Part shown: positions 1-64,000 of the stretch, one piece after another
Layout of the letters: each line of letters opens with the position of its first letter
Position numbering within the stretch: the stretch's first letter is position 1
IMG/VR virus record: IMGVR_UViG_3300010357_001332
Reading direction: 5' to 3' (one strand)
DNA length: 64,000 nt
From: a virus
Lineage: Duplodnaviria; Heunggongvirae; Uroviricota; Caudoviricetes
The notes under the pieces: model-generated
Seen by the model: only the letters and a program-made list of their open reading frames with translations
The model's database searches: none
What the model was told of the DNA's origin: nothing
Program-made: the position numbers and the translations under genes

Positions 1-308
1 CTTTCTTTCCAATGCGGTATATATACTCTAATTTCTCTATTAAATAGTCTAGCACCTAAACCAAAATCATCTATAAATATCAGATGATGTGTTTTTCTAT
101 ATAACTTATAAGCTAGAAGGAATGAACATTTCTTTACATCTATATATACTACGTCACCTTGTTTAATCTTAATAGAAGAAATATTATTTTTTGCTATTGC
201 TTTAAAAGAAGGGTATTTGGCAATGTGATCTAACGCTCTTTTATAATGTCCTGTACCATACCTTTTGCATACAGGAGCATATATATAATATGCATTAAAT
301 ATTTTCAT
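1..308 (-). CDS. hypothetical protein (partial; runs off the window start)
   Basis: Open minus-strand frame whose ATG at 308..306 overlaps the sigma gene's stop as ATGA; no stop in the window. Confidence 0.4.
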   Translation of the reverse strand, partial: MKIFNAYYIYAPVCKRYGTGHYKRALDHIAKYPSFKAIAKNNISSIKIKQGDVVYIDVKKCSFLLAYKLYRKTHHLIFIDDFGLGARLFNREIRVYIPHWKE

Positions 309-994
309 GCTGCTATATCCTTTCCTTCTAATTTATAAGTTTTAACTAAATACTTTCTTAAATGTTCAAGTATTCTAACTCTATTTTTTTCTATATAACT
401 AATAGAGATACCAAGCTTTTGAGAAACTTGAGGATAAGATAATCCTTCTACATGATACGAAAGAATTAATTGTTTATCCTTTTCTGATAGAGTATTTAAA
501 GCAGAATCCAGCATTCTCATATCTTCTTCTTTCATGAAATTTTCTTCTAAATCATTTTTAGAATGCTTATCTACATATTCTAGAAAACCAACTATATTAC
601 TTTCTATACTTTCTGTAGAATAAATATGTTCTCCTTCTTCGTTCTTAGATCGAGAAAGAGTACCTTCTTTTCTTAATCCATCTATTATCGCACCAGATAG
701 CCTTTTAGAAGCATAAGTGCTAAAAGTATACCCTAATGTAGGATTATATTGTTCTACAGCATGAATTAATCCTATATAAGAATGCGATAGAATAACACTG
801 GGATCTGCAGTAAAGAACTTTCTTGACATAATCTCTGCAGTCTTTTTTGCTAATTGAATATTATCTACTATCAATTCATTACGAAGATCTATATCTTTTG
901 ATTTATAATAAGCAAACCACTTATCATTTATTGTCATCATAATCCTCAAAAAGATTATATTGGATATTAAATTCAACATCATTTTTGGACCCAC
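305..994 (-). CDS. sigma-70 family RNA polymerase sigma factor (FliA/SigF-like, group 3/4)
   Basis: Region-2-like block YIGLIHAVEQYNP..STYA and region-4 HTH LSYPQVSQKLGISISYIEKNRVRILEHLRKYL. Confidence 0.7.
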   Translation of the reverse strand: MGPKMMLNLISNIIFLRIMMTINDKWFAYYKSKDIDLRNELIVDNIQLAKKTAEIMSRKFFTADPSVILSHSYIGLIHAVEQYNPTLGYTFSTYASKRLSGAIIDGLRKEGTLSRSKNEEGEHIYSTESIESNIVGFLEYVDKHSKNDLEENFMKEEDMRMLDSALNTLSEKDKQLILSYHVEGLSYPQVSQKLGISISYIEKNRVRILEHLRKYLVKTYKLEGKDIAA

Positions 995-1076
995 AAGACG
1001 GACAAGTGGAATCTTTTATTTTTGAATTCCAACATCTTTCACATTTATTACATCTATAAATATATTCTTCCATATA

Positions 1077-1463
1077 TCATACCTTCTTTTTTGGAAATTG
1101 AACTACGCTTGGTTCTTCTCTGCTTATAATACAATTTTCAAATTTAGCTTGTTCTCTTTTAAACTTTTTAACAAGAGATGCTTTGTCACTTTCTTTTTGA
1201 TTTTCAAGATATTTTGGAACAGCAATTTTCATTTTATTTATAGTGCTATCTCTTTTGGCAAGAGCTCTTTCAAAAGCAATAGATTCACCCAATTTTTCAT
1301 CATATGTATCACCATCAATAATATTAAGCTTGGCGGTACCTACATAAATTCTATCTAGATCATAATCAAGAATCCAGCATTTAGTTCTTGGTCTAGCTGT
1401 AAGATAATGTCTAAAATTAACAAAATAAAGTCTACCATTTACTGTGTATTTAAAGTAATTCAT
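1077..1463 (-). CDS. hypothetical protein
   Basis: 128-aa ORF in the minus-strand operon. Confidence 0.45.
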   Translation of the reverse strand: MNYFKYTVNGRLYFVNFRHYLTARPRTKCWILDYDLDRIYVGTAKLNIIDGDTYDEKLGESIAFERALAKRDSTINKMKIAVPKYLENQKESDKASLVKKFKREQAKFENCIISREEPSVVQFPKKKV

Positions 1464-1714
1464 TTTTCTACCTCTTCCTCTTGTTTTTCTTCTTTTCTTT
1501 TAATTATAGGTTTTCCCCAAATATTAGAATTAATTATTTTCACTAAAAGCTCAAAAATTAATATTGCAGGGCTAATAAGTGCTATAAGAACAAGAATAGC
1601 TAATTCACCTAAAGAGATAAATTCTTTATCTACTAACTCTTTTTTAATCGTATTATATAAATAGACACAGGCACAGATAAACCAAATCAATAAAAATATT
1701 TTAAACATATTCAA
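1460..1714 (-). CDS. small membrane protein
   Basis: 84 aa with two hydrophobic segments; 4-nt overlap with the upstream gene. Confidence 0.4.
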   Translation of the reverse strand: MNMFKIFLLIWFICACVYLYNTIKKELVDKEFISLGELAILVLIALISPAILIFELLVKIINSNIWGKPIIKRKEEKQEEEVEK

Positions 1715-1734
1715 GCTCCTTAGATTTTAAATTC

Positions 1735-1835
1735 AAATAAAAAAAGTGATCCGATACTTTTAGGGGTGCAGGAGGTCTTTGAGATGAACTAAAAATTGGA
1801 GGGTTTTTGTCATTTCAAGTATCGGACCACTTTTA
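1735..1835 (-). terminator. long imperfect hairpin plus T-run (terminator-like, possible sRNA)
   Basis: 17-bp inverted repeat AAAGTGATCCGATACTT / AAGTATCGGACCACTTT around a 57-nt GC-richer loop, followed on the minus strand by TTTTTTTATTT; lies downstream of gene 1865..2119. Confidence 0.4.
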
Positions 1836-1864
1836 AATTTATTATATAAATAATAAACTATTTC

Positions 1865-2119
1865 TTATTTACAGCACGCATTACTTCCATCACAATTTGA
1901 GGGACCTGTCATACAAGTTTTACCTAAACTTGCACAATCAACTACTGGTTGACAATTGGAAGGCTCTAAACAAACTATAACTTTATCATTGCTATCACAA
2001 CCCAAAGAAACAGAACCAGTTACATTAGTAACTAAGAAAAGAGGTATTTCTTTTTCTGCATCACAAGCAGCAAATATAACAAGACAAATTATTACTAAAC
2101 TCATATAAATTTTTTTCAT
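1865..2119 (-). CDS. cysteine-rich secreted protein/lipoprotein
   Basis: Signal peptide with FAAC lipobox-like motif; 10 Cys in 84 aa. Confidence 0.45.
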   Translation of the reverse strand: MKKIYMSLVIICLVIFAACDAEKEIPLFLVTNVTGSVSLGCDSNDKVIVCLEPSNCQPVVDCASLGKTCMTGPSNCDGSNACCK

Positions 2120-2120
2120 T

Positions 2121-2543
2121 TTATTTAAATCTCCTCGATTGATTTGCTAGTAATTTATGCCAAAATTTTGTTGGAAGAAATATATTTTCTATTGTAGCTG
2201 CTTCTTGAAACAATGGAGATATATCCTTATGTGAGTGCCCTGCTAATCCACAACCTATTTCTGTTACTAAGAAAATATTTTCTGGATGTTGCTTTGCATA
2301 TTGTATAAATCTATCAACATATACTTTAATCTTCTCAATAGTCAGTTTATTAGAGATAGAAGCATTTACTGTAGGAATACCATATGTTCTACCTTGAATA
2401 CCCTCACCTTGACCATATTTAGCACCCCAAGACATAGCAGTTTTAGCAGCACCCTTTCCATGTCTACCAGAAATGTTAGATCCAAAGACAAAGATTTCAT
2501 TTTCTTTGAGTTCAGTAATGTTATTTGGTGTTATTCTGTTCAT
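2121..2543 (-). CDS. Rossmann-like SLOG/LOG-family protein (tentative)
   Basis: Gly-rich motif FVFGSNISGRHGKGAAK...GQGEGIQGRTYGIPT; family assignment uncertain. Confidence 0.35.
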   Translation of the reverse strand: MNRITPNNITELKENEIFVFGSNISGRHGKGAAKTAMSWGAKYGQGEGIQGRTYGIPTVNASISNKLTIEKIKVYVDRFIQYAKQHPENIFLVTEIGCGLAGHSHKDISPLFQEAATIENIFLPTKFWHKLLANQSRRFK

Positions 2544-2717
2544 TTTCTATACCACACAGTAACATCACTAGGCTTCATTGGAATATACTCTACTGTAATA
2601 TTTATAACATCCTTCGCAGAACTTTTATACTCTTCTAGAAATTTATTTATTTTATTTTCAGCTACTGCATTAAGTACTGCTCTAAATGTTATAGATTGTA
2701 TCTTCATTAATTCTATT

Positions 2718-2942
2718 CTATTTTTTAATTATTAATATTGCTATTACTAAAGCTAACACTATAAGCACAGACATTAGCATTAATTGATTGCCAGTATTTA
2801 CGTCAATACCCAACGATTGTTGTACTTCAGATTGTTGTACTTCAATAGATGTTTTCTGATCTACATAATTGTTTTGTGTAGTATTGTTATCCTTCCAAAC
2901 ACTTAAAGGATGCATAGGATGCCATACATCTGTCGATTCCAT
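2718..2942 (-). CDS. small membrane protein (C-terminal TM)
   Basis: 74 aa with a hydrophobic C-terminal helix. Confidence 0.35.
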   Translation of the reverse strand: MESTDVWHPMHPLSVWKDNNTTQNNYVDQKTSIEVQQSEVQQSLGIDVNTGNQLMLMSVLIVLALVIAILIIKK

Positions 2943-3164
2943 ATTATTCTAAATCTCCTTTTGTTTGAAGGTAGCATTTTATTCTTTATACCATAGAGTA
3001 GCATAAGTTAAATCAGAATTTGATGAAATATTGATAATATTTTCAATTGGAATATTCTCTACGTCAATAATATTATTTATCATTTCTTCCCTACTTTCTT
3101 GATTTGTTCCTGAACAGTAAAGACTGCAAAATCTTTTACATTTTATTTTCATGGTATCATACCT

Positions 3165-3548
3165 TTAACACATATCTTGTACTAAATATTTACATTTTTC
3201 TAGATTCTCTATATGCTTAATAACATTTTTAACTGGTATATTCAAATATTCAGAAACAGAAGAAGCAGTAGTAGATCTTGTTGTTTTCCAATCTACTATA
3301 CAATTATATACTGATTCTTCTTCTTTAGAGCTAAAGTATTTATTTTCATGTTTTATTGGATATCCACGAGTTTTAAATTGCTTCTCACATAATTTTTCAA
3401 TCTTACTAAAATCTATCTTTGTAATAGTATAATCACTTTCTATACCAGATATATCTCTTTTCCATTTAGGCCATAAAGATATTTCTTTTGCTGCTTTGTA
3501 GATGTCTTTTATTATATCATTCATTTTACTATTAGATAAATAATCCAA
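3165..3548 (-). CDS. hypothetical protein
   Basis: 127-aa ORF. Confidence 0.45.
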   Translation of the reverse strand: MDYLSNSKMNDIIKDIYKAAKEISLWPKWKRDISGIESDYTITKIDFSKIEKLCEKQFKTRGYPIKHENKYFSSKEEESVYNCIVDWKTTRSTTASSVSEYLNIPVKNVIKHIENLEKCKYLVQDMC

Positions 3549-3697
3549 AATATTAAATATACAATTATGTCTATTAATAAGAAAAATAAAGTAAGCATAC
3601 CACTAATTATATCAGCAACAAAATCTCGTTTTGGAACAATGCATATAATAAGTACAGCTATTAATATAAAAATGCTTGTTGCTATAAATGGAATCAT

Positions 3698-3958
3698 CTA
3701 CTTACACTCCTTACAATAAGCAATACCTTTACCACCATTAACAAGTTCTTCTACAGGAACAGATCTACCACATTTAGAACAATTACTAAATCCTTCAACT
3801 AAAATAGGTCTTAATTCACCTTGTCTCCAATTTTTACAATTTAAACCTTCTTCTTCAGAAAAAGATTTCTTCATACCGTAATCACCATTAGGATGAAAAC
3901 AATGATAGATACTAATAAAGACGCAGTTATTACAATGTTTTATTTCTTTAGAATCCAT
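3698..3958 (-). CDS. zinc-ribbon protein
   Basis: CNNC...CSKC..CKEC cysteine pairs. Confidence 0.4.
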   Translation of the reverse strand: MDSKEIKHCNNCVFISIYHCFHPNGDYGMKKSFSEEEGLNCKNWRQGELRPILVEGFSNCSKCGRSVPVEELVNGGKGIAYCKECK

Positions 3959-4112
3959 TTTAAAATTTCTATCTCTCTATCTATTTTAATGTATTCATCA
4001 AAGTTAAAAAAAGGACTACCTATATTTTTATAAGATCCATCTTTTAATTTTTCTTGTAATTTCTTTATTCTATCTTTAATTTGTTTTTCAGTTTTCATAT
4101 TTTATCTTTATG

Positions 4113-4185
4113 CTCTGGTGACTGGGTTCGAACCAGTGACCATTCGGTTAACAGCCGAAGGCTCTTCCAACTGAGCTACACCAGA
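4113..4185 (-). tRNA. tRNA-Asn (anticodon GTT)
   Basis: Reverse complement folds canonically: acceptor TCTGGTG/CACCAGA, D-arm GCTC-AGTTGGAA-GAGC, anticodon stem TTCGG/CCGAA with loop CTGTTAA, T-arm ACTGG-TTCGAAC-CCAGT, discriminator G. Confidence 0.8.
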
Positions 4186-4190
4186 ATATA

Positions 4191-4526
4191 TTATACACCT
4201 ATTTCTTTTACTTCAGCTTCCAGTTCAATTTCTTTCTTTTTGAAATACCAATCTATACCTTTTTTACTAAAATATACTGCTAATCCAGAGATACTTGTTA
4301 TAATAGCATCTATAATGATATTTCCTGTATGAATTTGTATTCCATTAGATGTAACTTCTATAGATGAAGAAGTTTCTTTTTTTGCATCTTTCATCATATA
4401 TATTTCATGTGTTATTTCTGGCTTTGATTTAAAGAAATAGGAGTGATTTATCACTCCTATTCCTAATCCACCAAAAATAATTATTAAAAACGAAGAAAAG
4501 TATATTACTCTCTTCTTGATTTTCAT
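4191..4526 (-). CDS. membrane-anchored protein
   Basis: N-terminal TM helix; 111 aa. Confidence 0.45.
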   Translation of the reverse strand: MKIKKRVIYFSSFLIIIFGGLGIGVINHSYFFKSKPEITHEIYMMKDAKKETSSSIEVTSNGIQIHTGNIIIDAIITSISGLAVYFSKKGIDWYFKKKEIELEAEVKEIGV

Positions 4527-5260
4527 ACCGCTCCTTCTTCAAATAGAGTATTTTGCTCTACTTTCTTTTCAGATTTCTTATTTTGAATTTTAATAGGCTT
4601 ATATTTAATAGTTACAAGTTTAGATTCCCTAATTATCTCACGATATTGTGAAAGTTTGGCTTCTAACTGGGGCATATGCCTCTGAATGATAAGCATATTT
4701 TTGTCCCAAAGATCTGCAGTATATTCATTTTCCACTAACTCAATAGAATGACCGAATTTGTTAAACCTCTCCCAAACTTTTTCAAAAGAACCTTCATTTA
4801 AAAGAGATAACTGATAAATACAAAGTGTTTTTCCTGTCGCAGTTTTGTGCAAAAGCTCCCCTGACAGTTGAATACCTAAAGATGGAAGAAGAAACTTTCT
4901 TTGTTCTTCATTATCACCTACAATAGTATCTTCAAACAATCTTCTACCTTCTAAAATGCTTTGAAAGATAGTAGAGCAATATAAAGCTGTTCCAATACCT
5001 TGTCTTCTATATTCTGGAACAGTTCCAACACTACCAAATTTCAAAATATGACTTTGAGGACGTCCAGCAGCCATCATTGCACCAAGAATATTACCAGAAG
5101 TATCTTCACAATGCCAGCAGCTGATAGTATTTCCTTTTATTTTATCTTTAATTCCCTCAAGAAAAGTAAATCCACCGAGAGCACAACTAATTTTGGGATG
5201 ATTAAATATTAACTGTACTTTTTCAGCTTGCGATGATTCACTAATACAAATCTTATACAT
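4523..5260 (-). CDS. GNAT family N-acetyltransferase
   Basis: Acetyl-CoA-binding motif A-like RRQGIGTALY. Confidence 0.5.
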   Translation of the reverse strand: MYKICISESSQAEKVQLIFNHPKISCALGGFTFLEGIKDKIKGNTISCWHCEDTSGNILGAMMAAGRPQSHILKFGSVGTVPEYRRQGIGTALYCSTIFQSILEGRRLFEDTIVGDNEEQRKFLLPSLGIQLSGELLHKTATGKTLCIYQLSLLNEGSFEKVWERFNKFGHSIELVENEYTADLWDKNMLIIQRHMPQLEAKLSQYREIIRESKLVTIKYKPIKIQNKKSEKKVEQNTLFEEGAV

Positions 5261-5283
5261 GATATCTCCTTTAAAAAAGAATG

Positions 5284-5358
5284 TGGAGACGTGAGGTCTC
5301 GAACCTCAGTCCATGCTAGACTGTAGTCTAGCCGCTCTCCCTGTTGAGCTACGCCCCC
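5284..5358 (-). tRNA. tRNA-like gene with non-canonical anticodon arm (isotype undetermined)
   Basis: Canonical acceptor GGGGGCG/CGTCTCC (two G-U), D-arm GCTC-AACAGGGA-GAGC and T-arm TGAGG-TTCGAGA-CCTCA. The anticodon-arm position holds the perfect palindrome GCTAGACT-AC-AGTCTAGC, a 7-8 bp stem with no 7-nt loop. Confidence 0.5.
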
Positions 5359-5396
5359 GATATGCTTAATTATATGAATTGGATAGAATTACTCTA

Positions 5397-5720
5397 TTAT
5401 TTTTTTTCATCGACAGATTTATTATCTATCAATGCTAATCCTAATAAAGCACTCTCTAAAACGGTGATTTTATTATGTGGAAGTTTTAATTCATATATAT
5501 AATTGATAAATTCAACTACTTCATGAATAAAAGTAGAATATCTCATAGCAGGAGGAGCAGATTTGTTTATTAGAATTTCTAATGTAGCAAATCTGGCTTC
5601 TCCCATATCATTATCTATCTTTTTACCATTAACTAATTTAACTGTAATAACATGAGGTCCAATAATAATTCTTTTTGGTACCTTATTTCTCTTTACACTA
5701 TTTTTAGTTATTCTTATCAT
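5397..5720 (-). CDS. hypothetical protein
   Basis: 107-aa ORF with overlapping stop/start to the neighbour. Confidence 0.45.
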   Translation of the reverse strand: MIRITKNSVKRNKVPKRIIIGPHVITVKLVNGKKIDNDMGEARFATLEILINKSAPPAMRYSTFIHEVVEFINYIYELKLPHNKITVLESALLGLALIDNKSVDEKK

Positions 5721-6103
5721 ATTTTAATTTTTGTTCTTTCTGTTATTGCAGCAGTTTCATGATTTTTTAATATTTCTGGACAATCTTCTTGTTTTAATAT
5801 ATATTCTCGAATTGCTCTAATTGATTCTAAATCTATCTTTTTTAATTCTTCTTTTGCTTCTTTATCTGCTATATCTGCTAAAACATCCGGAGTAAAAATT
5901 TCATCTTTAGTTTTTTCTACAATTTTTTCTCCATCCCATTTTAATTTATAGTAAGTATCTTCTGTAAATAAATCTAAATTAAAATGTCTAGTTCCTTTTT
6001 CATTAACACATATATCATCTTTTTCTGGTTGTTGAAAAGCATCAGAAAAAGCTGCTACAATCGTATTACCCTGTAATCTTATATAATGTTTGTTATAATC
6101 CAT
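5717..6103 (-). CDS. hypothetical protein
   Basis: 128-aa acidic ORF. Confidence 0.45.
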   Translation of the reverse strand: MDYNKHYIRLQGNTIVAAFSDAFQQPEKDDICVNEKGTRHFNLDLFTEDTYYKLKWDGEKIVEKTKDEIFTPDVLADIADKEAKEELKKIDLESIRAIREYILKQEDCPEILKNHETAAITERTKIKI

Positions 6104-6116
6104 TGATTAATACCGT

Positions 6117-7250
6117 TTATAATTCGCATTCTAATGTATAATGAAATTGATAAAAAACGCCAGAGGTTAAACCTTTACCAGAATCTAATAATGATCTACA
6201 TGCAACAGCCCCAACAGAAAGAGCAGTAACAGAAGTTCCAATATCTACATCGACAGCCGTTGTTACTTTGTTAGCTGTCCCATTAGTAGAATAGATCGTA
6301 ACAGTAGGAATATCTGCCATTCTTTGCCATTCAAAACCTGCCATTGCATTAGTCGCTCTAGCCTGTCTTTGAACAGAACCATTTACTGTATCTGTACCAG
6401 GTGGATCTGCCAAAGCGTATGATTTTTTATATCTTCGTTCACATGCTTGTAAATCTGATTCATATGTTCCACCAAAAGGCTGATACGGAGCAGCTTCTGT
6501 ACCCTCATTCAATACAACTCCTGTCAACCAAAAGTTATTGTCAGTAGAATCAGTTCCATTAACTTGATTTGAGGTTGCAACATAAATTCCGTTTTGCCAA
6601 GTATTAGGTGTTGTGTAATAATCAGAACCAATTGCTAATGTAAAATTAACAGTTAAACCAATACCATTAGTATAATTCCATGTTCCGTCTGAATAGTCAA
6701 AGGTTACTGTTATCGTTTTATATTCCCATGTTTCTGTTTCATTAATTGTAAATTCTGAGACATACGATCTATCAAATCCCCTGTTAAAAAACGAAACACA
6801 ATATATACCTACTTTTGTGGCTTTTACCCAAAAAGATAGTGTTGCTGTTTTTCCCACAAGATTTTTAAATACATATCCTTCAATATGTTGTCTAAAAGAT
6901 GTTCCATCTGTAGCTGCAATAGATGTATCAGCAGTAGTGCAATCTAGTTTAACGCTTTTTGTAAAAATAGAATTTGAAGGAACATCAGTATCTTGGGTAA
7001 CCGTATGTGCAGCAGCACCAGATTTATGATATTTCCATCTATCGAGAGTATAAGTACCATTAGCAACAGAAGAAAAACTAGTACCACGTTGTGCTATATC
7101 CATAGCACCATTTATTATATAATTTTTAGAATCAAAATCTGGATATGTTTCGATGATAGTAGCTAATTCATCTGCTACATCTGACCACTCATTTAAAGGT
7201 TGATGTCCATCTACGTTAAATGCATGTTGGAGATCTTCTAATAAACCCAT
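6117..7250 (-). CDS. putative virion fibre/structural protein (Thr/Ser/Gly-rich)
   Basis: 377 aa, T/S/G/N-rich with beta-rich composition; visibly higher GC than its neighbours. Confidence 0.3.
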   Translation of the reverse strand: MGLLEDLQHAFNVDGHQPLNEWSDVADELATIIETYPDFDSKNYIINGAMDIAQRGTSFSSVANGTYTLDRWKYHKSGAAAHTVTQDTDVPSNSIFTKSVKLDCTTADTSIAATDGTSFRQHIEGYVFKNLVGKTATLSFWVKATKVGIYCVSFFNRGFDRSYVSEFTINETETWEYKTITVTFDYSDGTWNYTNGIGLTVNFTLAIGSDYYTTPNTWQNGIYVATSNQVNGTDSTDNNFWLTGVVLNEGTEAAPYQPFGGTYESDLQACERRYKKSYALADPPGTDTVNGSVQRQARATNAMAGFEWQRMADIPTVTIYSTNGTANKVTTAVDVDIGTSVTALSVGAVACRSLLDSGKGLTSGVFYQFHYTLECEL

Positions 7251-7255
7251 TATAT

Positions 7256-7534
7256 TTAGTTCTTCTCCGCAGTAATTGTTATATTACTATCACTATACGA
7301 TGTTGTATATGTATCTACATCATTTGTAGTAGCATTTGAATTCCATGGAGATGTATTGGTATAAACCCACGGATATGTTGTAATGGTATATGGATAATAT
7401 TTATCGTATATCTCTTTCAATTTGTAATATAAATCTCTTGCCTCATTATTATCAAGAGTAATCTTCTTTCCTTTACCCATCTTAATCGTAACTTTAATTT
7501 CAACAGATTGTTCTTCTTTCTTTTTTGCTGTCAT
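7256..7534 (-). CDS. hypothetical protein
   Basis: 92-aa ORF. Confidence 0.4.
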   Translation of the reverse strand: MTAKKKEEQSVEIKVTIKMGKGKKITLDNNEARDLYYKLKEIYDKYYPYTITTYPWVYTNTSPWNSNATTNDVDTYTTSYSDSNITITAEKN

Positions 7535-8001
7535 TTCGTGTTCTCCCTTCCATATAAGTCTTTTATTCGAAAAATATCTGACTCATCGTTGATACCAAAA
7601 GCCAGATCTAGAATTCTGCCGTAACTACGATTTCCTATATAAGTTGCTCTGTGTACTACAAACTCATGAAAACCAAATTCATCTCCTTCATTAGCTTCTA
7701 CTGTAACTAGATTATCTTTTAAAAACTCTTCTAATTGAACTATTCTTTCTGCTTCATTAGGATTATCTATTATAGTTTTAGGAACAGGTTTTATACTATA
7801 ATCTATGATGAAGCTATCATCTAAAAGCAAATAAAATTGTGCCCTCTGAAAATGATACTGCAAGGATAGTTTTTCTTGGGGCTTAATATATAAAATTTTT
7901 GAAGTCGAGATTACATTGTCTGCATAAAGTCCAAAATGCCCCCAAGGCCTGTGAATAACTTCACTTTTAAAGGGAGCGACACATTTATCATTTAATTTCA
8001 T
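7531..8001 (-). CDS. cupin-domain protein (mannose-6-phosphate isomerase type II-like)
   Basis: HRPWGHFG...KILYIKPQEKLSLQYHFQRAQFYLLL matches the PMI-type cupin signature (RPWG...PG..LSLQ.H..R.E.W). Confidence 0.5.
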   Translation of the reverse strand: MKLNDKCVAPFKSEVIHRPWGHFGLYADNVISTSKILYIKPQEKLSLQYHFQRAQFYLLLDDSFIIDYSIKPVPKTIIDNPNEAERIVQLEEFLKDNLVTVEANEGDEFGFHEFVVHRATYIGNRSYGRILDLAFGINDESDIFRIKDLYGRENTK

Positions 8002-8344
8002 TTCTTTTCCTCTTTACTTCTTCATACCAAGCTTGTTTATATTTTCCAACATGCTCTTCTAATTCAGTTAACTTGCTATTTAAATAATCAAGAACTTCAG
8101 ATTGAGTTTTATATTCTAATCCTGTGTAGATTTCATAAGGACACTTCTCTACTTCTTCTAAAGGTTTACAAGTACCAAAACCTTTACTAGCTTCATAGTG
8201 GTACTCAGTAAATAGATAGTTATCTCCAAATTTAAATCTACTGATAATAAATCCATTAGTTTCTTTATTAAAGATACCAAGATAGGCATTTCTAGCATTT
8301 ACAATGTAAAGATATCCGTCTTTACATTCGTTCAAAGGAATCAT
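7988..8344 (-). CDS. hypothetical protein
   Basis: 118-aa ORF. Confidence 0.4.
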   Translation of the reverse strand: MIPLNECKDGYLYIVNARNAYLGIFNKETNGFIISRFKFGDNYLFTEYHYEASKGFGTCKPLEEVEKCPYEIYTGLEYKTQSEVLDYLNSKLTELEEHVGKYKQAWYEEVKRKRNEIK

Positions 8345-8577
8345 ATTATCACTCTTACATATTTATTATTAACTTTAATTTCTTCTTGTAAGTCAAAGAT
8401 AGGAACTTGTTTTAAATCATGATAATCTTTTTCTAGTTTATTAACTAGATCTTCATAATTGGATCCATTCTTTTTTGATTTCAAAGAAAGTTTTCTAAGA
8501 GTCTCCAATGTCTTTTCTGTTAGACCTCTTTTACCTACTTTATTTCTCCAATTAATTGTAACAAACGATTGTCTCAT
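8341..8577 (-). CDS. hypothetical protein
   Basis: 78-aa basic ORF. Confidence 0.35.
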   Translation of the reverse strand: MRQSFVTINWRNKVGKRGLTEKTLETLRKLSLKSKKNGSNYEDLVNKLEKDYHDLKQVPIFDLQEEIKVNNKYVRVII

Positions 8578-8795
8578 TAATTCTTCTCCGTTATAGGTCG
8601 TTCAGATTCACCTTCTAGTATTACAGGGGCATCTGCTTTTAAGCTAATTACTAAATTTTTAGTTCTAGAAACGAAATCCATTTCCCAACAAATATATTCT
8701 ACATCTTGAAGCTTTTCACCCTTATCAGAAACAACATAAGTACCATCAATTGTACCATCAGAAATAACTTTTAATCTCATTTTAAAAACCTCCAA
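8577..8795 (-). CDS. hypothetical protein
   Basis: 72-aa ORF. Confidence 0.35.
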   Translation of the reverse strand: MEVFKMRLKVISDGTIDGTYVVSDKGEKLQDVEYICWEMDFVSRTKNLVISLKADAPVILEGESERPITEKN

Positions 8796-8974
8796 TTATT
8801 TATATAGATTAAAAAAGAAGAATGTAAAGATACTAACCGAAATTTCTTTGGGCCAAGATCGGAACACTATCTCTATACCAATCGATCGTATTGATAGAGC
8901 CTCGGTGGCCACTCATTCTGGTGGAGTCCCCTTCCAAACATAAGCGTATCTCTAGGCCTTAGTACATTCTTCAT

Positions 8975-9065
8975 TGGCAGTGTTGGGCCTCGAACCCAAT
9001 GTATCCCAGAACGGACTCGAACCGCTTCTTCACCTCGTCAGGTGTGACAACCCAGTCTCACTGCC
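8975..9065 (-). tRNA. tRNA-like element, 91 nt, no recognisable anticodon loop
   Basis: Perfect 7-bp acceptor GGCAGTG/CACTGCC and T-arm TTGGG-TTCGAGG-CCCAA. The interior carries a CACCT-GACG-AGGTG tetraloop hairpin and a second T-arm-like hairpin AGCGG-TTCGAGT-CCGTT instead of an anticodon arm. Confidence 0.35.
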
Positions 9066-9076
9066 TAATACCTATT

Positions 9077-9550
9077 TTATTTATACCAATAGGGTGTTCC
9101 CCTATTCCCCCAATCTGCTAAATGTTGCTTTTCTTTCATATAATAATTTCTGTAACTTTCTACTGGATCATCTGTTTTGCAATAATCAGGCATTGCTAAT
9201 GCAAATGGAGTTAATTCTTTATCTGGTAATGCTAATATAGTAACTGGTAATCCATATAATACTTTTACTGCACCATGATGAGTATGATTTGGATGATTAA
9301 ATCTTAATCTCCATTCTTTCTGTAATTGTATTGTTAAACAATACAACCAAAAGAAATTTTTTCTACTTTCCATTACCCATTTAACACAAGGATGATTCTT
9401 ATGCGTTATTTTATAACCTATATCCAGACCCGATAATCTACAGGCAGTAGAAATGATCTGAACAGATTCTGTTATCATTTTTACGAGATGACGGTTATTA
9501 TGATATTGTGCACATTTCTCCAAATCATAATCTAATATAAATATATTCAT
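9077..9550 (-). CDS. hypothetical protein (weak resemblance to T4 endoV-type pyrimidine-dimer glycosylase)
   Basis: N-terminal MNIFILDYDLEKCAQYH..HL and C-terminal ..TPYWYK loosely recall DenV MTRINL..ELADQHL..TWYKYY. Confidence 0.25.
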   Translation of the reverse strand: MNIFILDYDLEKCAQYHNNRHLVKMITESVQIISTACRLSGLDIGYKITHKNHPCVKWVMESRKNFFWLYCLTIQLQKEWRLRFNHPNHTHHGAVKVLYGLPVTILALPDKELTPFALAMPDYCKTDDPVESYRNYYMKEKQHLADWGNRGTPYWYK

Positions 9551-9577
9551 AATATATATTGAATATAATTTAAATTC

Positions 9578-9823
9578 TTACTGCTTTTTAGTTAGATTTA
9601 TAGAATTAGGATCGCACTCATATTTAAAAGAGCACATCCAAATTTCACCATTATAAGTGCAATCACAATGATAATCACCTGGTTTTAATTTACAAGGAGC
9701 ATGATTAATAGCATCTTGACATGCTTCTCTATCTGTATCTCCTTTGCCAGATTGAACACCAGCACCTATAGCAAAAAGAGAAATAGTAATTAAACTAAAA
9801 AGAATAGTAAGAGTTTTTTTCAT
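9578..9823 (-). CDS. secreted cysteine-rich small protein
   Basis: Signal peptide; 6 Cys. Confidence 0.45.
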   Translation of the reverse strand: MKKTLTILFSLITISLFAIGAGVQSGKGDTDREACQDAINHAPCKLKPGDYHCDCTYNGEIWMCSFKYECDPNSINLTKKQ

Positions 9824-9828
9824 ATAAT

Positions 9829-10221
9829 TTACTCCATTATTTTAATTTGATTAATTAGAATAGGAAAAGGTATTACTTTTGCTTGAATATTTTCTTGTAT
9901 AAATAGCTGAAGCATATTTTCTGCACCAACAGGATTTTGTGTATGAATAATGATTTGTGTGTTTTTAATATCCTCAGATCTATACGTAGTAAGAAATCTA
10001 ACAAATTGATAACCAGTATTCCAGAAATCCGAATCTACATAAATCTCACCGCCAAGATCGTGATCTAAAAGAATAGAATCAAAAGGTCTATTTTTATCAA
10101 ACTTTTCTTTTGCTTCTTTTACATCTATAGCATGAATTATAGTATGATCTTTAAGAATAGATTTGAATGCTATCATTCTATCAGGATTATCTTCTAATAT
10201 AAATATTTTCATTTGCAACAC
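9829..10221 (-). CDS. stand-alone response-regulator receiver (CheY-like REC) domain protein
   Basis: KIFILEDNPD (acidic pair), ILLDHDLGG (phospho-acceptor Asp), IIIHTQN (Thr), AKVIPFP (Lys-Pro) fall at the canonical REC spacing. Confidence 0.5.
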   Translation of the reverse strand: MLQMKIFILEDNPDRMIAFKSILKDHTIIHAIDVKEAKEKFDKNRPFDSILLDHDLGGEIYVDSDFWNTGYQFVRFLTTYRSEDIKNTQIIIHTQNPVGAENMLQLFIQENIQAKVIPFPILINQIKIME

Positions 10222-10418
10222 TTTTTTATTTTATTTTTACTTCTATTATATCTAGCATACTCTTCTTTCCAAAATTCTGTATATGTTAGTGTATCGGGAT
10301 TCCAGATAGCATCTGCTATTTCTTCAGTTGAAGTAGGAATAGATTCTTCATTATATTCTACACCACAATATCTGCATTTACTATCTTGTAAGTGTGCACC
10401 ACAAGATTTGCATCTCAT
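10209..10418 (-). CDS. zinc-ribbon protein
   Basis: CKSCGAH...CRYCG. Confidence 0.4.
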   Translation of the reverse strand: MRCKSCGAHLQDSKCRYCGVEYNEESIPTSTEEIADAIWNPDTLTYTEFWKEEYARYNRSKNKIKKCCK

Positions 10419-10601
10419 ATTTAATTACCTTTTACTTCTATATTTTCTATTTAATTCAATAATCTTATCTTTCATTTTATCTGAATAAGATTCTTGTGTC
10501 AACATATTATTCAAAAAATCTGATTCCCAATTATTGAATTTTTCGGAATATAATTCAATTAAAGATTCTACTATTGCATGATGATTTATTTCTTTCATAT
10601 T

Positions 10602-10799
10602 TTACTCACAAAATATTTTACAAAGTAAAACTATAATCCAAAAAATAAAAGCTATACCAGCAAATGCTATCCCAGTTAAATAGGATAGAATTATAATCAT
10701 TGTTTCCATCTCATGACCGCAGGAATCTCTCCAGAAAGCAAATACTATAAATATTATAGAAATTAGTGTTAAGATAATAGTTGTTATTAATAATATCAT
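10602..10799 (-). CDS. small membrane protein (2 TM)
   Basis: 65 aa, highly hydrophobic. Confidence 0.4.
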   Translation of the reverse strand: MILLITTIILTLISIIFIVFAFWRDSCGHEMETMIIILSYLTGIAFAGIAFIFWIIVLLCKIFCE

Positions 10800-10804
10800 T
10801 TCTA

Positions 10805-11110
10805 TTATCTAGTTTCTTTTTGTAAAGGCTGAGAACAAAGTTCATTTCTAATTTCTCTTAAGTTTTTGCATAATACTTCTACAGTATAATAAAGAGTATT
10901 TAATCTATCTTGTAGTTCTAATAAATCACCTTTAGAAGCATAACATTTTTTTGTATCTGTGTTATCATCAGAAGACATAGGTTTGGGTTCAACTACAGAA
11001 TTCTGAATATCAGTAACAAGAGTTTCACACCCAAGTATTACTTCAGAAATTTGTTTTGTCTTAAAATGTAATTTTGAAACTAAAGGTTCGGTAGTCGTGT
11101 TTGTATTCAT
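10805..11110 (-). CDS. hypothetical protein
   Basis: 101-aa ORF. Confidence 0.4.
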   Translation of the reverse strand: MNTNTTTEPLVSKLHFKTKQISEVILGCETLVTDIQNSVVEPKPMSSDDNTDTKKCYASKGDLLELQDRLNTLYYTVEVLCKNLREIRNELCSQPLQKETR

Positions 11111-11122
11111 TTAAAATCTCCT

Positions 11123-11917
11123 TTATTTTTTATTCATATAAATCCAACCATCAATAACCCATTGACAATATTTCTCATGGTCTTTACCATACCATCCACA
11201 AGAATATGGATGTTGAGATTCCACTAAAGCAAACTTTCCTTCTGATGTCATTCCAAAATCTACTGCTCCACAAAATCTATCTGGAAAATGAATACCTTTT
11301 CTCCGCAGCATTTCCATTTCTGTTAATGGCCTACCACCAATTGGGAAAGTTGCAAACCATAATTCTTTATAAGAAATATCTAATGCATCTGGCATATTTT
11401 CTTCATCACCAGCATACCATTCTCCACATAATACTTTACCATTTGATATATAATAACGCCATTCATTTTCAAATTTAATTATATCAGAACACCAATAAGG
11501 ACCTTTTTTCTTTCCTCTATAAGATCCCGGTATAGTTATTCTTCCATTAAATCTTTTATATCTATCTGCAGGTTTAATAAAAACCTTTTTATCTAATGGC
11601 CATTTATCTGCTTTCCACACATCCCTGTATAAATATTGTTTAAGAAATGATGGATAATAATCAGGTGTAGGATGATATCCTAAAATAGATTCAATCCATT
11701 CAATAGAACCGCAAGGAACATATTCAGATGGAACAGATTCATTTTTTCTTACTCTTATATAAGGAATCTTCTGTAAAGCACAAGTAATCATAATAGCTTG
11801 TGCTTCTTTGGAATTATCGTTTTTTAATAAAACGAATCCTTTATATCCTCTCAAGTCAACCATTTTTTTTATCTTCTTTCGAAAAGAGTTGTATACAAGA
11901 AATATATATAAATACAA
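11123..11917 (-). CDS. ATP-grasp-like enzyme (tentative)
   Basis: KVFIKPADRYKRFNG, EWRYYISNGKVLCGEWY and AVDFGMTSEGKFALVESQHP resemble the ATP-grasp KP..G / E..Y / vDf..t.dG...lEvN blocks. Confidence 0.4.
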   Translation of the reverse strand: MYLYIFLVYNSFRKKIKKMVDLRGYKGFVLLKNDNSKEAQAIMITCALQKIPYIRVRKNESVPSEYVPCGSIEWIESILGYHPTPDYYPSFLKQYLYRDVWKADKWPLDKKVFIKPADRYKRFNGRITIPGSYRGKKKGPYWCSDIIKFENEWRYYISNGKVLCGEWYAGDEENMPDALDISYKELWFATFPIGGRPLTEMEMLRRKGIHFPDRFCGAVDFGMTSEGKFALVESQHPYSCGWYGKDHEKYCQWVIDGWIYMNKK

Positions 11918-12360
11918 ATACTGCTACAAGAATTAAAAGAGGAAATACTAAATCTTTCTTTTTCATAAAATTTCTTTTCTATCTTCACACATACCAATTG
12001 TGAAAAATCCTAAATGAATATAATAAATAGGTCCGTCATACCAATCTTTTACAAAACCAAATTTCCATTTTTTATTAGATATGATACCTATACAAAGATA
12101 CCATTGATACTTCTTTCCTGTATCTGAAATTGTTTTTTCTGTTTTGATATTAAATAGATTCATTTTAAAAAATGAAATTAAGTACAATGTACATACTAGT
12201 TAAAATAAAACCTATGCTAAATCCTATTAAAAACTTCTTTTTAGAAGACAACTTATCCAATCTAGAAAACATCCGAGAAAAATCATAATGTTCATAATCA
12301 TCTTTTTTTACGTACTCCAGAAATTCTTTTATTGTATCTTTGTCTAACTCAAATGGAATT

Positions 12361-12582
12361 TTATTTAGTAATTTCATCTTTTTTGAACCACTGATATAAA
12401 CCAACTATACTTGTTATACTATAAATAGAAAATAGCACAACTTGAGGATAATCTTCTTTGTAAATGCCTATAATACAATATCCTATATTACCTACTAACC
12501 ATAATACATAGCTGTAGCGATTTTTAAATACGTTAAGAACAGATCCTAATATGTTAATTCCTACAAATATCCAACTTAACAT
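12361..12582 (-). CDS. PnuC-like small membrane protein (paralog of 17873..18112)
   Basis: W/N/G pattern ...WLVGNIGY...IYSITSIVGLYQWFKK; shares layout with the 17873..18112 product. Confidence 0.35.
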   Translation of the reverse strand: MLSWIFVGINILGSVLNVFKNRYSYVLWLVGNIGYCIIGIYKEDYPQVVLFSIYSITSIVGLYQWFKKDEITK

Positions 12583-12797
12583 TCTTCTTCTTTTTCTTCT
12601 TCCACCTTATTTTCTAAGCCTTCAACAATAGTCTGCTTCGTAAAAGATAATCCAATCATAGCCCTATAAAATAGATCCACAAATTCACTGATAGGTGCAT
12701 CAGAATTTACATTTGTAGTAACAATCTCTACTGAACAAACATTATCTCTATCTACCTCAGCAAAGATATCTGTTGCTTCGACTCTAATTTTAATCAT
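12576..12797 (-). CDS. hypothetical protein
   Basis: 73-aa acidic ORF. Confidence 0.35.
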   Translation of the reverse strand: MIKIRVEATDIFAEVDRDNVCSVEIVTTNVNSDAPISEFVDLFYRAMIGLSFTKQTIVEGLENKVEEEKEEEC

Positions 12798-12903
12798 TAC
12801 TATTCTCCTTTTTATTTAATCTATAGATGTTGCAAATAAAATAGCAAGTAATAAAAATATAACTAGTAATATACCGATTATAATATAATATATAATATTC
12901 ATA

Positions 12904-13263
12904 TTAATTACCTTTACGAAATACAATAATATCTGTTAAAATATATAAGGATATAAGATTAAGTAATCCTATACCACCTAATATAATAGAAGATATTATA
13001 TTAGATAGTGCTAATTCATAAAATACTGCACCTATCCAAAAGACAACACTAAAACTATTTAAAGCTATCAGATTATATGCCATATCTTTTTTTTCTGCTA
13101 AGGGCATTGAGACGATATTTATAATACATATAAATATAATTAATATTTGCATCATAATATTTGTTTTTGTCAGACAAACGAAACCTATTATAGACGCAAG
13201 ACCATTCATAAAACATAAGGTAATTAAGGTATCTTTAACTTTCATTCTTCGTCCTCCCAACAC
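12904..13263 (-). CDS. membrane protein (3-4 TM)
   Basis: 119-aa hydrophobic ORF. Confidence 0.4.
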   Translation of the reverse strand: MLGGRRMKVKDTLITLCFMNGLASIIGFVCLTKTNIMMQILIIFICIINIVSMPLAEKKDMAYNLIALNSFSVVFWIGAVFYELALSNIISSIILGGIGLLNLISLYILTDIIVFRKGN

Positions 13264-13455
13264 CAGTCTTCTGGAATCAAATCATCTATTTTACAATATA
13301 CTCTTCCTATATCTTTTACTTCTTCTGTGTGTGCAAATCTCAGTAAATGAGAGAATAAAGCATCTTGTATAATAAATAATTCTTCTTTAGTTAAAGTGAT
13401 AATAATTTCTCTTTCCATAATAAATGATCCTGGTGTAAATATAAGTAATAATTAC

Positions 13456-13899
13456 TTAACCACAATTAGAACATTGCACCTTTCCTGGTCTAACTACTTC
13501 CATTGTTTTCTTTCCGCATTCAGGGCATCTTTTAAGCCAGATATTTTCTCCATCTGTAATAACTTGAGCACTTTCTGTAGTTGTTTTCCATTTTAATAAT
13601 TCATCTAAATCATAAAAAACAGGAATATTATTTTTCTTTGCAAACTTAACTTCTATATCTGCACCCTTGGATTTACCAGGCAGTCTTAAAAGACAATCGC
13701 ATTGTTTCAACCATTCTAAATCTAACCGCATGCAAGTATTATAATCTTTAGGGTTCATAATATGTTGAAAATGTAGTAGTAATGGACAAAAGGGTGCAAA
13801 TCCAAGATCTATTAATTTATCTGCACATCTCATAGAATTCCCTACATTTATACCCATATCACCCTTACTGTAAGGTGATGCTATATATACTTTTATCAT
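13456..13899 (-). CDS. nucleoside 2-deoxyribosyltransferase-like (DUF4406-type) protein with C-terminal zinc ribbon
   Basis: N-terminal KVYIASPYS..D..N.....A..L...GF.PF..L typical of DUF4406/NDT-like folds; C-terminal CPECG..CSNCG. Confidence 0.45.
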   Translation of the reverse strand: MIKVYIASPYSKGDMGINVGNSMRCADKLIDLGFAPFCPLLLHFQHIMNPKDYNTCMRLDLEWLKQCDCLLRLPGKSKGADIEVKFAKKNNIPVFYDLDELLKWKTTTESAQVITDGENIWLKRCPECGKKTMEVVRPGKVQCSNCG

Positions 13900-13957
13900 T
13901 TATTATAACTCCATTTCACATACTATTTCTTTCTTTAAACTGAACAGATAAGTTCAA

Positions 13958-14206
13958 TCATATCGAGCCGTTTTCTTCTTTTCGTTTTTCTTCATATTCA
14001 GCTAAAATAGATCTTTCTATTTCAGTTGCACATTGGCGTAATTCGCCAATAAAGTTCTTATAATTATTATATGATGGTTTAATAAAATACTTACAAAATT
14101 TAAATAAGATATAATTTAAATCACCATCTGCTTTTATCTCTGCTTTTGCAAGATCCACTACAATATGTTCTAGCTCTGTTCTTCTTGATTGTTTAATATA
14201 AGGCAT
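13958..14206 (-). CDS. hypothetical protein
   Basis: 82-aa ORF. Confidence 0.35.
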   Translation of the reverse strand: MPYIKQSRRTELEHIVVDLAKAEIKADGDLNYILFKFCKYFIKPSYNNYKNFIGELRQCATEIERSILAEYEEKRKEENGSI

Positions 14207-14222
14207 TATTTATCTCCATATA

Positions 14223-14780
14223 CTAATTTATTTTAAGCCAACCATCTTCCTCAAATTTCTTAATTCTTTCTTCATTTCTATCCATAAAATAGTTTGATTC
14301 TGTAGTATGTATCATAAATATTTTTCTTTGTATAAATTTGGAAGCACCGGGAATCACTTCAATAATACCACAATATGGATGATACGCCATACCTGAAATA
14401 TTTACATCTACATGATTTACTACATCGAATAGTTGTATTAATGGGCTATAATATTTTTCTGGTTCTTTTAGAAACATAGCATCTAGTACTTTTACTCCTC
14501 TATATCTATACCCATTTCCTTTAAGAAATTTCGATTCTGTTAAACTAGATGCAGAGCAATGTTCTAAGTTTGGAAAAACATTTCTAAGATCACCAGGAAA
14601 TTCCAGAAAGATAATATCAAAATCTTTACAAGAATCTTTATCTAATAAACTATCCCTTACTGCACCACCAAATAATAAGAAATTAAGATTTGCATCTGCA
14701 AGTTTATTTAGATTAATACCTAACTGTCTTTCATATTGATGAATTCTTTCTATAGCTGCATCATTTTTAATAAATATCAT
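14223..14780 (-). CDS. minimal PolyA-pol/CCA-adding-type nucleotidyltransferase (head domain only)
   Basis: LLFGGAVRDSLLDKDSCKDFDIIF matches the GG.VRD.LLG...D.D catalytic signature of class II tRNA nucleotidyltransferases. At 185 aa it is far shorter than a full CCA enzyme. Confidence 0.45.
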   Translation of the reverse strand: MIFIKNDAAIERIHQYERQLGINLNKLADANLNFLLFGGAVRDSLLDKDSCKDFDIIFLEFPGDLRNVFPNLEHCSASSLTESKFLKGNGYRYRGVKVLDAMFLKEPEKYYSPLIQLFDVVNHVDVNISGMAYHPYCGIIEVIPGASKFIQRKIFMIHTTESNYFMDRNEERIKKFEEDGWLKIN

Positions 14781-14798
14781 TATTATAGCATCCTTATC

Positions 14799-15041
14799 TC
14801 AATTACAAAAAAATATACTAAAACAAAAATATAATAATATTAGAAGATAAATACTAAGAACAATTAATACAAAAATACCAATAGTAATAATTCCACTTAA
14901 CCAATAATCTGTATAATCATTACAAAATACTAATATCAATGAGGAGTTTAAATATCTTGTTTGTATTCTTCCAATTATATAAGGAAAGACTACGACTCCT
15001 AGAATAACTCCTATAGTTAATAGTAATGCTTGTATGCACAT
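14799..15041 (-). CDS. small membrane protein
   Basis: 80 aa, 2-3 TM. Confidence 0.4.
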   Translation of the reverse strand: MCIQALLLTIGVILGVVVFPYIIGRIQTRYLNSSLILVFCNDYTDYWLSGIITIGIFVLIVLSIYLLILLYFCFSIFFCN

Positions 15042-15050
15042 AGATTCCTC

Positions 15051-15764
15051 TTAATACTTTTCTAGATATAATTCTTTTGTATATTTATCATAAACTTGTT
15101 TCATTTCATATGCAATTCTTTTATATTTACAATGCAAAGCAAGTTTTCCTGTAAATAGCCTTCTAATAAATTCCTTAAAGGTTCTTCCATAAAAGAATCC
15201 AACACTTCCAAGACCTAGATCAATTAAGAAAGCATGTATTTCATCCCACCAAACAGTTTTATCATATTGCTTATAAGTTAAAACTTTAAACATTGGAGAG
15301 AAATCTAATTTATATGTTCTAGTATACTTATTTGCTATTCTTCTTATCTCTGAGTTATAATTTCTATTTAGATAATATAAAGCATGTGCAATCTCATGAT
15401 CAATAGCGCTATATTTAGCTTTATCAGATTCAAAAGTAGCTATAATATAAAAATCATTCATTAATTGCTGATTATTTTGTTGAACAATTTTTATAATTTT
15501 AAGTTCATCTAATGAAAAATTTACAGAATATCTTTCATGAAATTTTCTACAAACTTCACCTGGAATATTATGCCCCAATACTATTGAATAATAATTAGGA
15601 ATATATTTTAAGATATCTGTTGTCTCAAATAATCTATTTTTGTAGATAGGGGATTCATTAAATTCACTAAATCTCATGAAGGTTCTATTCATAGATTCTT
15701 GATCTTCAAATATAAAATGAAAAACTCTTTTGTTATCTTTAGTTCTATAAGTTTTATATCTCAT
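15051..15764 (-). CDS. putative HExxH zinc metallopeptidase
   Basis: AIDHEIAHALYY contains HEIAH. Confidence 0.35.
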   Translation of the reverse strand: MRYKTYRTKDNKRVFHFIFEDQESMNRTFMRFSEFNESPIYKNRLFETTDILKYIPNYYSIVLGHNIPGEVCRKFHERYSVNFSLDELKIIKIVQQNNQQLMNDFYIIATFESDKAKYSAIDHEIAHALYYLNRNYNSEIRRIANKYTRTYKLDFSPMFKVLTYKQYDKTVWWDEIHAFLIDLGLGSVGFFYGRTFKEFIRRLFTGKLALHCKYKRIAYEMKQVYDKYTKELYLEKY

Positions 15765-15786
15765 TTTTATTGCCTCTTAACATTAG

Positions 15787-16137
15787 TTAAATTGCTTCTT
15801 TTTCAGATAAAATTAATTCAGAAGAATCTTCAAATACAACTTTTTTAATTTTGTATTCTTTCATTATCTTTATACAATTCTCACAGCAATAAGTATGTCC
15901 TATTAAGTATAATGTTCCATCTATTGCTTCATCACCTGCATTAATACAAGCATCTACTTCTGCGTGATTTTTTTGTTTGCAAATATCTTTGCATAACTCA
16001 TATCCTTGTCCAGAAGGTAGATCTTTTCTTGGACACTCTTTTTGAGGATTAGCACACCAATTAGATCCACAAATCAGTTTGGAATTCAAAGTTAAGATAT
16101 ACGCAGTTACTTCTTGTTTAGCACATTTACCTTTCAT
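15787..16137 (-). CDS. dCMP/cytidine deaminase-fold zinc enzyme
   Basis: HAEVDAC ... CCENC zinc-ligand pair (H-A-E / C-x-x-C) of the CDA fold. Confidence 0.5.
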   Translation of the reverse strand: MKGKCAKQEVTAYILTLNSKLICGSNWCANPQKECPRKDLPSGQGYELCKDICKQKNHAEVDACINAGDEAIDGTLYLIGHTYCCENCIKIMKEYKIKKVVFEDSSELILSEKEAI

Positions 16138-16139
16138 AA

Positions 16140-16442
16140 TTACTTATATAAAAAGTTATCTTCTGTCACCCAATATTTTCTTTCTTTTGGAGAAAATTTT
16201 CTTAGTAAAGAAAAATAAAAAATAGTTCCTAATATATAAAACCTAATATTTTCCGTTTTTAATCTACTAAGAAATTTATAAGCATCACCTGAACATAATC
16301 CTGGGCATTCACAGCATATTCTACCGCATTCCGGACAAAAAGTATCATAATCATATTGAACTAGATTATAACTTATTCTTAGATAAGTAAGAATCTTATA
16401 ATTAGAATGATCTATATGATTTTTAGTTAAAAAAGGATTCAT
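16140..16442 (-). CDS. cysteine-cluster protein
   Basis: FCPECGRICCECPGLC motif. Confidence 0.4.
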   Translation of the reverse strand: MNPFLTKNHIDHSNYKILTYLRISYNLVQYDYDTFCPECGRICCECPGLCSGDAYKFLSRLKTENIRFYILGTIFYFSLLRKFSPKERKYWVTEDNFLYK

Positions 16443-16453
16443 ATTTTTATTAC

Positions 16454-16783
16454 CTAAACTGAAATAATATCTTCAATATATAAGTAGTCTGCTAAATACA
16501 CTTGATCTGGACTTTTTTCTTTCTTAACTATTTTTTTACATTTACATTTAGCAATAGCTTTGTATTCTGTATTTTTGAATTTCTTAAGGTATTCTCTGCA
16601 TAGTTCAGGTGAAGGAATTATATGCCAACCTGACATATATTCAGATCCAATACCATCCCTTACCATCTTCTTTTCTGCTTTAAGCCATTTTTTTATTGGT
16701 ATTGTTTTACTTCCTTCTAATCCGTGAAATAATGTTTTTGCATTTCCATTCTGAAAATCAATTATTTTATACCAATACTTCAT
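16454..16783 (-). CDS. hypothetical protein
   Basis: 109-aa basic ORF with RBS GGAGACTTAG before the ATG. Confidence 0.45.
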   Translation of the reverse strand: MKYWYKIIDFQNGNAKTLFHGLEGSKTIPIKKWLKAEKKMVRDGIGSEYMSGWHIIPSPELCREYLKKFKNTEYKAIAKCKCKKIVKKEKSPDQVYLADYLYIEDIISV

Positions 16784-16810
16784 CTAAGTCTCCTTTTTTA
16801 TATTAAAAAA

Positions 16811-16978
16811 TGCAGTACAGACGGATACTGGTGTACACCGAGCGAATATAACCTTTAGCCGATTTCTGCTTCACCGTCACGGCATCGTATGATCTCTTCC
16901 ACTGAAGGAGGGTGTAACTTCGAGCCTACCTTATTAGAAGCTATATCTCAAATTTAATGAGCTCCGTCTGTACTGCAT
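16811..16978 (-). ncRNA. candidate structured RNA closed by a 15-bp perfect inverted repeat, fused to the 3' end of tRNA-Met
   Basis: TGCAGTACAGACGGA (16811..16825) and TCCGTCTGTACTGCA (16964..16978) enclose a 138-nt GC-richer segment; a T-run follows on the minus strand. Confidence 0.4.
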
Positions 16979-17049
16979 TAGCGGGTGTGAGAGTCGAACT
17001 CACCTAAGAAGGGTATGAACCTTCTGACTGTCCGCTAGTCTAACCCGCG
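16979..17049 (-). tRNA. tRNA-Met/Ile2 (anticodon CAT)
   Basis: Reverse complement: acceptor CGCGGGT/ACCCGCT (C1:U72 mismatch), D-arm GACT-AGCGGAC-AGTC, anticodon stem GAAGG/CCTTC with loop TTCATAC, T-arm GTGAG-TTCGACT-CTCAC. Confidence 0.7.
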
Positions 17050-17054
17050 ATATA

Positions 17055-17354
17055 TTATTCACCATCCTCTTTTTCAAAAAGATATTGTTTTATCTCATCA
17101 TCTGTAAACATTTTTGTAACATCTTTTTCCCAAAATCTGTATAGCATTTTATTATATGACCACATTCCTTGTTCTATTTCACGCAGGAGTTTACCCTTTT
17201 TTCCTTCTTGTTCTAGAGAATGTCTTTTTTTAATTGCTTTTTCAAACACTTTAAGTTTGGCAGTTAAAACCCATTCATTTCTAGTAGCAAAACCTATACA
17301 AAACGCTAAACCACATATAATTATTATAACAGGTATAAAGATATTTAAGGGCAT
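17055..17354 (-). CDS. membrane-anchored protein
   Basis: N-terminal TM; 99 aa. Confidence 0.4.
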   Translation of the reverse strand: MPLNIFIPVIIIICGLAFCIGFATRNEWVLTAKLKVFEKAIKKRHSLEQEGKKGKLLREIEQGMWSYNKMLYRFWEKDVTKMFTDDEIKQYLFEKEDGE

Positions 17355-17362
17355 ATATAATC

Positions 17363-17806
17363 CTATTTATCTATGATTAGTATACCATCTAAATGGTCTA
17401 ATTCTTGTTGTATCACTCTTGCAGATACATCACTAAGATTTAGTTTTAGTTCTTCACCATCTAAATCTATTCCTTTTACAGATATCTCTTTCCATCTTTC
17501 TACCTCTCTTTCTTGACCTGGGCAAGAAAGACAACCCTCCATTCCTTTTATAGTTTCATCGCTATGCGACGTAATCTCTGGATTTAATAAAGTTAATCTA
17601 ACACCATTTTCGTACATAATAGTATCTATAATAAGCATTCTATATGAAGAACCTATTTGATTAGCAGCTAAACCAATTCCTTTATTGGAATACATTACTT
17701 GAAACATTCTTTTAGCAACATAATGTACTTTTTCATCTATCTTATCGATATTCTTGCATTTTGTTCTTAAAAAATCGTTTGGGTGTTTAAGTAATGTATA
17801 ACTCAT
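17363..17806 (-). CDS. def: peptide deformylase
   Basis: All three PDF motifs are present: GIGLAANQIG, EGCLSCPG, QQELDHLDG. Confidence 0.8.
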   Translation of the reverse strand: MSYTLLKHPNDFLRTKCKNIDKIDEKVHYVAKRMFQVMYSNKGIGLAANQIGSSYRMLIIDTIMYENGVRLTLLNPEITSHSDETIKGMEGCLSCPGQEREVERWKEISVKGIDLDGEELKLNLSDVSARVIQQELDHLDGILIIDK

Positions 17807-17872
17807 CTTTTTTCCTCTTGTTGAAAATATTAAAAATCGAATTTTTTTCTGTAACTTTTTCTTCCTTTCTCT

Positions 17873-18112
17873 TTATTCTTCAGTTTGAACGAATTTATCT
17901 TCTTTAGACCACTGAATTAAACCCCAGATTTCAGCACCCAAATATAGAATAAAGTTTCCAACTAATGACCATTGTTCTCTGTAAATGCTAACTCCTATCC
18001 ACCAAATAGAACAAAGAATCCAAAGAAGAAAACACCATTTATTCTTTTTGATATTAAGAAGATAACCTATAAAACTTATAGAGACAAAAAACCATCCAAA
18101 TTGATCTATCAT
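17873..18112 (-). CDS. PnuC-like small membrane protein (paralog of 12361..12582)
   Basis: W-rich 3-TM protein ending ...GAEIWGLIQWSKED. Confidence 0.35.
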   Translation of the reverse strand: MIDQFGWFFVSISFIGYLLNIKKNKWCFLLWILCSIWWIGVSIYREQWSLVGNFILYLGAEIWGLIQWSKEDKFVQTEE

Positions 18113-18453
18113 TTGGAATACTCTTTAATAAGTTTTCTTACTTTTAGACGTTTAAAGCAGAGGAGAAATTGTAGAAGCTTTTCTGTGATTTTTTTCATGT
18201 TTCTTACCTTCATTTTTCTTTCTTTCTAATCTCATTTGTTTTATAGATTTATCTGCAAGCTCCTGAAGAGTGCTATTCCCACTGGACCATTCTTGACATT
18301 TATTTGCTACGGTTGAACAAACTGGTATGTAAATTCTATTTGCCATCTTTTTTTAATTCTTCCTTTGTCTTATTAATTATATGAAGAATGATCTTTAATT
18401 CTAATTCTATTTGTTTTGCTTCTTCTCTTAATTGTTGAGATTTAGTTTTCATT

Positions 18454-18684
18454 TTATTCTTTCATTATTTCTATAATATTCTTTTTAAGAAAATATTTAA
18501 ATACTTGTTTAGTAATATTTATTTTTCTTTCTATTTTAGGATCACTTCTATATAAAATCACTGAAAAATCTTTATCTGAACCACGGTATGGTTTTAATTC
18601 AAATATTTCATCTTTATCAAAAGAGATAGTACCTCTTCTTAACCAATCTCCATATGAAAATTCTGTAATAAATTTAACTTTCAT
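18454..18684 (-). CDS. hypothetical protein
   Basis: 76-aa ORF. Confidence 0.35.
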   Translation of the reverse strand: MKVKFITEFSYGDWLRRGTISFDKDEIFELKPYRGSDKDFSVILYRSDPKIERKINITKQVFKYFLKKNIIEIMKE

Positions 18685-18686
18685 AA

Positions 18687-19235
18687 TCAGTATTTTTTAT
18701 TACCATGACGATAAGCTCTGGTATTATTATACTCCATTTTTCTTTTTAGAATATCTTCAAAGTCCCAACCTTTATATCCAAAATAATCTGCTATACGAAT
18801 GAATGCATCTATAAGCTCTGTTGTTTCACCACAAGGTTTTCCATTCATATCAAGATAATAATCTTGCTTTTGCTCACGAACATCTTCTGTTGCTTCTGAT
18901 ATCTCAGAATGAATTAAAGCATGAATCTCAAGAGGCGATCTTGGATTATCCCACCATCCTTTTTCTTTTGCGGTTGCATGTATTTGATTTACAAAATCAT
19001 TTATGGTTAAAGATTTTTCTTCTTTACTTTCTTCATAAGGGAGACCTTCTAAATGACAATATTCTTTCTTTTCTTCATTCCAAAGAAGAACTTGTTGTAA
19101 ATCTTTTCCACCACATCTGGTATAATCATTACCACCATCTATAAAAGTAGCTTGTTCACAATTGCATTGTTGAAAATCATGCCTAGATTTTGATTCTAAT
19201 TCTTCGTTGCAACATTCACATTTAACTTTGCTCAT
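18687..19235 (-). CDS. MazG-like nucleotide pyrophosphohydrolase with N-terminal zinc ribbon
   Basis: KGWW..RSPLEIHALIHSEISEATEDVRE...ELIDAFIRIADY matches the phage MazG E..E..E..D metal-binding helix; N-terminal CECC...CNC. Confidence 0.55.
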   Translation of the reverse strand: MSKVKCECCNEELESKSRHDFQQCNCEQATFIDGGNDYTRCGGKDLQQVLLWNEEKKEYCHLEGLPYEESKEEKSLTINDFVNQIHATAKEKGWWDNPRSPLEIHALIHSEISEATEDVREQKQDYYLDMNGKPCGETTELIDAFIRIADYFGYKGWDFEDILKRKMEYNNTRAYRHGNKKY

Positions 19236-19236
19236 T

Positions 19237-19893
19237 TCATTTCCTTTTAAATATTATTGATTTTAAATCCTTAACTTTTTTTCTAAAATCTTCTTTCGTG
19301 GTATTATTTTCTAGAATATAATCGAAATAAGAATCCTCTAAAGAATCTAAATCTGTTTCAGATATATCTGAATCTATTAAACCTGTAGTTCGTTTTATTC
19401 TAACTGTTATAACATCAAATTTATCTTGTAAATTATTTTTTAATTCCTCTAGTTCATATTTAAATCTACAATCAGTTATAACTATATTACATTTATTTAT
19501 ATCTTGAAATACCCAGTGTTGTAATAATAAATTAACCCAAATCAATTCGTCAAAAGTGGCTTTAATTACTTGTCCATACCACTGCATTAAATTCCTTGCT
19601 GTAAAAGCTTTACCAGAATCTCGAAAAGTGAGATCACATATGGGAACTTCTTTTAACTTGGGGTCAAAAAAGTAATTAGGTATTCCTCCTACTCCAGGTA
19701 ACTTTCCAACTAAGCCTGCAGTAATTTCAACTATTTGATCTTTTAATTCATCTGCGAGAGCTAATCTATAAAATGGTATATTAGATCGTTTACTCGTTCT
19801 ACATATAATATTAGAAAAAGTATCTTTACCAACACACTTTTTACCTGATAATAGTAATACAACTCGCCTAGGTGTAGATATAGATTGTGACAT
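19237..19893 (-). CDS. deoxynucleoside monophosphate kinase
   Basis: P-loop LLSGKKCVGKDT of the GK.GVGKDT dNMP-kinase type. Confidence 0.5.
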   Translation of the reverse strand: MSQSISTPRRVVLLLSGKKCVGKDTFSNIICRTSKRSNIPFYRLALADELKDQIVEITAGLVGKLPGVGGIPNYFFDPKLKEVPICDLTFRDSGKAFTARNLMQWYGQVIKATFDELIWVNLLLQHWVFQDINKCNIVITDCRFKYELEELKNNLQDKFDVITVRIKRTTGLIDSDISETDLDSLEDSYFDYILENNTTKEDFRKKVKDLKSIIFKRK

Positions 19894-21264
19894 TTTTATT
19901 ATTTTTTCCTGATATACTTAAAATTAGGTAAAATTTTATATTATTCTTTTATGCAAGTTACGCAAGAAAAGAAATTAAAGATAAAAAACTCTTTAGCTAA
20001 AACTCGAGAGAAAAGAAAATCTCAAGTTTGTAAAGTTTATACTTTAAAGATAGATAAAAGTCATTTAAATTCTATACAAAAGAAATGGTTGAAAAAAATC
20101 TTTATAGAAGCTAGATGGTTTTATAATTATATTATATCACAAGATAATATTTTTCTTAATACTTCTTTATATAAACAAAAAGAAATTACGATAAAAGTTT
20201 TAAGTAAGTTTGAAAAAAGAAATATAGAATTTTTATCTTCTCAAATGAAACAAGGTTTATATGAGAGAATAAAAGAAGCTATTAAAGTTTTGTCTAAACT
20301 TAAAAAACTTAATTTTACTATTGGTAGATTAAAATTCAAATCTGAAATAAATTCCATCGATCTTCCTCAATATAATAATACTTGGAAATTTAATAAAACT
20401 AGAATTAAAATACAGGGATTAAAGAAACCATTTAAAGTTCATGGTTTAAAACAAATTCCAAAAGGAAGTGAATTTGCTAATGCGAAACTTGTAAGAAAGC
20501 CTTCTGGTTATTATATTCAAATTACAACCTTTCAACAAAGAAAAGAAAAACAAAAAACTAATAAAGAAGTTGGTTTAGATTTTGGAATTAAAGATTCTAT
20601 AACAACTTCTGATGGTGAAAAATTAAATATTAAAATTCCAGAATCTTATAGATTAAAAAGACTTCAAAAGGGTTTTGCAAAGAAAAATAATTTAAAATCA
20701 AATAAAAGAAAAAAGAATCTTATTAAAATAAAACAAGAATATGAAAGAATTTCAAATCAGAAAAAAGATCAAGTAAATAAACTTGTATCTTATTTAAAGA
20801 ATAATTATGATACAATTTATATTCAAGAAGAACAAATAGCAAATTGGCATAAAGGTTTATTTGGTAAACAAGTTCAACATTCTGCACTTGGGGCAATAAA
20901 GTCTAAATTAAAAACTTTAGAAAGCACCCAAGTAATATCGAAATGGGAACCAACTACTAAATTATGTCCAGTTTGTGGATTACTAAATAAAATATCTTTA
21001 TCAGAAAGAACTTATAAATGTTCTTGTGGTTATGAAAAAGATAGAGATACTCATTCAGCTAATAATATACTTTTAATTGGAAAGTCTAAATCCAATTCTG
21101 TTATGGAGCGTAACAGTACAACATCTGAGAATAAGATCAATGAATTTTCAAAGAGCAATCTAGAAAATTTAAATCATGATTCGTTGAAGATGGAAGCTAA
21201 AGTTTTTTAGACTTTAGTAGCTCACCTACCTGCTTCTTTCCAGAAAGTAGAATAACTTTTCTCT
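19894..21264 (+). mobile_element. IS200/IS605-family TnpB-only insertion (IS1341-like) in reverse orientation
   Basis: The only large plus-strand gene, sitting in an intergenic gap of the minus-strand operon; ends not mapped. Confidence 0.5.
19951..21210 (+). CDS. tnpB: TnpB (IS605 OrfB) RuvC-like RNA-guided nuclease
   Basis: 419 aa with a C-terminal zinc finger CPVCG...CSCG and RuvC-III-like DRDTHSANNIL. Confidence 0.7.
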   Translation: MQVTQEKKLKIKNSLAKTREKRKSQVCKVYTLKIDKSHLNSIQKKWLKKIFIEARWFYNYIISQDNIFLNTSLYKQKEITIKVLSKFEKRNIEFLSSQMKQGLYERIKEAIKVLSKLKKLNFTIGRLKFKSEINSIDLPQYNNTWKFNKTRIKIQGLKKPFKVHGLKQIPKGSEFANAKLVRKPSGYYIQITTFQQRKEKQKTNKEVGLDFGIKDSITTSDGEKLNIKIPESYRLKRLQKGFAKKNNLKSNKRKKNLIKIKQEYERISNQKKDQVNKLVSYLKNNYDTIYIQEEQIANWHKGLFGKQVQHSALGAIKSKLKTLESTQVISKWEPTTKLCPVCGLLNKISLSERTYKCSCGYEKDRDTHSANNILLIGKSKSNSVMERNSTTSENKINEFSKSNLENLNHDSLKMEAKVF

Positions 21265-21744
21265 TTATGTCCAAAGATAGCCTCTTATTTTTATTAATCT
21301 AATTAAATTCTTTTCCTCTTCTTCTAGAAATTTTATTTGTTCTTGATTATATAAATTACTTAAGTATTCACCATAGTTAGAACTAACACTATGCCATTCA
21401 AAAAGACCTGGATGATCTTCACAAGGAGTGTAATAATGAACGGTATGCTCGGACCATTGATCTAATAAGTAATCTATTTCTTCTTCTCTTTGTTTTCTTT
21501 CTATCTTCCAGTAAGAATATAATCTATCTATTTCTTCTTTAGCTTTTTTATGATATTTATCACTATTCCAGTTAACACTATCTAATCCACCGTGTTCATA
21601 AAAATCACAAAGAAGTTCAAAGTTAAAAGTAAGAAGCATCTCTTGGCATTCCCATGGAGCATAAAATGCTTTACTTGCTTTATAAAATAATCTAACTTTG
21701 TAATATCTTCTTCTTACTGGCCAAGTTAACTTTTTTATATTCAT
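21265..21744 (-). CDS. hypothetical protein
   Basis: 159-aa W/Y-rich ORF. Confidence 0.45.
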   Translation of the reverse strand: MNIKKLTWPVRRRYYKVRLFYKASKAFYAPWECQEMLLTFNFELLCDFYEHGGLDSVNWNSDKYHKKAKEEIDRLYSYWKIERKQREEEIDYLLDQWSEHTVHYYTPCEDHPGLFEWHSVSSNYGEYLSNLYNQEQIKFLEEEEKNLIRLIKIRGYLWT

Positions 21745-21971
21745 TTTGATTTCTTTTTGTTTTCTTCCTGCTGTTTTTTCATTCTTCTATCCAGAGAATT
21801 TAAAGAGGAATCTTGTCCTATTCTAACTTCTTTCTTTGCAGGAAAACAAAGCGCAGATTTTAAATGCGCTATATCGTCCTTAAGTTTTTCTATCTCTTTA
21901 AAATGCTCTTCTTTTAATTTTTTAAGTTCGTTTTCTAAATCCTTAATTTTGTCGTGAGCCGTTATATCCAT
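21741..21971 (-). CDS. coiled-coil protein
   Basis: 76 aa, K/E-rich. Confidence 0.35.
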   Translation of the reverse strand: MDITAHDKIKDLENELKKLKEEHFKEIEKLKDDIAHLKSALCFPAKKEVRIGQDSSLNSLDRRMKKQQEENKKKSK

Positions 21972-21982
21972 AATAACTCTCC

Positions 21983-22198
21983 TTAAAATTGATTATCTAC
22001 TTGCTCCTTAACAACTGGACATCCTAAAGGATGATCAAAGATAACACAATCTGTTCTACCTCTATATTTAGGATACTTGCAACTTTTGTTTTCTGGTACT
22101 GACATACCCCTTCCAACTATTCTCATTTTTCTATGCGGACAAGTTTGTTTTAATTCATTTATTAAATCTCTTCGTTGTTTTTCAATTGCATCCATCAT
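21983..22198 (-). CDS. cysteine-containing small protein
   Basis: 71-aa ORF. Confidence 0.35.
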   Translation of the reverse strand: MMDAIEKQRRDLINELKQTCPHRKMRIVGRGMSVPENKSCKYPKYRGRTDCVIFDHPLGCPVVKEQVDNQF

Positions 22199-22200
22199 AA

Positions 22201-22440
22201 CTATTTACCCTGTGCATTACTAGTAGGTTGTAATTCTTTTAATTTACTTTCTAATTCTTTTGTGTATTCACCACATTGTTTATTAAATCCTTTTGCCATT
22301 TCTAAATCAACTCTTAACCATAAATTTTCTTGTTTAAATTTATCTCTTTCTATTTGAAGTTTCTGTATATCAGCTTCGTATGTTTCTATACTGACACACC
22401 CTGTACATAAAATTAGCATTCCGACTAAAATAGTTTTCAT
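22201..22440 (-). CDS. lipoprotein
   Basis: Lipobox LILCTGC. Confidence 0.4.
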   Translation of the reverse strand: MKTILVGMLILCTGCVSIETYEADIQKLQIERDKFKQENLWLRVDLEMAKGFNKQCGEYTKELESKLKELQPTSNAQGK

Positions 22441-22623
22441 TTACTTACTCCGATTATCAGTATCAATTACTGTATGACCACAGAACTCACAATATCTAAT
22501 TACTCCGTATTCTGTAAGTTTAATAAGCTTAGCATCCTTTGCTTCCAATCTTATATTGACCATAAGATGAATTTTAAATACTTTACAAAATTTGCAGATA
22601 ATATTTGCTATTAATTCTTTCAT

Positions 22624-22959
22624 TTAAACCTCCTCCTTTAATATCTCTTTTATAGAATAAATTTTTATTTTAAGTTTTGAAGCAACTTGTGCACAAGCAG
22701 GACAAGCATGTATATCTAAAAGATCTCCTCTCTTGTTTGTTCTACAAATAATAATACTTCTTAATCTTTCTCCATACTTTCTTATCAGAGCAATCTCTGC
22801 ATGAACTCCACCGCCACGGTGTGAAAGGCGATGCCGATTCATTGTGCAACCCAATACTCTTCCTTTTCTATCCAACCCTACTGCTGATACTTTATATCTA
22901 CATCTAGATTGACTTGCCTTTCTTTGAGCCAGATTAACTATATCATCTTGAGGTGTCAT
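22624..22959 (-). CDS. cytidine/nucleoside deaminase-fold zinc enzyme (second CDA-fold protein)
   Basis: HAEIALI ... PACAQV (H-A-E / P-C-x-x-C). Confidence 0.5.
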   Translation of the reverse strand: MTPQDDIVNLAQRKASQSRCRYKVSAVGLDRKGRVLGCTMNRHRLSHRGGGVHAEIALIRKYGERLRSIIICRTNKRGDLLDIHACPACAQVASKLKIKIYSIKEILKEEV

Positions 22960-23167
22960 AATTACCTTTTTTATGTTTAAAAATCTTTTTAGTTATAAAA
23001 AGAAGTAAACCATTTATTATAGCAAAAATAATAAATTGTATAATCATTGCTATAAACCAATCACTTAAAAAAGGAAGAGGATTAATATATTCTGCTATTA
23101 TATATAGTTGTAGTAAGGTACTTATTGTAAATACTATAATACCAAATATTATAGCAAGTTTTTTCAT
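22943..23167 (-). CDS. small membrane protein
   Basis: 74 aa, 2 TM. Confidence 0.4.
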   Translation of the reverse strand: MKKLAIIFGIIVFTISTLLQLYIIAEYINPLPFLSDWFIAMIIQFIIFAIINGLLLFITKKIFKHKKGNYDTSR

Positions 23168-23415
23168 TTAATTCCTCCACATTTAGACCAAGAAAATTTA
23201 CCAAACTTATCTGAATAGGTAATTAAACATCTATGCATATTTTCTTCTACTTCGTTTAATTTAGTTCTATTCATTCTTTTCAGACGATGCAACTTATTAT
23301 ATTCTTTATTATATAAACAAATACATCTAAGTAAATCTATTTCTTCAAATTCTTCTGCAAAGACAAAAGAAGAAATTAGTAGTAAACTAAGAAGACTTAT
23401 GATTATTCTTTTCAT
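23164..23415 (-). CDS. secreted small protein
   Basis: Signal peptide. Confidence 0.4.
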   Translation of the reverse strand: MKRIIISLLSLLLISSFVFAEEFEEIDLLRCICLYNKEYNKLHRLKRMNRTKLNEVEENMHRCLITYSDKFGKFSWSKCGGIK

Positions 23416-23557
23416 GCCTTTTTTATTTTTTTGATATATTGTTTTAAAGCTTGTTCACAAATCCAATTAACAGACCTATCATACTCAGCAGAAAGAATAG
23501 CTAATTGAATTAGTATTTCATCAGATAATTCTATAGTAATTTTAACTCGTTTTCTTT

Positions 23558-24262
23558 TCATTCTATTTCGACACCTGCTATTAATTCTGGATTCTTTTTT
23601 AAGAATTTCAAAACTTCTTGTATAGAGAAGGGTTTACCATGATAAAGCTCTTCATATATTTTACTAGCTAAAATATAATCACTTTTATAATCCACAGTTA
23701 ATCTTAAACCTTCACCTTGTACTATACCCATATCCATAAATTCAGAATGAAAGATATGATTGTTTAATTTGATATAAGTTGTTACGTGCTCTCTATCTGA
23801 TTTTCTTTTGGATTCTGAATATGCTCTATCCAGAGCAGATTTTTTAAACATTTCAATTCCTACTCCAATAGGAATGCCAGACATACCATAGTAATCTATC
23901 TTATCTTTTAGTTCCTTTTGTATAAGCTTATTTCCTAATTCCACATCTACAAAAGGATTATCACCTGTTGCTCTAATTACATATTGACAGCTACGATAAT
24001 TAGTCGCATCATAAAATCTTTTAAGAACATCCTCGTCAGGACCTCTGTAAACATTACATCCTTTAGATCTAGCTAAATCAACTATAGGTTGATTGGATTC
24101 GTGTATACCAGTAGCTACAATAACTAAATCTACGTTCTTGAGTTTTTGTACTCTATCTATTACATGTTCTAATAAAGGTTTTTCTGCTAATGGAAGCATT
24201 GCTTTTCCTGGTAATCTAGTCGAATTAAATCTAGATTGAATTACAGCAATTATTTTCTCCAT
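23558..24262 (-). CDS. CMP-sugar cytidylyltransferase (SpsF/NeuA/KdsB-like, CTP_transf_3 family)
   Basis: N-terminal IAVIQSRFNSTRLPGKAMLPLAEKPLLEHVIDRV is the hallmark of acylneuraminate/KDO-type cytidylyltransferases. Confidence 0.6.
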   Translation of the reverse strand: MEKIIAVIQSRFNSTRLPGKAMLPLAEKPLLEHVIDRVQKLKNVDLVIVATGIHESNQPIVDLARSKGCNVYRGPDEDVLKRFYDATNYRSCQYVIRATGDNPFVDVELGNKLIQKELKDKIDYYGMSGIPIGVGIEMFKKSALDRAYSESKRKSDREHVTTYIKLNNHIFHSEFMDMGIVQGEGLRLTVDYKSDYILASKIYEELYHGKPFSIQEVLKFLKKNPELIAGVEIE

Positions 24263-24283
24263 GTTATCTGCTCTCCTTTTATT

Positions 24284-25066
24284 TTATGCTATAATGGGAA
24301 GACAATTCTTATGCGTGCTTCTTTCTATTAAATCTACGAACAGTAATCGTCCAATAGGTGATAGGTGCACTCCATCTGAAGAATAATCTGCTTTCATCAT
24401 AACATGCCAAGCAGCTACAAAATGTTTGATTAATGGTATAATTACTGTATTTTTATCTTGTCCCAACCAGTTAAAAAGATTTTGAGTATATTCCACATAA
24501 TGTATCATTGCATAATCCACGCACGTTGCTGGTAGTCCATACATAATAATTCTTGCTTTTGGAAATCTTTTTCTAATATAATCGAATAATATATTACATT
24601 CTTTTTTCACTACTTCTATTTTTTGATGTTGCAATAAATTATTCCCACCCGGCGTCCCTACTAGAATAAAATTAGGTTGATAATTATATCTAGTTATATC
24701 AGAATCCATATCCTTTAAAAGCTGGAGCATGTGGCATGCACGCATGCCACCTAATGCCCAGTTCATTCTTATATCTATAACGTCTTGTGCGTCTTTTTTA
24801 CTTTGTGCTAGAATAGAATCTCCTATACCAAGTATTCTAACAGAATCTCTTGTATAAGAAGTTTGCATATAATCTACAAAGCTAGCTTTGCATTCTTGTA
24901 AATGATCTTGATAATCGTCATGCGGAACATATGACTCATCTACAGGTTTTTTAAATTTAAGATCCATTAAGATCATAGCTTGTCTTACTGAATCTTTCTT
25001 CTTAGCATAATCTTTGCATTCTATCTGTGTTTGGATTTCAGCAATCATTTTTTTAAAGAAATTCAT
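24284..25066 (-). CDS. SGNH/GDSL hydrolase
   Basis: Block I GIGDSI and block V DGVHLSPIG (DxxH). Confidence 0.5.
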   Translation of the reverse strand: MNFFKKMIAEIQTQIECKDYAKKKDSVRQAMILMDLKFKKPVDESYVPHDDYQDHLQECKASFVDYMQTSYTRDSVRILGIGDSILAQSKKDAQDVIDIRMNWALGGMRACHMLQLLKDMDSDITRYNYQPNFILVGTPGGNNLLQHQKIEVVKKECNILFDYIRKRFPKARIIMYGLPATCVDYAMIHYVEYTQNLFNWLGQDKNTVIIPLIKHFVAAWHVMMKADYSSDGVHLSPIGRLLFVDLIERSTHKNCLPIIA

Positions 25067-25084
25067 TTATACCATCCCAGCAGT

Positions 25085-25315
25085 TTAATCAACTACGTCT
25101 TTTGCACAATATTCTATTATAGCTCTAAATTCTTTAGGATCTGCTTTAGCTTTCATATCTATACTTCTATCCACCAAACATGTTTGAATACATGAAATAT
25201 ATTCAGTTTCCATTTCTAGATAAGTTTTTCTTAAACAACTTTTTACTAGAAAGACCACACCTATTATAAGACCTATTAATACTATTACTGAAAAGATCTT
25301 ACCTACGTTTGACAT
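25085..25315 (-). CDS. membrane-anchored small protein
   Basis: N-terminal TM helix. Confidence 0.4.
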   Translation of the reverse strand: MSNVGKIFSVIVLIGLIIGVVFLVKSCLRKTYLEMETEYISCIQTCLVDRSIDMKAKADPKEFRAIIEYCAKDVVD

Positions 25316-25498
25316 ATACTACATCTCCTTTAATGTTTTTTTGAGAGGACACCAAAATGGATATCCTTCTTCTTTAATATCAATAATAACTTTTGCTAAA
25401 GGAAATTTAGGATGTATACATACATATCTTTCCATCCAACCATCTTGAGAACAGTGTTTACATTTCTCACATTTAGATCCAGATTTTTTCTTCATTTA

Positions 25499-25951
25499 TT
25501 ATCTCACTCTATAAGTACTTACAATACACTTAGAAGAATATGTTGGATATTTTGAAAACTTATAATATACAAGACCGGCTAGTAACAATTTAGATTGACT
25601 ATTACCCCAAGTTAATCTAGATATAGTATCTGTGTTCTTAAAAGAAATCCTAAATCTAAAATTCTTTTTAGATTTAGGAGCTATATAACCAATTTCCTTT
25701 TTAAGATTAGTAGCAATTCTAGTAAGTGTAGTACCATCAAAATCCACATATAAATCTGTTGCATCTAAATAGATTTTAGAATTAGAAGTGTTAGAAATAG
25801 ATACTATTACATCTGCTTTAATTGTATTTAACCCTTCAGAAGTTATCTTAAACTTTGAAAATGTTAAAGGAAAGCATTCTTCGTCTTCTCTGAGTTGAAA
25901 TAAATTACAACCCAAGAAAAAGATAAATGATAATACTATTAATCTTTTCAT
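25499..25951 (-). CDS. lipoprotein
   Basis: Signal peptide with FFLGC lipobox. Confidence 0.45.
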   Translation of the reverse strand: MKRLIVLSFIFFLGCNLFQLREDEECFPLTFSKFKITSEGLNTIKADVIVSISNTSNSKIYLDATDLYVDFDGTTLTRIATNLKKEIGYIAPKSKKNFRFRISFKNTDTISRLTWGNSQSKLLLAGLVYYKFSKYPTYSSKCIVSTYRVR

Positions 25952-25959
25952 TGTATCTC

Positions 25960-26232
25960 CTATACTAAAAAAGGAACTAAATCATTATTAGGTTTGATAT
26001 AGTATACTTCTGTTTGAAATAACTCATTTGAAAATTCTGCACCTTCTTTTAATTTTCTTACTTCATCTACTAATTGCTTTTGTGTTTTAAGGCCTTTTAA
26101 CTGTTTAGTAGTTATATGCAATCCTATAAACTTTCTTAGCTCACTAAAAGTAGAAAATTCTATTATACATGGAATACATTTTTTAAACTTATATACTAAT
26201 ACTAGATATTTTCCTGTTTTAAACCTATTCAT
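25960..26232 (-). CDS. hypothetical protein
   Basis: 90-aa ORF. Confidence 0.4.
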   Translation of the reverse strand: MNRFKTGKYLVLVYKFKKCIPCIIEFSTFSELRKFIGLHITTKQLKGLKTQKQLVDEVRKLKEGAEFSNELFQTEVYYIKPNNDLVPFLV

Positions 26233-26765
26233 ATATATCCTCTTATAAAATTAATTTTCAAATAGATCCCGACCTGATCACCTTCAGGCCGGGATTGATA
26301 GTATCATCGAATACTTTTCAAGAGTATTTGTAGCTGATGATTGTGCTCAATTTTAGAATGTACCTTTCCGTTTAACTGAATTCTTAGCTTTACAGGAGAC
26401 GACCTTCCTGCTGGTCCACCCCTCGACTAAATCTACATTTCATGAATATAAACTTAGTCGAGGGGACAGGAATCGAACCTGCGACTTCTCCTCATTAGTA
26501 ATTCAGACTTGACTACATTCCTAGCACATGTTCTTAACTTAGGGTAATAACTTAAATCTTAAATGATTCTGTTTACCGTTTCAGCACTCTCCGTTAATTT
26601 ATTAATGCTATTCGGAGAGGAAGGATTCGAACCTTCAAGCTCAATGAGCAATCATTATATCAAATTAAATTTAAACCTAAGCCTGTCTATTGCTTATAGC
26701 AATAGAACCCTTTATGGTGGAAGGACTCGAACCTTCACTAACCCCCTTTACCATAACTAAAACTA
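26233..26765 (-). other. 530-bp non-coding region packed with tRNA-like T-arm motifs and hairpins
   Basis: Three GGTTCGAnTCC T-loop hairpins (reverse complements at 26466..26482, 26620..26636, 26719..26735), each followed or flanked by perfect hairpins; no full cloverleaf could be drawn by eye; GC-rich stem ATCCCGGCCTGA/TCAGGTCGGGAT at 26258..26291. Confidence 0.45.
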
Positions 26766-27509
26766 TTACTTCTCAAATACAAAATCAAGGAGCTTTGTAC
26801 CAAAATCTTCTTGTTTTACTTCAATAGAATTAGCTTCTTCTCTAGCAACTTTAATAGCTTTATCTAATGCACGAATTTTTTCAAGCATTTTTTCTTTATC
26901 TTGCTTTGCAATACATCCAGAAAATTTTGTAGTAGACCAAGTACCAATAACCACATCTTCATTGTATACCTCTACTTGGGCAGGATGCTTATCTGTTGCT
27001 TCCGCTTTAACATGGTTCTTCATTACTTTTTTTGTTTTAAAAGTATCTTTAGAATCTGAAACATATTGCATAGAATCCTCTTTCCATGTCCAATTCTCTG
27101 CAGGATCAAGAACAGGAAGGGCATTTACAAATGTGTGCAAATCTGTAAGCTGCTTTTCAAGAAAAAGAAGATGTGTAACGGGTACTTGATTAAGAATTAT
27201 TTTACCATCTACTAACACATCAGCTTTAGCATTACAGTTTGCAACATCTTGTGTTGCACATACATTATACATATCTTCACAAACTTCTCTTGCTTCTTTA
27301 ATACATTCAAATACAGAAGTTTGAATCTGCTTATCCTCATTAGGAAAACGATCTCCTTCTTCATCCTTAGGTGTGTATCGTTTTGCTAAACCCTGAAATA
27401 AATCTGCTTTTTCTAAAGTATGATATACTTTAGAAAGTACTTTTTCCTTGCGACTTTTTTGACCATTGGCAATGGCAATAACTTGATTAAGTTTTAATGT
27501 TTTGTTCAT
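26766..27509 (-). CDS. hypothetical protein
   Basis: 247-aa ORF. Confidence 0.5.
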   Translation of the reverse strand: MNKTLKLNQVIAIANGQKSRKEKVLSKVYHTLEKADLFQGLAKRYTPKDEEGDRFPNEDKQIQTSVFECIKEAREVCEDMYNVCATQDVANCNAKADVLVDGKIILNQVPVTHLLFLEKQLTDLHTFVNALPVLDPAENWTWKEDSMQYVSDSKDTFKTKKVMKNHVKAEATDKHPAQVEVYNEDVVIGTWSTTKFSGCIAKQDKEKMLEKIRALDKAIKVAREEANSIEVKQEDFGTKLLDFVFEK

Positions 27510-27537
27510 TTTTTAAACCTCAATTTAAATTTTATTT

Positions 27538-28536
27538 TTATTTATGAAAACCTACTGCTCCTCCAAAATCATCGCTAGATTTTTTCTTGAACATTAGTTT
27601 TCTAAGTAGCTCACATGCTTCCTCAAATGTTTTATCTAAGCATTTAATTGATATAACTAATTCTGCTAAACCAGCAAAAGAGAAACCTTCTGTACCCTTT
27701 ACATATCTAGTTAACTCATCTTGATCTTCTATCTTTAATTTTTCAGCTAAATATATTCTTCTCATTACTTCAGAAGGCATTCCTATTTTTATTACTCTAT
27801 CAAATCGTCTCGGACGATTAACAATACGAGGATCCAATTTTTCTGGATAGTTAGTAGTAGCTATATGCAATACATGATTAGTATTAGATTCACCATCTAA
27901 AAATGATAGTAAACTTTCTTCTCCATATCTGTTAATAATAGAATCTATATCTTCAAATAAGCAGATAACTCTTCTATGAGGTTCTATTTTTCTTACTACT
28001 TCGATTCCTTTAATAAGAAGAGCAGGTGCCGTATTTCCGTTTAAAACTATACCATGTTCTTCTTTGATAAGAGCATTAAGAATTTGTTGTACAAGTATAC
28101 TCTTTCCACTTCCTTGAGGACCATAAAACATATATCCTCTTTTGTGTAGAAAGCCATACTTTTCAAATAGATCTGCTTTCTTCCAAAAAGAAGAAATTTC
28201 TGAAGTAATTTGACTCATAATACTATCAGGAAATGTTAACCAATTATCTACTGATAAATCTTGTTTAGTGAAAAGTATTCCCATATTAGTTCTATCTAGA
28301 TCATAGAATCCTGCAGGTATAGCTTTAATAGTATTACCGGAAGCCACAAAAGAATAACTAGATAAAGCAGACCATTGATTAACATCTTGCGGATGTTTTT
28401 GTTGATTATCCTCTGATAACTCTATTGGGGCATCTTCTGTTCCTACTATCTCTGCTATTTCCTTTCTAAGATTTAGAATATCTGAATTAATCTCTGTACC
28501 AAATTCTTCTATATCGTTCATCCATGTCTCCATCAA
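27538..28536 (-). CDS. AAA family ATPase
   Basis: Walker A GPQGSGKS and Walker B VICLFEDIDS. Confidence 0.6.
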   Translation of the reverse strand: MMETWMNDIEEFGTEINSDILNLRKEIAEIVGTEDAPIELSEDNQQKHPQDVNQWSALSSYSFVASGNTIKAIPAGFYDLDRTNMGILFTKQDLSVDNWLTFPDSIMSQITSEISSFWKKADLFEKYGFLHKRGYMFYGPQGSGKSILVQQILNALIKEEHGIVLNGNTAPALLIKGIEVVRKIEPHRRVICLFEDIDSIINRYGEESLLSFLDGESNTNHVLHIATTNYPEKLDPRIVNRPRRFDRVIKIGMPSEVMRRIYLAEKLKIEDQDELTRYVKGTEGFSFAGLAELVISIKCLDKTFEEACELLRKLMFKKKSSDDFGGAVGFHK

Positions 28537-29147
28537 TCTATAAGATAAGATCTAAGATCTAAAATTCTCTTTGCTATTTCTGTATCTTTATCATTACATG
28601 CATCTTCAAAATCAAAAAGATTGTTTGAAATAGAAGAGCATTCTTCATACGAAACATCTGCAAGACCTATATTATCAAACTTCCAATTTACTTTAAATTC
28701 TTTAGAAGCTTTTAAAGTAAAAGGTGTAGATATACCAACATGCTTATCAAGAATTTCTTGAAACTTTTTTTCATTTTGTATTCTTGAATAAGTAATATAT
28801 CTGTAAATATTTCTTAGTTCTACAAAAGCTTTTTCGTCTGTTTTTATTTGTTTTTTGGTATTAGAAATAATACTTTTATCCATCTTCACTTTTTGAAAGT
28901 ATTCTAATTCCTTATAAAAATTAAAAAGCATTTCATCAGAAAACTTTTCTTCATGCATTTCATAAAAATCTTTAAATTGACTGAAAAGCAATTCTACTGA
29001 GGAGTTATATACATCCCAAGAACAATACTTATCTTTGTTTTTTAAAGCAAACTTAACAGCATTAATTCTTTTAGTTATTTTTTTATAAAAAAGATAATCC
29101 AGCTCAGAAGTCATGAAAATTAACTTGTATTTAATTCTTGAAAGCAT
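28533..29147 (-). CDS. hypothetical protein
   Basis: 204 aa, stop/start-coupled to the AAA gene. Confidence 0.5.
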   Translation of the reverse strand: MLSRIKYKLIFMTSELDYLFYKKITKRINAVKFALKNKDKYCSWDVYNSSVELLFSQFKDFYEMHEEKFSDEMLFNFYKELEYFQKVKMDKSIISNTKKQIKTDEKAFVELRNIYRYITYSRIQNEKKFQEILDKHVGISTPFTLKASKEFKVNWKFDNIGLADVSYEECSSISNNLFDFEDACNDKDTEIAKRILDLRSYLID

Positions 29148-29383
29148 TATTTTTTCTTCTCCTTTGAGGATTTAGTACATTGCAAAGCATTGCCGTGCAA
29201 TGTCATTTGTAACTTACATTTGCATGTAACAGACTCATCATGGTGTAGAGGTGGTAATTCAGTTCCACAGCTAGGGCATTTAAAAGAAGTGATTACTAAA
29301 GCTGTATAGCTAGGATCAATTTCAGATCTACAATAAGATTTTATTGTATATCTATTATACGGAAGCAATTCTTTTATTATCAT
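29147..29383 (-). CDS. zinc-ribbon protein
   Basis: CPSCG...CKCK. Confidence 0.4.
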   Translation of the reverse strand: MIIKELLPYNRYTIKSYCRSEIDPSYTALVITSFKCPSCGTELPPLHHDESVTCKCKLQMTLHGNALQCTKSSKEKKK

Positions 29384-30010
29384 TTAATATTCCCTCCAAA
29401 ATTGTGTTCCACAATACTTACACTTAGCACCTTCTTTTGCAACACCACATCCTGGGCAGAAATCACTCTTTCTTTTTCCAGGAGGAATCTTAGATATTAC
29501 TTGACTTAAACTAAGTATTGCCTCTGCTGCTTTCTCAAATACGTTTTCTTCTTCTTGATAATCTAAATCATAAACTTCGTTTAACTGTTGCTCAAATTCA
29601 ACCCATTTTTCTTCGTTATCCGTTCCACAATAATTACAATGATATGAGTATCCTGGAACAGGAAAACCGCATTTAGTACAGATGTAATACTTCTTTTCTT
29701 GTTCTTCTATATATCTAGAATAAATATTTATTCCTTGGATGATCCAATGATACCTGGTTAAATATCTATTTCTGGAAGAAGAAAAGAACATTGTACCAAG
29801 TAATTTAATTTGATTAAGCCCTAATATAATTATATAAGTAAGATAGGATCTTTCTTTTAAAGATTCTATAGGAATAGAATAATATTTAGAATGCTTTTTT
29901 AAAACTACTCTAGCATAAAAGTCCTTTAATTCCGACATATGTTTAGAATGAAAGTCTTTGTTATTAAGTTCTTCTATTTTAAGAAGTTTTAGATTACTTG
30001 TTAACAACAT
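29384..30010 (-). CDS. double zinc-ribbon protein
   Basis: CTKCG..CNYCG and CPGCG..CKYCG. Confidence 0.45.
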   Translation of the reverse strand: MLLTSNLKLLKIEELNNKDFHSKHMSELKDFYARVVLKKHSKYYSIPIESLKERSYLTYIIILGLNQIKLLGTMFFSSSRNRYLTRYHWIIQGINIYSRYIEEQEKKYYICTKCGFPVPGYSYHCNYCGTDNEEKWVEFEQQLNEVYDLDYQEEENVFEKAAEAILSLSQVISKIPPGKRKSDFCPGCGVAKEGAKCKYCGTQFWREY

Positions 30011-30206
30011 AATTAATACCAGATAAACTACTTCGTATAGTAGTTAATTCTTTATCTAACCCTAGAAGGCGAAGCATTGCATTTGTTACATCTTTTACAC
30101 CCTCTTTCTTTCCTACCTCAAATCCTCTACTAAATTCTTTTCTTAACTTATTTTGAAGTTGTTTTTCTGTGTATAACTTCTCTTGTTTTACTTTTTTCTT
30201 TTCCAT
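29994..30206 (-). CDS. hypothetical protein
   Basis: 70-aa basic ORF. Confidence 0.35.
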   Translation of the reverse strand: MEKKKVKQEKLYTEKQLQNKLRKEFSRGFEVGKKEGVKDVTNAMLRLLGLDKELTTIRSSLSGINYVVNK

Positions 30207-30648
30207 GGATTATGCCATACCTCCGTTTTACCCAAAAGTTTGTGAACAGTTTCTTCCCATAAAATACTTTTACAAAGATCTTGTATTTCATCTTCTGATA
30301 ATCCTTTTATCAAATCATCTTCTAATTTCATTTGACAAAGGAGCTTATCATTATGATATACATCTATTAGTCTCATTTCTTCTTTTTAAGATTTTTAATA
30401 AAAAGTTCTATGCTTTCTTTAACATCTTTATATACTTGTTCAGTAGATACTATTTTCTTTTTGGAAGTATATTTCTTTTGAATCTTTTTCATTTCTTTTC
30501 TACCTCTACTTCTTCAAATTTAGATCTTAATCCTGTAGCACCATTAGCTTTTGTATAGTGATAGTAGTGTAATACTATCTTCTTACCACTAGTTTTCTTA
30601 TCCTTTTTATTATCTTCTTTACCACCAATCTTTGCCATTACATTTCTC

Positions 30649-31164
30649 CTATTTTAATATTATCTCATAATAGATAGCTACTGCTGCTAAACTAGAAAGA
30701 TATGAAATGTTATCATCTTTTTCTAGTGGTTCTATACCATCTGGTATTCTAACTCTAATTGGAAATCTGTATTCTAAAACATTTTCATCTATATCTATAA
30801 TAGAAACTATTGCAAAAAGCTCTCTAAGATTATAACTTAATTCTACATTAGATATCTTTAATGAATACCAAGTATAAGTATTCAGAATATCTTTACTATT
30901 TTTTGCACTATCTGTATAAAAGAAATTATATAATAAATTAGATAATTCTTTTTGAAAGATTTCTCTATTTGCATAATCAGTTACTACTTTAAATTCACCT
31001 TTAGATTTATATCCATATGCTTTATACTCACTAGTATTAAAGGGTATCCATCCAATAAACATTTTATGATGCTTCTTTAATTCTATTGCATAACTATCAA
31101 CGGAATTAAATATAAAAATAGCTAGTAAAATAATCAATAACTTTTTCATATTATTATTCCTCAC
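30649..31164 (-). CDS. secreted protein
   Basis: Signal peptide; 171 aa. Confidence 0.45.
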   Translation of the reverse strand: MRNNNMKKLLIILLAIFIFNSVDSYAIELKKHHKMFIGWIPFNTSEYKAYGYKSKGEFKVVTDYANREIFQKELSNLLYNFFYTDSAKNSKDILNTYTWYSLKISNVELSYNLRELFAIVSIIDIDENVLEYRFPIRVRIPDGIEPLEKDDNISYLSSLAAVAIYYEIILK

Positions 31165-31375
31165 ATTTTACAGGTGTTCCATCATCATGCAACTTTGGTG
31201 CTATACCACCAGCCTGATAACCATTATTTAAATAATACACATGCCCTTCAATGCATCTTCTTTGAATATAAAAACTCTGTAAGTAATTTCCATGATTGAC
31301 GCTACCTGGTGTAGAATAATCATTGGATGAACAATTAAGAAATACAAAAGCTACTAGACAAATTAGTTTTTTCAT
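31154..31375 (-). CDS. lipoprotein
   Basis: Lipobox FLNCSS; RBS AGGAGACGATA. Confidence 0.45.
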   Translation of the reverse strand: MKKLICLVAFVFLNCSSNDYSTPGSVNHGNYLQSFYIQRRCIEGHVYYLNNGYQAGGIAPKLHDDGTPVKCEE

Positions 31376-31586
31376 TATCGTCTCCTATTTTATTTTAATG
31401 TCCTGGAGTGAGGCACTGCCCCTCACACAGCATGTTTGGCTCCTACCCTCGATATTACTATCTACTACACTACCGTCCGTCTCGTTGTTAGTATCCGGCC
31501 CACAACAACCTATTAGGCGACTACCCCTATACATGCTAATTCATATTGCCGGTGTCCCTTCTTGCGTCTTCTACTTCCGCCATCCA
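31376..31586 (-). ncRNA. GC-rich structured leader / candidate cis-regulatory or small RNA
   Basis: About 50% GC island in a 28% GC genome with several stems (GTGAGG-GGCAGTG-CCTCAC; GTTGTT/AACAAC), directly upstream of the lipoprotein gene. Confidence 0.35.
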
Positions 31587-31611
31587 GGAAAAAGAGGAGC
31601 ATCAGCTCCTC
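31587..31611 (-). terminator. rho-independent terminator of the SPFH gene
   Basis: GAGGAGC-TGAT-GCTCCTC hairpin followed by TTTTTCC on the minus strand, 14 nt after the stop. Confidence 0.6.
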
Positions 31612-31624
31612 AAAACATTAGATA

Positions 31625-32362
31625 CTATTTTTGGTTAGGTACCATCATCATGGTTTTATCACCCATCATATACATAGGAAGTTTGCCATCCCATTTTTGA
31701 ATCCACTGCATCATAACTGTATCCTTACTGATAGTTGCACGAAGAAGTTCTTGCTTACGCGCTTCACCTTCAGCTGTTAAAATAGTAGCTAGCTTATCTT
31801 GTTCAGCCTGTTTCTTTTTATACTCTGCAGTTTTAATCTTTTGTTCTTCAATCTGTTTTTCTTCTACAACTTTATTAAATTCTTCATCAAAAGAGATATT
31901 AACTAGATTAACGGATTCTAGAACAATATTATAAAAAGCAAGTCTATCTTTTAAAGATTTCTCTATAAGAGATTTAACGTCTTCTCTTTTTACAATAATC
32001 TCCTCTACAGGATATTGTGAAACAGAAGCTTTAACGCTTTCATTAACAGCAGGATGCAGAACTTTATCTGCATAATCTCTACCTACTTTAACATACAAGT
32101 TATTTACTTTTTCATAATCTAGATGATAATTAATCACTACTTTTACAAAAACTTTTTGTAAGTCTTTTGATGCAGATTCTGCATCAATTGTTTCTTTTTG
32201 TGTTTTTACATCAAATTTAACTACATCAGTTACAATAGGAAGCTTAAAGTGCAATCCTTGAGAATAAGCGTCTGTAGCACCAGTAATTCTATTAAATGTA
32301 ACACCTACTACACCTGCACCAACTGTATAACAAGATCCACAAGTAAGAATTAAACTAAGCAA
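31625..32362 (-). CDS. SPFH/band-7 (prohibitin/HflC-like) membrane protein
   Basis: N-terminal TM plus SPFH-core-like sequence and a C-terminal E/K/Q coiled coil. Confidence 0.55.
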   Translation of the reverse strand: MLSLILTCGSCYTVGAGVVGVTFNRITGATDAYSQGLHFKLPIVTDVVKFDVKTQKETIDAESASKDLQKVFVKVVINYHLDYEKVNNLYVKVGRDYADKVLHPAVNESVKASVSQYPVEEIIVKREDVKSLIEKSLKDRLAFYNIVLESVNLVNISFDEEFNKVVEEKQIEEQKIKTAEYKKKQAEQDKLATILTAEGEARKQELLRATISKDTVMMQWIQKWDGKLPMYMMGDKTMMMVPNQK

Positions 32363-32477
32363 ACCAAGTAGTGATCATTTGATAATCTTTGGTACCTGTT
32401 TTTTAATAGCATCCACCTCCATATTCATTTATATCTAATCCTCCTTTAGTTAATTTATATATAAAATTAGAATTTAT

Positions 32478-32723
32478 CTAATTGTATATATTACTATTTA
32501 ATAATTCCCAACCTTTTTCTGTTAGTCTAAATTCACAATATTTAGTATCTGGCCAATGTTTATCTGAAAAGTATTCTGCATATCCTTGCTTAACAAGAAA
32601 ATCTGCAGCTCTGGCATCTGCAGAAAATCTAGTACTAAATTTATTATCCTCTTCGAATGAAGAATAACAAAACTGATTTATCAGTTGAAGAAGATGATGT
32701 AGAGTTTCTTTATCTATTTCCAT
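32478..32723 (-). CDS. hypothetical protein
   Basis: 81-aa ORF. Confidence 0.4.
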   Translation of the reverse strand: MEIDKETLHHLLQLINQFCYSSFEEDNKFSTRFSADARAADFLVKQGYAEYFSDKHWPDTKYCEFRLTEKGWELLNSNIYN

Positions 32724-32976
32724 TACTATTACACCTTATTGGTCTTGGATCTCCATTTTCTATTTGATACATTTGAATAGTATGTGCTGAAGAATACTTA
32801 TCTGAAGTATACGTAGTTAAATATTTGTATCCATCAATACATAAAATTCTATAATAAATTCTGTCACTATATTTATAAGATTCATCTTTGGATAAAGAAA
32901 ATCTATCTATTATAGTAGTTTTTGCAAAAGAAAAAGAGCCAAGTAAAATAAATATTATTACTAATAACTTTTTCAT
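32710..32976 (-). CDS. secreted protein
   Basis: Signal peptide. Confidence 0.4.
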   Translation of the reverse strand: MKKLLVIIFILLGSFSFAKTTIIDRFSLSKDESYKYSDRIYYRILCIDGYKYLTTYTSDKYSSAHTIQMYQIENGDPRPIRCNSNGNR

Positions 32977-32978
32977 AA

Positions 32979-33572
32979 TTAAACACCTGTTAATTCCTTA
33001 AAGTGTGGAAGCTGTTCTACCCAAGAACAAAACTCACCCCAATCTTCTTTTAGCTTATGCATCTTTCTTTGATTATAAATGTTTTTCAATTGTAAATAGT
33101 TAGTACTTATTCTGGCTGTTAACTCCAATCCCATTGGACAGTTAGAAAGTAACTTCATATAATTTTCATAAGTAGGATTAGCTTGATAATCATTTTGTAG
33201 ATTAGTAAGATATTCTATTACTTGTTTTGACACATATTTATTCATTCCAGATTCCAAATCCATAAAAGCTAATTTGTGCATTTTACTTTGCGAACTAATA
33301 AACTGTGCAAAATGATATCTCTGAAACTGCATTGACCAATAAGCTGGATAGGTTACATCAAACTGAACAATAATACCAGTAAGAAAATTTGCATGTCCAG
33401 AATTTGATTGTGCATTACCTAGCTTACAGCTTCTTTTATAATGAGGTGTTTTATCAAAATGAAAATAAACACCATCGCTAAATTCATGTGGTAAATCTGT
33501 TCGCATTGGATATCCAGAAGCAATACAACTTTCTTCTAGACCATAAACTTGTGTGTTACTTATTCTTAACAT
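32979..33572 (-). CDS. divergent ThyX-like (flavin-dependent thymidylate synthase family) protein
   Basis: FQRYHFAQFISSQSKM aligns with the ThyX signature RHRxxSxxxxSxR but with substitutions (RYH, first Ser to Gln, Arg to Lys). Confidence 0.4.
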   Translation of the reverse strand: MLRISNTQVYGLEESCIASGYPMRTDLPHEFSDGVYFHFDKTPHYKRSCKLGNAQSNSGHANFLTGIIVQFDVTYPAYWSMQFQRYHFAQFISSQSKMHKLAFMDLESGMNKYVSKQVIEYLTNLQNDYQANPTYENYMKLLSNCPMGLELTARISTNYLQLKNIYNQRKMHKLKEDWGEFCSWVEQLPHFKELTGV

Positions 33573-33969
33573 TATTATCTTCTTCCAAAAGTTTATTTAA
33601 TTTAGAAAGATAAGGAAGAGCTTTCTCATATTCTTCTGTTTTAACTTTATCCAAATCTTCAAATTTAACAAAGGCAACAGAATGATATTCAAGAGTTTGA
33701 ATTTTATCATCTTTTGTCATAGTCCAAATATTTGTTTCTACTTTCCAAGTATTATTCAAATAAGAAGATCTTTTTACTTCTTGTTCAATACTTGCTTTGA
33801 TATTACTTGCAATAAAATCTTTTTCTTTTTCCATAGTATTTACCTTAGGTTGAAGTACATTGTAAATTACTTTATTACAGCTTACAATACCAAAACCAAG
33901 ACTGGCAAGAACAAGTATTATAAAAGCTGCAATACTCACAAATATTACACCAAACACTGCTTTTATCAT
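33556..33969 (-). CDS. membrane-anchored protein
   Basis: N-terminal TM. Confidence 0.45.
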   Translation of the reverse strand: MIKAVFGVIFVSIAAFIILVLASLGFGIVSCNKVIYNVLQPKVNTMEKEKDFIASNIKASIEQEVKRSSYLNNTWKVETNIWTMTKDDKIQTLEYHSVAFVKFEDLDKVKTEEYEKALPYLSKLNKLLEEDNNVKNK

Positions 33970-33973
33970 AATA

Positions 33974-34168
33974 TTACCTCAAAAATGCTTCAGCAAGAAT
34001 AAGCATAAGAATTAAACCCATAAGAACACAAGCTAATACTTTTAACGGGAGCGGTCTATCCTTAACAAAAATATCTGCTATGGTCCATACACAAACAATT
34101 ATAAGAAAAATAGAATATAATGTTCCTAATAATACTGAAAGAAGATAACCAAAACCACCACCAATCAA
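33974..34168 (-). CDS. small membrane protein
   Basis: 64 aa, 2 TM. Confidence 0.4.
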   Translation of the reverse strand: MIGGGFGYLLSVLLGTLYSIFLIIVCVWTIADIFVKDRPLPLKVLACVLMGLILMLILAEAFLR

Positions 34169-34403
34169 ACCGACAACTAAAGGTATTATAATTTTACTTT
34201 TATCCTTTTTAAATATTTTTTACAAGTTTCTTAAAGTTTCTTGAGAAAATCTCAAGATAATCTTCGAAGAAATCTTGAATGGCAAATTTAATAGTGTAAT
34301 ACCATTCACGAAACTTATCTGTAACTATTTCCAGATATTTTAAAAATATTTCAATAAATTTCTGAAGTTTTTTCTTAAATGTTTCCATAATTTTAACTCC
34401 TAT

Positions 34404-34580
34404 TTAACTTTGATTAAAAGTAGATTTCATTTCTTCTGGAATAACTATTTTTTTACTTTGATAGCGCCGTTTAGCTTCTTTCCCACACTTCTCACATGGA
34501 ATAGTCTTTGGAAAATCCACTCCATATTCCTTTTTAAATTCTGTAATATGACCACATTCACAGATGTATTCGTCTATCAT
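34404..34580 (-). CDS. FmdB-like zinc-ribbon small protein
   Basis: 58 aa with CECG...CEKCG; RBS GGAGAAG before the ATG; below the ORF track's 60-aa cutoff. Confidence 0.4.
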   Translation of the reverse strand: MIDEYICECGHITEFKKEYGVDFPKTIPCEKCGKEAKRRYQSKKIVIPEEMKSTFNQS

Positions 34581-34950
34581 TTCTTTTTCTTCTCCTTTTT
34601 TGGAATATACAGTATTAATGATTCTTGTCTCATAAAATATTTTGTAAATTTATCATCTACAACTTCATAGCTATGGTAGTAAGATGGAAAATAGCTACGT
34701 TCCTCTTCAGCTTGTGTGTAATCCGTTACTATAAATACCCTATCGTCCTGCACTGAATCAGTATATCTAAGAACAGGGCAAGATTTATCTTTTAATCTAA
34801 CTTGAACTTTATCTCCTTTTTAAAGATAAAAGGATTCTTTAGAAAGAAAATTTCTTTCTTTAAACTCTGAATTTCAGAATTTGTTGCTTCTTTATAGTGT
34901 GAAAAATTGCTTTCTAAGTCTTTAAATCGTTTAAAAATCATATTAAACTC
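34579..34950 (-). pseudogene. gene interrupted by a frameshift at a T5A5 tract (about 34812)
   Basis: A 49-codon ORF starting with ATG at 34950 stops at TAA. The +1 frame then continues open for about 77 codons with no start codon and ends in an ATGA overlap with the zinc-ribbon gene. Confidence 0.4.
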
Positions 34951-35193
34951 CTAAAATTTAAGTTTAACTACAGAGTAATCGTCTTTATACTTTTCGAATA
35001 ATACACGAACAGCAGCTTTGATGTTATCTGCATCTGCTTCATCCTTAAGAAGAAGAGTTAAATCAACTGCTAGATCTAGACATTTTTCGAAATCTAAGGT
35101 GATCTCTTCTTTTTTCTTATGATATCTAAAAAATGATAAAATTTTTGCTGTCATAAATTTTGAGTAAAAGTAGTGTATGAATAACCTATACAA
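34951..35193 (-). CDS. hypothetical protein
   Basis: 80-aa ORF. Confidence 0.4.
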   Translation of the reverse strand: MYRLFIHYFYSKFMTAKILSFFRYHKKKEEITLDFEKCLDLAVDLTLLLKDEADADNIKAAVRVLFEKYKDDYSVVKLKF

Positions 35194-35467
35194 TTATTTT
35201 TCTAATCATCCCTTCTAAAGTATTAATAGATATCTGTGCAACCTGCTTACCTTCCTTGTATCTATTTTTAACAATTACAAGACTACTATGATTAAATGCA
35301 TTAGCATGATTTTTATTTAAAAGATGAACTCCTTGAAGAAAATCTTTCGAATAGAAAAATCTATCTGGAATAGTTAAACTCCAGCATTCACCTTTATGAA
35401 AAAAGGATTCTTTTGTACTTGTATCTTTTGAAAAGATAAAATGATAAGTATGAAATTTTTCAATCAT
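35186..35467 (-). CDS. hypothetical protein
   Basis: 93-aa ORF. Confidence 0.4.
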   Translation of the reverse strand: MIEKFHTYHFIFSKDTSTKESFFHKGECWSLTIPDRFFYSKDFLQGVHLLNKNHANAFNHSSLVIVKNRYKEGKQVAQISINTLEGMIRKIIV

Positions 35468-35738
35468 CTTCTACTATCTCTCTTTTAAAGAAGTGTATTT
35501 CCTTTTTCTCAATTAAAGATATAAACTGTTGTACTGTTATATATACTCTTCTTAAAGAAATTTGATCATGTATATTATAAGGTATAATTGTTAATTTAAA
35601 ATCTTGATCAAAAGATATCAAAATATATGCTAACTCTAATGAAGATTTATTACCAAATGAAATTTTATAACATTCATGCTTTTTCAAAGAATGAATTGGT
35701 ATGTTTTTCATAACTATAAAATAAAAAACAGATTTCAT
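35460..35738 (-). CDS. hypothetical protein
   Basis: 92-aa ORF. Confidence 0.4.
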   Translation of the reverse strand: MKSVFYFIVMKNIPIHSLKKHECYKISFGNKSSLELAYILISFDQDFKLTIIPYNIHDQISLRRVYITVQQFISLIEKKEIHFFKREIVEDD

Positions 35739-35740
35739 TT

Positions 35741-36067
35741 CTATTCATCCACTCTAACCATTTCTAATTGCATAAAAATCCTTTTTGGACAAGCAAATAA
35801 TTTTTTAGTTTCAAGATCCTGATAAATGGTTAGTATATCGCTTTTAACAAGTTTAGTTAAACCTCTTGTTACACCGACAACTACTTTAGTATCAGTATGT
35901 TCGAATAATTGTATTGTTTCACCCGTTTCAGTATGTTCTGCTTCACCCTTACCCACATACTGATGTAAAAACTCATTTTTTATCTTTACTGCATGAGGAA
36001 CATCACCCATAATAATTATGAGCTTATTTTCTTTAGTTCTATATACTCCAGAGACAACGAATTCCAT
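35741..36067 (-). CDS. hypothetical protein
   Basis: 108-aa ORF. Confidence 0.4.
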   Translation of the reverse strand: MEFVVSGVYRTKENKLIIIMGDVPHAVKIKNEFLHQYVGKGEAEHTETGETIQLFEHTDTKVVVGVTRGLTKLVKSDILTIYQDLETKKLFACPKRIFMQLEMVRVDE

Positions 36068-36278
36068 ATCTACCTCCTATTTACCTTCAATTATTCTTTC
36101 TTTCATTAGTTTAGTTTCTTTTCCTTTTTGTTTGTGAGAAAGATACTTCCATCTATTCTTAAGTTCTTTCTTATCTTTATCCTCTGTAATACCAACTACT
36201 CTACAATACCTGTTAATTAAAGTCATTGTCTTTTCTCTCATGTATATCTCCTGATAATAAATTAGATGTCAAAGAAAG

Positions 36279-36350
36279 AGACCTAGATTTTTAGGTCTAG
36301 GTCTTAGAGAGGAATGAATAGTATTCATTCCTAAATAGGAGGCTTTGAGA
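36279..36350 (-). terminator. tandem intergenic hairpins (terminator/regulatory)
   Basis: AGACCTAGA..TCTAGGTCT and GGAATGAATA-CTA-TATTCATTCC stems downstream of gene 36410..36664; a TTGACA hexamer follows. Confidence 0.35.
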
Positions 36351-36409
36351 AACTTCAACTAGCTATCATATATAATAATATCTCCTGATTGTTTTTTTCT
36401 ATATAAATT

Positions 36410-36664
36410 TTATTGTAAAAGATTTTTTAAATCTATTATAACACATTCTAAATCTTCTAATTCAGTGTAAAACATGATTATATCTATGCTCTCATTTTCT
36501 ATATGAAGTTTCTTTTGAAGAAAAGATGATTTTGTATTATAAGATATTAACTCCTTTTGAGTAGGAAAATTTATACCAGTACATTCTATAATTCTATTAA
36601 ATAGAGTTTCTGTTCTTCGCGTATACTCGTCAATTAAATCTTGTATTTTATCTCTCATATTCAC
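36410..36664 (-). CDS. hypothetical protein
   Basis: 84-aa ORF. Confidence 0.4.
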   Translation of the reverse strand: MNMRDKIQDLIDEYTRRTETLFNRIIECTGINFPTQKELISYNTKSSFLQKKLHIENESIDIIMFYTELEDLECVIIDLKNLLQ

Positions 36665-37266
36665 TCCTTATAAAAAGAAAAAGTACCCATTGTAGTTTTA
36701 GATGATCTACCACGATAAGTAGTATACTTTGTCATTTTCCATTTTTTAAAGTTAAAAGATTGTGTGGCTTCTTCCAAAGAAATAGGAATTAGCCTATTGC
36801 TGTAATCTAGAATACTATTAAAAACAATTAATATATCTCTTATATTACAAGCATCAATTGATGTTATAATTCTTTTTAAACCTTTTAATCCATTTGGAAA
36901 ATAATCACAACTATCAAAATTAATAATTGCTGGTAGCTGATTTTTTGCTAATAAAGAAAAATCAAATGAGCAGATGTCTTGTTTAAGCCAGATAGGACCT
37001 TTAAATTTACTATTTCTATTGTGTGTATCAAAGTTCTTATTTTCAAAACTAATCAGTTGTTCTTTTTGTATTAACTTCTTTTTAAGAAGATGATATAATT
37101 CTGTATTTGGAATAATTCTTCCAAAATCGTCTATACAAGGTCCTGCTAAAGTAAAATACTTTCTATCACAGGGAATAGAAGATTTACCTGTGATAGAAAG
37201 ATAATTAGAGAAGATCATTTCTTCTCTATTTAATAATTTTTCTGGATCTGTATATAGTTTAATCAT
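36661..37266 (-). CDS. hypothetical protein
   Basis: 201-aa ORF. Confidence 0.5.
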   Translation of the reverse strand: MIKLYTDPEKLLNREEMIFSNYLSITGKSSIPCDRKYFTLAGPCIDDFGRIIPNTELYHLLKKKLIQKEQLISFENKNFDTHNRNSKFKGPIWLKQDICSFDFSLLAKNQLPAIINFDSCDYFPNGLKGLKRIITSIDACNIRDILIVFNSILDYSNRLIPISLEEATQSFNFKKWKMTKYTTYRGRSSKTTMGTFSFYKE

Positions 37267-37644
37267 TTATCTACTTTTTTCTTCAATCATATTATTAAGA
37301 TCTTTTGCATACTTAAGAAATATTGAACGGATGAGTTCAAGAGTTTCTCTATCTTCGCAAGCACAATAAGAAAGAATATGATTTAAATCCTTCTCTACCT
37401 TCCCAAAAATTAAAGTTTTCTTTTGAACAAGAAAAGGACCTTCTTGAACGCAAGAACAAGAAGAATCAGATAACTCAAATTTACGCATATAATAGATATC
37501 TGCTTCTAATTTCCTTTTAGGAACACCGAGTTTTATTGAAAGTTCACTGGTAGAAACTCTATCGCATGCTTTAATCATTTGAGTAATACCTGGTACTTTT
37601 TGTTCATATTCTTGAAATCTTTTTACATATCTTTGCCCTTTCAT
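37267..37644 (-). CDS. hypothetical protein
   Basis: 125-aa ORF. Confidence 0.45.
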   Translation of the reverse strand: MKGQRYVKRFQEYEQKVPGITQMIKACDRVSTSELSIKLGVPKRKLEADIYYMRKFELSDSSCSCVQEGPFLVQKKTLIFGKVEKDLNHILSYCACEDRETLELIRSIFLKYAKDLNNMIEEKSR

Positions 37645-37658
37645 TCTTTTCTCCTATT

Positions 37659-37883
37659 TTAATATGTACCCATTGTAATATGGGCTTTGATTGCTGCTAT
37701 TTGCATCAGAGTATACTCATAATCAAACTTCTCATCATATCTTTCCAATATCTTCTGAGAAGAAAGATTTTTAAGATAGGCCTTAGCAATAAGTCTTTTA
37801 TCCTTCTCTGTTACCTTAACAAGCTTTGGTCTTCTGTCAATTCTTCTATAAACAGAATCATGATATCTTCCAGTAGGTTTCAT
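37659..37883 (-). CDS. hypothetical protein
   Basis: 74-aa basic ORF. Confidence 0.35.
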   Translation of the reverse strand: MKPTGRYHDSVYRRIDRRPKLVKVTEKDKRLIAKAYLKNLSSQKILERYDEKFDYEYTLMQIAAIKAHITMGTY

Positions 37884-37902
37884 ATATAAACTCCTTATTA
37901 AA

Positions 37903-38301
37903 TTAAATTTTTTCTAATGTAACTGTAGTTTTAAATTCTCCGTCACCTCCTGTATTAGCAAAGAAACAATATTCAAATGATTCATCAAGATAATCAGTAT
38001 CAGAAAGAAAATCTGACCAATACTGATCATCTGTCTCAGATGAAGAAAATAGATAGCAAACATCACCTATTACAATAGTACCTTTTGTTTTAAGAATAAA
38101 GTTATGTTTTATCTTACCTGCCCAGCAGTTAGGAATAGAAATAGAACACTTATATTCACCAGGTTCTACTTCTACTTTTTTACAAAGACTGGAAGCAGTA
38201 CTACCAAATTTGCCACCACAAGATTCTATATAATCAAGATCAACCACGCTAATATTTCCTGCATCTACGCCATACGAACCTGTAATAATTTGTTTAGACA
38301 T
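37903..38301 (-). CDS. hypothetical protein
   Basis: 132-aa ORF. Confidence 0.45.
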   Translation of the reverse strand: MSKQIITGSYGVDAGNISVVDLDYIESCGGKFGSTASSLCKKVEVEPGEYKCSISIPNCWAGKIKHNFILKTKGTIVIGDVCYLFSSSETDDQYWSDFLSDTDYLDESFEYCFFANTGGDGEFKTTVTLEKI

Positions 38302-38489
38302 TTTAAGCCTCCTTTTTATTTATTTACTCTATTTCCTCTGCATTAGTAAATTCAAAATAATGAATTACTTTATTTGTTTTAGGATCAAATATTTCTATTT
38401 GAGTATCTGTAAAACAGATACCAATATTATTCACAGAATCAACAAAAGCTTGTCCTATAACATCAGCAGCATAGAACTTTCTATAAAGT

Positions 38490-38876
38490 TCATTTCTCAT
38501 TCTTCTTCTCCTTGATAATATAATTGATAGTTTTTACATCGAAATTATTTATAGATACTTCTTTATAAATGTTATCTAAATTAGATTTCCATATAAGGTC
38601 TGTTTTTTCTAGAACAGTATGATCGTCTAAAATCAAGATAATCTTTTCATCAAATTCTATAGTTTGAAGAACATCTACATGTTTAGAAATCTTTGTTTTA
38701 TCAGAAAAACCTAAGAACATAATTACAACTGCAAATACTACACTTAATATCATTACAGAAATAGTAACCCATCTAAATTTTGAAGACTCATAATTATTTA
38801 CTAAATAAGAATGTATTCCTGTTGAACCTATACCTACTATCATTGCTGCTATTAATAACCAAAAATATATTGGCAT
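38490..38876 (-). CDS. membrane protein
   Basis: Two N-terminal TM helices. Confidence 0.45.
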   Translation of the reverse strand: MPIYFWLLIAAMIVGIGSTGIHSYLVNNYESSKFRWVTISVMILSVVFAVVIMFLGFSDKTKISKHVDVLQTIEFDEKIILILDDHTVLEKTDLIWKSNLDNIYKEVSINNFDVKTINYIIKEKKNEK

Positions 38877-39177
38877 TACAAAATCTCCTTTATTTAGTTT
38901 CTATCCTAAACTGAAATCTTTTTAATGTAACTACTTTAGTTGTAAAATAATCTTTAGAAAATTCTACCTCAAAATCAGAAAAATTAGAATAAATATGTAC
39001 AATTACACCTCTATCTCCTTTGTAGAGATAAAATTCAGGTAGATCATCTACCAAAGTTATTATATCATGTTCTGATAGTGAAGTGTCTAATAACATTTTT
39101 TATTAATCTCCTTGTGATGTAGTATTATACTTAAAAAATGAGTAATAACTTTTATTTTTCTTTTTTGGAGAAAAGAG

Positions 39178-39564
39178 ATGCTACATCTAAACTCAAATAC
39201 AATCGTTTTTGCTATAGGAAATAACCAACACGTTATTAAGTTTGCAAACAATCTAGAAGATTTAGTGCAGCAAACTAAAAGATTAATAGATTCATTAACT
39301 AATCCGGAGAATTTAAAAAATTTAGATACTGATGTAGCATCTCCGTATACTGTTACATTATTTGCTAATCAGCAAAAACAAAAACTAGATCAAATAGAAA
39401 AACAATTAGAACCAACTCTTCAACAATTTAAAAAACAAATTTTAGATATCTATAATGAAGTAGAACTTTATACAAGAGATATGTATAGTTATAATAATCT
39501 AACTGGTGAAACATATTCTGTTAGTGATATTGAATTACCTAGAGAAAAATCATATATAGTATAA
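39178..39564 (+). CDS. hypothetical protein (plus strand)
   Basis: RBS GGAGAAAAGAG before the ATG; divergent from the minus-strand genes. Confidence 0.4.
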   Translation: MLHLNSNTIVFAIGNNQHVIKFANNLEDLVQQTKRLIDSLTNPENLKNLDTDVASPYTVTLFANQQKQKLDQIEKQLEPTLQQFKKQILDIYNEVELYTRDMYSYNNLTGETYSVSDIELPREKSYIV

Positions 39565-39566
39565 TT

Positions 39567-39905
39567 ATGTTCAGTTTAAATTCTAAATATGTTGTTAGTG
39601 AATATGATTCACTAAGAGTTATCAAAGCAACGGAAGATAACTTAATATCTTTAATAGAAACAGAATTAAGAAGCATCTCTGATAATCTAGAATACCTAGA
39701 TGAATCTAAAACATCTAAGCAAGATGCTACTAATTTTGTTCATTTTATAAAAGATGAGATAGGTAAATTAAAAGATCCCTATGAATATGCCAAAGAAAAT
39801 TTAACCTCATTGGAATTCTATTTAAAAGATCTTCTTAAAAGAACAGAAGACTTTCTAATCTACAACATGCAGTTAAAAGACAATAGTATCCACGGTTTAT
39901 CCTAA
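39567..39905 (+). CDS. hypothetical protein (plus strand)
   Basis: Immediately follows 39178..39564 on the same strand. Confidence 0.4.
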   Translation: MFSLNSKYVVSEYDSLRVIKATEDNLISLIETELRSISDNLEYLDESKTSKQDATNFVHFIKDEIGKLKDPYEYAKENLTSLEFYLKDLLKRTEDFLIYNMQLKDNSIHGLS

Positions 39906-42134
39906 TACTAATATACTCTCCTCTTTAATTAATTTTTCCAAAACGCGTGATGTTATATATAAATGCTTTGGGAATACTTTACTTTCAAAATAATATTCTC
40001 CTGCGTGGAGATCTCGTTTTGATATAACAAGTACTTGTCCTCTTTCAAATGTACATCTGTGATCAAAATTCTTTACTACTATAAATTTATTGATTTTCAT
40101 AGATAACTTCTATATAATCTTCTTTAAGATATCTTCTAAAATCTTTTGTAGTCAATAGAGGAGCACCTTTTTTAAATATACTAAAATTTCTTAATTCAAT
40201 TCTAGGTCCATTATCAGGAAAACCAAAATCTACATAACCTTTATATCTTACAATAACATCAAAGATTTGATTAAGATAATTAACACGAGGATATTCACTC
40301 AACACAAATATTGGTTTTACTATTTTAACTTTCATTAACAATTACCATTGTACCATCTTTAATCCATTCTCTAAACTCGGAAGACATAAGATATAATGGA
40401 TTTCCTATTCCACCTTCTCTTTCTATTATAAGATTCCAAATATATCCATTTTTGTGATTAGTCCCATTGTTGAAAGGCTTTATATACTTTTGTTCATCTT
40501 TTGTAAGCGGTCTAATTCTATATATAACATTCTGTGTAAGAACTACACTAGAACGGCTGTTTTCATCATCGATTTCCCTAGTTACTCGTACTAACATATT
40601 ATTTTCAATTGTCCTTCTAAAAGAGCTTGTTTAAAATTCTTTCTAGACCAAAGCAAACTGCTGTTATATGGATTCATTAATTTTGCACTAAGATTTTTTG
40701 CATTTACTATATAAAATTTACTTTTTTCTATTCTAGATAATTCGATAATATAAATCTTACCTGAAGGGATATATTTTATTAACATATTACTTGCATATCT
40801 CTATTTCTTAACCACTTTCTGAAATCTTGAACACAGATACTTTGTGTCCTGTTCAGACTCTTATCTACATCTACATAATCTAAAGCAGATAAGAGTATTT
40901 GCCAATCCTCTGTAAATCTTCTATCAAAAGGAATAACTTCTACTGCGTATTTAATATTTGGATAAATACGAGCAAAGGTTCGATTATCCCCTGGGTCAAT
41001 ATCTCTTCTAAAGATCACTATCATTTATTAAAATTATATCTCCATTTTTGATAGCTTGTTTAAAAGCTCTAGTAGATAAATACTTCCACATATATCCACC
41101 GGATTCTGAAGATAATCGAATATCACTATCTGCATCAATGCTTACCATATAGAAGCTGTCACTATCAATAATTCTATTTCTATCACTAGAAAAAAACTTA
41201 TCTGAATTAAGAGATTCATGTAGTTGATTTTTAACAAATATCTTCATTTAAAAAACCTGAATTATATTATTTTTAACAAGCAAACAGAGAGTTCCATATC
41301 TCCATTGAGTTCTGACATAATGATATTTATACTTCTTATTATAATAGATATGTTGATTATCTAGATAACTATTAAAAGTATACACTTCACCTCTTCTACA
41401 ATCATTAAAAGATTGTGTAAAAATAAATCGTTTTGGAATCTTATATGTTGTAGGCATTGATTTTTAATTATTTAAAAAGGAAGTATAATTTTCATTTTTA
41501 CTAGATTTCTTAAAAAAGATTTAGGCCAATAACTTTTATATTGGCCAGATCTAGTTTTATACGTATACACCAATTGTTGTTTAGTTGTATCAAATAAATC
41601 AAAAATATGTACTTCACCCCTTTTACAATCTTTATAATCAGAAATAAATATAAATCTCTTCGGTATCATATTATTTAATTTCTGTTTCAACTTCAATTGT
41701 TTTTAATATTTTAATGTATTCCCACTTTTCTAATACTGCTAATGTTATTGGATTATAGTATAAGTCTGTATTCCAACCTTGATCCTTATTTCTAGAATGA
41801 ACTATGCATGAGTATCTAAATGCTCCTGGAACATGCCCTGCTTGTTGTAATTTCCAAATCTCACCTCTTTTTACGTCTAAAAGTTTATCTGCCACAACAA
41901 TAAATTCGGTAACATAAGTGACTTTCATATCAAAACCCTAATATTTTTATTTTTCAGATTTTCTCTAAAACTACTAGTACTTAAATAACATCTAATATTA
42001 TGACGGTCAGAAAGACGTATATCTTTATCATGATCTATATCTAACTCATACTCACCGGGTTCAATCCATTCTTTAACTAATATAGAATCGGAATTTGCAC
42101 TTTGATGCAATATTTTATAAACATAAATTTTCAT
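39897..42134 (-). repeat. array of ten overlapping small genes (60-90 aa) from at least three paralog families
   Basis: ORFs 39897..40100, 40087..40341, 40325..40597, 40591..40785, 40779..41024, 41008..41247, 41248..41457, 41472..41696, 41671..41928, 41925..42134. Shared motifs: IPKRFIF..DC.RGEV.F (41248/41472) and MKI.V...LH.S.NSD...DIRLS...YLST..F (41008/41925). Confidence 0.5.
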
Positions 42135-43111
42135 ATTTTTAACATCTCTTTTACCTCTGATAAAACTTGTCTAGCTCTATCCATACTCTGATCGATATGA
42201 ATACCGCCTACGCCTTCATGACCCCCGCCGCCATATTTTTCACAAATCTCTTTTATGTTATGTCTACGTTTCTCTTGATTCCAAGGATTTTGAGAAATCG
42301 CAACGTGCCATCCTTTGCCGAAGTAACTCATATCTCTTATATAAGCAGTATAGATAGATTCTGGTTTCCATCTGAATGGAAAGTATCTATCAAATTTATG
42401 ATATTTAGGAATCTCAAAAGTAACTATATCATCTTCTAATTTAGCGACTTTAACAAATTCTCTATATCCTTCTTCAAGTTTATTTTGAATTTTTGAGTAT
42501 CTCCACTCCACAGACCAAGGTAGGTATCCATCCAATAATCTATACAAAAGAGTTCTATCATTAGAAAACATCTTAATAATTTCTTGCCGATAGTTTTCAT
42601 CTGCATCTTCCATCTCTGCTAATCTAAATTTAGGTCCAAATGTTTTTGGATTATAAACATCATCTATACTTGGATATAGAGCGGAATCTACCATATTTAC
42701 TTCTTTTACAATTTCAAAAATTAATTGTTCATCTAAGAATTTATTTCTGTTTTTCATAAGAAAGATAGCTTCCGCACAACTTCTTGCAGAAGGATCAAAA
42801 TTCCCTACAAATTCAGTTGGAACGATTTTTCCCCACCCAGACGCATGATGATCTACCCAAAAGTCTATCGAGGGATTATATAGAAAATCTAGTACTATTA
42901 AAAACTCTGATGAATATTTCTTTTCTAAATCTAATTCTTGCCAGTTGGTAAGATTATAATTAACTGACTCCATCAAGAACTTTGATTTAGTATCACCAGA
43001 ATCTTTTAATAATTTAATATACAAAATACTAGACATAATTCCATCTAGGTCTTGATGATAAAAGATTCTATGATTCATTTTTTTGATCTCCTCGAAGGAA
43101 TTATAGACCAT
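42131..43111 (-). CDS. DHH-DHHA1 phosphoesterase (NrnA-like oligoribonuclease/pAp phosphatase)
   Basis: YHQDLDGIMS (DxD), FWVDHHAS (DHH) and C-terminal GGGGHEGVGG (DHHA1 GGGH). Confidence 0.6.
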   Translation of the reverse strand: MVYNSFEEIKKMNHRIFYHQDLDGIMSSILYIKLLKDSGDTKSKFLMESVNYNLTNWQELDLEKKYSSEFLIVLDFLYNPSIDFWVDHHASGWGKIVPTEFVGNFDPSARSCAEAIFLMKNRNKFLDEQLIFEIVKEVNMVDSALYPSIDDVYNPKTFGPKFRLAEMEDADENYRQEIIKMFSNDRTLLYRLLDGYLPWSVEWRYSKIQNKLEEGYREFVKVAKLEDDIVTFEIPKYHKFDRYFPFRWKPESIYTAYIRDMSYFGKGWHVAISQNPWNQEKRRHNIKEICEKYGGGGHEGVGGIHIDQSMDRARQVLSEVKEMLKI

Positions 43112-43848
43112 CCATCTTGTAAAAATTTTTCTAATTCTTCTGGAAAAATTCTTTTCTTTTTTGAATCCTTTTTCATATAAATTCTTCCTTTTAACTTCAA
43201 GCTCATTTTTTCTTTTATTTCAAGTGTTCGTTCTACACCAAAATGGTCTTCAAAGGAAAGACCCTTATACCAAGGAACTTTTCCTTTATGAGAGGAACTC
43301 ATTTTTTGTTTTAGTTCATCAGATCTACTCCAGGATCTTAATTTTTCTCGAGTTTCTGTAGAAACTTCATGACCTTGTAAGGAATTACTTATCTTTCTTT
43401 TAGTTTCTTCTGAGTGAATAAATCCTAATCTCCCATTAGATTTACCTATTTTAGCTTCTGAAATTTTCTTACTAATTTCATCCGCCTTTTCTTTTCCTAC
43501 TCTCTCCTCTAATGTTTTTCCTTTTCTATTATCAGTAATCCCACCATCACCACCTAGAGCTATATTATAGCCATATTTATCTTCTCTACTGTGAAAAAAT
43601 AGTATACATTCCTTTTCTGATTCGTTTAATTCTTCTTTTGAAGAACAGTATCCAAGTATTTCCCATTTGAATTTAAATGGTGAATATTTTCTAATACTAT
43701 TATATAAATATTTTGTTCCTTTATCTACATTGTTTTTAGCGTCTTGAAGATGCCATCTAATATAATCTTTAAAATTTTTAGTAGTTTTTCCTATATAAAC
43801 TTTTTTAGTTTCAATATTAGTAACTTTATAAATCAATCCATATTTCAT
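43075..43848 (-). CDS. GIY-YIG homing endonuclease
   Basis: GLIYKVTNIETKKVYIGKT...N GIY-YIG core plus C-terminal NUMOD-like repeats. Confidence 0.65.
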   Translation of the reverse strand: MKYGLIYKVTNIETKKVYIGKTTKNFKDYIRWHLQDAKNNVDKGTKYLYNSIRKYSPFKFKWEILGYCSSKEELNESEKECILFFHSREDKYGYNIALGGDGGITDNRKGKTLEERVGKEKADEISKKISEAKIGKSNGRLGFIHSEETKRKISNSLQGHEVSTETREKLRSWSRSDELKQKMSSSHKGKVPWYKGLSFEDHFGVERTLEIKEKMSLKLKGRIYMKKDSKKKRIFPEELEKFLQDGWSIIPSRRSKK

Positions 43849-43931
43849 AATTATATCTTTGATCTTAAATTTCTTTTTTATATTCTTTATAAATATAAAT
43901 CTTCATGATAATAGATTTTAATTTTTTGCAA

Positions 43932-44276
43932 TTATTTGCCCTCAAATTTCTTTTTTAATCTTTCATATGTAGCACGATCTTTCTCTTCTTGAGTTTTATG
44001 TCTATCTTTTTCTTTTTGAAATCTAGATTCTTCTGCTTTAATTCTTTTTTCATATTCTTTATCTGTTTCTAATCTGGAGCCTCTAATAACTATTTGTCCA
44101 AAGTCATAATCTTGATCTATATCTAAATAAAGGTTAACATGTGTTTCTTTGTACTTATCTCTATATCCATTTAAGATATTTATTGTTTTATCTAAATTAT
44201 TAGTACTTAATTCATAAGTTAAATCTTCAGTTAATCTTTCTGGTATAAGTTCTCTTTTATAATTAACTTTCTTCAT
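43932..44276 (-). CDS. hypothetical protein
   Basis: 114-aa ORF. Confidence 0.45.
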   Translation of the reverse strand: MKKVNYKRELIPERLTEDLTYELSTNNLDKTINILNGYRDKYKETHVNLYLDIDQDYDFGQIVIRGSRLETDKEYEKRIKAEESRFQKEKDRHKTQEEKDRATYERLKKKFEGK

Positions 44277-44482
44277 AACTTTTCGGCCTCTAATATCTTA
44301 CATAATTGTTCAAACAGTTCGTGCCTTTCTTCTGATGATTTCAAAGTAATATCGAAATATTTATTACCAGTAGCTGAAGTAAATCTAATACATAATTCAC
44401 CATATTTTTCAATATGAATTACTTTAGATAAATCTAATAATTGATTGTTAATTATTTTCCACATATTATTCTTCCTCCTCAT
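44273..44482 (-). CDS. hypothetical protein
   Basis: 69-aa ORF. Confidence 0.35.
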   Translation of the reverse strand: MRRKNNMWKIINNQLLDLSKVIHIEKYGELCIRFTSATGNKYFDITLKSSEERHELFEQLCKILEAEKL

Positions 44483-44708
44483 CTACGCTGGGAACTCTTC
44501 TGATTAGATCTACATATTCACCAAAATATTTATCAAATACATTAATAAGGTTTTCATAGTCACCAACCTGCATCTCTGATTGTATTTGCTTATAATCTAC
44601 CCCTAACTGTTTACCATAATTTCTAGCGTAAGCAAGAAGCACGAAAGCATTTCCTTCCGGACCATTTAAATCTATTTCTGGTTTATGATCAGATTTGGTT
44701 TTAATCAT
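44466..44708 (-). CDS. hypothetical protein
   Basis: 80-aa ORF. Confidence 0.35.
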   Translation of the reverse strand: MIKTKSDHKPEIDLNGPEGNAFVLLAYARNYGKQLGVDYKQIQSEMQVGDYENLINVFDKYFGEYVDLIRRVPSVDEEEE

Positions 44709-44720
44709 ATAATCTACTCC

Positions 44721-44981
44721 TTAAAAAAGTATAGGTGTATCTTTGTATAGATACTGTATTATTAATTTTTCATGAATCCAATACTTTAAGTTTTCTATAT
44801 TATTAGATGGACCTGCAGATAGCGTGTGATTCCTTTCAATATAACCTTCTCTTCTAAGACAAGTTCTAGTTAAAGAACAAATAACTGTATTCAGTACTAA
44901 TATGTCACCCTTCTCTGCATAAAGCAGATGTTCATCTATATAATCTCTACAATCTCCTGTAGCTATATAAGCAATATACAT
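44721..44981 (-). CDS. hypothetical protein
   Basis: 86-aa ORF. Confidence 0.35.
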   Translation of the reverse strand: MYIAYIATGDCRDYIDEHLLYAEKGDILVLNTVICSLTRTCLRREGYIERNHTLSAGPSNNIENLKYWIHEKLIIQYLYKDTPILF

Positions 44982-44982
44982 T

Positions 44983-45273
44983 CTATTGCTCCCTAAATAT
45001 AAGTCTGCTTTCTCTAGAACCTATGTATTCTAGAAGACCTTTTTTAAACCATTTCCTGCATTGCAAAGCAAAATTATCGCCTATGTATAGTGGAAATCTT
45101 ACTTCTATCTCCGGATCTGAACCTGGATCAAATCTATAAACACTTGTTCTAAACATTTTCATTCTTTCTGTATCTATTTCTAATATATCTCCCCTTTCAA
45201 AAACCATATCAGTTTTAGATTTAGAGGTAGAACAAATACCAGTTGCAATAAAGTATACAAACATTCTAACCAA
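44983..45273 (-). CDS. hypothetical protein
   Basis: 96-aa ORF. Confidence 0.4.
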   Translation of the reverse strand: MVRMFVYFIATGICSTSKSKTDMVFERGDILEIDTERMKMFRTSVYRFDPGSDPEIEVRFPLYIGDNFALQCRKWFKKGLLEYIGSRESRLIFREQ

Positions 45274-45817
45274 CCTTTAACATTTCTTTTCCAGATTCTG
45301 TTATACCTTCTTTAATGCTATTAATAGCCCATTCTACTTCAATGGAGTCTTTAAAGTTCTGAATATACCCATGGAGTTGTTCAAGACAAAAGATACCTGT
45401 TGCTTCAGATTGAATTTCTATTCCTTCATTAGTTCTATAGATTAAATAGGCAGGATATGTAAGATTACATCTACATACAGAGCACTTCTTATTTTCTTTT
45501 ACCCTTACCTTTTCTATTCGATCGAAAACATAAGGAGGTTCAAAATTAATTATAGTATCAAGCTCAGTAAGATAATACAGCATCTTATCTGGTCTATGCT
45601 TAATAATATAAAGTTTGAAGTAAATAGCAACTTGCTTGATAGCATTTACAAGCTGTGGATAGTACAGATTTCTATTTTGCATTGCATAAAATAACTTTAT
45701 TACTCTATTCAATGCATGTGAAAATTGTCTTTTAGATTTAGGAACTTTCCATCTGGATGAAAGAAGAGATCCTGAATATAGTTTTAATCTTTGAATAGTA
45801 AGTTCTGTTGCATTCAT
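45266..45817 (-). CDS. hypothetical protein
   Basis: 183-aa ORF. Confidence 0.5.
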   Translation of the reverse strand: MNATELTIQRLKLYSGSLLSSRWKVPKSKRQFSHALNRVIKLFYAMQNRNLYYPQLVNAIKQVAIYFKLYIIKHRPDKMLYYLTELDTIINFEPPYVFDRIEKVRVKENKKCSVCRCNLTYPAYLIYRTNEGIEIQSEATGIFCLEQLHGYIQNFKDSIEVEWAINSIKEGITESGKEMLKVG

Positions 45818-46092
45818 TTTTCTTCTCCATATAACCAGGTATAGAATTCTTTAGTCATCATTTGTTTTTTGTTTCTTATTCTGATATCATATAAAATTCT
45901 ATCATATGATTTAACATGCTTTTCTATTTCTGTATAGTAAAACTCATTCAAAATAATGCAATTGCAACCTTTGTTATACCAATCTTGGCTAATTTGCAGA
46001 AGCTGAGAACAAACCCATTGATTTCTATTTAAATAATACAAGCAAAGAATTAACATGAAAAATGATATACTCATAACAATAATAAATATCAT
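45814..46092 (-). CDS. membrane-anchored protein
   Basis: N-terminal TM. Confidence 0.4.
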   Translation of the reverse strand: MIFIIVMSISFFMLILCLYYLNRNQWVCSQLLQISQDWYNKGCNCIILNEFYYTEIEKHVKSYDRILYDIRIRNKKQMMTKEFYTWLYGEEK

Positions 46093-46364
46093 TGATATAA
46101 TACCTCCTTAGCTATATCTATGCTTTCTAATATTATAATCTTCTTATCATTAATCCACTTTTGTATACATTCAATACTAAATCCGTAATAGAGATTACCT
46201 CTGGAGAAAACACCTGTACAGGACATACCATAAAATTTATACTGTAGATTACCGGAACCATATACTTGATTAAAAATACAAAGCATACCTAGCTCTACAT
46301 TAGCATTTTGATAGTAATCACCTTCACCATGTTCCAGAAATATAAACTTACTTGGTACTTTCAT
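46089..46364 (-). CDS. small protein of the PxKFIF paralog family
   Basis: N-terminal MKVPSKFIF resembles 46348..46611 and the 41248/41472 family. Confidence 0.4.
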   Translation of the reverse strand: MKVPSKFIFLEHGEGDYYQNANVELGMLCIFNQVYGSGNLQYKFYGMSCTGVFSRGNLYYGFSIECIQKWINDKKIIILESIDIAKEVLYQ

Positions 46365-46611
46365 ATTGATATATTATTAAATAATTTAATTTATGATAGT
46401 TTTGTATTATATCAAAGCTAAAGTGAAAATATTTATCACGTGATGGTACATTACCATAATGCATATCTTTATGTGTACAAAAGAAATTATATCTAGCACT
46501 ATCACTGTGTAGACGAACATCAGTATTTAAATGACAGACCATACCTTTTTTTAACTGTGCACCCTGCATTGCAAAGTCTTTGCAACAAATAAATTTTAAA
46601 GGTATTATCAT
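46348..46611 (-). CDS. small protein of the PxKFIF paralog family
   Basis: N-terminal MIIPLKFIC. Confidence 0.4.
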   Translation of the reverse strand: MIIPLKFICCKDFAMQGAQLKKGMVCHLNTDVRLHSDSARYNFFCTHKDMHYGNVPSRDKYFHFSFDIIQNYHKLNYLIIYQYESTK

Positions 46612-46961
46612 TTTGCTTTAATTAATTCAACATCCCATTTCTCTACATCTGAAACAAGTATACGAATTACTTGATTAGACTTCTTATTTTTAATCTTCTT
46701 CTTTTTTAACTTTTGTATCTGGTTTTCTTTGTTTATTACATCCCTACGAAGATAGTCTATATGAAAAGATTTCCATCTAGTTCCAAAAGGATAGAAAGTT
46801 TTCCAAACTTCTTCTGATTCATTCTTATAAAAAATAGAACCATCATTTTTAGCATACCTAAAGGTAGCATTCTTAGATTCAAGAAGAGAAATCTCTTCTT
46901 TTAATCCTTTAATTAATTTTTCAAGATAAGCAACCTCTTTTGATTTTTGAGAAGAAATCAT
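46608..46961 (-). CDS. hypothetical protein (coiled coil)
   Basis: 117-aa ORF. Confidence 0.4.
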   Translation of the reverse strand: MISSQKSKEVAYLEKLIKGLKEEISLLESKNATFRYAKNDGSIFYKNESEEVWKTFYPFGTRWKSFHIDYLRRDVINKENQIQKLKKKKIKNKKSNQVIRILVSDVEKWDVELIKAK

Positions 46962-47190
46962 TTTATTTAAAAGAGAACCATTTAAAACTTTAAAGGTAAT
47001 ACTAGAAGGATATCAACCTCTATTTCTAATATAAACTTGACTTACCTCTAGAATAGAACCTTTAGGAATTTTTTTAAAAGAATGATCCCCATCTGATTTA
47101 GATATAGATCCATCCTTTAATAGTTCTATTTTATCTTTTGGTTTAATAAAAGTTAATTTCATATTTATTACTCCTTTTTGAGGATGAAAT

Positions 47191-47418
47191 TTATGGCCTT
47201 ACCCAAAACTTATACCACTTGCGGGCATAATCTTCACAATTATTATTTTTGTTTCTCTCTTCTGGCTTAAATACTCTATACGCCCTAATCAATGATACCG
47301 GTGTGCGTCTAAATCCGTTTTGAATAATGCATTTAGTTTCTAATACGTATCCAAATGGATGATAATAAATTGTATAATGTTTACAATTTTTACAGTATTT
47401 ATATTCCATTGTTTCCAT
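47191..47418 (-). CDS. cysteine-containing small protein
   Basis: CKNC..C motif. Confidence 0.35.
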   Translation of the reverse strand: METMEYKYCKNCKHYTIYYHPFGYVLETKCIIQNGFRRTPVSLIRAYRVFKPEERNKNNNCEDYARKWYKFWVRP

Positions 47419-47923
47419 CCTTTTTGAGGGTGAGCCATTCTACTAATTCTGGACATTGCCCACAACTCGGTTCTTCTTTTTTAAAAGCGCATTTACCACA
47501 TTTCTTTCCAAGTATCTCTGCCGCCTTGCATCGGGCGGTCAACAGTCCGGCCTCATGTCCTGCTTTACGTGCAAAGTCCCCAAGTTCTTTAATTGCCGCA
47601 TCTCGTTCCCTTGTTAGTCTCCCCACCTCTGCCTGTAGTTCATTGCATCGGGCGGTCAGGGTGTCGAATTTCGATTTCCATTCTTTTGCAACAATTTCGT
47701 ATTGCAGTGCAGAATCTTTCCAACCTTTCGCCTCTTCTTGTAGCCTGTCACGGTCGGCTTTTAATTGCTCGTATTCCAAATCTCTTGTGTCAGTATCCGG
47801 CCTATGGTCTGGAGGAAAACTTACAGTAAACGTGTTTAAATTGTATCTGTTAGAACAAGACGAACAAACACCGTTAATGTCACCGGTTCCAAGTTCAGTT
47901 ATTCCGCAATACGGACATTTCAT
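47399..47923 (-). CDS. zinc-ribbon / coiled-coil protein with an internal LTARC repeat
   Basis: N-terminal CPYCG...CSSC; repeated LTARCNELQ / LTARCKAAE encoded by a duplicated TTGCATCGGGCGGTCA; GC-rich relative to the genome. Confidence 0.45.
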   Translation of the reverse strand: MKCPYCGITELGTGDINGVCSSCSNRYNLNTFTVSFPPDHRPDTDTRDLEYEQLKADRDRLQEEAKGWKDSALQYEIVAKEWKSKFDTLTARCNELQAEVGRLTRERDAAIKELGDFARKAGHEAGLLTARCKAAEILGKKCGKCAFKKEEPSCGQCPELVEWLTLKKDGNNGI

Positions 47924-47947
47924 CCCTTCCCTCCTTTACCGCTTTGT

Positions 47948-48037
47948 TAAATCATAAATATTGCTAGATAACTTATTGCAACACCAACGCAGAGCAGAAT
48001 TATGTTGAATAAAATATCAAAAAACGCTTCTATCATA
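47948..48037 (-). CDS. 29-aa hydrophobic peptide
   Basis: MIEAFFDILFNIILLCVGVAISYLAIFMI, preceded by the conserved leader ..GGGGAAGGGAT ATG. Confidence 0.3.
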
Positions 48038-48063
48038 TCCCTTCCCCTTTTACCGCCTTGTTG

Positions 48064-48267
48064 TTATGCTCGCAACATTTTTGTTTCGTACGATCTGAAC
48101 TCACCACGCAATTCAATATCACCGTTGTCATAAATATTCATTTCGAAAGTATCATCATCAAAAGAAATATCACCCCCATCACGGAATGTGTTTATTTCCT
48201 TTGTAAGTAATTCAAAATCTGATAAATTCATCGATCTAACAACTTGTGGTTCTTTTTTGTTTTTCAT
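48064..48267 (-). CDS. hypothetical acidic protein
   Basis: 67-aa ORF with a conserved leader upstream. Confidence 0.4.
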   Translation of the reverse strand: MKNKKEPQVVRSMNLSDFELLTKEINTFRDGGDISFDDDTFEMNIYDNGDIELRGEFRSYETKMLRA

Positions 48268-48596
48268 TCCCCTTCTCCTTTTACCGCCGCTTCGTAGGCG
48301 GCGATGGCGAGTTGATGTTCTTTAAGCAATAAGCATTTCTCGCAACACTCCACTCCATCTTCAACTTCAACACAGCAATAACAACCGTCCCGCAGTTCCT
48401 CCCCCGCCCTGAACCGGGCAACGGCGAGGGTGTGGAGAGGTTTATAATCTATATTATCAATATCTTCATCAGAAGAATAATCACCATCAAGTACCCACTT
48501 CAATGCATTTATTCTTGTAAGGTAATCATGTTCATCTGAAAAATCTAAATCAGATAATCTATTTATTTCTTTAATTATCTCAGATTTTGATTTCAT
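48264..48596 (-). CDS. cysteine-rich protein
   Basis: DGCYCCVEVEDGVECCEKC; GC-rich. Confidence 0.4.
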   Translation of the reverse strand: MKSKSEIIKEINRLSDLDFSDEHDYLTRINALKWVLDGDYSSDEDIDNIDYKPLHTLAVARFRAGEELRDGCYCCVEVEDGVECCEKCLLLKEHQLAIAAYEAAVKGEGE

Positions 48597-48970
48597 TTCT
48601 TTCTCCTCCTATTATCCTGTTTTTGCTTTAAGGTGATTACTAATCTTGAGCTCCAGGAGAAAAATGTTATTTCTAAATAAGGTCTATATACTGTAAAAGT
48701 TACTATATTTATAATACAACAAAATATTTGAATAAAAGAATTTATCCAGCAAAAGAATCTATGTAAAACTAAAAGTGTAAAATTATTCATTATCTTCCTT
48801 TTATAATTGCTTCCAATAAAATATCAAAATAAAAATTGATGCCAAAAGAATACCTGTAATTAAACCAATCATTGGATTATTAGTTTTAATTGCAGAGATT
48901 ATTGCAACAATAGTTGGAACAAATATACTTATATAGAACTTAATAATATACCAATTATTTTTTATCCAGT

Positions 48971-49171
48971 TCATGATTGATGTGTTTTTCCTTTGCTATC
49001 TGCAAACTGAAAACTAAGTCTTTGAGAATGAAACTTTTGTTCTCTTCCTTGCATACCTTCTGTCCAAACATGCTTGCATTGTTTACAACGATACGCTCTT
49101 CTACCATCGAAGGCTCTACCTTTATCCAACTTGTCACAAAAGCAAGAAGGGCATTTTCTTTTATTTTTCAT
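48971..49171 (-). CDS. zinc-ribbon protein
   Basis: CPSCFC...CKQCKH. Confidence 0.4.
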   Translation of the reverse strand: MKNKRKCPSCFCDKLDKGRAFDGRRAYRCKQCKHVWTEGMQGREQKFHSQRLSFQFADSKGKTHQS

Positions 49172-49508
49172 ATGTTTGTTTCCAAATAGATCTTAAATAT
49201 CTGAATATAATGTGAATTATTTTTGCTATTATAACAATACATGTACCTAATAAAATATCTATTAGACCTATAAGACAAAGTAATTTAATATCAAAGGTAG
49301 AATATTGGAAAATCTCAATTAGCATTACATAGTCTTTTTCAAATAAAGACCAATGTATATATCCCACAAGTAGACTTAATAAAAATGCTATTGTTATTGA
49401 AAGTGCCGAAATAATAGATATAATAGAAATTCTCAGAAGAAAATTTCCCATACTCTTTAGAAAACTTTTTCCTAATTCTATTATAAAATCTTTTATATGC
49501 TTAAGCAT
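49161..49508 (-). CDS. membrane protein
   Basis: 3-4 TM. Confidence 0.4.
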   Translation of the reverse strand: MLKHIKDFIIELGKSFLKSMGNFLLRISIISIISALSITIAFLLSLLVGYIHWSLFEKDYVMLIEIFQYSTFDIKLLCLIGLIDILLGTCIVIIAKIIHIIFRYLRSIWKQTYEK

Positions 49509-49511
49509 AAG

Positions 49512-49994
49512 CTAGAACCTCAAAATAAATTTATTGTCTTCCCAATATTTTAAAAGATTTGCTGTAAAAGGAATGTTTAATATATGTCTATCTGTATCAC
49601 AAACATATCTAATGTCACTTCCTGGTGAAGCAAAATTTAAAACCCATTCCCTAGTGAATACTAATCCTTTAGTAAAAGAAATAGATTGATGATATCCCCT
49701 GGTATATGGAAGAACAGAAATAGTATCTGTAACTGTCATGATAAATCTATTCGGTTCTGTTCTAGCAATCATATGCTCAGGGTAGATAGTCCATTCATAC
49801 CAATCTGATTCTTTAGATGCATTTTTCACTATTACGCATTTAGCATTATCTTTTACTTCCAAACTCATTCCGAATAGATAATCCATGTGTCCTTGCGCAT
49901 TCCAATGATGATCATATTTAGTATCTGGTGAATCACTACCAAATTTCTGAATAAATTCATGTTTACTTAATATTCTATACTTTATTAATTCCAT
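49512..49994 (-). CDS. hypothetical protein with HWN.QGxMDYLFG motif (paralog of 62431..62718)
   Basis: N-terminal ...DHHWNAQGHMDYLFGM matches IHWNHNGGMDYLFGQ in 62431..62718. Confidence 0.45.
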   Translation of the reverse strand: MELIKYRILSKHEFIQKFGSDSPDTKYDHHWNAQGHMDYLFGMSLEVKDNAKCVIVKNASKESDWYEWTIYPEHMIARTEPNRFIMTVTDTISVLPYTRGYHQSISFTKGLVFTREWVLNFASPGSDIRYVCDTDRHILNIPFTANLLKYWEDNKFILRF

Positions 49995-51195
49995 TCTACG
50001 CCTACTGAATATTTATCTTTGATTTGAAGCAGTGTTTTATTTTTTATAAGTGAAAAAAAATCTTCAAGACGCATTTCTTTACTACTAGTCCCTCTAACTC
50101 CTCCTGAAACCATAATTATTCTATCAGATAAAAAAGATACTATAGGATAGAGTGATACTGTATAACCCACCCAAGTAGGATTATATTCAATATAATCTTC
50201 TAAGGAAGTTAGTTGTCTAAAAGATTCTTTATCTGGAAAAACAAAAGCTAAGATTTCTCCTTTGTTTAGCTCATTAGTAGATTTTAATACTATATATATT
50301 CTTATGTTTTTATAATATGTTATCATTTCTACTTTTGAATATCACAAGTTAATATACAATCTTTTATTATCATAAGTTTATGTTGTTCCAGTAATTTAAA
50401 AAATTGATTTACTAATACAGCAGTAGTTTTGCTTTCTACTGTCGCAGTATTTTTAGTAAGATTAGTAATCTTATATAAACCTAACACTGAATCACAATCT
50501 AAGTTAGCATTATTATCAAGAAATAATTGCATAGAATTAAGCGAATTTACGTCTTCAGAACTACTCAGTATATATAAATACAAATATCCTTTATCAAAAA
50601 TAATATTGGATTCTGTTGCTATATACATTCTAACTCTATAATTCATTGTAATTCAATCCCATCTTTAGTAATTATTTCTATAACATTATGATTCTTTAAC
50701 ATATGAAATTGAGGATAAGAAAAGAATCTAGAATTATTATCTTCGTCAATGCAGAAGTAACCTTTCTTGATTTTTCCATCAGATTTATTTACAATATCCT
50801 TTGCCATTATTGTATAATTCATCTGTCTGTTTTTAGAAGTTGCCAGTAATCTAAATCTATCACCTACCTTCATGTTATCCTCCATTACTTTATAGTAGAT
50901 ATGGATCGGGATCAATGTCTTTGATTTTTAAAAGAATTCTTCGTTTAATAAGATCAAAAAGTATAAATAATGTTAAATCTATTGAAAAACACATTGATCT
51001 AGATTTTTTTAAACCAGATACACAAAAGAGAGTAATAGTATCAGTATCTCGACCATATGCTTGACTATGTTTTCTGTATAGATCAATAGAATTCAATGCT
51101 ATTAAATCATCGCTTGTTCTAAAGCAAAAGATTTGACCTTTTTTAATTTCTTTAGAAAGATAGTCTTCAGTCGCTATGTAATATCTAGCTTTCAT
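49985..51195 (-). repeat. four tandem small paralogous genes
   Basis: ORFs 49985..50326, 50329..50646, 50643..50915, 50890..51195 share the YYIATE...KG...F start pattern. Confidence 0.4.
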
Positions 51196-51291
51196 TTTAC
51201 CACCAGTAACGTTCCTTTAAATTAAATAGTTAAAGAAAAACCCTTTATTTATATAAAGGGTTTTTGTGCTTAAGTATTTAATTGATACGTC

Positions 51292-52323
51292 TTAGAGAAA
51301 AACTATTATATCTCCACTTACTTTAAAATCAATATCCCCGAGACCAGCGCCAGATCCATCAAGAGTGTATACAACTTCAGGAGTAACGATACTTGTAGTA
51401 AGCTTTGTGGACTTGTTCTTAACAATTTCCATTGAGATATATTTTACATCATCACCATTAACAACTTTAAGAACAACAACCTCAATAGATTTTGTTTGTT
51501 TATGCGGCCAGCAACCTACTTCTTTGGTATAGATTTTGCTGATAACTACAACATTAGATCCTTCTATATTGTTATATGTATTAATCACAGCTTCTATATC
51601 ATTAATAAGAACTTCAAGATTAGAATCTTGTTGATCAATATAAATACGAAGTGTTGCTTCAAGATTAGCAATTTGCTGAAGTACCCAAGTTTTAGTAGCA
51701 GCATTAATTTCAAGTTGAGTCACTCGATAATTAAGATTAAGAACTGCAAACTTAAGTAAGCAAATTTCTCCTCTAAGCTGTTGAATAGCAAGCCACTGTA
51801 CATCATTTTCAAACTTCAGTTGAGCAATAATCCCCATCATAAAGTTGATTTGATTTTGCATTACAACTTGATTTGTAATAATCATATTCTTAAGATATCC
51901 TGCTATCTGAAGAACCCAGCATTTAGAAGCAGAGTTTTGCTGAAGAATATGTACTGCATATTGAAGGCAGCGAATCTGATGCTGTAATATACAGAATTGT
52001 CTATGAAATTCTTTTTCATCCTTATCTATAATAAAATACAGATTAGTAATATTGGTTTGTATTACAATCAGTGTTTCATTAATTTCAGTAACCTCAATTT
52101 CAAGATTATTAACTTGAATTTGAATATTATTTACTACGATTTGAAGTGCATTAATTTGTTTTTGAAGATCATCTATCTTTGCTTCTAGATCTGCGTATCC
52201 AAGTATCATCAATGCATCTTGTTGTTTTTCTTTACTTGAACTTTCACTATCAATAGGATCACAAGCAATTACGAATGACATTGAAAGTAGAAGTACAAGT
52301 ATTACTCCGAAAAGCTTCTTCAT
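51292..52323 (-). CDS. lipoprotein with long heptad coiled-coil repeats (fibre/adhesin-like)
   Basis: Lipobox SFVIAC; repeated QINALQIVVNNIQIQVNNLEIEV-type heptads. Confidence 0.45.
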   Translation of the reverse strand: MKKLFGVILVLLLSMSFVIACDPIDSESSSKEKQQDALMILGYADLEAKIDDLQKQINALQIVVNNIQIQVNNLEIEVTEINETLIVIQTNITNLYFIIDKDEKEFHRQFCILQHQIRCLQYAVHILQQNSASKCWVLQIAGYLKNMIITNQVVMQNQINFMMGIIAQLKFENDVQWLAIQQLRGEICLLKFAVLNLNYRVTQLEINAATKTWVLQQIANLEATLRIYIDQQDSNLEVLINDIEAVINTYNNIEGSNVVVISKIYTKEVGCWPHKQTKSIEVVVLKVVNGDDVKYISMEIVKNKSTKLTTSIVTPEVVYTLDGSGAGLGDIDFKVSGDIIVFL

Positions 52324-52354
52324 ATAATCTTTACCTCTTTATTAGATTTTAATA

Positions 52355-52813
52355 CTAGAACTTAAAGCCCAGCATTATTTTTCCACCGTACATATTAAAT
52401 GTACGATTTGGGAACTTGCCATAGAAAGCGTGTGCGTAAGATGCACCAAACCCTAAACTAAATAATGGTGTAAGATCCCTTACATAACTGATACCAAACC
52501 CCGGTGCTACTACAGAACGATGAACTCCTTTTTCATACATGATATAGAATAAAGGTTCAAGAAAAATAGTATTTTTCTTTTCTGCAGCAAGACCTTTTTG
52601 TGGTTCAATATCGGGTATTTTTTGTTTAATAGGTTTAGGTTTATATGCTTTTTGTTTAAGAGGAGCATTTTCCTTTACCTTTTCAACATAAGTATCTACC
52701 TTTTCCCAAGCCATACATTTCCAGGTAGAAACTTTTACTTTTTCTGCAAAGACTTGTGATGTACCCAGCAGAAAAAGGAGTGTCAATAGAACACTACTAA
52801 ACTTCATATACAC
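52355..52813 (-). CDS. putative outer-membrane beta-barrel protein (Lom/Ail/OmpW-like)
   Basis: Signal peptide and C-terminal ...GGKIMLGFKF with a terminal Phe. Confidence 0.4.
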   Translation of the reverse strand: MYMKFSSVLLTLLFLLGTSQVFAEKVKVSTWKCMAWEKVDTYVEKVKENAPLKQKAYKPKPIKQKIPDIEPQKGLAAEKKNTIFLEPLFYIMYEKGVHRSVVAPGFGISYVRDLTPLFSLGFGASYAHAFYGKFPNRTFNMYGGKIMLGFKF

Positions 52814-52829
52814 TCTCCTGTATTTAATA

Positions 52830-54626
52830 TTAAGCCACGCCTTTCAAACTCTTCTTAGCGTGATCTCTTACAACTTGCAGAATGTCTTTAGATAAAACTA
52901 TCGGCATTCTTTCCATTTGTTCTGAATCATATTCAATATAATAATCTACTGAATCTTTAAAAGTATTACCACCTCCATCTAATTCAACATAAAGAATCTT
53001 AACACCAAACTCTCTGTAACGTTGTAAAGCTGCTTTAGTTTTCTGTACATCATTAGGCTGACCATCTGTTACGACTACTAAAAACTTAGATCCTTTTCTA
53101 GAAAGAAGTTTCGGTAATTCTAATTGAAGCACTTCTCCTGTAGGTGTACCTCCTTGATCATTCATAAGATCTGATAATGTATCAAATTTAGCCGATTTAT
53201 CATCATAATCTCTTGCAACAATAGTTCGATTAGTAAAGTAAACTAATCTTGCTTTAATGTTGTTCCTGACAGCACAAGCTTTATCGATAATGATTGACAT
53301 ATCGAGAACCTTACGCATTTGTGCATGTGACATGGATCCAGAATTATCAAATACACAAAGTACATTTAATCCTTCAGCAATTGCTTTTCTGGTATCTTGA
53401 TAAATGGTTCTGTCTTTTCCACCGAACTTTGCTTTGTAAAGAAATTCTGGATCTATTTCTCCTTCATCTGTTTCTGTGTAGACCTTATGAGAAGGAGCTC
53501 TCCATCCACCACAGAACATTCTATTGAAAGCAGATACCGCATTACCATATTGGCGAAGAACTTTTGCTATCTCAGAAAGAGAAAGACTATTTTTCTTTCT
53601 ATCTTCATATTGAACATCTCCGCCACCTGCCCCACCAGACTGCATAGCTTTCTTTAAAGCTTCTTCTACCTCTTTGCCTTGCAGTGGACCTACATCTTCA
53701 CTTTTGTAAGCAGATTTGTTTCCGATAGATTCAGATTCTCCTTTCTTACCCTTCTTACCTTTTCCTTCTTTACCTTCTCCACTTTCACCAGTTTGAGGTG
53801 AATCTGTGCTTTGACCTTGATCACTATCTGCCTGATCCTGATGATCATTAAGATCCTGTGCTTCTTGCGGAAAGACTTTCTTAAACATATCAAGAAATTC
53901 TTTTGTTATTTTAATCGTCCACTTCGGATTGTTGTAACCATAATGCTTATTTGCAGCAATGATAGGGGCAAAGTTTGTATCATATGCTTCTTTAACCTCA
54001 GGCTCGTTAATTATGTGGCTAAATCCAATAAGATCGAGCTGCGATTTAAGTAACAACCTTCCAAAAAGATAATAAGCCTTATCAAACTTCTTCTTTTCTT
54101 CTGGTGTATCAGGATCTAATCTTCTTGTAGTTCCTGTTTGTCCATAAACAAGCTTTCTGAAGTTTTTAAATGAAACAGGAAGAAGTCTTTTAAGAGTGGA
54201 AGACTGTATTCTTTTTCTTTCAAGTTCCCATTCTATTCGAATATCTTCGAATCCATTCATAGCATTCAGTTTAAGCCAGTCTTTCTTGTCGCAAGCATTC
54301 TTTTGTTCAATATTGAGAACAGGATGAGGAAAAGTATATGCAACATGACCTGCTTCGTGTGCAGCAAACATCTTCAACTTTTCAAAGAACTCGTGGCTCA
54401 TGTTCTTTATGATAGGAAGATGTATGTCGCATCTTCCCTGCAGATAGTTATGATGCTGTTTTGTATCATAATCCTGTTTAGTAGGATAATACTGTGCACA
54501 AGGATGTTTACCTACTTTAATAGCTACTCTAGAAGCAGCTTGGCGATCAATGATATCGCCAATGATTATTGTTAAATAATCTATTACCTCATCTTCAAAA
54601 GTATACGGTTTTACGTATTGTTTCAT
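52830..54626 (-). CDS. vWA-domain protein with HExxH motif (CobT-like partner of the AAA+ ATPase)
   Basis: C-terminal vWA MIDAS LCVFDNSGSMS; HEAGHVAY in the N-terminal half; E/K/G-rich linker. Confidence 0.5.
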   Translation of the reverse strand: MKQYVKPYTFEDEVIDYLTIIIGDIIDRQAASRVAIKVGKHPCAQYYPTKQDYDTKQHHNYLQGRCDIHLPIIKNMSHEFFEKLKMFAAHEAGHVAYTFPHPVLNIEQKNACDKKDWLKLNAMNGFEDIRIEWELERKRIQSSTLKRLLPVSFKNFRKLVYGQTGTTRRLDPDTPEEKKKFDKAYYLFGRLLLKSQLDLIGFSHIINEPEVKEAYDTNFAPIIAANKHYGYNNPKWTIKITKEFLDMFKKVFPQEAQDLNDHQDQADSDQGQSTDSPQTGESGEGKEGKGKKGKKGESESIGNKSAYKSEDVGPLQGKEVEEALKKAMQSGGAGGGDVQYEDRKKNSLSLSEIAKVLRQYGNAVSAFNRMFCGGWRAPSHKVYTETDEGEIDPEFLYKAKFGGKDRTIYQDTRKAIAEGLNVLCVFDNSGSMSHAQMRKVLDMSIIIDKACAVRNNIKARLVYFTNRTIVARDYDDKSAKFDTLSDLMNDQGGTPTGEVLQLELPKLLSRKGSKFLVVVTDGQPNDVQKTKAALQRYREFGVKILYVELDGGGNTFKDSVDYYIEYDSEQMERMPIVLSKDILQVVRDHAKKSLKGVA

Positions 54627-54645
54627 TCCAGTCTCCTCTATTTAT

Positions 54646-54906
54646 TTAATATGGAATAATCCACTCTTCTCTTACATAAATTATAAAATCTTCTAATTTA
54701 CAATAAAAATATTTATACCTTTCTCTATCACCTGTCATTTTAAATACAACGTGTTGTTTATATCTCTTATCTTTTGGAAAATAGACAATATTTAATACAA
54801 CTCCCTTTTTAGGGTAATAAGAATTATAATGTAGTTTATAATCTACTTGCATGTGAGCTGCAGTACCTATAACTTTTTCTTGATTAAGTATGTATCTTAA
54901 TTGCAT
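54646..54906 (-). CDS. hypothetical protein
   Basis: 86-aa ORF. Confidence 0.4.
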   Translation of the reverse strand: MQLRYILNQEKVIGTAAHMQVDYKLHYNSYYPKKGVVLNIVYFPKDKRYKQHVVFKMTGDRERYKYFYCKLEDFIIYVREEWIIPY

Positions 54907-54965
54907 TATATAACCTAGAAAGCAGGGGAGGACAATAGGTGCCCTCCCCTGTTAATACTTACGAC

Positions 54966-56207
54966 TTACTTGAAAAACTCTTCTGCTTCGACTCCTTGTT
55001 GATCCTTAATAGTCTCATCCATCCATTCTTCATATTTGGATTGGAGGCCTTTCATCGAATCAGTTACCAGGCAAGTGTAAGTTGTATTGAAAATCTCTGC
55101 TTCGTTTTGTGAGAGATGTTTTGCAACTTCTTCTATGATATGCTTCGGGGTATCTTCTTTGAAGCACCATACCTTCAAAGTATCTTCTTTGGAAGTTTTC
55201 ATATGCTTCTTCAGAGCACCGACTTGATGTCTTTCGCTTTCAGGAAGCCTGGAAGTATATCCGATATCAAAAGCTTCTTGAAGAGAAAAACCGCTCTTGA
55301 ACAGCTGGGCGATTGATTTTAATCTTCTGGTAGTCGGAACTATCGAAAAGTTCTGCTTGCGCAGTATCTTGACAGTGTCCATCAGAATATCAATATCTTC
55401 ATCTACCATTCCGCTATCGCGGAGTATTTGTGATTCCTGTGAAGTATAACCGAACTGAACAAACTCGAACCTGTCTATCGATGCAAGATCGAGTGCATTG
55501 GTATTGTATTCAACCGATCCTTGCATATCTGAGTTACCAGAAGCAATTACTTTAAAGTCAGGATGGCATTTCACCATCTCATTCGTCTCCTCGATAAGAA
55601 GTTGACCAGCTTCGAGTACCTCATGAAGCTTTGCAGCAAGATCTTCTGATGCTCTATCAAACTCATCGAGAATCAGAATCTTTCCTTCCTTCATTGCGCG
55701 AACAAGAGGACCTTCTATAAACTTGGTCTCTTCATTTACCAGTTCGAAGTGACCGATAAGCTTTGAAGGTTTCATATCGTTCGAAATAGAAGAAAGATAA
55801 TAGTTGCCTTTACCGGAAAGATATTTGGCATACGTCGTCTTTCCGCAACCTGCAGGACCCAACATGTACAAATTTGCTCCTATCTCAAAAATCTTTTTTG
55901 CAATCCTGTGTTCTGCAGTCTCATAATAAAGATCTCCATCTTCAGTTTGAACGCTTTTCGCTGAAACGTCTTCTTTTACTTCCACTGCCTCTCCTTTCTC
56001 CTTTTTCTCTTTAAATTTAAGCATTGCATCCTTCAAAGCTTTCTGATCCGAATCAGCATCAGAAAGATCTGCAAGGACACGATCAAACTTTTTCTGCACG
56101 ATTCCTCCATCTTTTTTGATGCCTATGTCATCATGCAGCGCCCATACGAACTTACCTTCGTCTATGAGCATGTTTAGTTGTTCTGCTCTCTTCTTGTAAT
56201 TGATCAT
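54966..56207 (-). CDS. MoxR/CobS-like AAA+ ATPase
   Basis: Walker A LGPAGCGKT, Walker B ILILDEFDRA, sensor-1 ASGN; GC-rich. Confidence 0.55.
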   Translation of the reverse strand: MINYKKRAEQLNMLIDEGKFVWALHDDIGIKKDGGIVQKKFDRVLADLSDADSDQKALKDAMLKFKEKKEKGEAVEVKEDVSAKSVQTEDGDLYYETAEHRIAKKIFEIGANLYMLGPAGCGKTTYAKYLSGKGNYYLSSISNDMKPSKLIGHFELVNEETKFIEGPLVRAMKEGKILILDEFDRASEDLAAKLHEVLEAGQLLIEETNEMVKCHPDFKVIASGNSDMQGSVEYNTNALDLASIDRFEFVQFGYTSQESQILRDSGMVDEDIDILMDTVKILRKQNFSIVPTTRRLKSIAQLFKSGFSLQEAFDIGYTSRLPESERHQVGALKKHMKTSKEDTLKVWCFKEDTPKHIIEEVAKHLSQNEAEIFNTTYTCLVTDSMKGLQSKYEEWMDETIKDQQGVEAEEFFK

Positions 56208-56468
56208 CTCTCATTCCTCCGAATTTTTTGTATTTAATTAATTTTCCTGTTTTAATATATTGTACTAATTCTTGTTCACAGACAAGCAAATTTAGAACTT
56301 TAGCTTCTCTATCTAATGGTTTTACTATATCAGAAAAATAAAATTGATATCCATGGTCTTCTTCATAATCATTACATTCTATTTTAATACAATGCCCCTG
56401 AAGTCTACCAACACCTGCAACTTCTGTAGTTTCTACAAAGATATAAAAACCATTTAGTTTATGATACA

Positions 56469-56852
56469 TTACTTCCCTCTAGCTTTCGAAAGAACAAACT
56501 TAAGAATTCTTTCTACTTTATAATCCTTTAATAAGTGTTTAATTCTATCTTCGAATATCAACTGATCTTCTTTCTCTAGAATAGTTTTACGCATGCGCTC
56601 TTTTGCAGCTAAAGCTTTTTTGTATTCTTCCATTTTTTCTTCTTCTTGTTCTTGAAGAACTTCAATAGAAGAACCCCTAGTTCTAAAGTATGCCTCAGCA
56701 CAACAATCTAAACAAATGTTTACATATTGCATACCATTAGTACCAAGATAAGCAGTGCCTTTTGGAATTTTATGCCCGCAAGAATGACAGGCACGGGTAC
56801 CTAAAGGTTTTCTTATTCTTGCACTGTGTTTACCGAAATCTTTATTATACAT
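56469..56852 (-). CDS. zinc-finger protein
   Basis: CHSCGH...CLDCC. Confidence 0.4.
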   Translation of the reverse strand: MYNKDFGKHSARIRKPLGTRACHSCGHKIPKGTAYLGTNGMQYVNICLDCCAEAYFRTRGSSIEVLQEQEEEKMEEYKKALAAKERMRKTILEKEDQLIFEDRIKHLLKDYKVERILKFVLSKARGK

Positions 56853-56861
56853 TATATCCTC

Positions 56862-57242
56862 CTAAATGATTTCTAGAATCTTATCTTTGATAACTTCTTT
56901 GGAGAATATAACACCTTTCTCTTTTTCAAGGGAAATCTTCCCTATAATAGCTTCTGCATCCCCAAGCTTAATAGAAGCTGCTTTATTAAAAGCAGCTTGT
57001 CCGAAGATTTTGAGAAATCTATCTTTGTCTATTTCTCTTCTTCCAGCCTCGGTGGAAGACTGTAGGGTATAAGGACCATCTTTAAGAATCCCCTTGTCTT
57101 TTGCTTCTTTGACAAGAACAGAAAAAGCTTTCTTAGAAGCTTCATACTGCCTTTCCTTTTCTCGAAGTTCCACTCTTTCTTTCTCTATTCTTTCTTGCAG
57201 CTTATATGCTTGTTTGAGAATAGAATCTTTTTGAAAAATCAT
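56862..57242 (-). CDS. hypothetical protein
   Basis: 126-aa ORF. Confidence 0.45.
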   Translation of the reverse strand: MIFQKDSILKQAYKLQERIEKERVELREKERQYEASKKAFSVLVKEAKDKGILKDGPYTLQSSTEAGRREIDKDRFLKIFGQAAFNKAASIKLGDAEAIIGKISLEKEKGVIFSKEVIKDKILEII

Positions 57243-57251
57243 TTCGACCTC

Positions 57252-57662
57252 CTAGTTAGTTACCCACATTCCATCTGGGTAGATGATAATTGTTTCTACT
57301 TTTTGTTTCTTTGCATAGCGAATAGTAGCCCATGTACCAGATCTTAACTGCTCATCGTTTCCCTTTGGACAAGCAATTAAAATTCTGCAGTTATCTACTA
57401 TATCGTGATTACGTTCTAGATAAGGTTTTTTATCAAGAAGTTTTTCATATCCAGTTTTCAAAGCTCTCTTAGAAGAGTTAATAGGTGGATGGATAGTAAT
57501 AGCAATACCTAATTCTTTTGCTATGTCATGCGCTTGTGAATCTGCTCCTATACAATCTCCATGATGGAATTCAGTGGCTTTGAAAGATATAAGAAACTTT
57601 TTTACAGTTTCTTTTTGCTTATCTGTCATACCTATTTGAGTTCCTGTAAAACCTATCTCCAT
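57252..57662 (-). CDS. SLOG/DprA-LOG-like Rossmann protein (DUF2493-like, tentative)
   Basis: GFTGTQIGMT...FHHGDCIGADSQAHDIA. Confidence 0.35.
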   Translation of the reverse strand: MEIGFTGTQIGMTDKQKETVKKFLISFKATEFHHGDCIGADSQAHDIAKELGIAITIHPPINSSKRALKTGYEKLLDKKPYLERNHDIVDNCRILIACPKGNDEQLRSGTWATIRYAKKQKVETIIIYPDGMWVTN

Positions 57663-58177
57663 TTCTTAACTCCATAAAAATATTATATAATTTAAATATA
57701 ATAAATTTTTCGAATAATAAAAACTAGACATTTAAAAATCTATTCTTGTGTTATCGTCTCGTTAGAAGTAAATTTACTTTCCTTCTTATAAGATTCCCAC
57801 CCCTTAAGTAAAAGAAATCCAACAAAATTATTAGGACTTCTACCTAAATGAAAAGCTTCTAGTTGAATTTCTCTTGCTTCAATTTCTGGAATAGACCCTG
57901 TTAATTGGATGCTTTTAAGTTCTTTTTTCGGTCTACCACTCTTACTTTTTTGGCCGCTCATTATATCACTCCTGATCTAACTTAAATTCCACTGTTCCTT
58001 TTTCTACTAATGGTACTATCGAAATAGTATGAAGTACATTAAGAACTCCTATAGCTCGTTCTTCATCTTTAGTTAAAGATCCTTGTGAAGTGGACTTTAA
58101 AGAAAGATGAATAAGAGAACGACCAGAAGAAACTGCTATATCCTCTGGCTTTGCCATTGCCAATAAGTTACCTATAT

Positions 58178-58660
58178 TCATTTCCAATCCTCCAATTTTT
58201 TGTATGTTGAATGTTTATAAGTTATTTCTTTAATAATATTCCAATCTTCTTTTGAACAGGACATAGATACAACTAGAATCTTGTTTTGTTTACTAAGTTC
58301 TTTTAGATGATTTTTCGAATAAGAACTAGGCTGCTGGTCTCGTTCAGACCACAATACTAGTCTATTACTAGTGTCATAAATATTTAAAAGATAAAATATA
58401 CTTCCTTTTTCTACACTCGAATCTACTATAAATTTAGTATGATCAAGATACATTAAGTTATCTGCAGGAAAAGTATAATAAGGATGTAATGTGGTGTTTA
58501 CCATTTGATTATCATCAACTTGACCACTATCTGTTATAACTCTTCCTATTTTATTGATAAAGTAATCCACAGCTTCTTGAGTATACCAGCGATACTTTTG
58601 CATAGTATCCCGTAGATTTTCTTTAACAAGAAAAAAATCACCTTTTTTAAATAAAACCAT
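58178..58660 (-). CDS. hypothetical protein (possibly the 3' part of a frameshifted longer gene)
   Basis: 160-aa ORF; the upstream ORF 58546..58797 overlaps it across an A7 tract at 58664..58672. Confidence 0.45.
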   Translation of the reverse strand: MVLFKKGDFFLVKENLRDTMQKYRWYTQEAVDYFINKIGRVITDSGQVDDNQMVNTTLHPYYTFPADNLMYLDHTKFIVDSSVEKGSIFYLLNIYDTSNRLVLWSERDQQPSSYSKNHLKELSKQNKILVVSMSCSKEDWNIIKEITYKHSTYKKLEDWK

Positions 58661-58793
58661 ATCTTTTTTTCCAGATTATGTCTACCTTCTAGATTTTCTA
58701 TAAAGTACTTTGCTGCTTTTTGTGACGTAGAAACTGGAATGTTTTGGGATAAACAAAAACCGTATACTTTATAATATTCTTCTTTTTGTGCAT

Positions 58794-59186
58794 TCATTGT
58801 ATTATTCTTTCTTCTTTTTCTTCTCGTTCTCTTTTCAATTCTTCTTGTGTGGCATGAACTATTGCTTCACATTCCTTCATCTTTTCTAAAGAGAACTTAA
58901 CAAGAGCAGATAAAGCTTTTTCTTTGATAAGATCTATCTTCAAAAGACGAAGAGTTGATAATAATACTGCTGACTGCAGGAGTGTGCTTATCCATATAAC
59001 TGATAGTATAACATTCTTTGTTGGACTTTCCGGAACATAAAAAAGAAAAAGAATTCCTGTTACAGCAGAAGCACACCAGATAATAAAAGAAAGAAATTTG
59101 TTTGTTGAATTTTGCTTTGCAAGTTGCTGTGCTTGTTTTATAAATTGTTCTTGCTCTTTCATAACTTTTTGTTCTTCAGTATTCAT
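58794..59186 (-). CDS. membrane / coiled-coil protein
   Basis: Central TM helices flanked by K/E-rich termini. Confidence 0.45.
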   Translation of the reverse strand: MNTEEQKVMKEQEQFIKQAQQLAKQNSTNKFLSFIIWCASAVTGILFLFYVPESPTKNVILSVIWISTLLQSAVLLSTLRLLKIDLIKEKALSALVKFSLEKMKECEAIVHATQEELKREREEKEERIIQ

Positions 59187-59200
59187 AATGTATCTCCTAT

Positions 59201-59632
59201 TTAAAATCTTAATATGTGTTTATTGTCTAGTAATTCCTTTATTCCTCTGTTTGAAATAACAAGTTTGTGCATAGATGTTCTGGATGTATAAGTAGCTTTA
59301 GGTTCCTCTTCCTCTAAAGTATTTAATTTATCCAAATCTATTGGTCTTATATGAAAAACTTCTCCTTTCTTATAAGGAGTAAATTTTATTATTATAAAGC
59401 GATTTGGAAAAAGAAGTTCTACATGATTTGATGGTATATAATAATTCTTATCTTTTCTAAGAAAAATATTTTTTCCTTCATTTGTAATTAAAGTACCGAT
59501 CTTTGCATCACCTGAATATTCTATAATATATCCTGTTTTATAAGTAGAAAGTAAAGCAGACCATCCATGCCTTTTACAACAATCTACCCAAGAAGGAAGT
59601 ATCCTTAATATATCACCCTGTTTATATAGCAT
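59201..59632 (-). CDS. hypothetical protein
   Basis: 143-aa ORF. Confidence 0.45.
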   Translation of the reverse strand: MLYKQGDILRILPSWVDCCKRHGWSALLSTYKTGYIIEYSGDAKIGTLITNEGKNIFLRKDKNYYIPSNHVELLFPNRFIIIKFTPYKKGEVFHIRPIDLDKLNTLEEEEPKATYTSRTSMHKLVISNRGIKELLDNKHILRF

Positions 59633-59777
59633 AACACTTATCCTCGATTAGGCCATAACATCTATGTATTTTCCTTTTTCTGTTCTGGAATCTACAAACT
59701 TTTTAACTTTACACATATTGCAAGTGCAGTGCTTTTTATGCTTTCGATCTGGTTGATGAAGCACTTTTTCAATTCTT

Positions 59778-60026
59778 TTAATTGCTGTAACTTTCATTAT
59801 CACTCTCCTCTTGTAATATTATCATACTCTTTTCTTTTAACCAATTCTTAAAGTCATCTTTAGTTATTAACCAAGGATGCTTAGGATCTGCTTCCAGATT
59901 ATTTATGTTAAATAAAGCAATATGTGAGTAATGTGTTTCATGATGAATAGTAACTTTGTAGATACCATTTTCTTTTGGTCTAGAATTTGTTATTCCTCGG
60001 CAATCTTTTAGAAATTTAACTATCAT
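59778..60026 (-). CDS. hypothetical protein
   Basis: 82-aa ORF. Confidence 0.4.
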   Translation of the reverse strand: MIVKFLKDCRGITNSRPKENGIYKVTIHHETHYSHIALFNINNLEADPKHPWLITKDDFKNWLKEKSMIILQEESDNESYSN

Positions 60027-60194
60027 ATTCTTGTTTGTGTTTGTGCTTTCTTGTGTATCTTTTTTTATCTATGATTACTTTTTCTGGTTTGATTTGTAAT
60101 CTACCAATTATTCTCTTAATCTCTTTTTGTAAAATATCGTTTTTTATTCTAGAACTTTTCATTGCTTTTTCTTTTATTTTCATTTTGAACGAAT

Positions 60195-60873
60195 TTAGTT
60201 ATCTGTTATTATTTCTAATATTCCTTCTCTTAATAACTTTTTAAAATCTGCTACACTAATTCCTTGATCTATGTTTGGTGAGTGTTTTTTACCGTCATCA
60301 GAATAGCAATTGCATTCACTACCTTTAAATCTAATTACTTTTGATCTAGAAGATTCTATGAATATTTCATAATCCCCTGTAAAATTATAAATCCTTCCAC
60401 CGATATGTGGCTGTAAAAATTCTTTTACTCTTACGCGCATATTTCTATAATTCCTTCTCTTAATAACCTTTTAAAAGTTCTTGGTGGTATTCCCTGATCC
60501 ACTGACCTGTTTGTAATATCAGAACTTCCTTTAAATCTAATAAAAACTTTTTCCATATCTTGAACACAAGGATCAATATATACTTCAAAAGTACCAGTAA
60601 AAGAAGCTATAGGAACATCGCTATAATTTGCTATATTTTTTTTAACTCTTACTTTCATTTCGTTACTATTCTAAGTATTCCTTGTCTTAATAATCTTTTA
60701 AACTCGCTTGGTGGTATTCCTTGATCACGACCCTCTGTACTATTTTTAAATCTAATATAAACTCCTTCTCTATTTATCACATTATGATCGAGGTATATTT
60801 CGAATGTTCCAGTAAAAGAAGCAATATAAAATGATACAAGATCAGTAAGCTCTTGTGTTACTTGAACTAACAT
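60195..60873 (-). repeat. three tandem paralogous small genes (about 75 aa each)
   Basis: 60195..60440, 60431..60658, 60655..60873 share ..ASFTGTFE.Y......FIRFKGS...DQGIPP..FKRLLREGI.EI. Confidence 0.6.
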
Positions 60874-60893
60874 TATACTTTCTTTTCCTATTA

Positions 60894-61229
60894 TTATCTT
60901 GTTTTTCTTTCTTCAAAAAGTAATTGCTTAATAATATCTGTCACTGAAAATTCTTGTCTTAATATTTCTATTTTTTCCTTAAGAGCTTCTTGTTCAGAAA
61001 CTTCTTCAAAGAAACCTTTTTTAAGAGAAGAGTCCCAGCACCACGATCTATCCGATATATCAATACCAGTTAAAAAATAGCCACCTCCCGAAGAACCAAG
61101 ACCAATATATTTATAAGCTTTTCTACTTAAGACAAAATCCATACGTCCTCCACTGTTCCAACCAGCTTGGCGGACATTGGGACCAATATATCTATACCAC
61201 TTTCCTACTTCAAAAGATGATACCTTCAT
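60894..61229 (-). CDS. hypothetical protein
   Basis: 111-aa Gly-rich ORF. Confidence 0.45.
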   Translation of the reverse strand: MKVSSFEVGKWYRYIGPNVRQAGWNSGGRMDFVLSRKAYKYIGLGSSGGGYFLTGIDISDRSWCWDSSLKKGFFEEVSEQEALKEKIEILRQEFSVTDIIKQLLFEERKTR

Positions 61230-61231
61230 GT

Positions 61232-61900
61232 TTAAATGACCTGTAACTTATAATAAAATCTTTTGTAGCGTTTTAGATATCTATATCTGACTTTCTTTAA
61301 GCTGGGATAAAAGTAGCCAGAAGGACCACAATTATATGCAACAAAGTGACAAAATTCTCCTTGAACACCTTTCTGTTTAAGCTGACTTTTAAAGTCTTTA
61401 AGAACAACAGCTCCAGACATTACGTTTACTGAAATGTCAAATACATCATTCGAATAAGCTATATTATACTTATTAAGAATCTTCTTTGCAAGATTATATC
61501 TTCTTTTAAGATAAGGACTATTTTGCTGAACAAGACCATAATCATAGCTACCATTTCTGTTAGGTCCACTAACAGCATATATATCCATATCTGATTCTGT
61601 AAGAATAGTAGACAGCATTTTTTTATGATTAATACCAAAATGATTTTCAATTGTTATCAGAACAGTTGTTAGCTTGTTAATATTATTCGATGTCCATTGC
61701 TGACGAATATCTTTCTCTTGAAAAGAGATTGCTTTCTTTACATTAGATTTAACATATTGTTTATAACATTGATCCTTTGTTGAATAAGCAGAGGTAGAAC
61801 AAAGGATAACAAGTAATATAGGAATAAATAGTATTCTTTTCATTTCTATCTCCTTATTTATTTTTAAGAGAATTGATCGTAAAAGAAAAAACAAAAGCAA
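61232..61900 (-). CDS. lytic transglycosylase (SLT domain) with signal peptide
   Basis: ILTESDMD (catalytic E-S), GLVQQ and AYNCGPSGY match the SLT blocks. Confidence 0.55.
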   Translation of the reverse strand: MLLFFLLRSILLKINKEIEMKRILFIPILLVILCSTSAYSTKDQCYKQYVKSNVKKAISFQEKDIRQQWTSNNINKLTTVLITIENHFGINHKKMLSTILTESDMDIYAVSGPNRNGSYDYGLVQQNSPYLKRRYNLAKKILNKYNIAYSNDVFDISVNVMSGAVVLKDFKSQLKQKGVQGEFCHFVAYNCGPSGYFYPSLKKVRYRYLKRYKRFYYKLQVI

Positions 61901-61933
61901 CTAATAATATAAAAACTATTTCTAATATTGTTG

Positions 61934-62224
61934 CTAACATTCTTCTTCTCCTATAGAGCAAATTCTAATTAAACCAGATTGATGCATTTGTATGATATCA
62001 TTGGTGGTAAACCAATAAACACGATCTACTGGAACAAAAGATCCTTTTTTAAAAAATTTAATTAAATCAGATGCTTTAAAATAACGAAAAGGACTGTCAC
62101 TATCGTCATAGCCACCCTGAAAAATAAAAACTTCTCCTTTATACGAAATAGTTTGTTTTATAGAATAATTACTTATTCTTTTTATTCTATCTTTAGTTAC
62201 AATAAATTTTTTAATTACTTTCAT
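61934..62224 (-). CDS. hypothetical protein
   Basis: 96-aa ORF. Confidence 0.4.
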   Translation of the reverse strand: MKVIKKFIVTKDRIKRISNYSIKQTISYKGEVFIFQGGYDDSDSPFRYFKASDLIKFFKKGSFVPVDRVYWFTTNDIIQMHQSGLIRICSIGEEEC

Positions 62225-62430
62225 AGTTTTTAATTAAAGAGGTTTATAACCTACTTTCCACCCAACCTCAAAGTCTGTTCTATAATAGTAGGGAATTGGT
62301 AATGCATGGCACTAATCTATAAACTCTGTATATTGAACATTGGTCACCTAGTTTGATCTTGGCACACATCCTTCTTAAAGACAGGAGCAGATTTAGATCT
62401 ATCTAGAGTTCAATGTGTAGAGTACTGCTT

Positions 62431-62718
62431 TTAATTTTCTTGATTTAAAACAATTTGTTCTTCTTCATATGAAGATATACCAATCTTACCGGGCAAGGGG
62501 TCTATAGTCAGCATATCTTCTGATATGCCCCATCTCCACGGATGCCCATCTATATATGAATCTAGTATTTCAGACCCATCATGTGGCTGGCCAAATAAGT
62601 AGTCCATTCCACCGTTATGATTCCAGTGAATAGCAAGTTTATTTTTCCAATCTGGACCGTATTGTTTTTCAAATTCTTCTCTTGTTTTAAATCTTAAAGA
62701 TTTCTTAGTATGTTCCAT
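62431..62718 (-). CDS. hypothetical protein with HWNHNGGMDYLFG motif (paralog of 49512..49994)
   Basis: Shared N-terminal motif with 49512..49994. Confidence 0.45.
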   Translation of the reverse strand: MEHTKKSLRFKTREEFEKQYGPDWKNKLAIHWNHNGGMDYLFGQPHDGSEILDSYIDGHPWRWGISEDMLTIDPLPGKIGISSYEEEQIVLNQEN

Positions 62719-62728
62719 ATAAATTATC

Positions 62729-62908
62729 CTAATAAACAGTATATAGAGTTTTTACATAATCTACATACTCACCAAAAGACCAGATTGCAGATATAGATAT
62801 CCAGTTAGTATCAGACACTCTATATTTGTAAGACTTATAGACTTGATCCAAAGTCACAATAGGTCTAACTGCTAGTTTTCCTGTCATATCGTATACTATT
62901 GCCTTCAT
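62729..62908 (-). CDS. small hypothetical protein (start re-assigned to the internal ATG)
   Basis: Strong SD AAGGAGGAGCTT before the ATG at 62908, 11 nt after the radical-SAM stop; the longer track ORF 62729..63007 would overlap the radical-SAM gene. Confidence 0.4.
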   Translation of the reverse strand: MKAIVYDMTGKLAVRPIVTLDQVYKSYKYRVSDTNWISISAIWSFGEYVDYVKTLYTVY

Positions 62909-62918
62909 AAGCTCCTCC

Positions 62919-63917
62919 TTAATATACGCAACCAAAACCTGAAGCAGATTGCTGTGGTTTATGATTGCCTTGCATTGCTTTAAGCATTTCTTTTTCATGA
63001 ACTTCAAAAGCTTTCTTTGCTTCTTCTACTGTAAGCTCTCCAGATTTAACTTTTTCAAGAATTAAAGTAAGAAGTTTTTCATCCATATTTTTCCTTTCCT
63101 GAAGAGATATTTGCCAACCTTTGTATATATTTCCGTCATAATATAAAACATCTTTTTGAACTTGTTCAGGTGCAATAGGAAGAGGTCTTAATGGATTCTG
63201 TAATCCACACATTTGTCTAAAACTACAAAATACGCCGTCTAGATACCCTGTATTAACACATCCTTGCGTAAAAGGATCTTCATTCAACCCATAGACACCT
63301 TTACCAAAAATAGTTTCTAGACCAACAAAATTATTCGTATCATTTTTTAATTCTGCAAATCTAACTTCAAATACATTCATTTCTTTGGCAAATCTGATAT
63401 AATGCTGAATAGAAATAACCGTATCTATTTCACCGTATATTATATTACAATTAAGTCTTACACTTGTATTTTGTAACTGGAGTTGTTGTATAGAACTTTG
63501 AAGTACTTTATAATCAAGAAGAAGACCAGTTATTATACTATTTATATATGGTGAATAATGATGAACAGAAATGTTTATTCCCTTGAGTCCTTGTAAATTT
63601 TCTTTGCAATACTTTCTGGTAAGCAGACTTCCATTAGTAGTTAAATACACATTTAAATTATGAGAAGTTAAAATATCAATAATTTTATGTAAATGTTTAT
63701 GTAGTGTTGGTTCTCCACCAAGTAAAATAACATTCTTCTTTCCTGAATCAATAGCAGCTTTACAAATAGTATTTATACTTACTTCTTTTGTGGGCATAAA
63801 AGAATTCTTATTTATACACCAAGAGCACCTTCCATTACAATCAGAAAGAAGATTTACTTCTAACCAATCCTGATAGCAACTTCCGCTACAAAAGTTATTT
63901 GGATGTGCTATCGTCAT
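62919..63917 (-). CDS. radical SAM enzyme
   Basis: CNGRCSWC (Cx3Cx2C) cluster motif and LGGEPTL. Confidence 0.6.
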   Translation of the reverse strand: MTIAHPNNFCSGSCYQDWLEVNLLSDCNGRCSWCINKNSFMPTKEVSINTICKAAIDSGKKNVILLGGEPTLHKHLHKIIDILTSHNLNVYLTTNGSLLTRKYCKENLQGLKGINISVHHYSPYINSIITGLLLDYKVLQSSIQQLQLQNTSVRLNCNIIYGEIDTVISIQHYIRFAKEMNVFEVRFAELKNDTNNFVGLETIFGKGVYGLNEDPFTQGCVNTGYLDGVFCSFRQMCGLQNPLRPLPIAPEQVQKDVLYYDGNIYKGWQISLQERKNMDEKLLTLILEKVKSGELTVEEAKKAFEVHEKEMLKAMQGNHKPQQSASGFGCVY

Positions 63918-64000
63918 TTAATTACCTCAAAATTATTTTACTTAAAAATATACTACTTAATATTATATTTATAATTGAATAAAGTAAATTATAAAATGTT

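What the first reader, a model, noticed from the sequence alone, without database searches (positions are those of the whole stretch)
26233..26765. 530-bp non-coding island of T-arm-plus-hairpin modules
The longest intergenic gap in the window holds three GGTTCGAnTCC T-arm hairpins on the minus strand. Two are near-identical (GAAGG-TTCGAAT-CCTTC and GAAGG-TTCGAGT-CCTTC). Each is immediately followed by a perfect hairpin in the position of an acceptor 3' strand: CCCCTCGACTAA/TTAGTCGAGGGG 12 bp and CTCTCCG/CGGAGAG 7 bp; the third is flanked instead by acceptor-like TATGGTA and CACCATA 7-mers. None fits a full D-arm plus anticodon arm. The region is GC-rich relative to the genome. Possible readings: a decayed tRNA array, permuted or split tRNA genes, tRNA-3'-fragment attP-like recombination sites, or a family of small structured RNAs.
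Basis: seen in the sequence. Interest (0 to 1): 0.65.

Follow-up and report, generated by a model that had tools for sequence, protein, structure and literature searches.

The report
Large tRNA-mimicking RNA beside DUF7873
The "non-coding island" is a gene for one large, highly conserved structured RNA built around two to three tRNA look-alike domains; it always sits just after an uncharacterised protein gene (DUF7873) in many phages and more than ten bacterial phyla, and I found it in no RNA database or paper available here.

Summary
Modules B and C are therefore complete tRNA-like domains in circularly permuted order. Their anticodon stems open into long helices, not anticodon loops.

The whole gap is one RNA of about 490 nt (core about 350 nt). 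It starts just after the stop codon of DUF7873 (26766-27509, minus) and ends in a terminator hairpin.

The same RNA follows DUF7873 on the same strand in 149 of 150 non-redundant loci. These come from Streptomyces, Nocardia, Planctomycetota, Chloroflexota, Myxococcota, and cultured Gordonia, Arthrobacter, Klebsiella and Ralstonia phages. No other neighbouring gene is conserved.

Covariation is strong: 52 of 54 pairs are compensatory, and the Levitt pair 15:48 holds in 50 of 50 sequences.

It is not a tRNA cluster, YrlA, tmRNA or an attP site. Rfam 15, ARAGORN and the literature searches gave nothing.

Most likely it forms a ribonucleoprotein with DUF7873 that presents tRNA mimics to tRNA-handling machinery. 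Its function is unknown.

The parts
26766..27509 (-). DUF7873 protein gene (247 aa), the constant partner of the RNA
   Evidence: Pfam PF25283 matches at E 2.3e-95. There are 5601 homologues at 40-64% identity. The AF2 model has pLDDT 90 and no meaningful neighbour in PDB or BFVD.
26262..26760 (-). Whole structured RNA (about 490 nt), from just after the DUF7873 stop codon to the T-rich tail after the terminal hairpin. The ends are inferred, not mapped.
   Evidence: It is 96% identical to sister contigs, and every difference lies in a loop or is wobble-compatible. An nhmmer profile of the family matches here. The MFE z-score is -5.5.
26713..26755 (-). Module A: acceptor/T-arm minihelix. TATGGT, an internal loop, GAAGG-TTCGAGT-CCTTC, then ACCATA. 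It is a lineage-specific 5' add-on.
   Evidence: The Rfam tRNA model scores 19 bits with D and anticodon arms deleted. The same kind of element sits at the same place in L007, L008 and L089, but not in most bacterial loci.
26686..26712 (-). Conserved linker AAGGGTTC followed by hairpin TCTATTGC-TATAA-GCAATAGA
   Evidence: The linker is shared with L007 and L008. The hairpin has a different sequence but the same position there. Only its loop differs in sister contigs.
26658..26681 (-). Hexamer array 1 (CTTAGG TTTAAA TTTAAT TTGATA), of the form YUNARN with a 6-nt period
   Evidence: In 55-56 homologues, U and A recur every 6 nt at 52-55 sequences per column, while the base between them varies freely.
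26563..26655 (-). tRNA-like domain B in permuted order. Anticodon-stem strand ATGAT, long variable arm TGCTCATTGAGCT, T-arm 26620-26636, 7-bp acceptor CTCTCCG/CGGAGAG closed by a 19-nt loop, TG, D-arm 26569-26584, A, anticodon-stem strand ATCAT.
   Evidence: Family-wide, T-arm, acceptor and D-stem are 98.2% paired, and 13 of 15 pairs show compensatory changes (0 of 500 shuffles reach this). U8 and A14 are invariant, and G18G19 is present in 46-47 of 47. The longest anticodon-stem stack averages 5.3 bp, against 2.9 when shuffled.
26532..26562 (-). Hexamer array 2 (TTAAGA TTTAAG TTATTAC CCTAAG TTAAGA). CCTAAG can pair with CTTAGG of array 1 in this lineage.
   Evidence: Same 6-nt periodicity in the family. 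There is no consistent covariation with array 1 across the family.
26343..26527 (-). Domain C with its stalk. P2b GTGCT/AGCAC (26523-26527 with 26343-26347). P2a GAATGTA/TACATTC (26514-26520 with 26356-26362). Junction strands GTCAAG and TTAAACGG. P3 CTGAATT/AATTCAG (26500-26506 with 26376-26382). These enclose tRNA-like domain C.
   Evidence: On 50 homologues, P2b, P2a and P3 all show compensatory changes and are 81-90% paired. For the whole 3' half, 89.4% of cells are paired against 66% when shuffled, and 52 of 54 pairs covary (0 of 500).
26394..26492 (-). tRNA-like domain C in permuted order. AGGAGA, variable loop AGTC, T-arm 26466-26482, acceptor CCCCTCG extended to a 12-bp hairpin (26454-26465 with 26419-26430), TG, D-arm 26401-26416, G, TCTCCT.
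   Evidence: Sub-threshold Rfam hits fall exactly on this topology: beta_tmRNA permuted junction at E 2.5e-5, and YrlA at 21 bits. The Levitt pair 15:48 is G:C here. In the family it is A:U in 46 and G:C in 4, with no exception in 50 sequences.
26303..26341 (-). Lineage-specific hairpin ATCATC...GATGAT, at the site where other phages carry a nested tRNA
   Evidence: ARAGORN calls tRNAs at the equivalent position in L136, L118, L119, L121 and L125. Only the loop differs in sister contigs.
26268..26293 (-). Terminal hairpin CCCGGCCTGA-AGGTGA-TCAGGTCGGG followed by a T-rich tail. It is the presumed terminator of the DUF7873-RNA transcript.
   Evidence: The homologous 12-bp hairpin covaries in 11 of 12 pairs. 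In low-GC homologues it is followed by a T-run. Its loop is conserved (GGnTA) in most homologues. The simple terminator scan did not call it.

Best explanation
**What is there (shown).** The gap encodes one large structured non-coding RNA. It lies on the same strand as DUF7873, starts just after its stop codon and ends at a terminal hairpin, so I infer it is co-transcribed with that gene; no transcript was mapped. Its conserved core holds two tRNA-like domains, each in circularly permuted order:

1. anticodon-stem strand
2. variable region
3. T-arm
4. 7-bp acceptor stem closed by a variable loop
5. U8
6. D-arm
7. anticodon-stem strand

The 'anticodon stems' continue into long helices (P3-P2a-P2b for domain C) or into arrays of YUNARN hexamers (domain B). 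There are no anticodon loops.

**What I infer.**
- The RNA folds into two L-shaped tRNA mimics on stalks and binds DUF7873. This would make a two-component ribonucleoprotein, as in SmpB-tmRNA and Ro60-YrlA, where the protein gene also sits next to its tRNA-like RNA.
- The tRNA elbows and acceptor ends are offered to machinery that reads tRNA shape: RNase P, 3' trimming and CCA-adding enzymes, T-loop and D-loop modification enzymes, and possibly the ribosome or a tRNA-targeting toxin or defence enzyme.
- DUF7873 reads the non-tRNA parts. The 6-nt periodic arrays are the best candidate site.
- In many homologues the closed acceptor loops are probably opened by RNase P and 3' processing. That would leave a multi-piece RNA with CCA ends.

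The cellular purpose is not known. Because the cassette is embedded in phage tRNA arrays, I favour a role in tRNA supply, quality control or protection during infection.

The confidence of 0.55 applies to the RNP/tRNA-mimic mechanism. That the region is a conserved functional RNA coupled to DUF7873 I hold at about 0.95.
For: **Linkage.**
- The RNA follows DUF7873 on the same strand in 147 of 150 non-redundant loci within 700 nt. Two of the remaining loci carry it further downstream, giving 149 of 150.
- The loci span at least ten bacterial phyla and IMG/VR phages.
- It is also present after homologues of only about 30% identity in Klebsiella phage vB_kp_MJ359 and Ralstonia phage phiRSL1.
- Neither upstream nor downstream neighbours are conserved.

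**Structure.**
- 3' half: 89.4% paired, 52 of 54 pairs compensatory, covariation score 0.615 against 0.207 shuffled, 0 of 500 shuffles reach it.
- Domain B: 98.2% paired, 0 of 500.

**tRNA mimicry.**
- U8 and A14 are invariant. G18G19, A21 and the T-loop TTCRAnY are conserved.
- The Levitt pair 15:48 covaries without exception in domain C.

**Processing hint.**
- NCCA directly follows the acceptor 3' strand in 13 of 47 (domain B) and 19 of 50 (domain C) sequences. Chance is about 1/64 for equal base use (my arithmetic, not a measured control).
- Genuine tRNAs are nested in the RNA in several phages.
- M. smegmatis YrlA, which has a 7-bp closed acceptor, is cut by RNase P and receives CCA in vivo (PMC4201824).

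**Constraint in this phage.**
- The RNA is 95.9% identical to sister contigs. In DUF7873, 45 of 54 differences fall at third codon positions.
- All 15 RNA differences lie in loops or change A-U to G.U.

**Context.** In Gordonia phage Phendrix the cassette sits inside a tRNA array.
Against: - There are no expression, end-mapping or binding data. Physical association of DUF7873 with the RNA is inferred from gene linkage only.
- DUF7873 is not basic (pI 5.2-8.7). It has no recognisable RNA-binding or catalytic domain and no structural neighbour.
- The P1/hexamer region is not resolved: no covariation was found between the two arrays.
- The anticodon stem of domain C is only 69% paired in the MAFFT alignment.
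- In this window no CCA follows either acceptor, and the acceptor of domain C runs on as a 12-bp helix. RNase P processing is therefore doubtful for this particular phage.
- One lineage (L090/L091) has the protein without the RNA.
Confidence: 0.55

Rival explanations
1. It is a cis-acting 3' UTR of the DUF7873 mRNA. The tRNA-like folds would act as processing 'punctuation' and exonuclease blocks that release and stabilise the mRNA, especially when the gene lies inside a tRNA array. No function in trans is implied.
For: The element is always on the same strand and starts 1-145 nt after the stop codon. No promoter-like site was found between the gene and the RNA in the window. In Phendrix the gene is flanked by tRNAs on both sides. 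tRNA-like 3' ends are known to stabilise transcripts (MALAT1/mascRNA and viral TLS; my own knowledge).
Against: A stabiliser does not need about 350 nt of conserved architecture. This RNA has invariant single-stranded blocks (CTTAAACG, ATCGA, hexamer arrays), two complete elbows with a covarying Levitt pair, and a conserved terminal loop across phyla of 30-70% G+C. In L058 and L035 the RNA lies 0.8-2.4 kb from the gene, and it is duplicated in L035.
Confidence: 0.15
2. It is a tmRNA-like, multi-piece ribosome-rescue or tagging RNA. The tRNA-like domains would be opened by RNase P, charged, and enter ribosomes. DUF7873 would play the role of SmpB, and the hexamer arrays would act as a message.
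For: The best Rfam hit is the permuted junction of beta-proteobacterial two-piece tmRNA (E 2.5e-5). NCCA is enriched after the acceptor stems. The protein gene sits next to the RNA, as with smpB-ssrA (my own knowledge). In one frame the hexamers read as NUN-ARN codons.
Against: The G3:U70 alanine identity pair is absent (1 of 47). Full D-stems are present, unlike tmRNA. The Rfam tmRNA models score 17-24 bits against thresholds of 47-84. The 'A' of the hexamer is invariant in 55 of 55 sequences, so AGA, AAA and UUA would be used even in Streptomyces, where such codons are very rare (codon rarity is my own knowledge). That points to constraint at the RNA level. No conserved stop codon or resume context was seen. 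DUF7873 is not SmpB.
Confidence: 0.07
3. It is a set of Y-RNA-like (YrlA/YrlB) RNAs of a Ro60 RNA-quality-control system.
For: The module topology (T-arm, closed acceptor stem-loop, D-arm) is the same as in YrlA. A weak RF02553 hit falls on domain C (21 bits). YrlA genes lie just downstream of rsr (PMC4201824).
Against: The score is far below the gathering score of 69. No TROVE/Ro60 gene was found among 53 minus-strand ORFs of the window, nor next to the RNA in about 250 neighbouring ORFs of other loci. The partner gene is DUF7873. The modules are joined by covarying long-range helices into one RNA of about 350 nt. I did not see a Ro60-binding stem, but I did not search for its motif explicitly.
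Confidence: 0.04
4. They are circularly permuted or split tRNA genes that are processed into working tRNAs.
For: The 3'-half-then-5'-half order is joined through the acceptor stem. NCCA and a 7-bp acceptor are present.
Against: When the ends are joined there is no 7-nt anticodon loop. The anticodon stems continue into P3/P2 helices that covary or into hexamer arrays. Circularisation depends on the BHB splicing machinery of archaea and eukaryotes, which bacteria lack (my own knowledge; PMC3978253 was listed but not read). ARAGORN finds nothing.
Confidence: 0.03
5. It is a decayed tRNA cluster or an attP-type recombination site, that is, non-functional remains.
For: tRNA-like pieces lie in a phage that carries other tRNAs. 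An HMM of the family also hits junctions between adjacent tRNA genes, which fits an origin from tRNA arrays.
Against: Purifying selection, compensatory changes and near-universal linkage to DUF7873 across phyla argue against it. An integrase was the upstream ORF in only 2 of 113 loci, and none was found in the window.
Confidence: 0.01

Closest known systems
YrlA, bacterial Y RNA (Rfam RF02553) with Ro60/Rsr
   Same: The tRNA-like domain is built in the same permuted order: T-arm, acceptor-like stem closed by a loop, then D-arm, with tRNA tertiary pairs including a covarying Levitt pair. The RNA gene lies directly downstream of its protein gene. It also occurs in actinobacteria and their phages. 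A 7-bp acceptor version is cut by RNase P and receives CCA (PMC4201824).
   Different: This RNA has two (here three) such domains in one RNA of 350-490 nt, with long-range helices, hexamer arrays and a conserved terminal hairpin. I saw no Ro60-binding stem and no Ro60 gene. The partner is DUF7873. The Rfam score is 21 bits against a gathering score of 69.
tmRNA with SmpB, especially two-piece (circularly permuted) tmRNA
   Same: It is a tRNA mimic lacking an anticodon and is partnered with a small dedicated protein encoded next to it. The gene is permuted, with the acceptor 3' strand upstream of the 5' strand. CCA follows the acceptor in many homologues. Phages can carry it.
   Different: There is no G3:U70, no tag reading frame and no SmpB. 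Full D-stems are present, and there are two tRNA-like domains. No pseudoknot series was identified.
GOLLD and ROOL large ornate RNAs of phages
   Same: All are large (over 350 nt), intricately structured, of unknown function, carried by phages, placed among tRNA genes, and sometimes have a tRNA nested inside (features of GOLLD and ROOL are my own knowledge).
   Different: There is no match to either Rfam model. This RNA is defined by tRNA-like domains and by strict linkage to one protein family. It is also common in bacterial chromosomes such as Streptomyces.
Viral 3' tRNA-like structures and mascRNA-type tRNA-like processing signals
   Same: The tRNA shape is used to recruit RNase P, the CCA-adding enzyme or synthetases to a non-tRNA transcript, at the 3' end of an mRNA.
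   Different: Those are single terminal elements with an open acceptor end. Here there are two internal, closed, permuted domains embedded in a larger conserved fold.

Membership tests
Ordinary tRNA genes (tRNA cluster) | Cloverleaf in linear order with an anticodon arm, detected by tRNA finders | tested here: not met
   ARAGORN finds 3 tRNAs in the window and none at 26233-26765. The Rfam tRNA model is below threshold (19 against 29 bits) and matches only with both the D and anticodon arms deleted.
YrlA / bacterial Y RNA | tRNA-like domain in the order T-arm, closed acceptor stem-loop, D-arm | tested here: met
   The alignment to RF02553 positions 28-81 follows this order. Family-wide covariation supports the T, acceptor and D stems.
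YrlA / bacterial Y RNA | Reaches the curated Rfam score for the family | tested here: not met
   21 bits against a gathering score of 69. No hit in 20 homologous loci.
YrlA / bacterial Y RNA | Encoded next to, and bound by, a Ro60/Rsr (TROVE) protein through a conserved stem | tested here: not met
   No TROVE domain among 53 window ORFs, nor among 113 upstream and 139 downstream neighbours. The constant neighbour is DUF7873. Binding could not be tested, and the Ro60-binding stem motif was not searched for explicitly.
tmRNA (including two-piece) | G3:U70 alanine identity pair in the acceptor stem | tested here: not met
   Pair 3:70 of domain B is G:U in 1 of 47 sequences (columns 71/95). The corresponding pair of domain C (columns 84/120) is G:U in 4 of 50.
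tmRNA (including two-piece) | Tag reading frame with a stop codon; SmpB partner; curated Rfam score | tested here: not met
   I saw no conserved ORF or stop codon, though I did not scan for one systematically. Hexamer conservation is at the nucleotide level. The partner is PF25283, not SmpB. Scores are 23.9 of 84, 17 of 47 and 6.5 of 47 bits.
tmRNA (including two-piece) | Aminoacylation and entry into stalled ribosomes | not testable with these tools
   This needs charging assays and ribosome binding experiments.
Circularly permuted tRNA genes | Joining the ends restores an anticodon arm with a 7-nt loop; BHB-type processing signal | tested here: not met
   The anticodon stems continue into the covarying helices P3, P2a and P2b or into hexamer arrays. 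No loop is restored.
GOLLD / ROOL | Match to the family covariance model | tested here: not met
   No match at the gathering threshold or at E up to 10 in the region, nor in 20 homologous loci.
attP / tRNA 3'-end integration site | Identity to a host tRNA 3' end and an adjacent integrase | tested here: inconclusive
   An integrase was the upstream ORF in only 2 of 113 loci, and no integrase family appeared in the window sweep. The host genome is unknown, so identity to a host tRNA could not be tested. Conservation with covariation across phyla is not what an att site shows.

The most novel reading that the evidence does not exclude
DUF7873 and this RNA together form a so far undescribed, ancient and widespread ribonucleoprotein of bacteria and their phages. 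It would be a double tRNA mimic that is cut open by RNase P into a multi-piece RNA with CCA ends. It would act directly on the translation or tRNA-maturation apparatus, for example by occupying two tRNA sites at once, or by serving as a decoy or sensor for tRNA-targeting immunity. DUF7873 would be a new RNA-binding fold that reads 6-nt periodic repeats.
Probability: 0.4. Interest if true: 0.93.

Novelty: new variant of a known kind. Interest (0 to 1): 0.85.

Why it matters
Few large structured RNAs are conserved across many bacterial phyla, and each one characterised so far has revealed new biology.

This one has strong covariation. It has an unmistakable design, with two complete tRNA mimics on stalks. 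It has a dedicated protein partner of unknown fold, present in thousands of genomes and in cultivable phages and Streptomyces. Yet the region is unannotated in the GenBank records I inspected and absent from Rfam 15.

It offers a concrete, testable entry point into three questions:
- how phages and cells exploit tRNA shape beyond decoding;
- what the lone protein gene inside phage tRNA arrays does;
- what DUF7873 is.

Practically, an Rfam-style model would annotate hundreds to thousands of currently blank 350-600-nt gaps.

Tried and rejected
- **ARAGORN and Rfam at gathering score on the window:** nothing in the island.
- **blastn of the island against 50,697 phage records:** only a 43-nt T-arm match to a tRNA-Pro.
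- **Exact-peptide search for close DUF7873 relatives in IMG/VR:** nothing. An alignment-based search was needed.
- **The AAA ATPase upstream (27538-28536) as a third component:** rejected, because an AAA domain is found in only 2 of 113 upstream ORFs.
- **A conserved downstream partner:** none.
- **Hexamer arrays as the two strands of a helix:** central positions do not covary.
- **Hexamer arrays as a coding or tag sequence:** rejected on nucleotide-level invariance.
- **Reverse test with the D-arm pattern in IMG/VR:** uninformative, because the pattern also matches ordinary tRNAs and tRNA-tRNA junctions.
- **The chimeric tRNA call in L007** (D-arm of domain B with T-arm of domain C): a peculiarity of that locus, since the two acceptor stems differ in other loci.
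- **Literature:** no paper mentions DUF7873. Searches for tRNA-like, permuted or phage RNAs found only YrlA, tmRNA and general surveys.
- **Covariance models:** none were built. MAFFT alignments of compact members with the count of structure pairs were used instead.
Full report
**1. The observation**

On the minus strand the gap 26233-26765 contains three T-loops of the form GGTTCGAnTCC. The window holds four such matches against 0.09 expected from dinucleotide shuffles, and no shuffle reaches four.

G+C rises to 0.40, against 0.25-0.34 in the flanks.

ARAGORN finds three tRNAs in the window but none here. Rfam 15 at gathering score finds only the tRNA-Asn at 4113-4185.

**2.

Reading the minus strand 5' to 3', each of the two closed hairpins is followed by, in order:
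- TG (U8, N9);
- a canonical D-arm, CTG-AAACGGTAAA-CAG at 26569-26584 and GACC-AGCAGGAA-GGTC at 26401-26416;
- one purine;
- a strand complementary to the bases that precede the variable region and T-arm (ATGAT/ATCAT and AGGAGA/TCTCCT).

Modules B (26563-26655) and C (26394-26492) are thus complete tRNA-like domains in circularly permuted order. The acceptor stem is closed by a loop and the anticodon stem opens outward.

Sub-threshold Rfam hits recognise exactly this topology. The permuted junction of two-piece beta-proteobacterial tmRNA matches at E 2.5e-5, and YrlA matches at 21 bits against a gathering score of 69. Module A (26713-26755) is an acceptor/T-arm minihelix.

**3. It is one conserved RNA tied to one protein gene**

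The gene upstream on the same strand (26766-27509) is a strong member of Pfam DUF7873 (E 2.3e-95). That family has 5601 detected homologues at 40-64% identity.

*Sister contigs.* Six sister contigs carry the same gap.
- The RNA is 95.9% identical to them.
- DUF7873 is 92.7% identical at the nucleotide level, with 45 of 54 differences at third codon positions.
- All 15 differences in the RNA fall in loops or unpaired stretches, or turn A-U into G.U.

*Distant loci.* Loci with about 60% protein identity (L007 from a bacterial MAG, L008 from a phage-like contig) have a gap of 450-600 nt with the same order of blocks and shared sequence motifs.

*Wider sampling.* I fetched 80 loci from species-representative genomes and 80 from IMG/VR. 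The genomes include Streptomyces, Nocardia, Dactylosporangium, Micromonospora, Sorangium, Pirellulales, Chloroflexota, Ktedonobacteria, Spirochaetota, Armatimonadota, Acidobacteriota, Verrucomicrobiota, Cyanobacteria and Deinococcales.
- An iterated nhmmer profile finds the RNA within 700 nt downstream of the stop codon in 147 of 150 non-redundant loci.
- Two of the three exceptions carry it 0.8-2.4 kb downstream.
- Only L090/L091 lacks it.

*Neighbours.* The ORFs on either side are not conserved. An AAA domain is found in 2 of 113 upstream ORFs, and no family is found in more than 4 of 139 downstream ORFs. The unit is therefore DUF7873 plus the RNA. The AAA ATPase at 27538-28536 belongs to this phage lineage only.

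*Cultured phages.*
- In Gordonia phages Phendrix and GodonK, DUF7873 is gene 144/152 in the middle of a tRNA array.
- In Arthrobacter phage Mimi the gene is annotated 'hypothetical protein'.
- In both records the gap that follows is unannotated and contains the RNA (E 1.6e-53 and 2.3e-61).
- Homologues of only about 30% identity in Klebsiella phage vB_kp_MJ359 and Ralstonia phage phiRSL1 are also followed by two permuted tRNA-like domains.
- Vibrio phage D497 and Rhizobium phage TM30 show one such domain. D497 also has an annotated tRNA just downstream within the same gap.

**4. Structure and covariation**

*3' half.* I used 50 compact homologues aligned with MAFFT. I named eight helices: P2b, P2a, P3, the anticodon stem, T, acceptor and D stems of domain C, and the terminal hairpin.

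| Measure | Observed | Control |
|---|---|---|
| Cells paired | 89.4% | 66.4% after shuffling; 40-50% when partners are slid |
| Pairs with compensatory changes | 52 of 54 | |
| Covariation score | 0.615 | 0.207 |
| Shuffles reaching the observed value | 0 of 500 | |

(All.)

*Domain B.* On 47 sequences the T, acceptor and D stems are 98.2% paired, and 13 of 15 pairs are compensatory (0 of 500). Its anticodon stem varies in length. The longest stack next to position 26 averages 5.3 bp, against 2.9 in shuffles.

*tRNA tertiary signature*:
- U8 is invariant (47 of 47 and 50 of 50).
- A14 is invariant.
- G18G19 is present in 46-47 of 47 in domain B; in domain C G19 is present in 49 of 50 and the preceding position is G in 35 of 50. 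A21 is conserved in both (46 of 47, 46 of 50).
- The Levitt pair 15:48 in domain C is A:U in 46 and G:C in 4 sequences, with no exception. The window's domain C is one of the G:C cases.

*Stalk of domain C.* Its anticodon stem continues through a conserved internal loop (AAGACUGA; GTAAAGCTAAG in the window) into P3. A junction with the invariant strands AUCGA and CUUAAACG follows, then P2a and P2b.

The window coordinates of every element are listed in the parts section.

**5. Unresolved or unusual features**

(a) *Hexamer arrays.* Before and after domain B lie arrays of four to five hexamers, YUNARN. U and A recur every 6 nt in 52-55 of 55-56 sequences, while the base between them varies. The two arrays are direct repeats of each other, and their central bases do not covary. 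I therefore cannot show a helix. In the window lineage, CTTAGG and CCTAAG can pair. A coding reading (NUN-ARN) is unlikely. The A is invariant, so the arrays would use AGA, AAA and UUA even in Streptomyces, where these codons are very rare (codon rarity is my own knowledge). A protein that reads RNA with a 6-nt period is my preferred explanation, and this is inference.

(b) *CCA after the acceptors.* The loop closing each acceptor stem varies widely in length between homologues, from a few nucleotides to well over 50. NCCA directly follows the acceptor 3' strand in 13 of 47 sequences (domain B, usually ACCA) and 19 of 50 (domain C). That is far above the roughly 1/64 expected for equal base use, which is my arithmetic and not a measured control.

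(c) *Nested tRNAs.* ARAGORN-called tRNAs are nested before the terminal hairpin in several phages. In L154 I read a tRNA-like sequence inside the domain B closing loop, but ARAGORN did not call it.

[quoted passage not shown] The window's own RNA has no CCA, and its domain C acceptor is a continuous 12-bp helix.

(d) *Terminal hairpin.* It covaries, and its loop is conserved (GGnTA) in most homologues.

**6. The protein**

DUF7873 gives a confident AF2 model (pLDDT 90). The model has four long helices and a sheet with a long hairpin.
- Foldseek finds nothing at E below 0.001 in PDB or BFVD.
- There are no hits in PDB sequences, NCBIfam, PADLOC or PHROGs.
- The pI is near neutral.
- No paper mentions the family.

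**7. Interpretation**

*Shown:* a large structured RNA, under strong purifying selection, that contains two tRNA mimics and is genetically coupled to DUF7873.

*Inferred:* the two form a ribonucleoprotein, by analogy with SmpB-tmRNA and Ro60-YrlA, whose genes are also adjacent. The tRNA-like domains would engage machinery that reads tRNA shape. Placement inside phage tRNA arrays points to tRNA metabolism or tRNA-directed conflict. I put about 0.95 on 'conserved functional RNA coupled to DUF7873' and about 0.55 on the RNP/tRNA-mimic mechanism as stated.

*Rivals:*

| Rival | Confidence |
|---|---|
| Purely cis-acting 3' UTR element | 0.15 |
| tmRNA-like rescue RNA | 0.07 |
| Ro60-type Y RNAs | 0.04 |
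| True permuted tRNA genes | 0.03 |
| Decay products or attP site | 0.01 |

**8. Comparison and novelty**

Membership in the tRNA, YrlA, tmRNA, permuted-tRNA and GOLLD/ROOL families fails on defining features that I tested (see the membership table). The closest analogue in design is YrlA, and the closest in logic is SmpB-tmRNA.

I found no description of this RNA in Rfam 15 or in the searchable literature. The four cultured-phage records whose gap I inspected leave all or most of it unannotated, and D497 has a short ORF and a tRNA called inside it.

I file it as a new variant of a known kind, namely tRNA-mimicking non-coding RNA with a dedicated protein. There is a substantial chance that it is a categorically new RNP.

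**9. Limits**

- There are no expression or binding data.
- The RNA ends are inferred.
- Alignments were MAFFT-based on compact members. No covariance model or R-scape was run.
- The P1/hexamer region is unresolved.
- The host of this phage is unknown.
- The window sweep for Ro60, SmpB and RtcB covered only minus-strand ORFs of at least 110 aa.

Noticed in passing
window 8975-9065 (-), inside the 281-nt ORF-free, G+C-rich stretch 8796-9076: A second odd tRNA-like element. It has a 7-bp acceptor GGCAGTG/CACTGCC, then A. It carries two T-arm-like hairpins (AGCGG-TTCGAGT-CCGTT in the variable-arm position, and TTGGG-TTCGAGG-CCCAA next to the acceptor). The 'anticodon' hairpin CACCT-GACG-AGGTG has only a 4-nt loop. 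ARAGORN and Rfam (E up to 1) call nothing. The fold z-score is only -1.7.
   Followed up: partly
window 5283-5358 (-): ARAGORN reports a 'tRNA-???' with a 2-base anticodon (ac). It may be a tRNA with an abnormal anticodon loop, or another tRNA mimic. Rfam at gathering score does not call it.
   Followed up: no
window 19951-21210 (+): A TnpB / IS605 OrfB-type gene (OrfB_IS605 and Cas12f1-like TNB domains; phrog_506 at E 4e-45). It is the only large plus-strand gene in a phage region that is otherwise all minus-strand. Its omega RNA and transposon ends were not examined.
   Followed up: no
window 27538-28536 (-): A classical AAA ATPase (weakly similar to FtsH, CDC48 and IetA) lies directly upstream of DUF7873. 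The pairing recurs in only 2 of 113 loci, so it is lineage-specific and not part of the cassette.
   Followed up: yes
L001 7277-7567 compared with window 26233: Sister contigs carry an extra 96-aa ORF inserted right after the RNA terminator. The window lacks it. The window's 90-aa ORF corresponds to the second ORF there (94% nt identity).
   Followed up: partly
L136 4099-4171, L118 4088-4157, L119 4059-4129, L121 4105-4175, L125 4069-4140; L154 about 3830-3940: In several IMG/VR phages, ARAGORN-called tRNAs with varied anticodons are nested inside the RNA, before the terminal hairpin. In L154 I read a tRNA-like sequence inside the domain B closing loop, which ARAGORN did not call. This recalls the tRNAs nested in GOLLD RNA.
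   Followed up: partly
L035 4536-4929 and 5192-5511: A Ktedonobacterales MAG carries two tandem copies of the RNA about 0.8 kb downstream of DUF7873. Nocardia sp. CA-151230 (L058) has the RNA 2.4 kb downstream. The link is therefore not strictly 3'-UTR-like.
   Followed up: partly
L292 (Vibrio phage D497) 2597-2669: An annotated tRNA lies just downstream of the single tRNA-like domain. Its anticodon loop appears to read TTTTAAT, which would give anticodon UUA, a possible ochre suppressor. This was read by eye only.
   Followed up: no
window, several minus-strand ORFs (Pfam sweep): The phage encodes a sigma factor (305-994), peptide deformylase, Band_7, an AAA_5 plus VWA pair, R2K ATP-grasp proteins, a radical SAM protein, a cREC_REC (cyclic-phosphate processing receiver) domain, DenV-like Pyr_excise, and GIY-YIG/NUMOD3 homing endonucleases. 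This is a large T4-like or jumbo-type accessory gene set. Coordinates were not assigned per family, except for the sigma factor.
   Followed up: no
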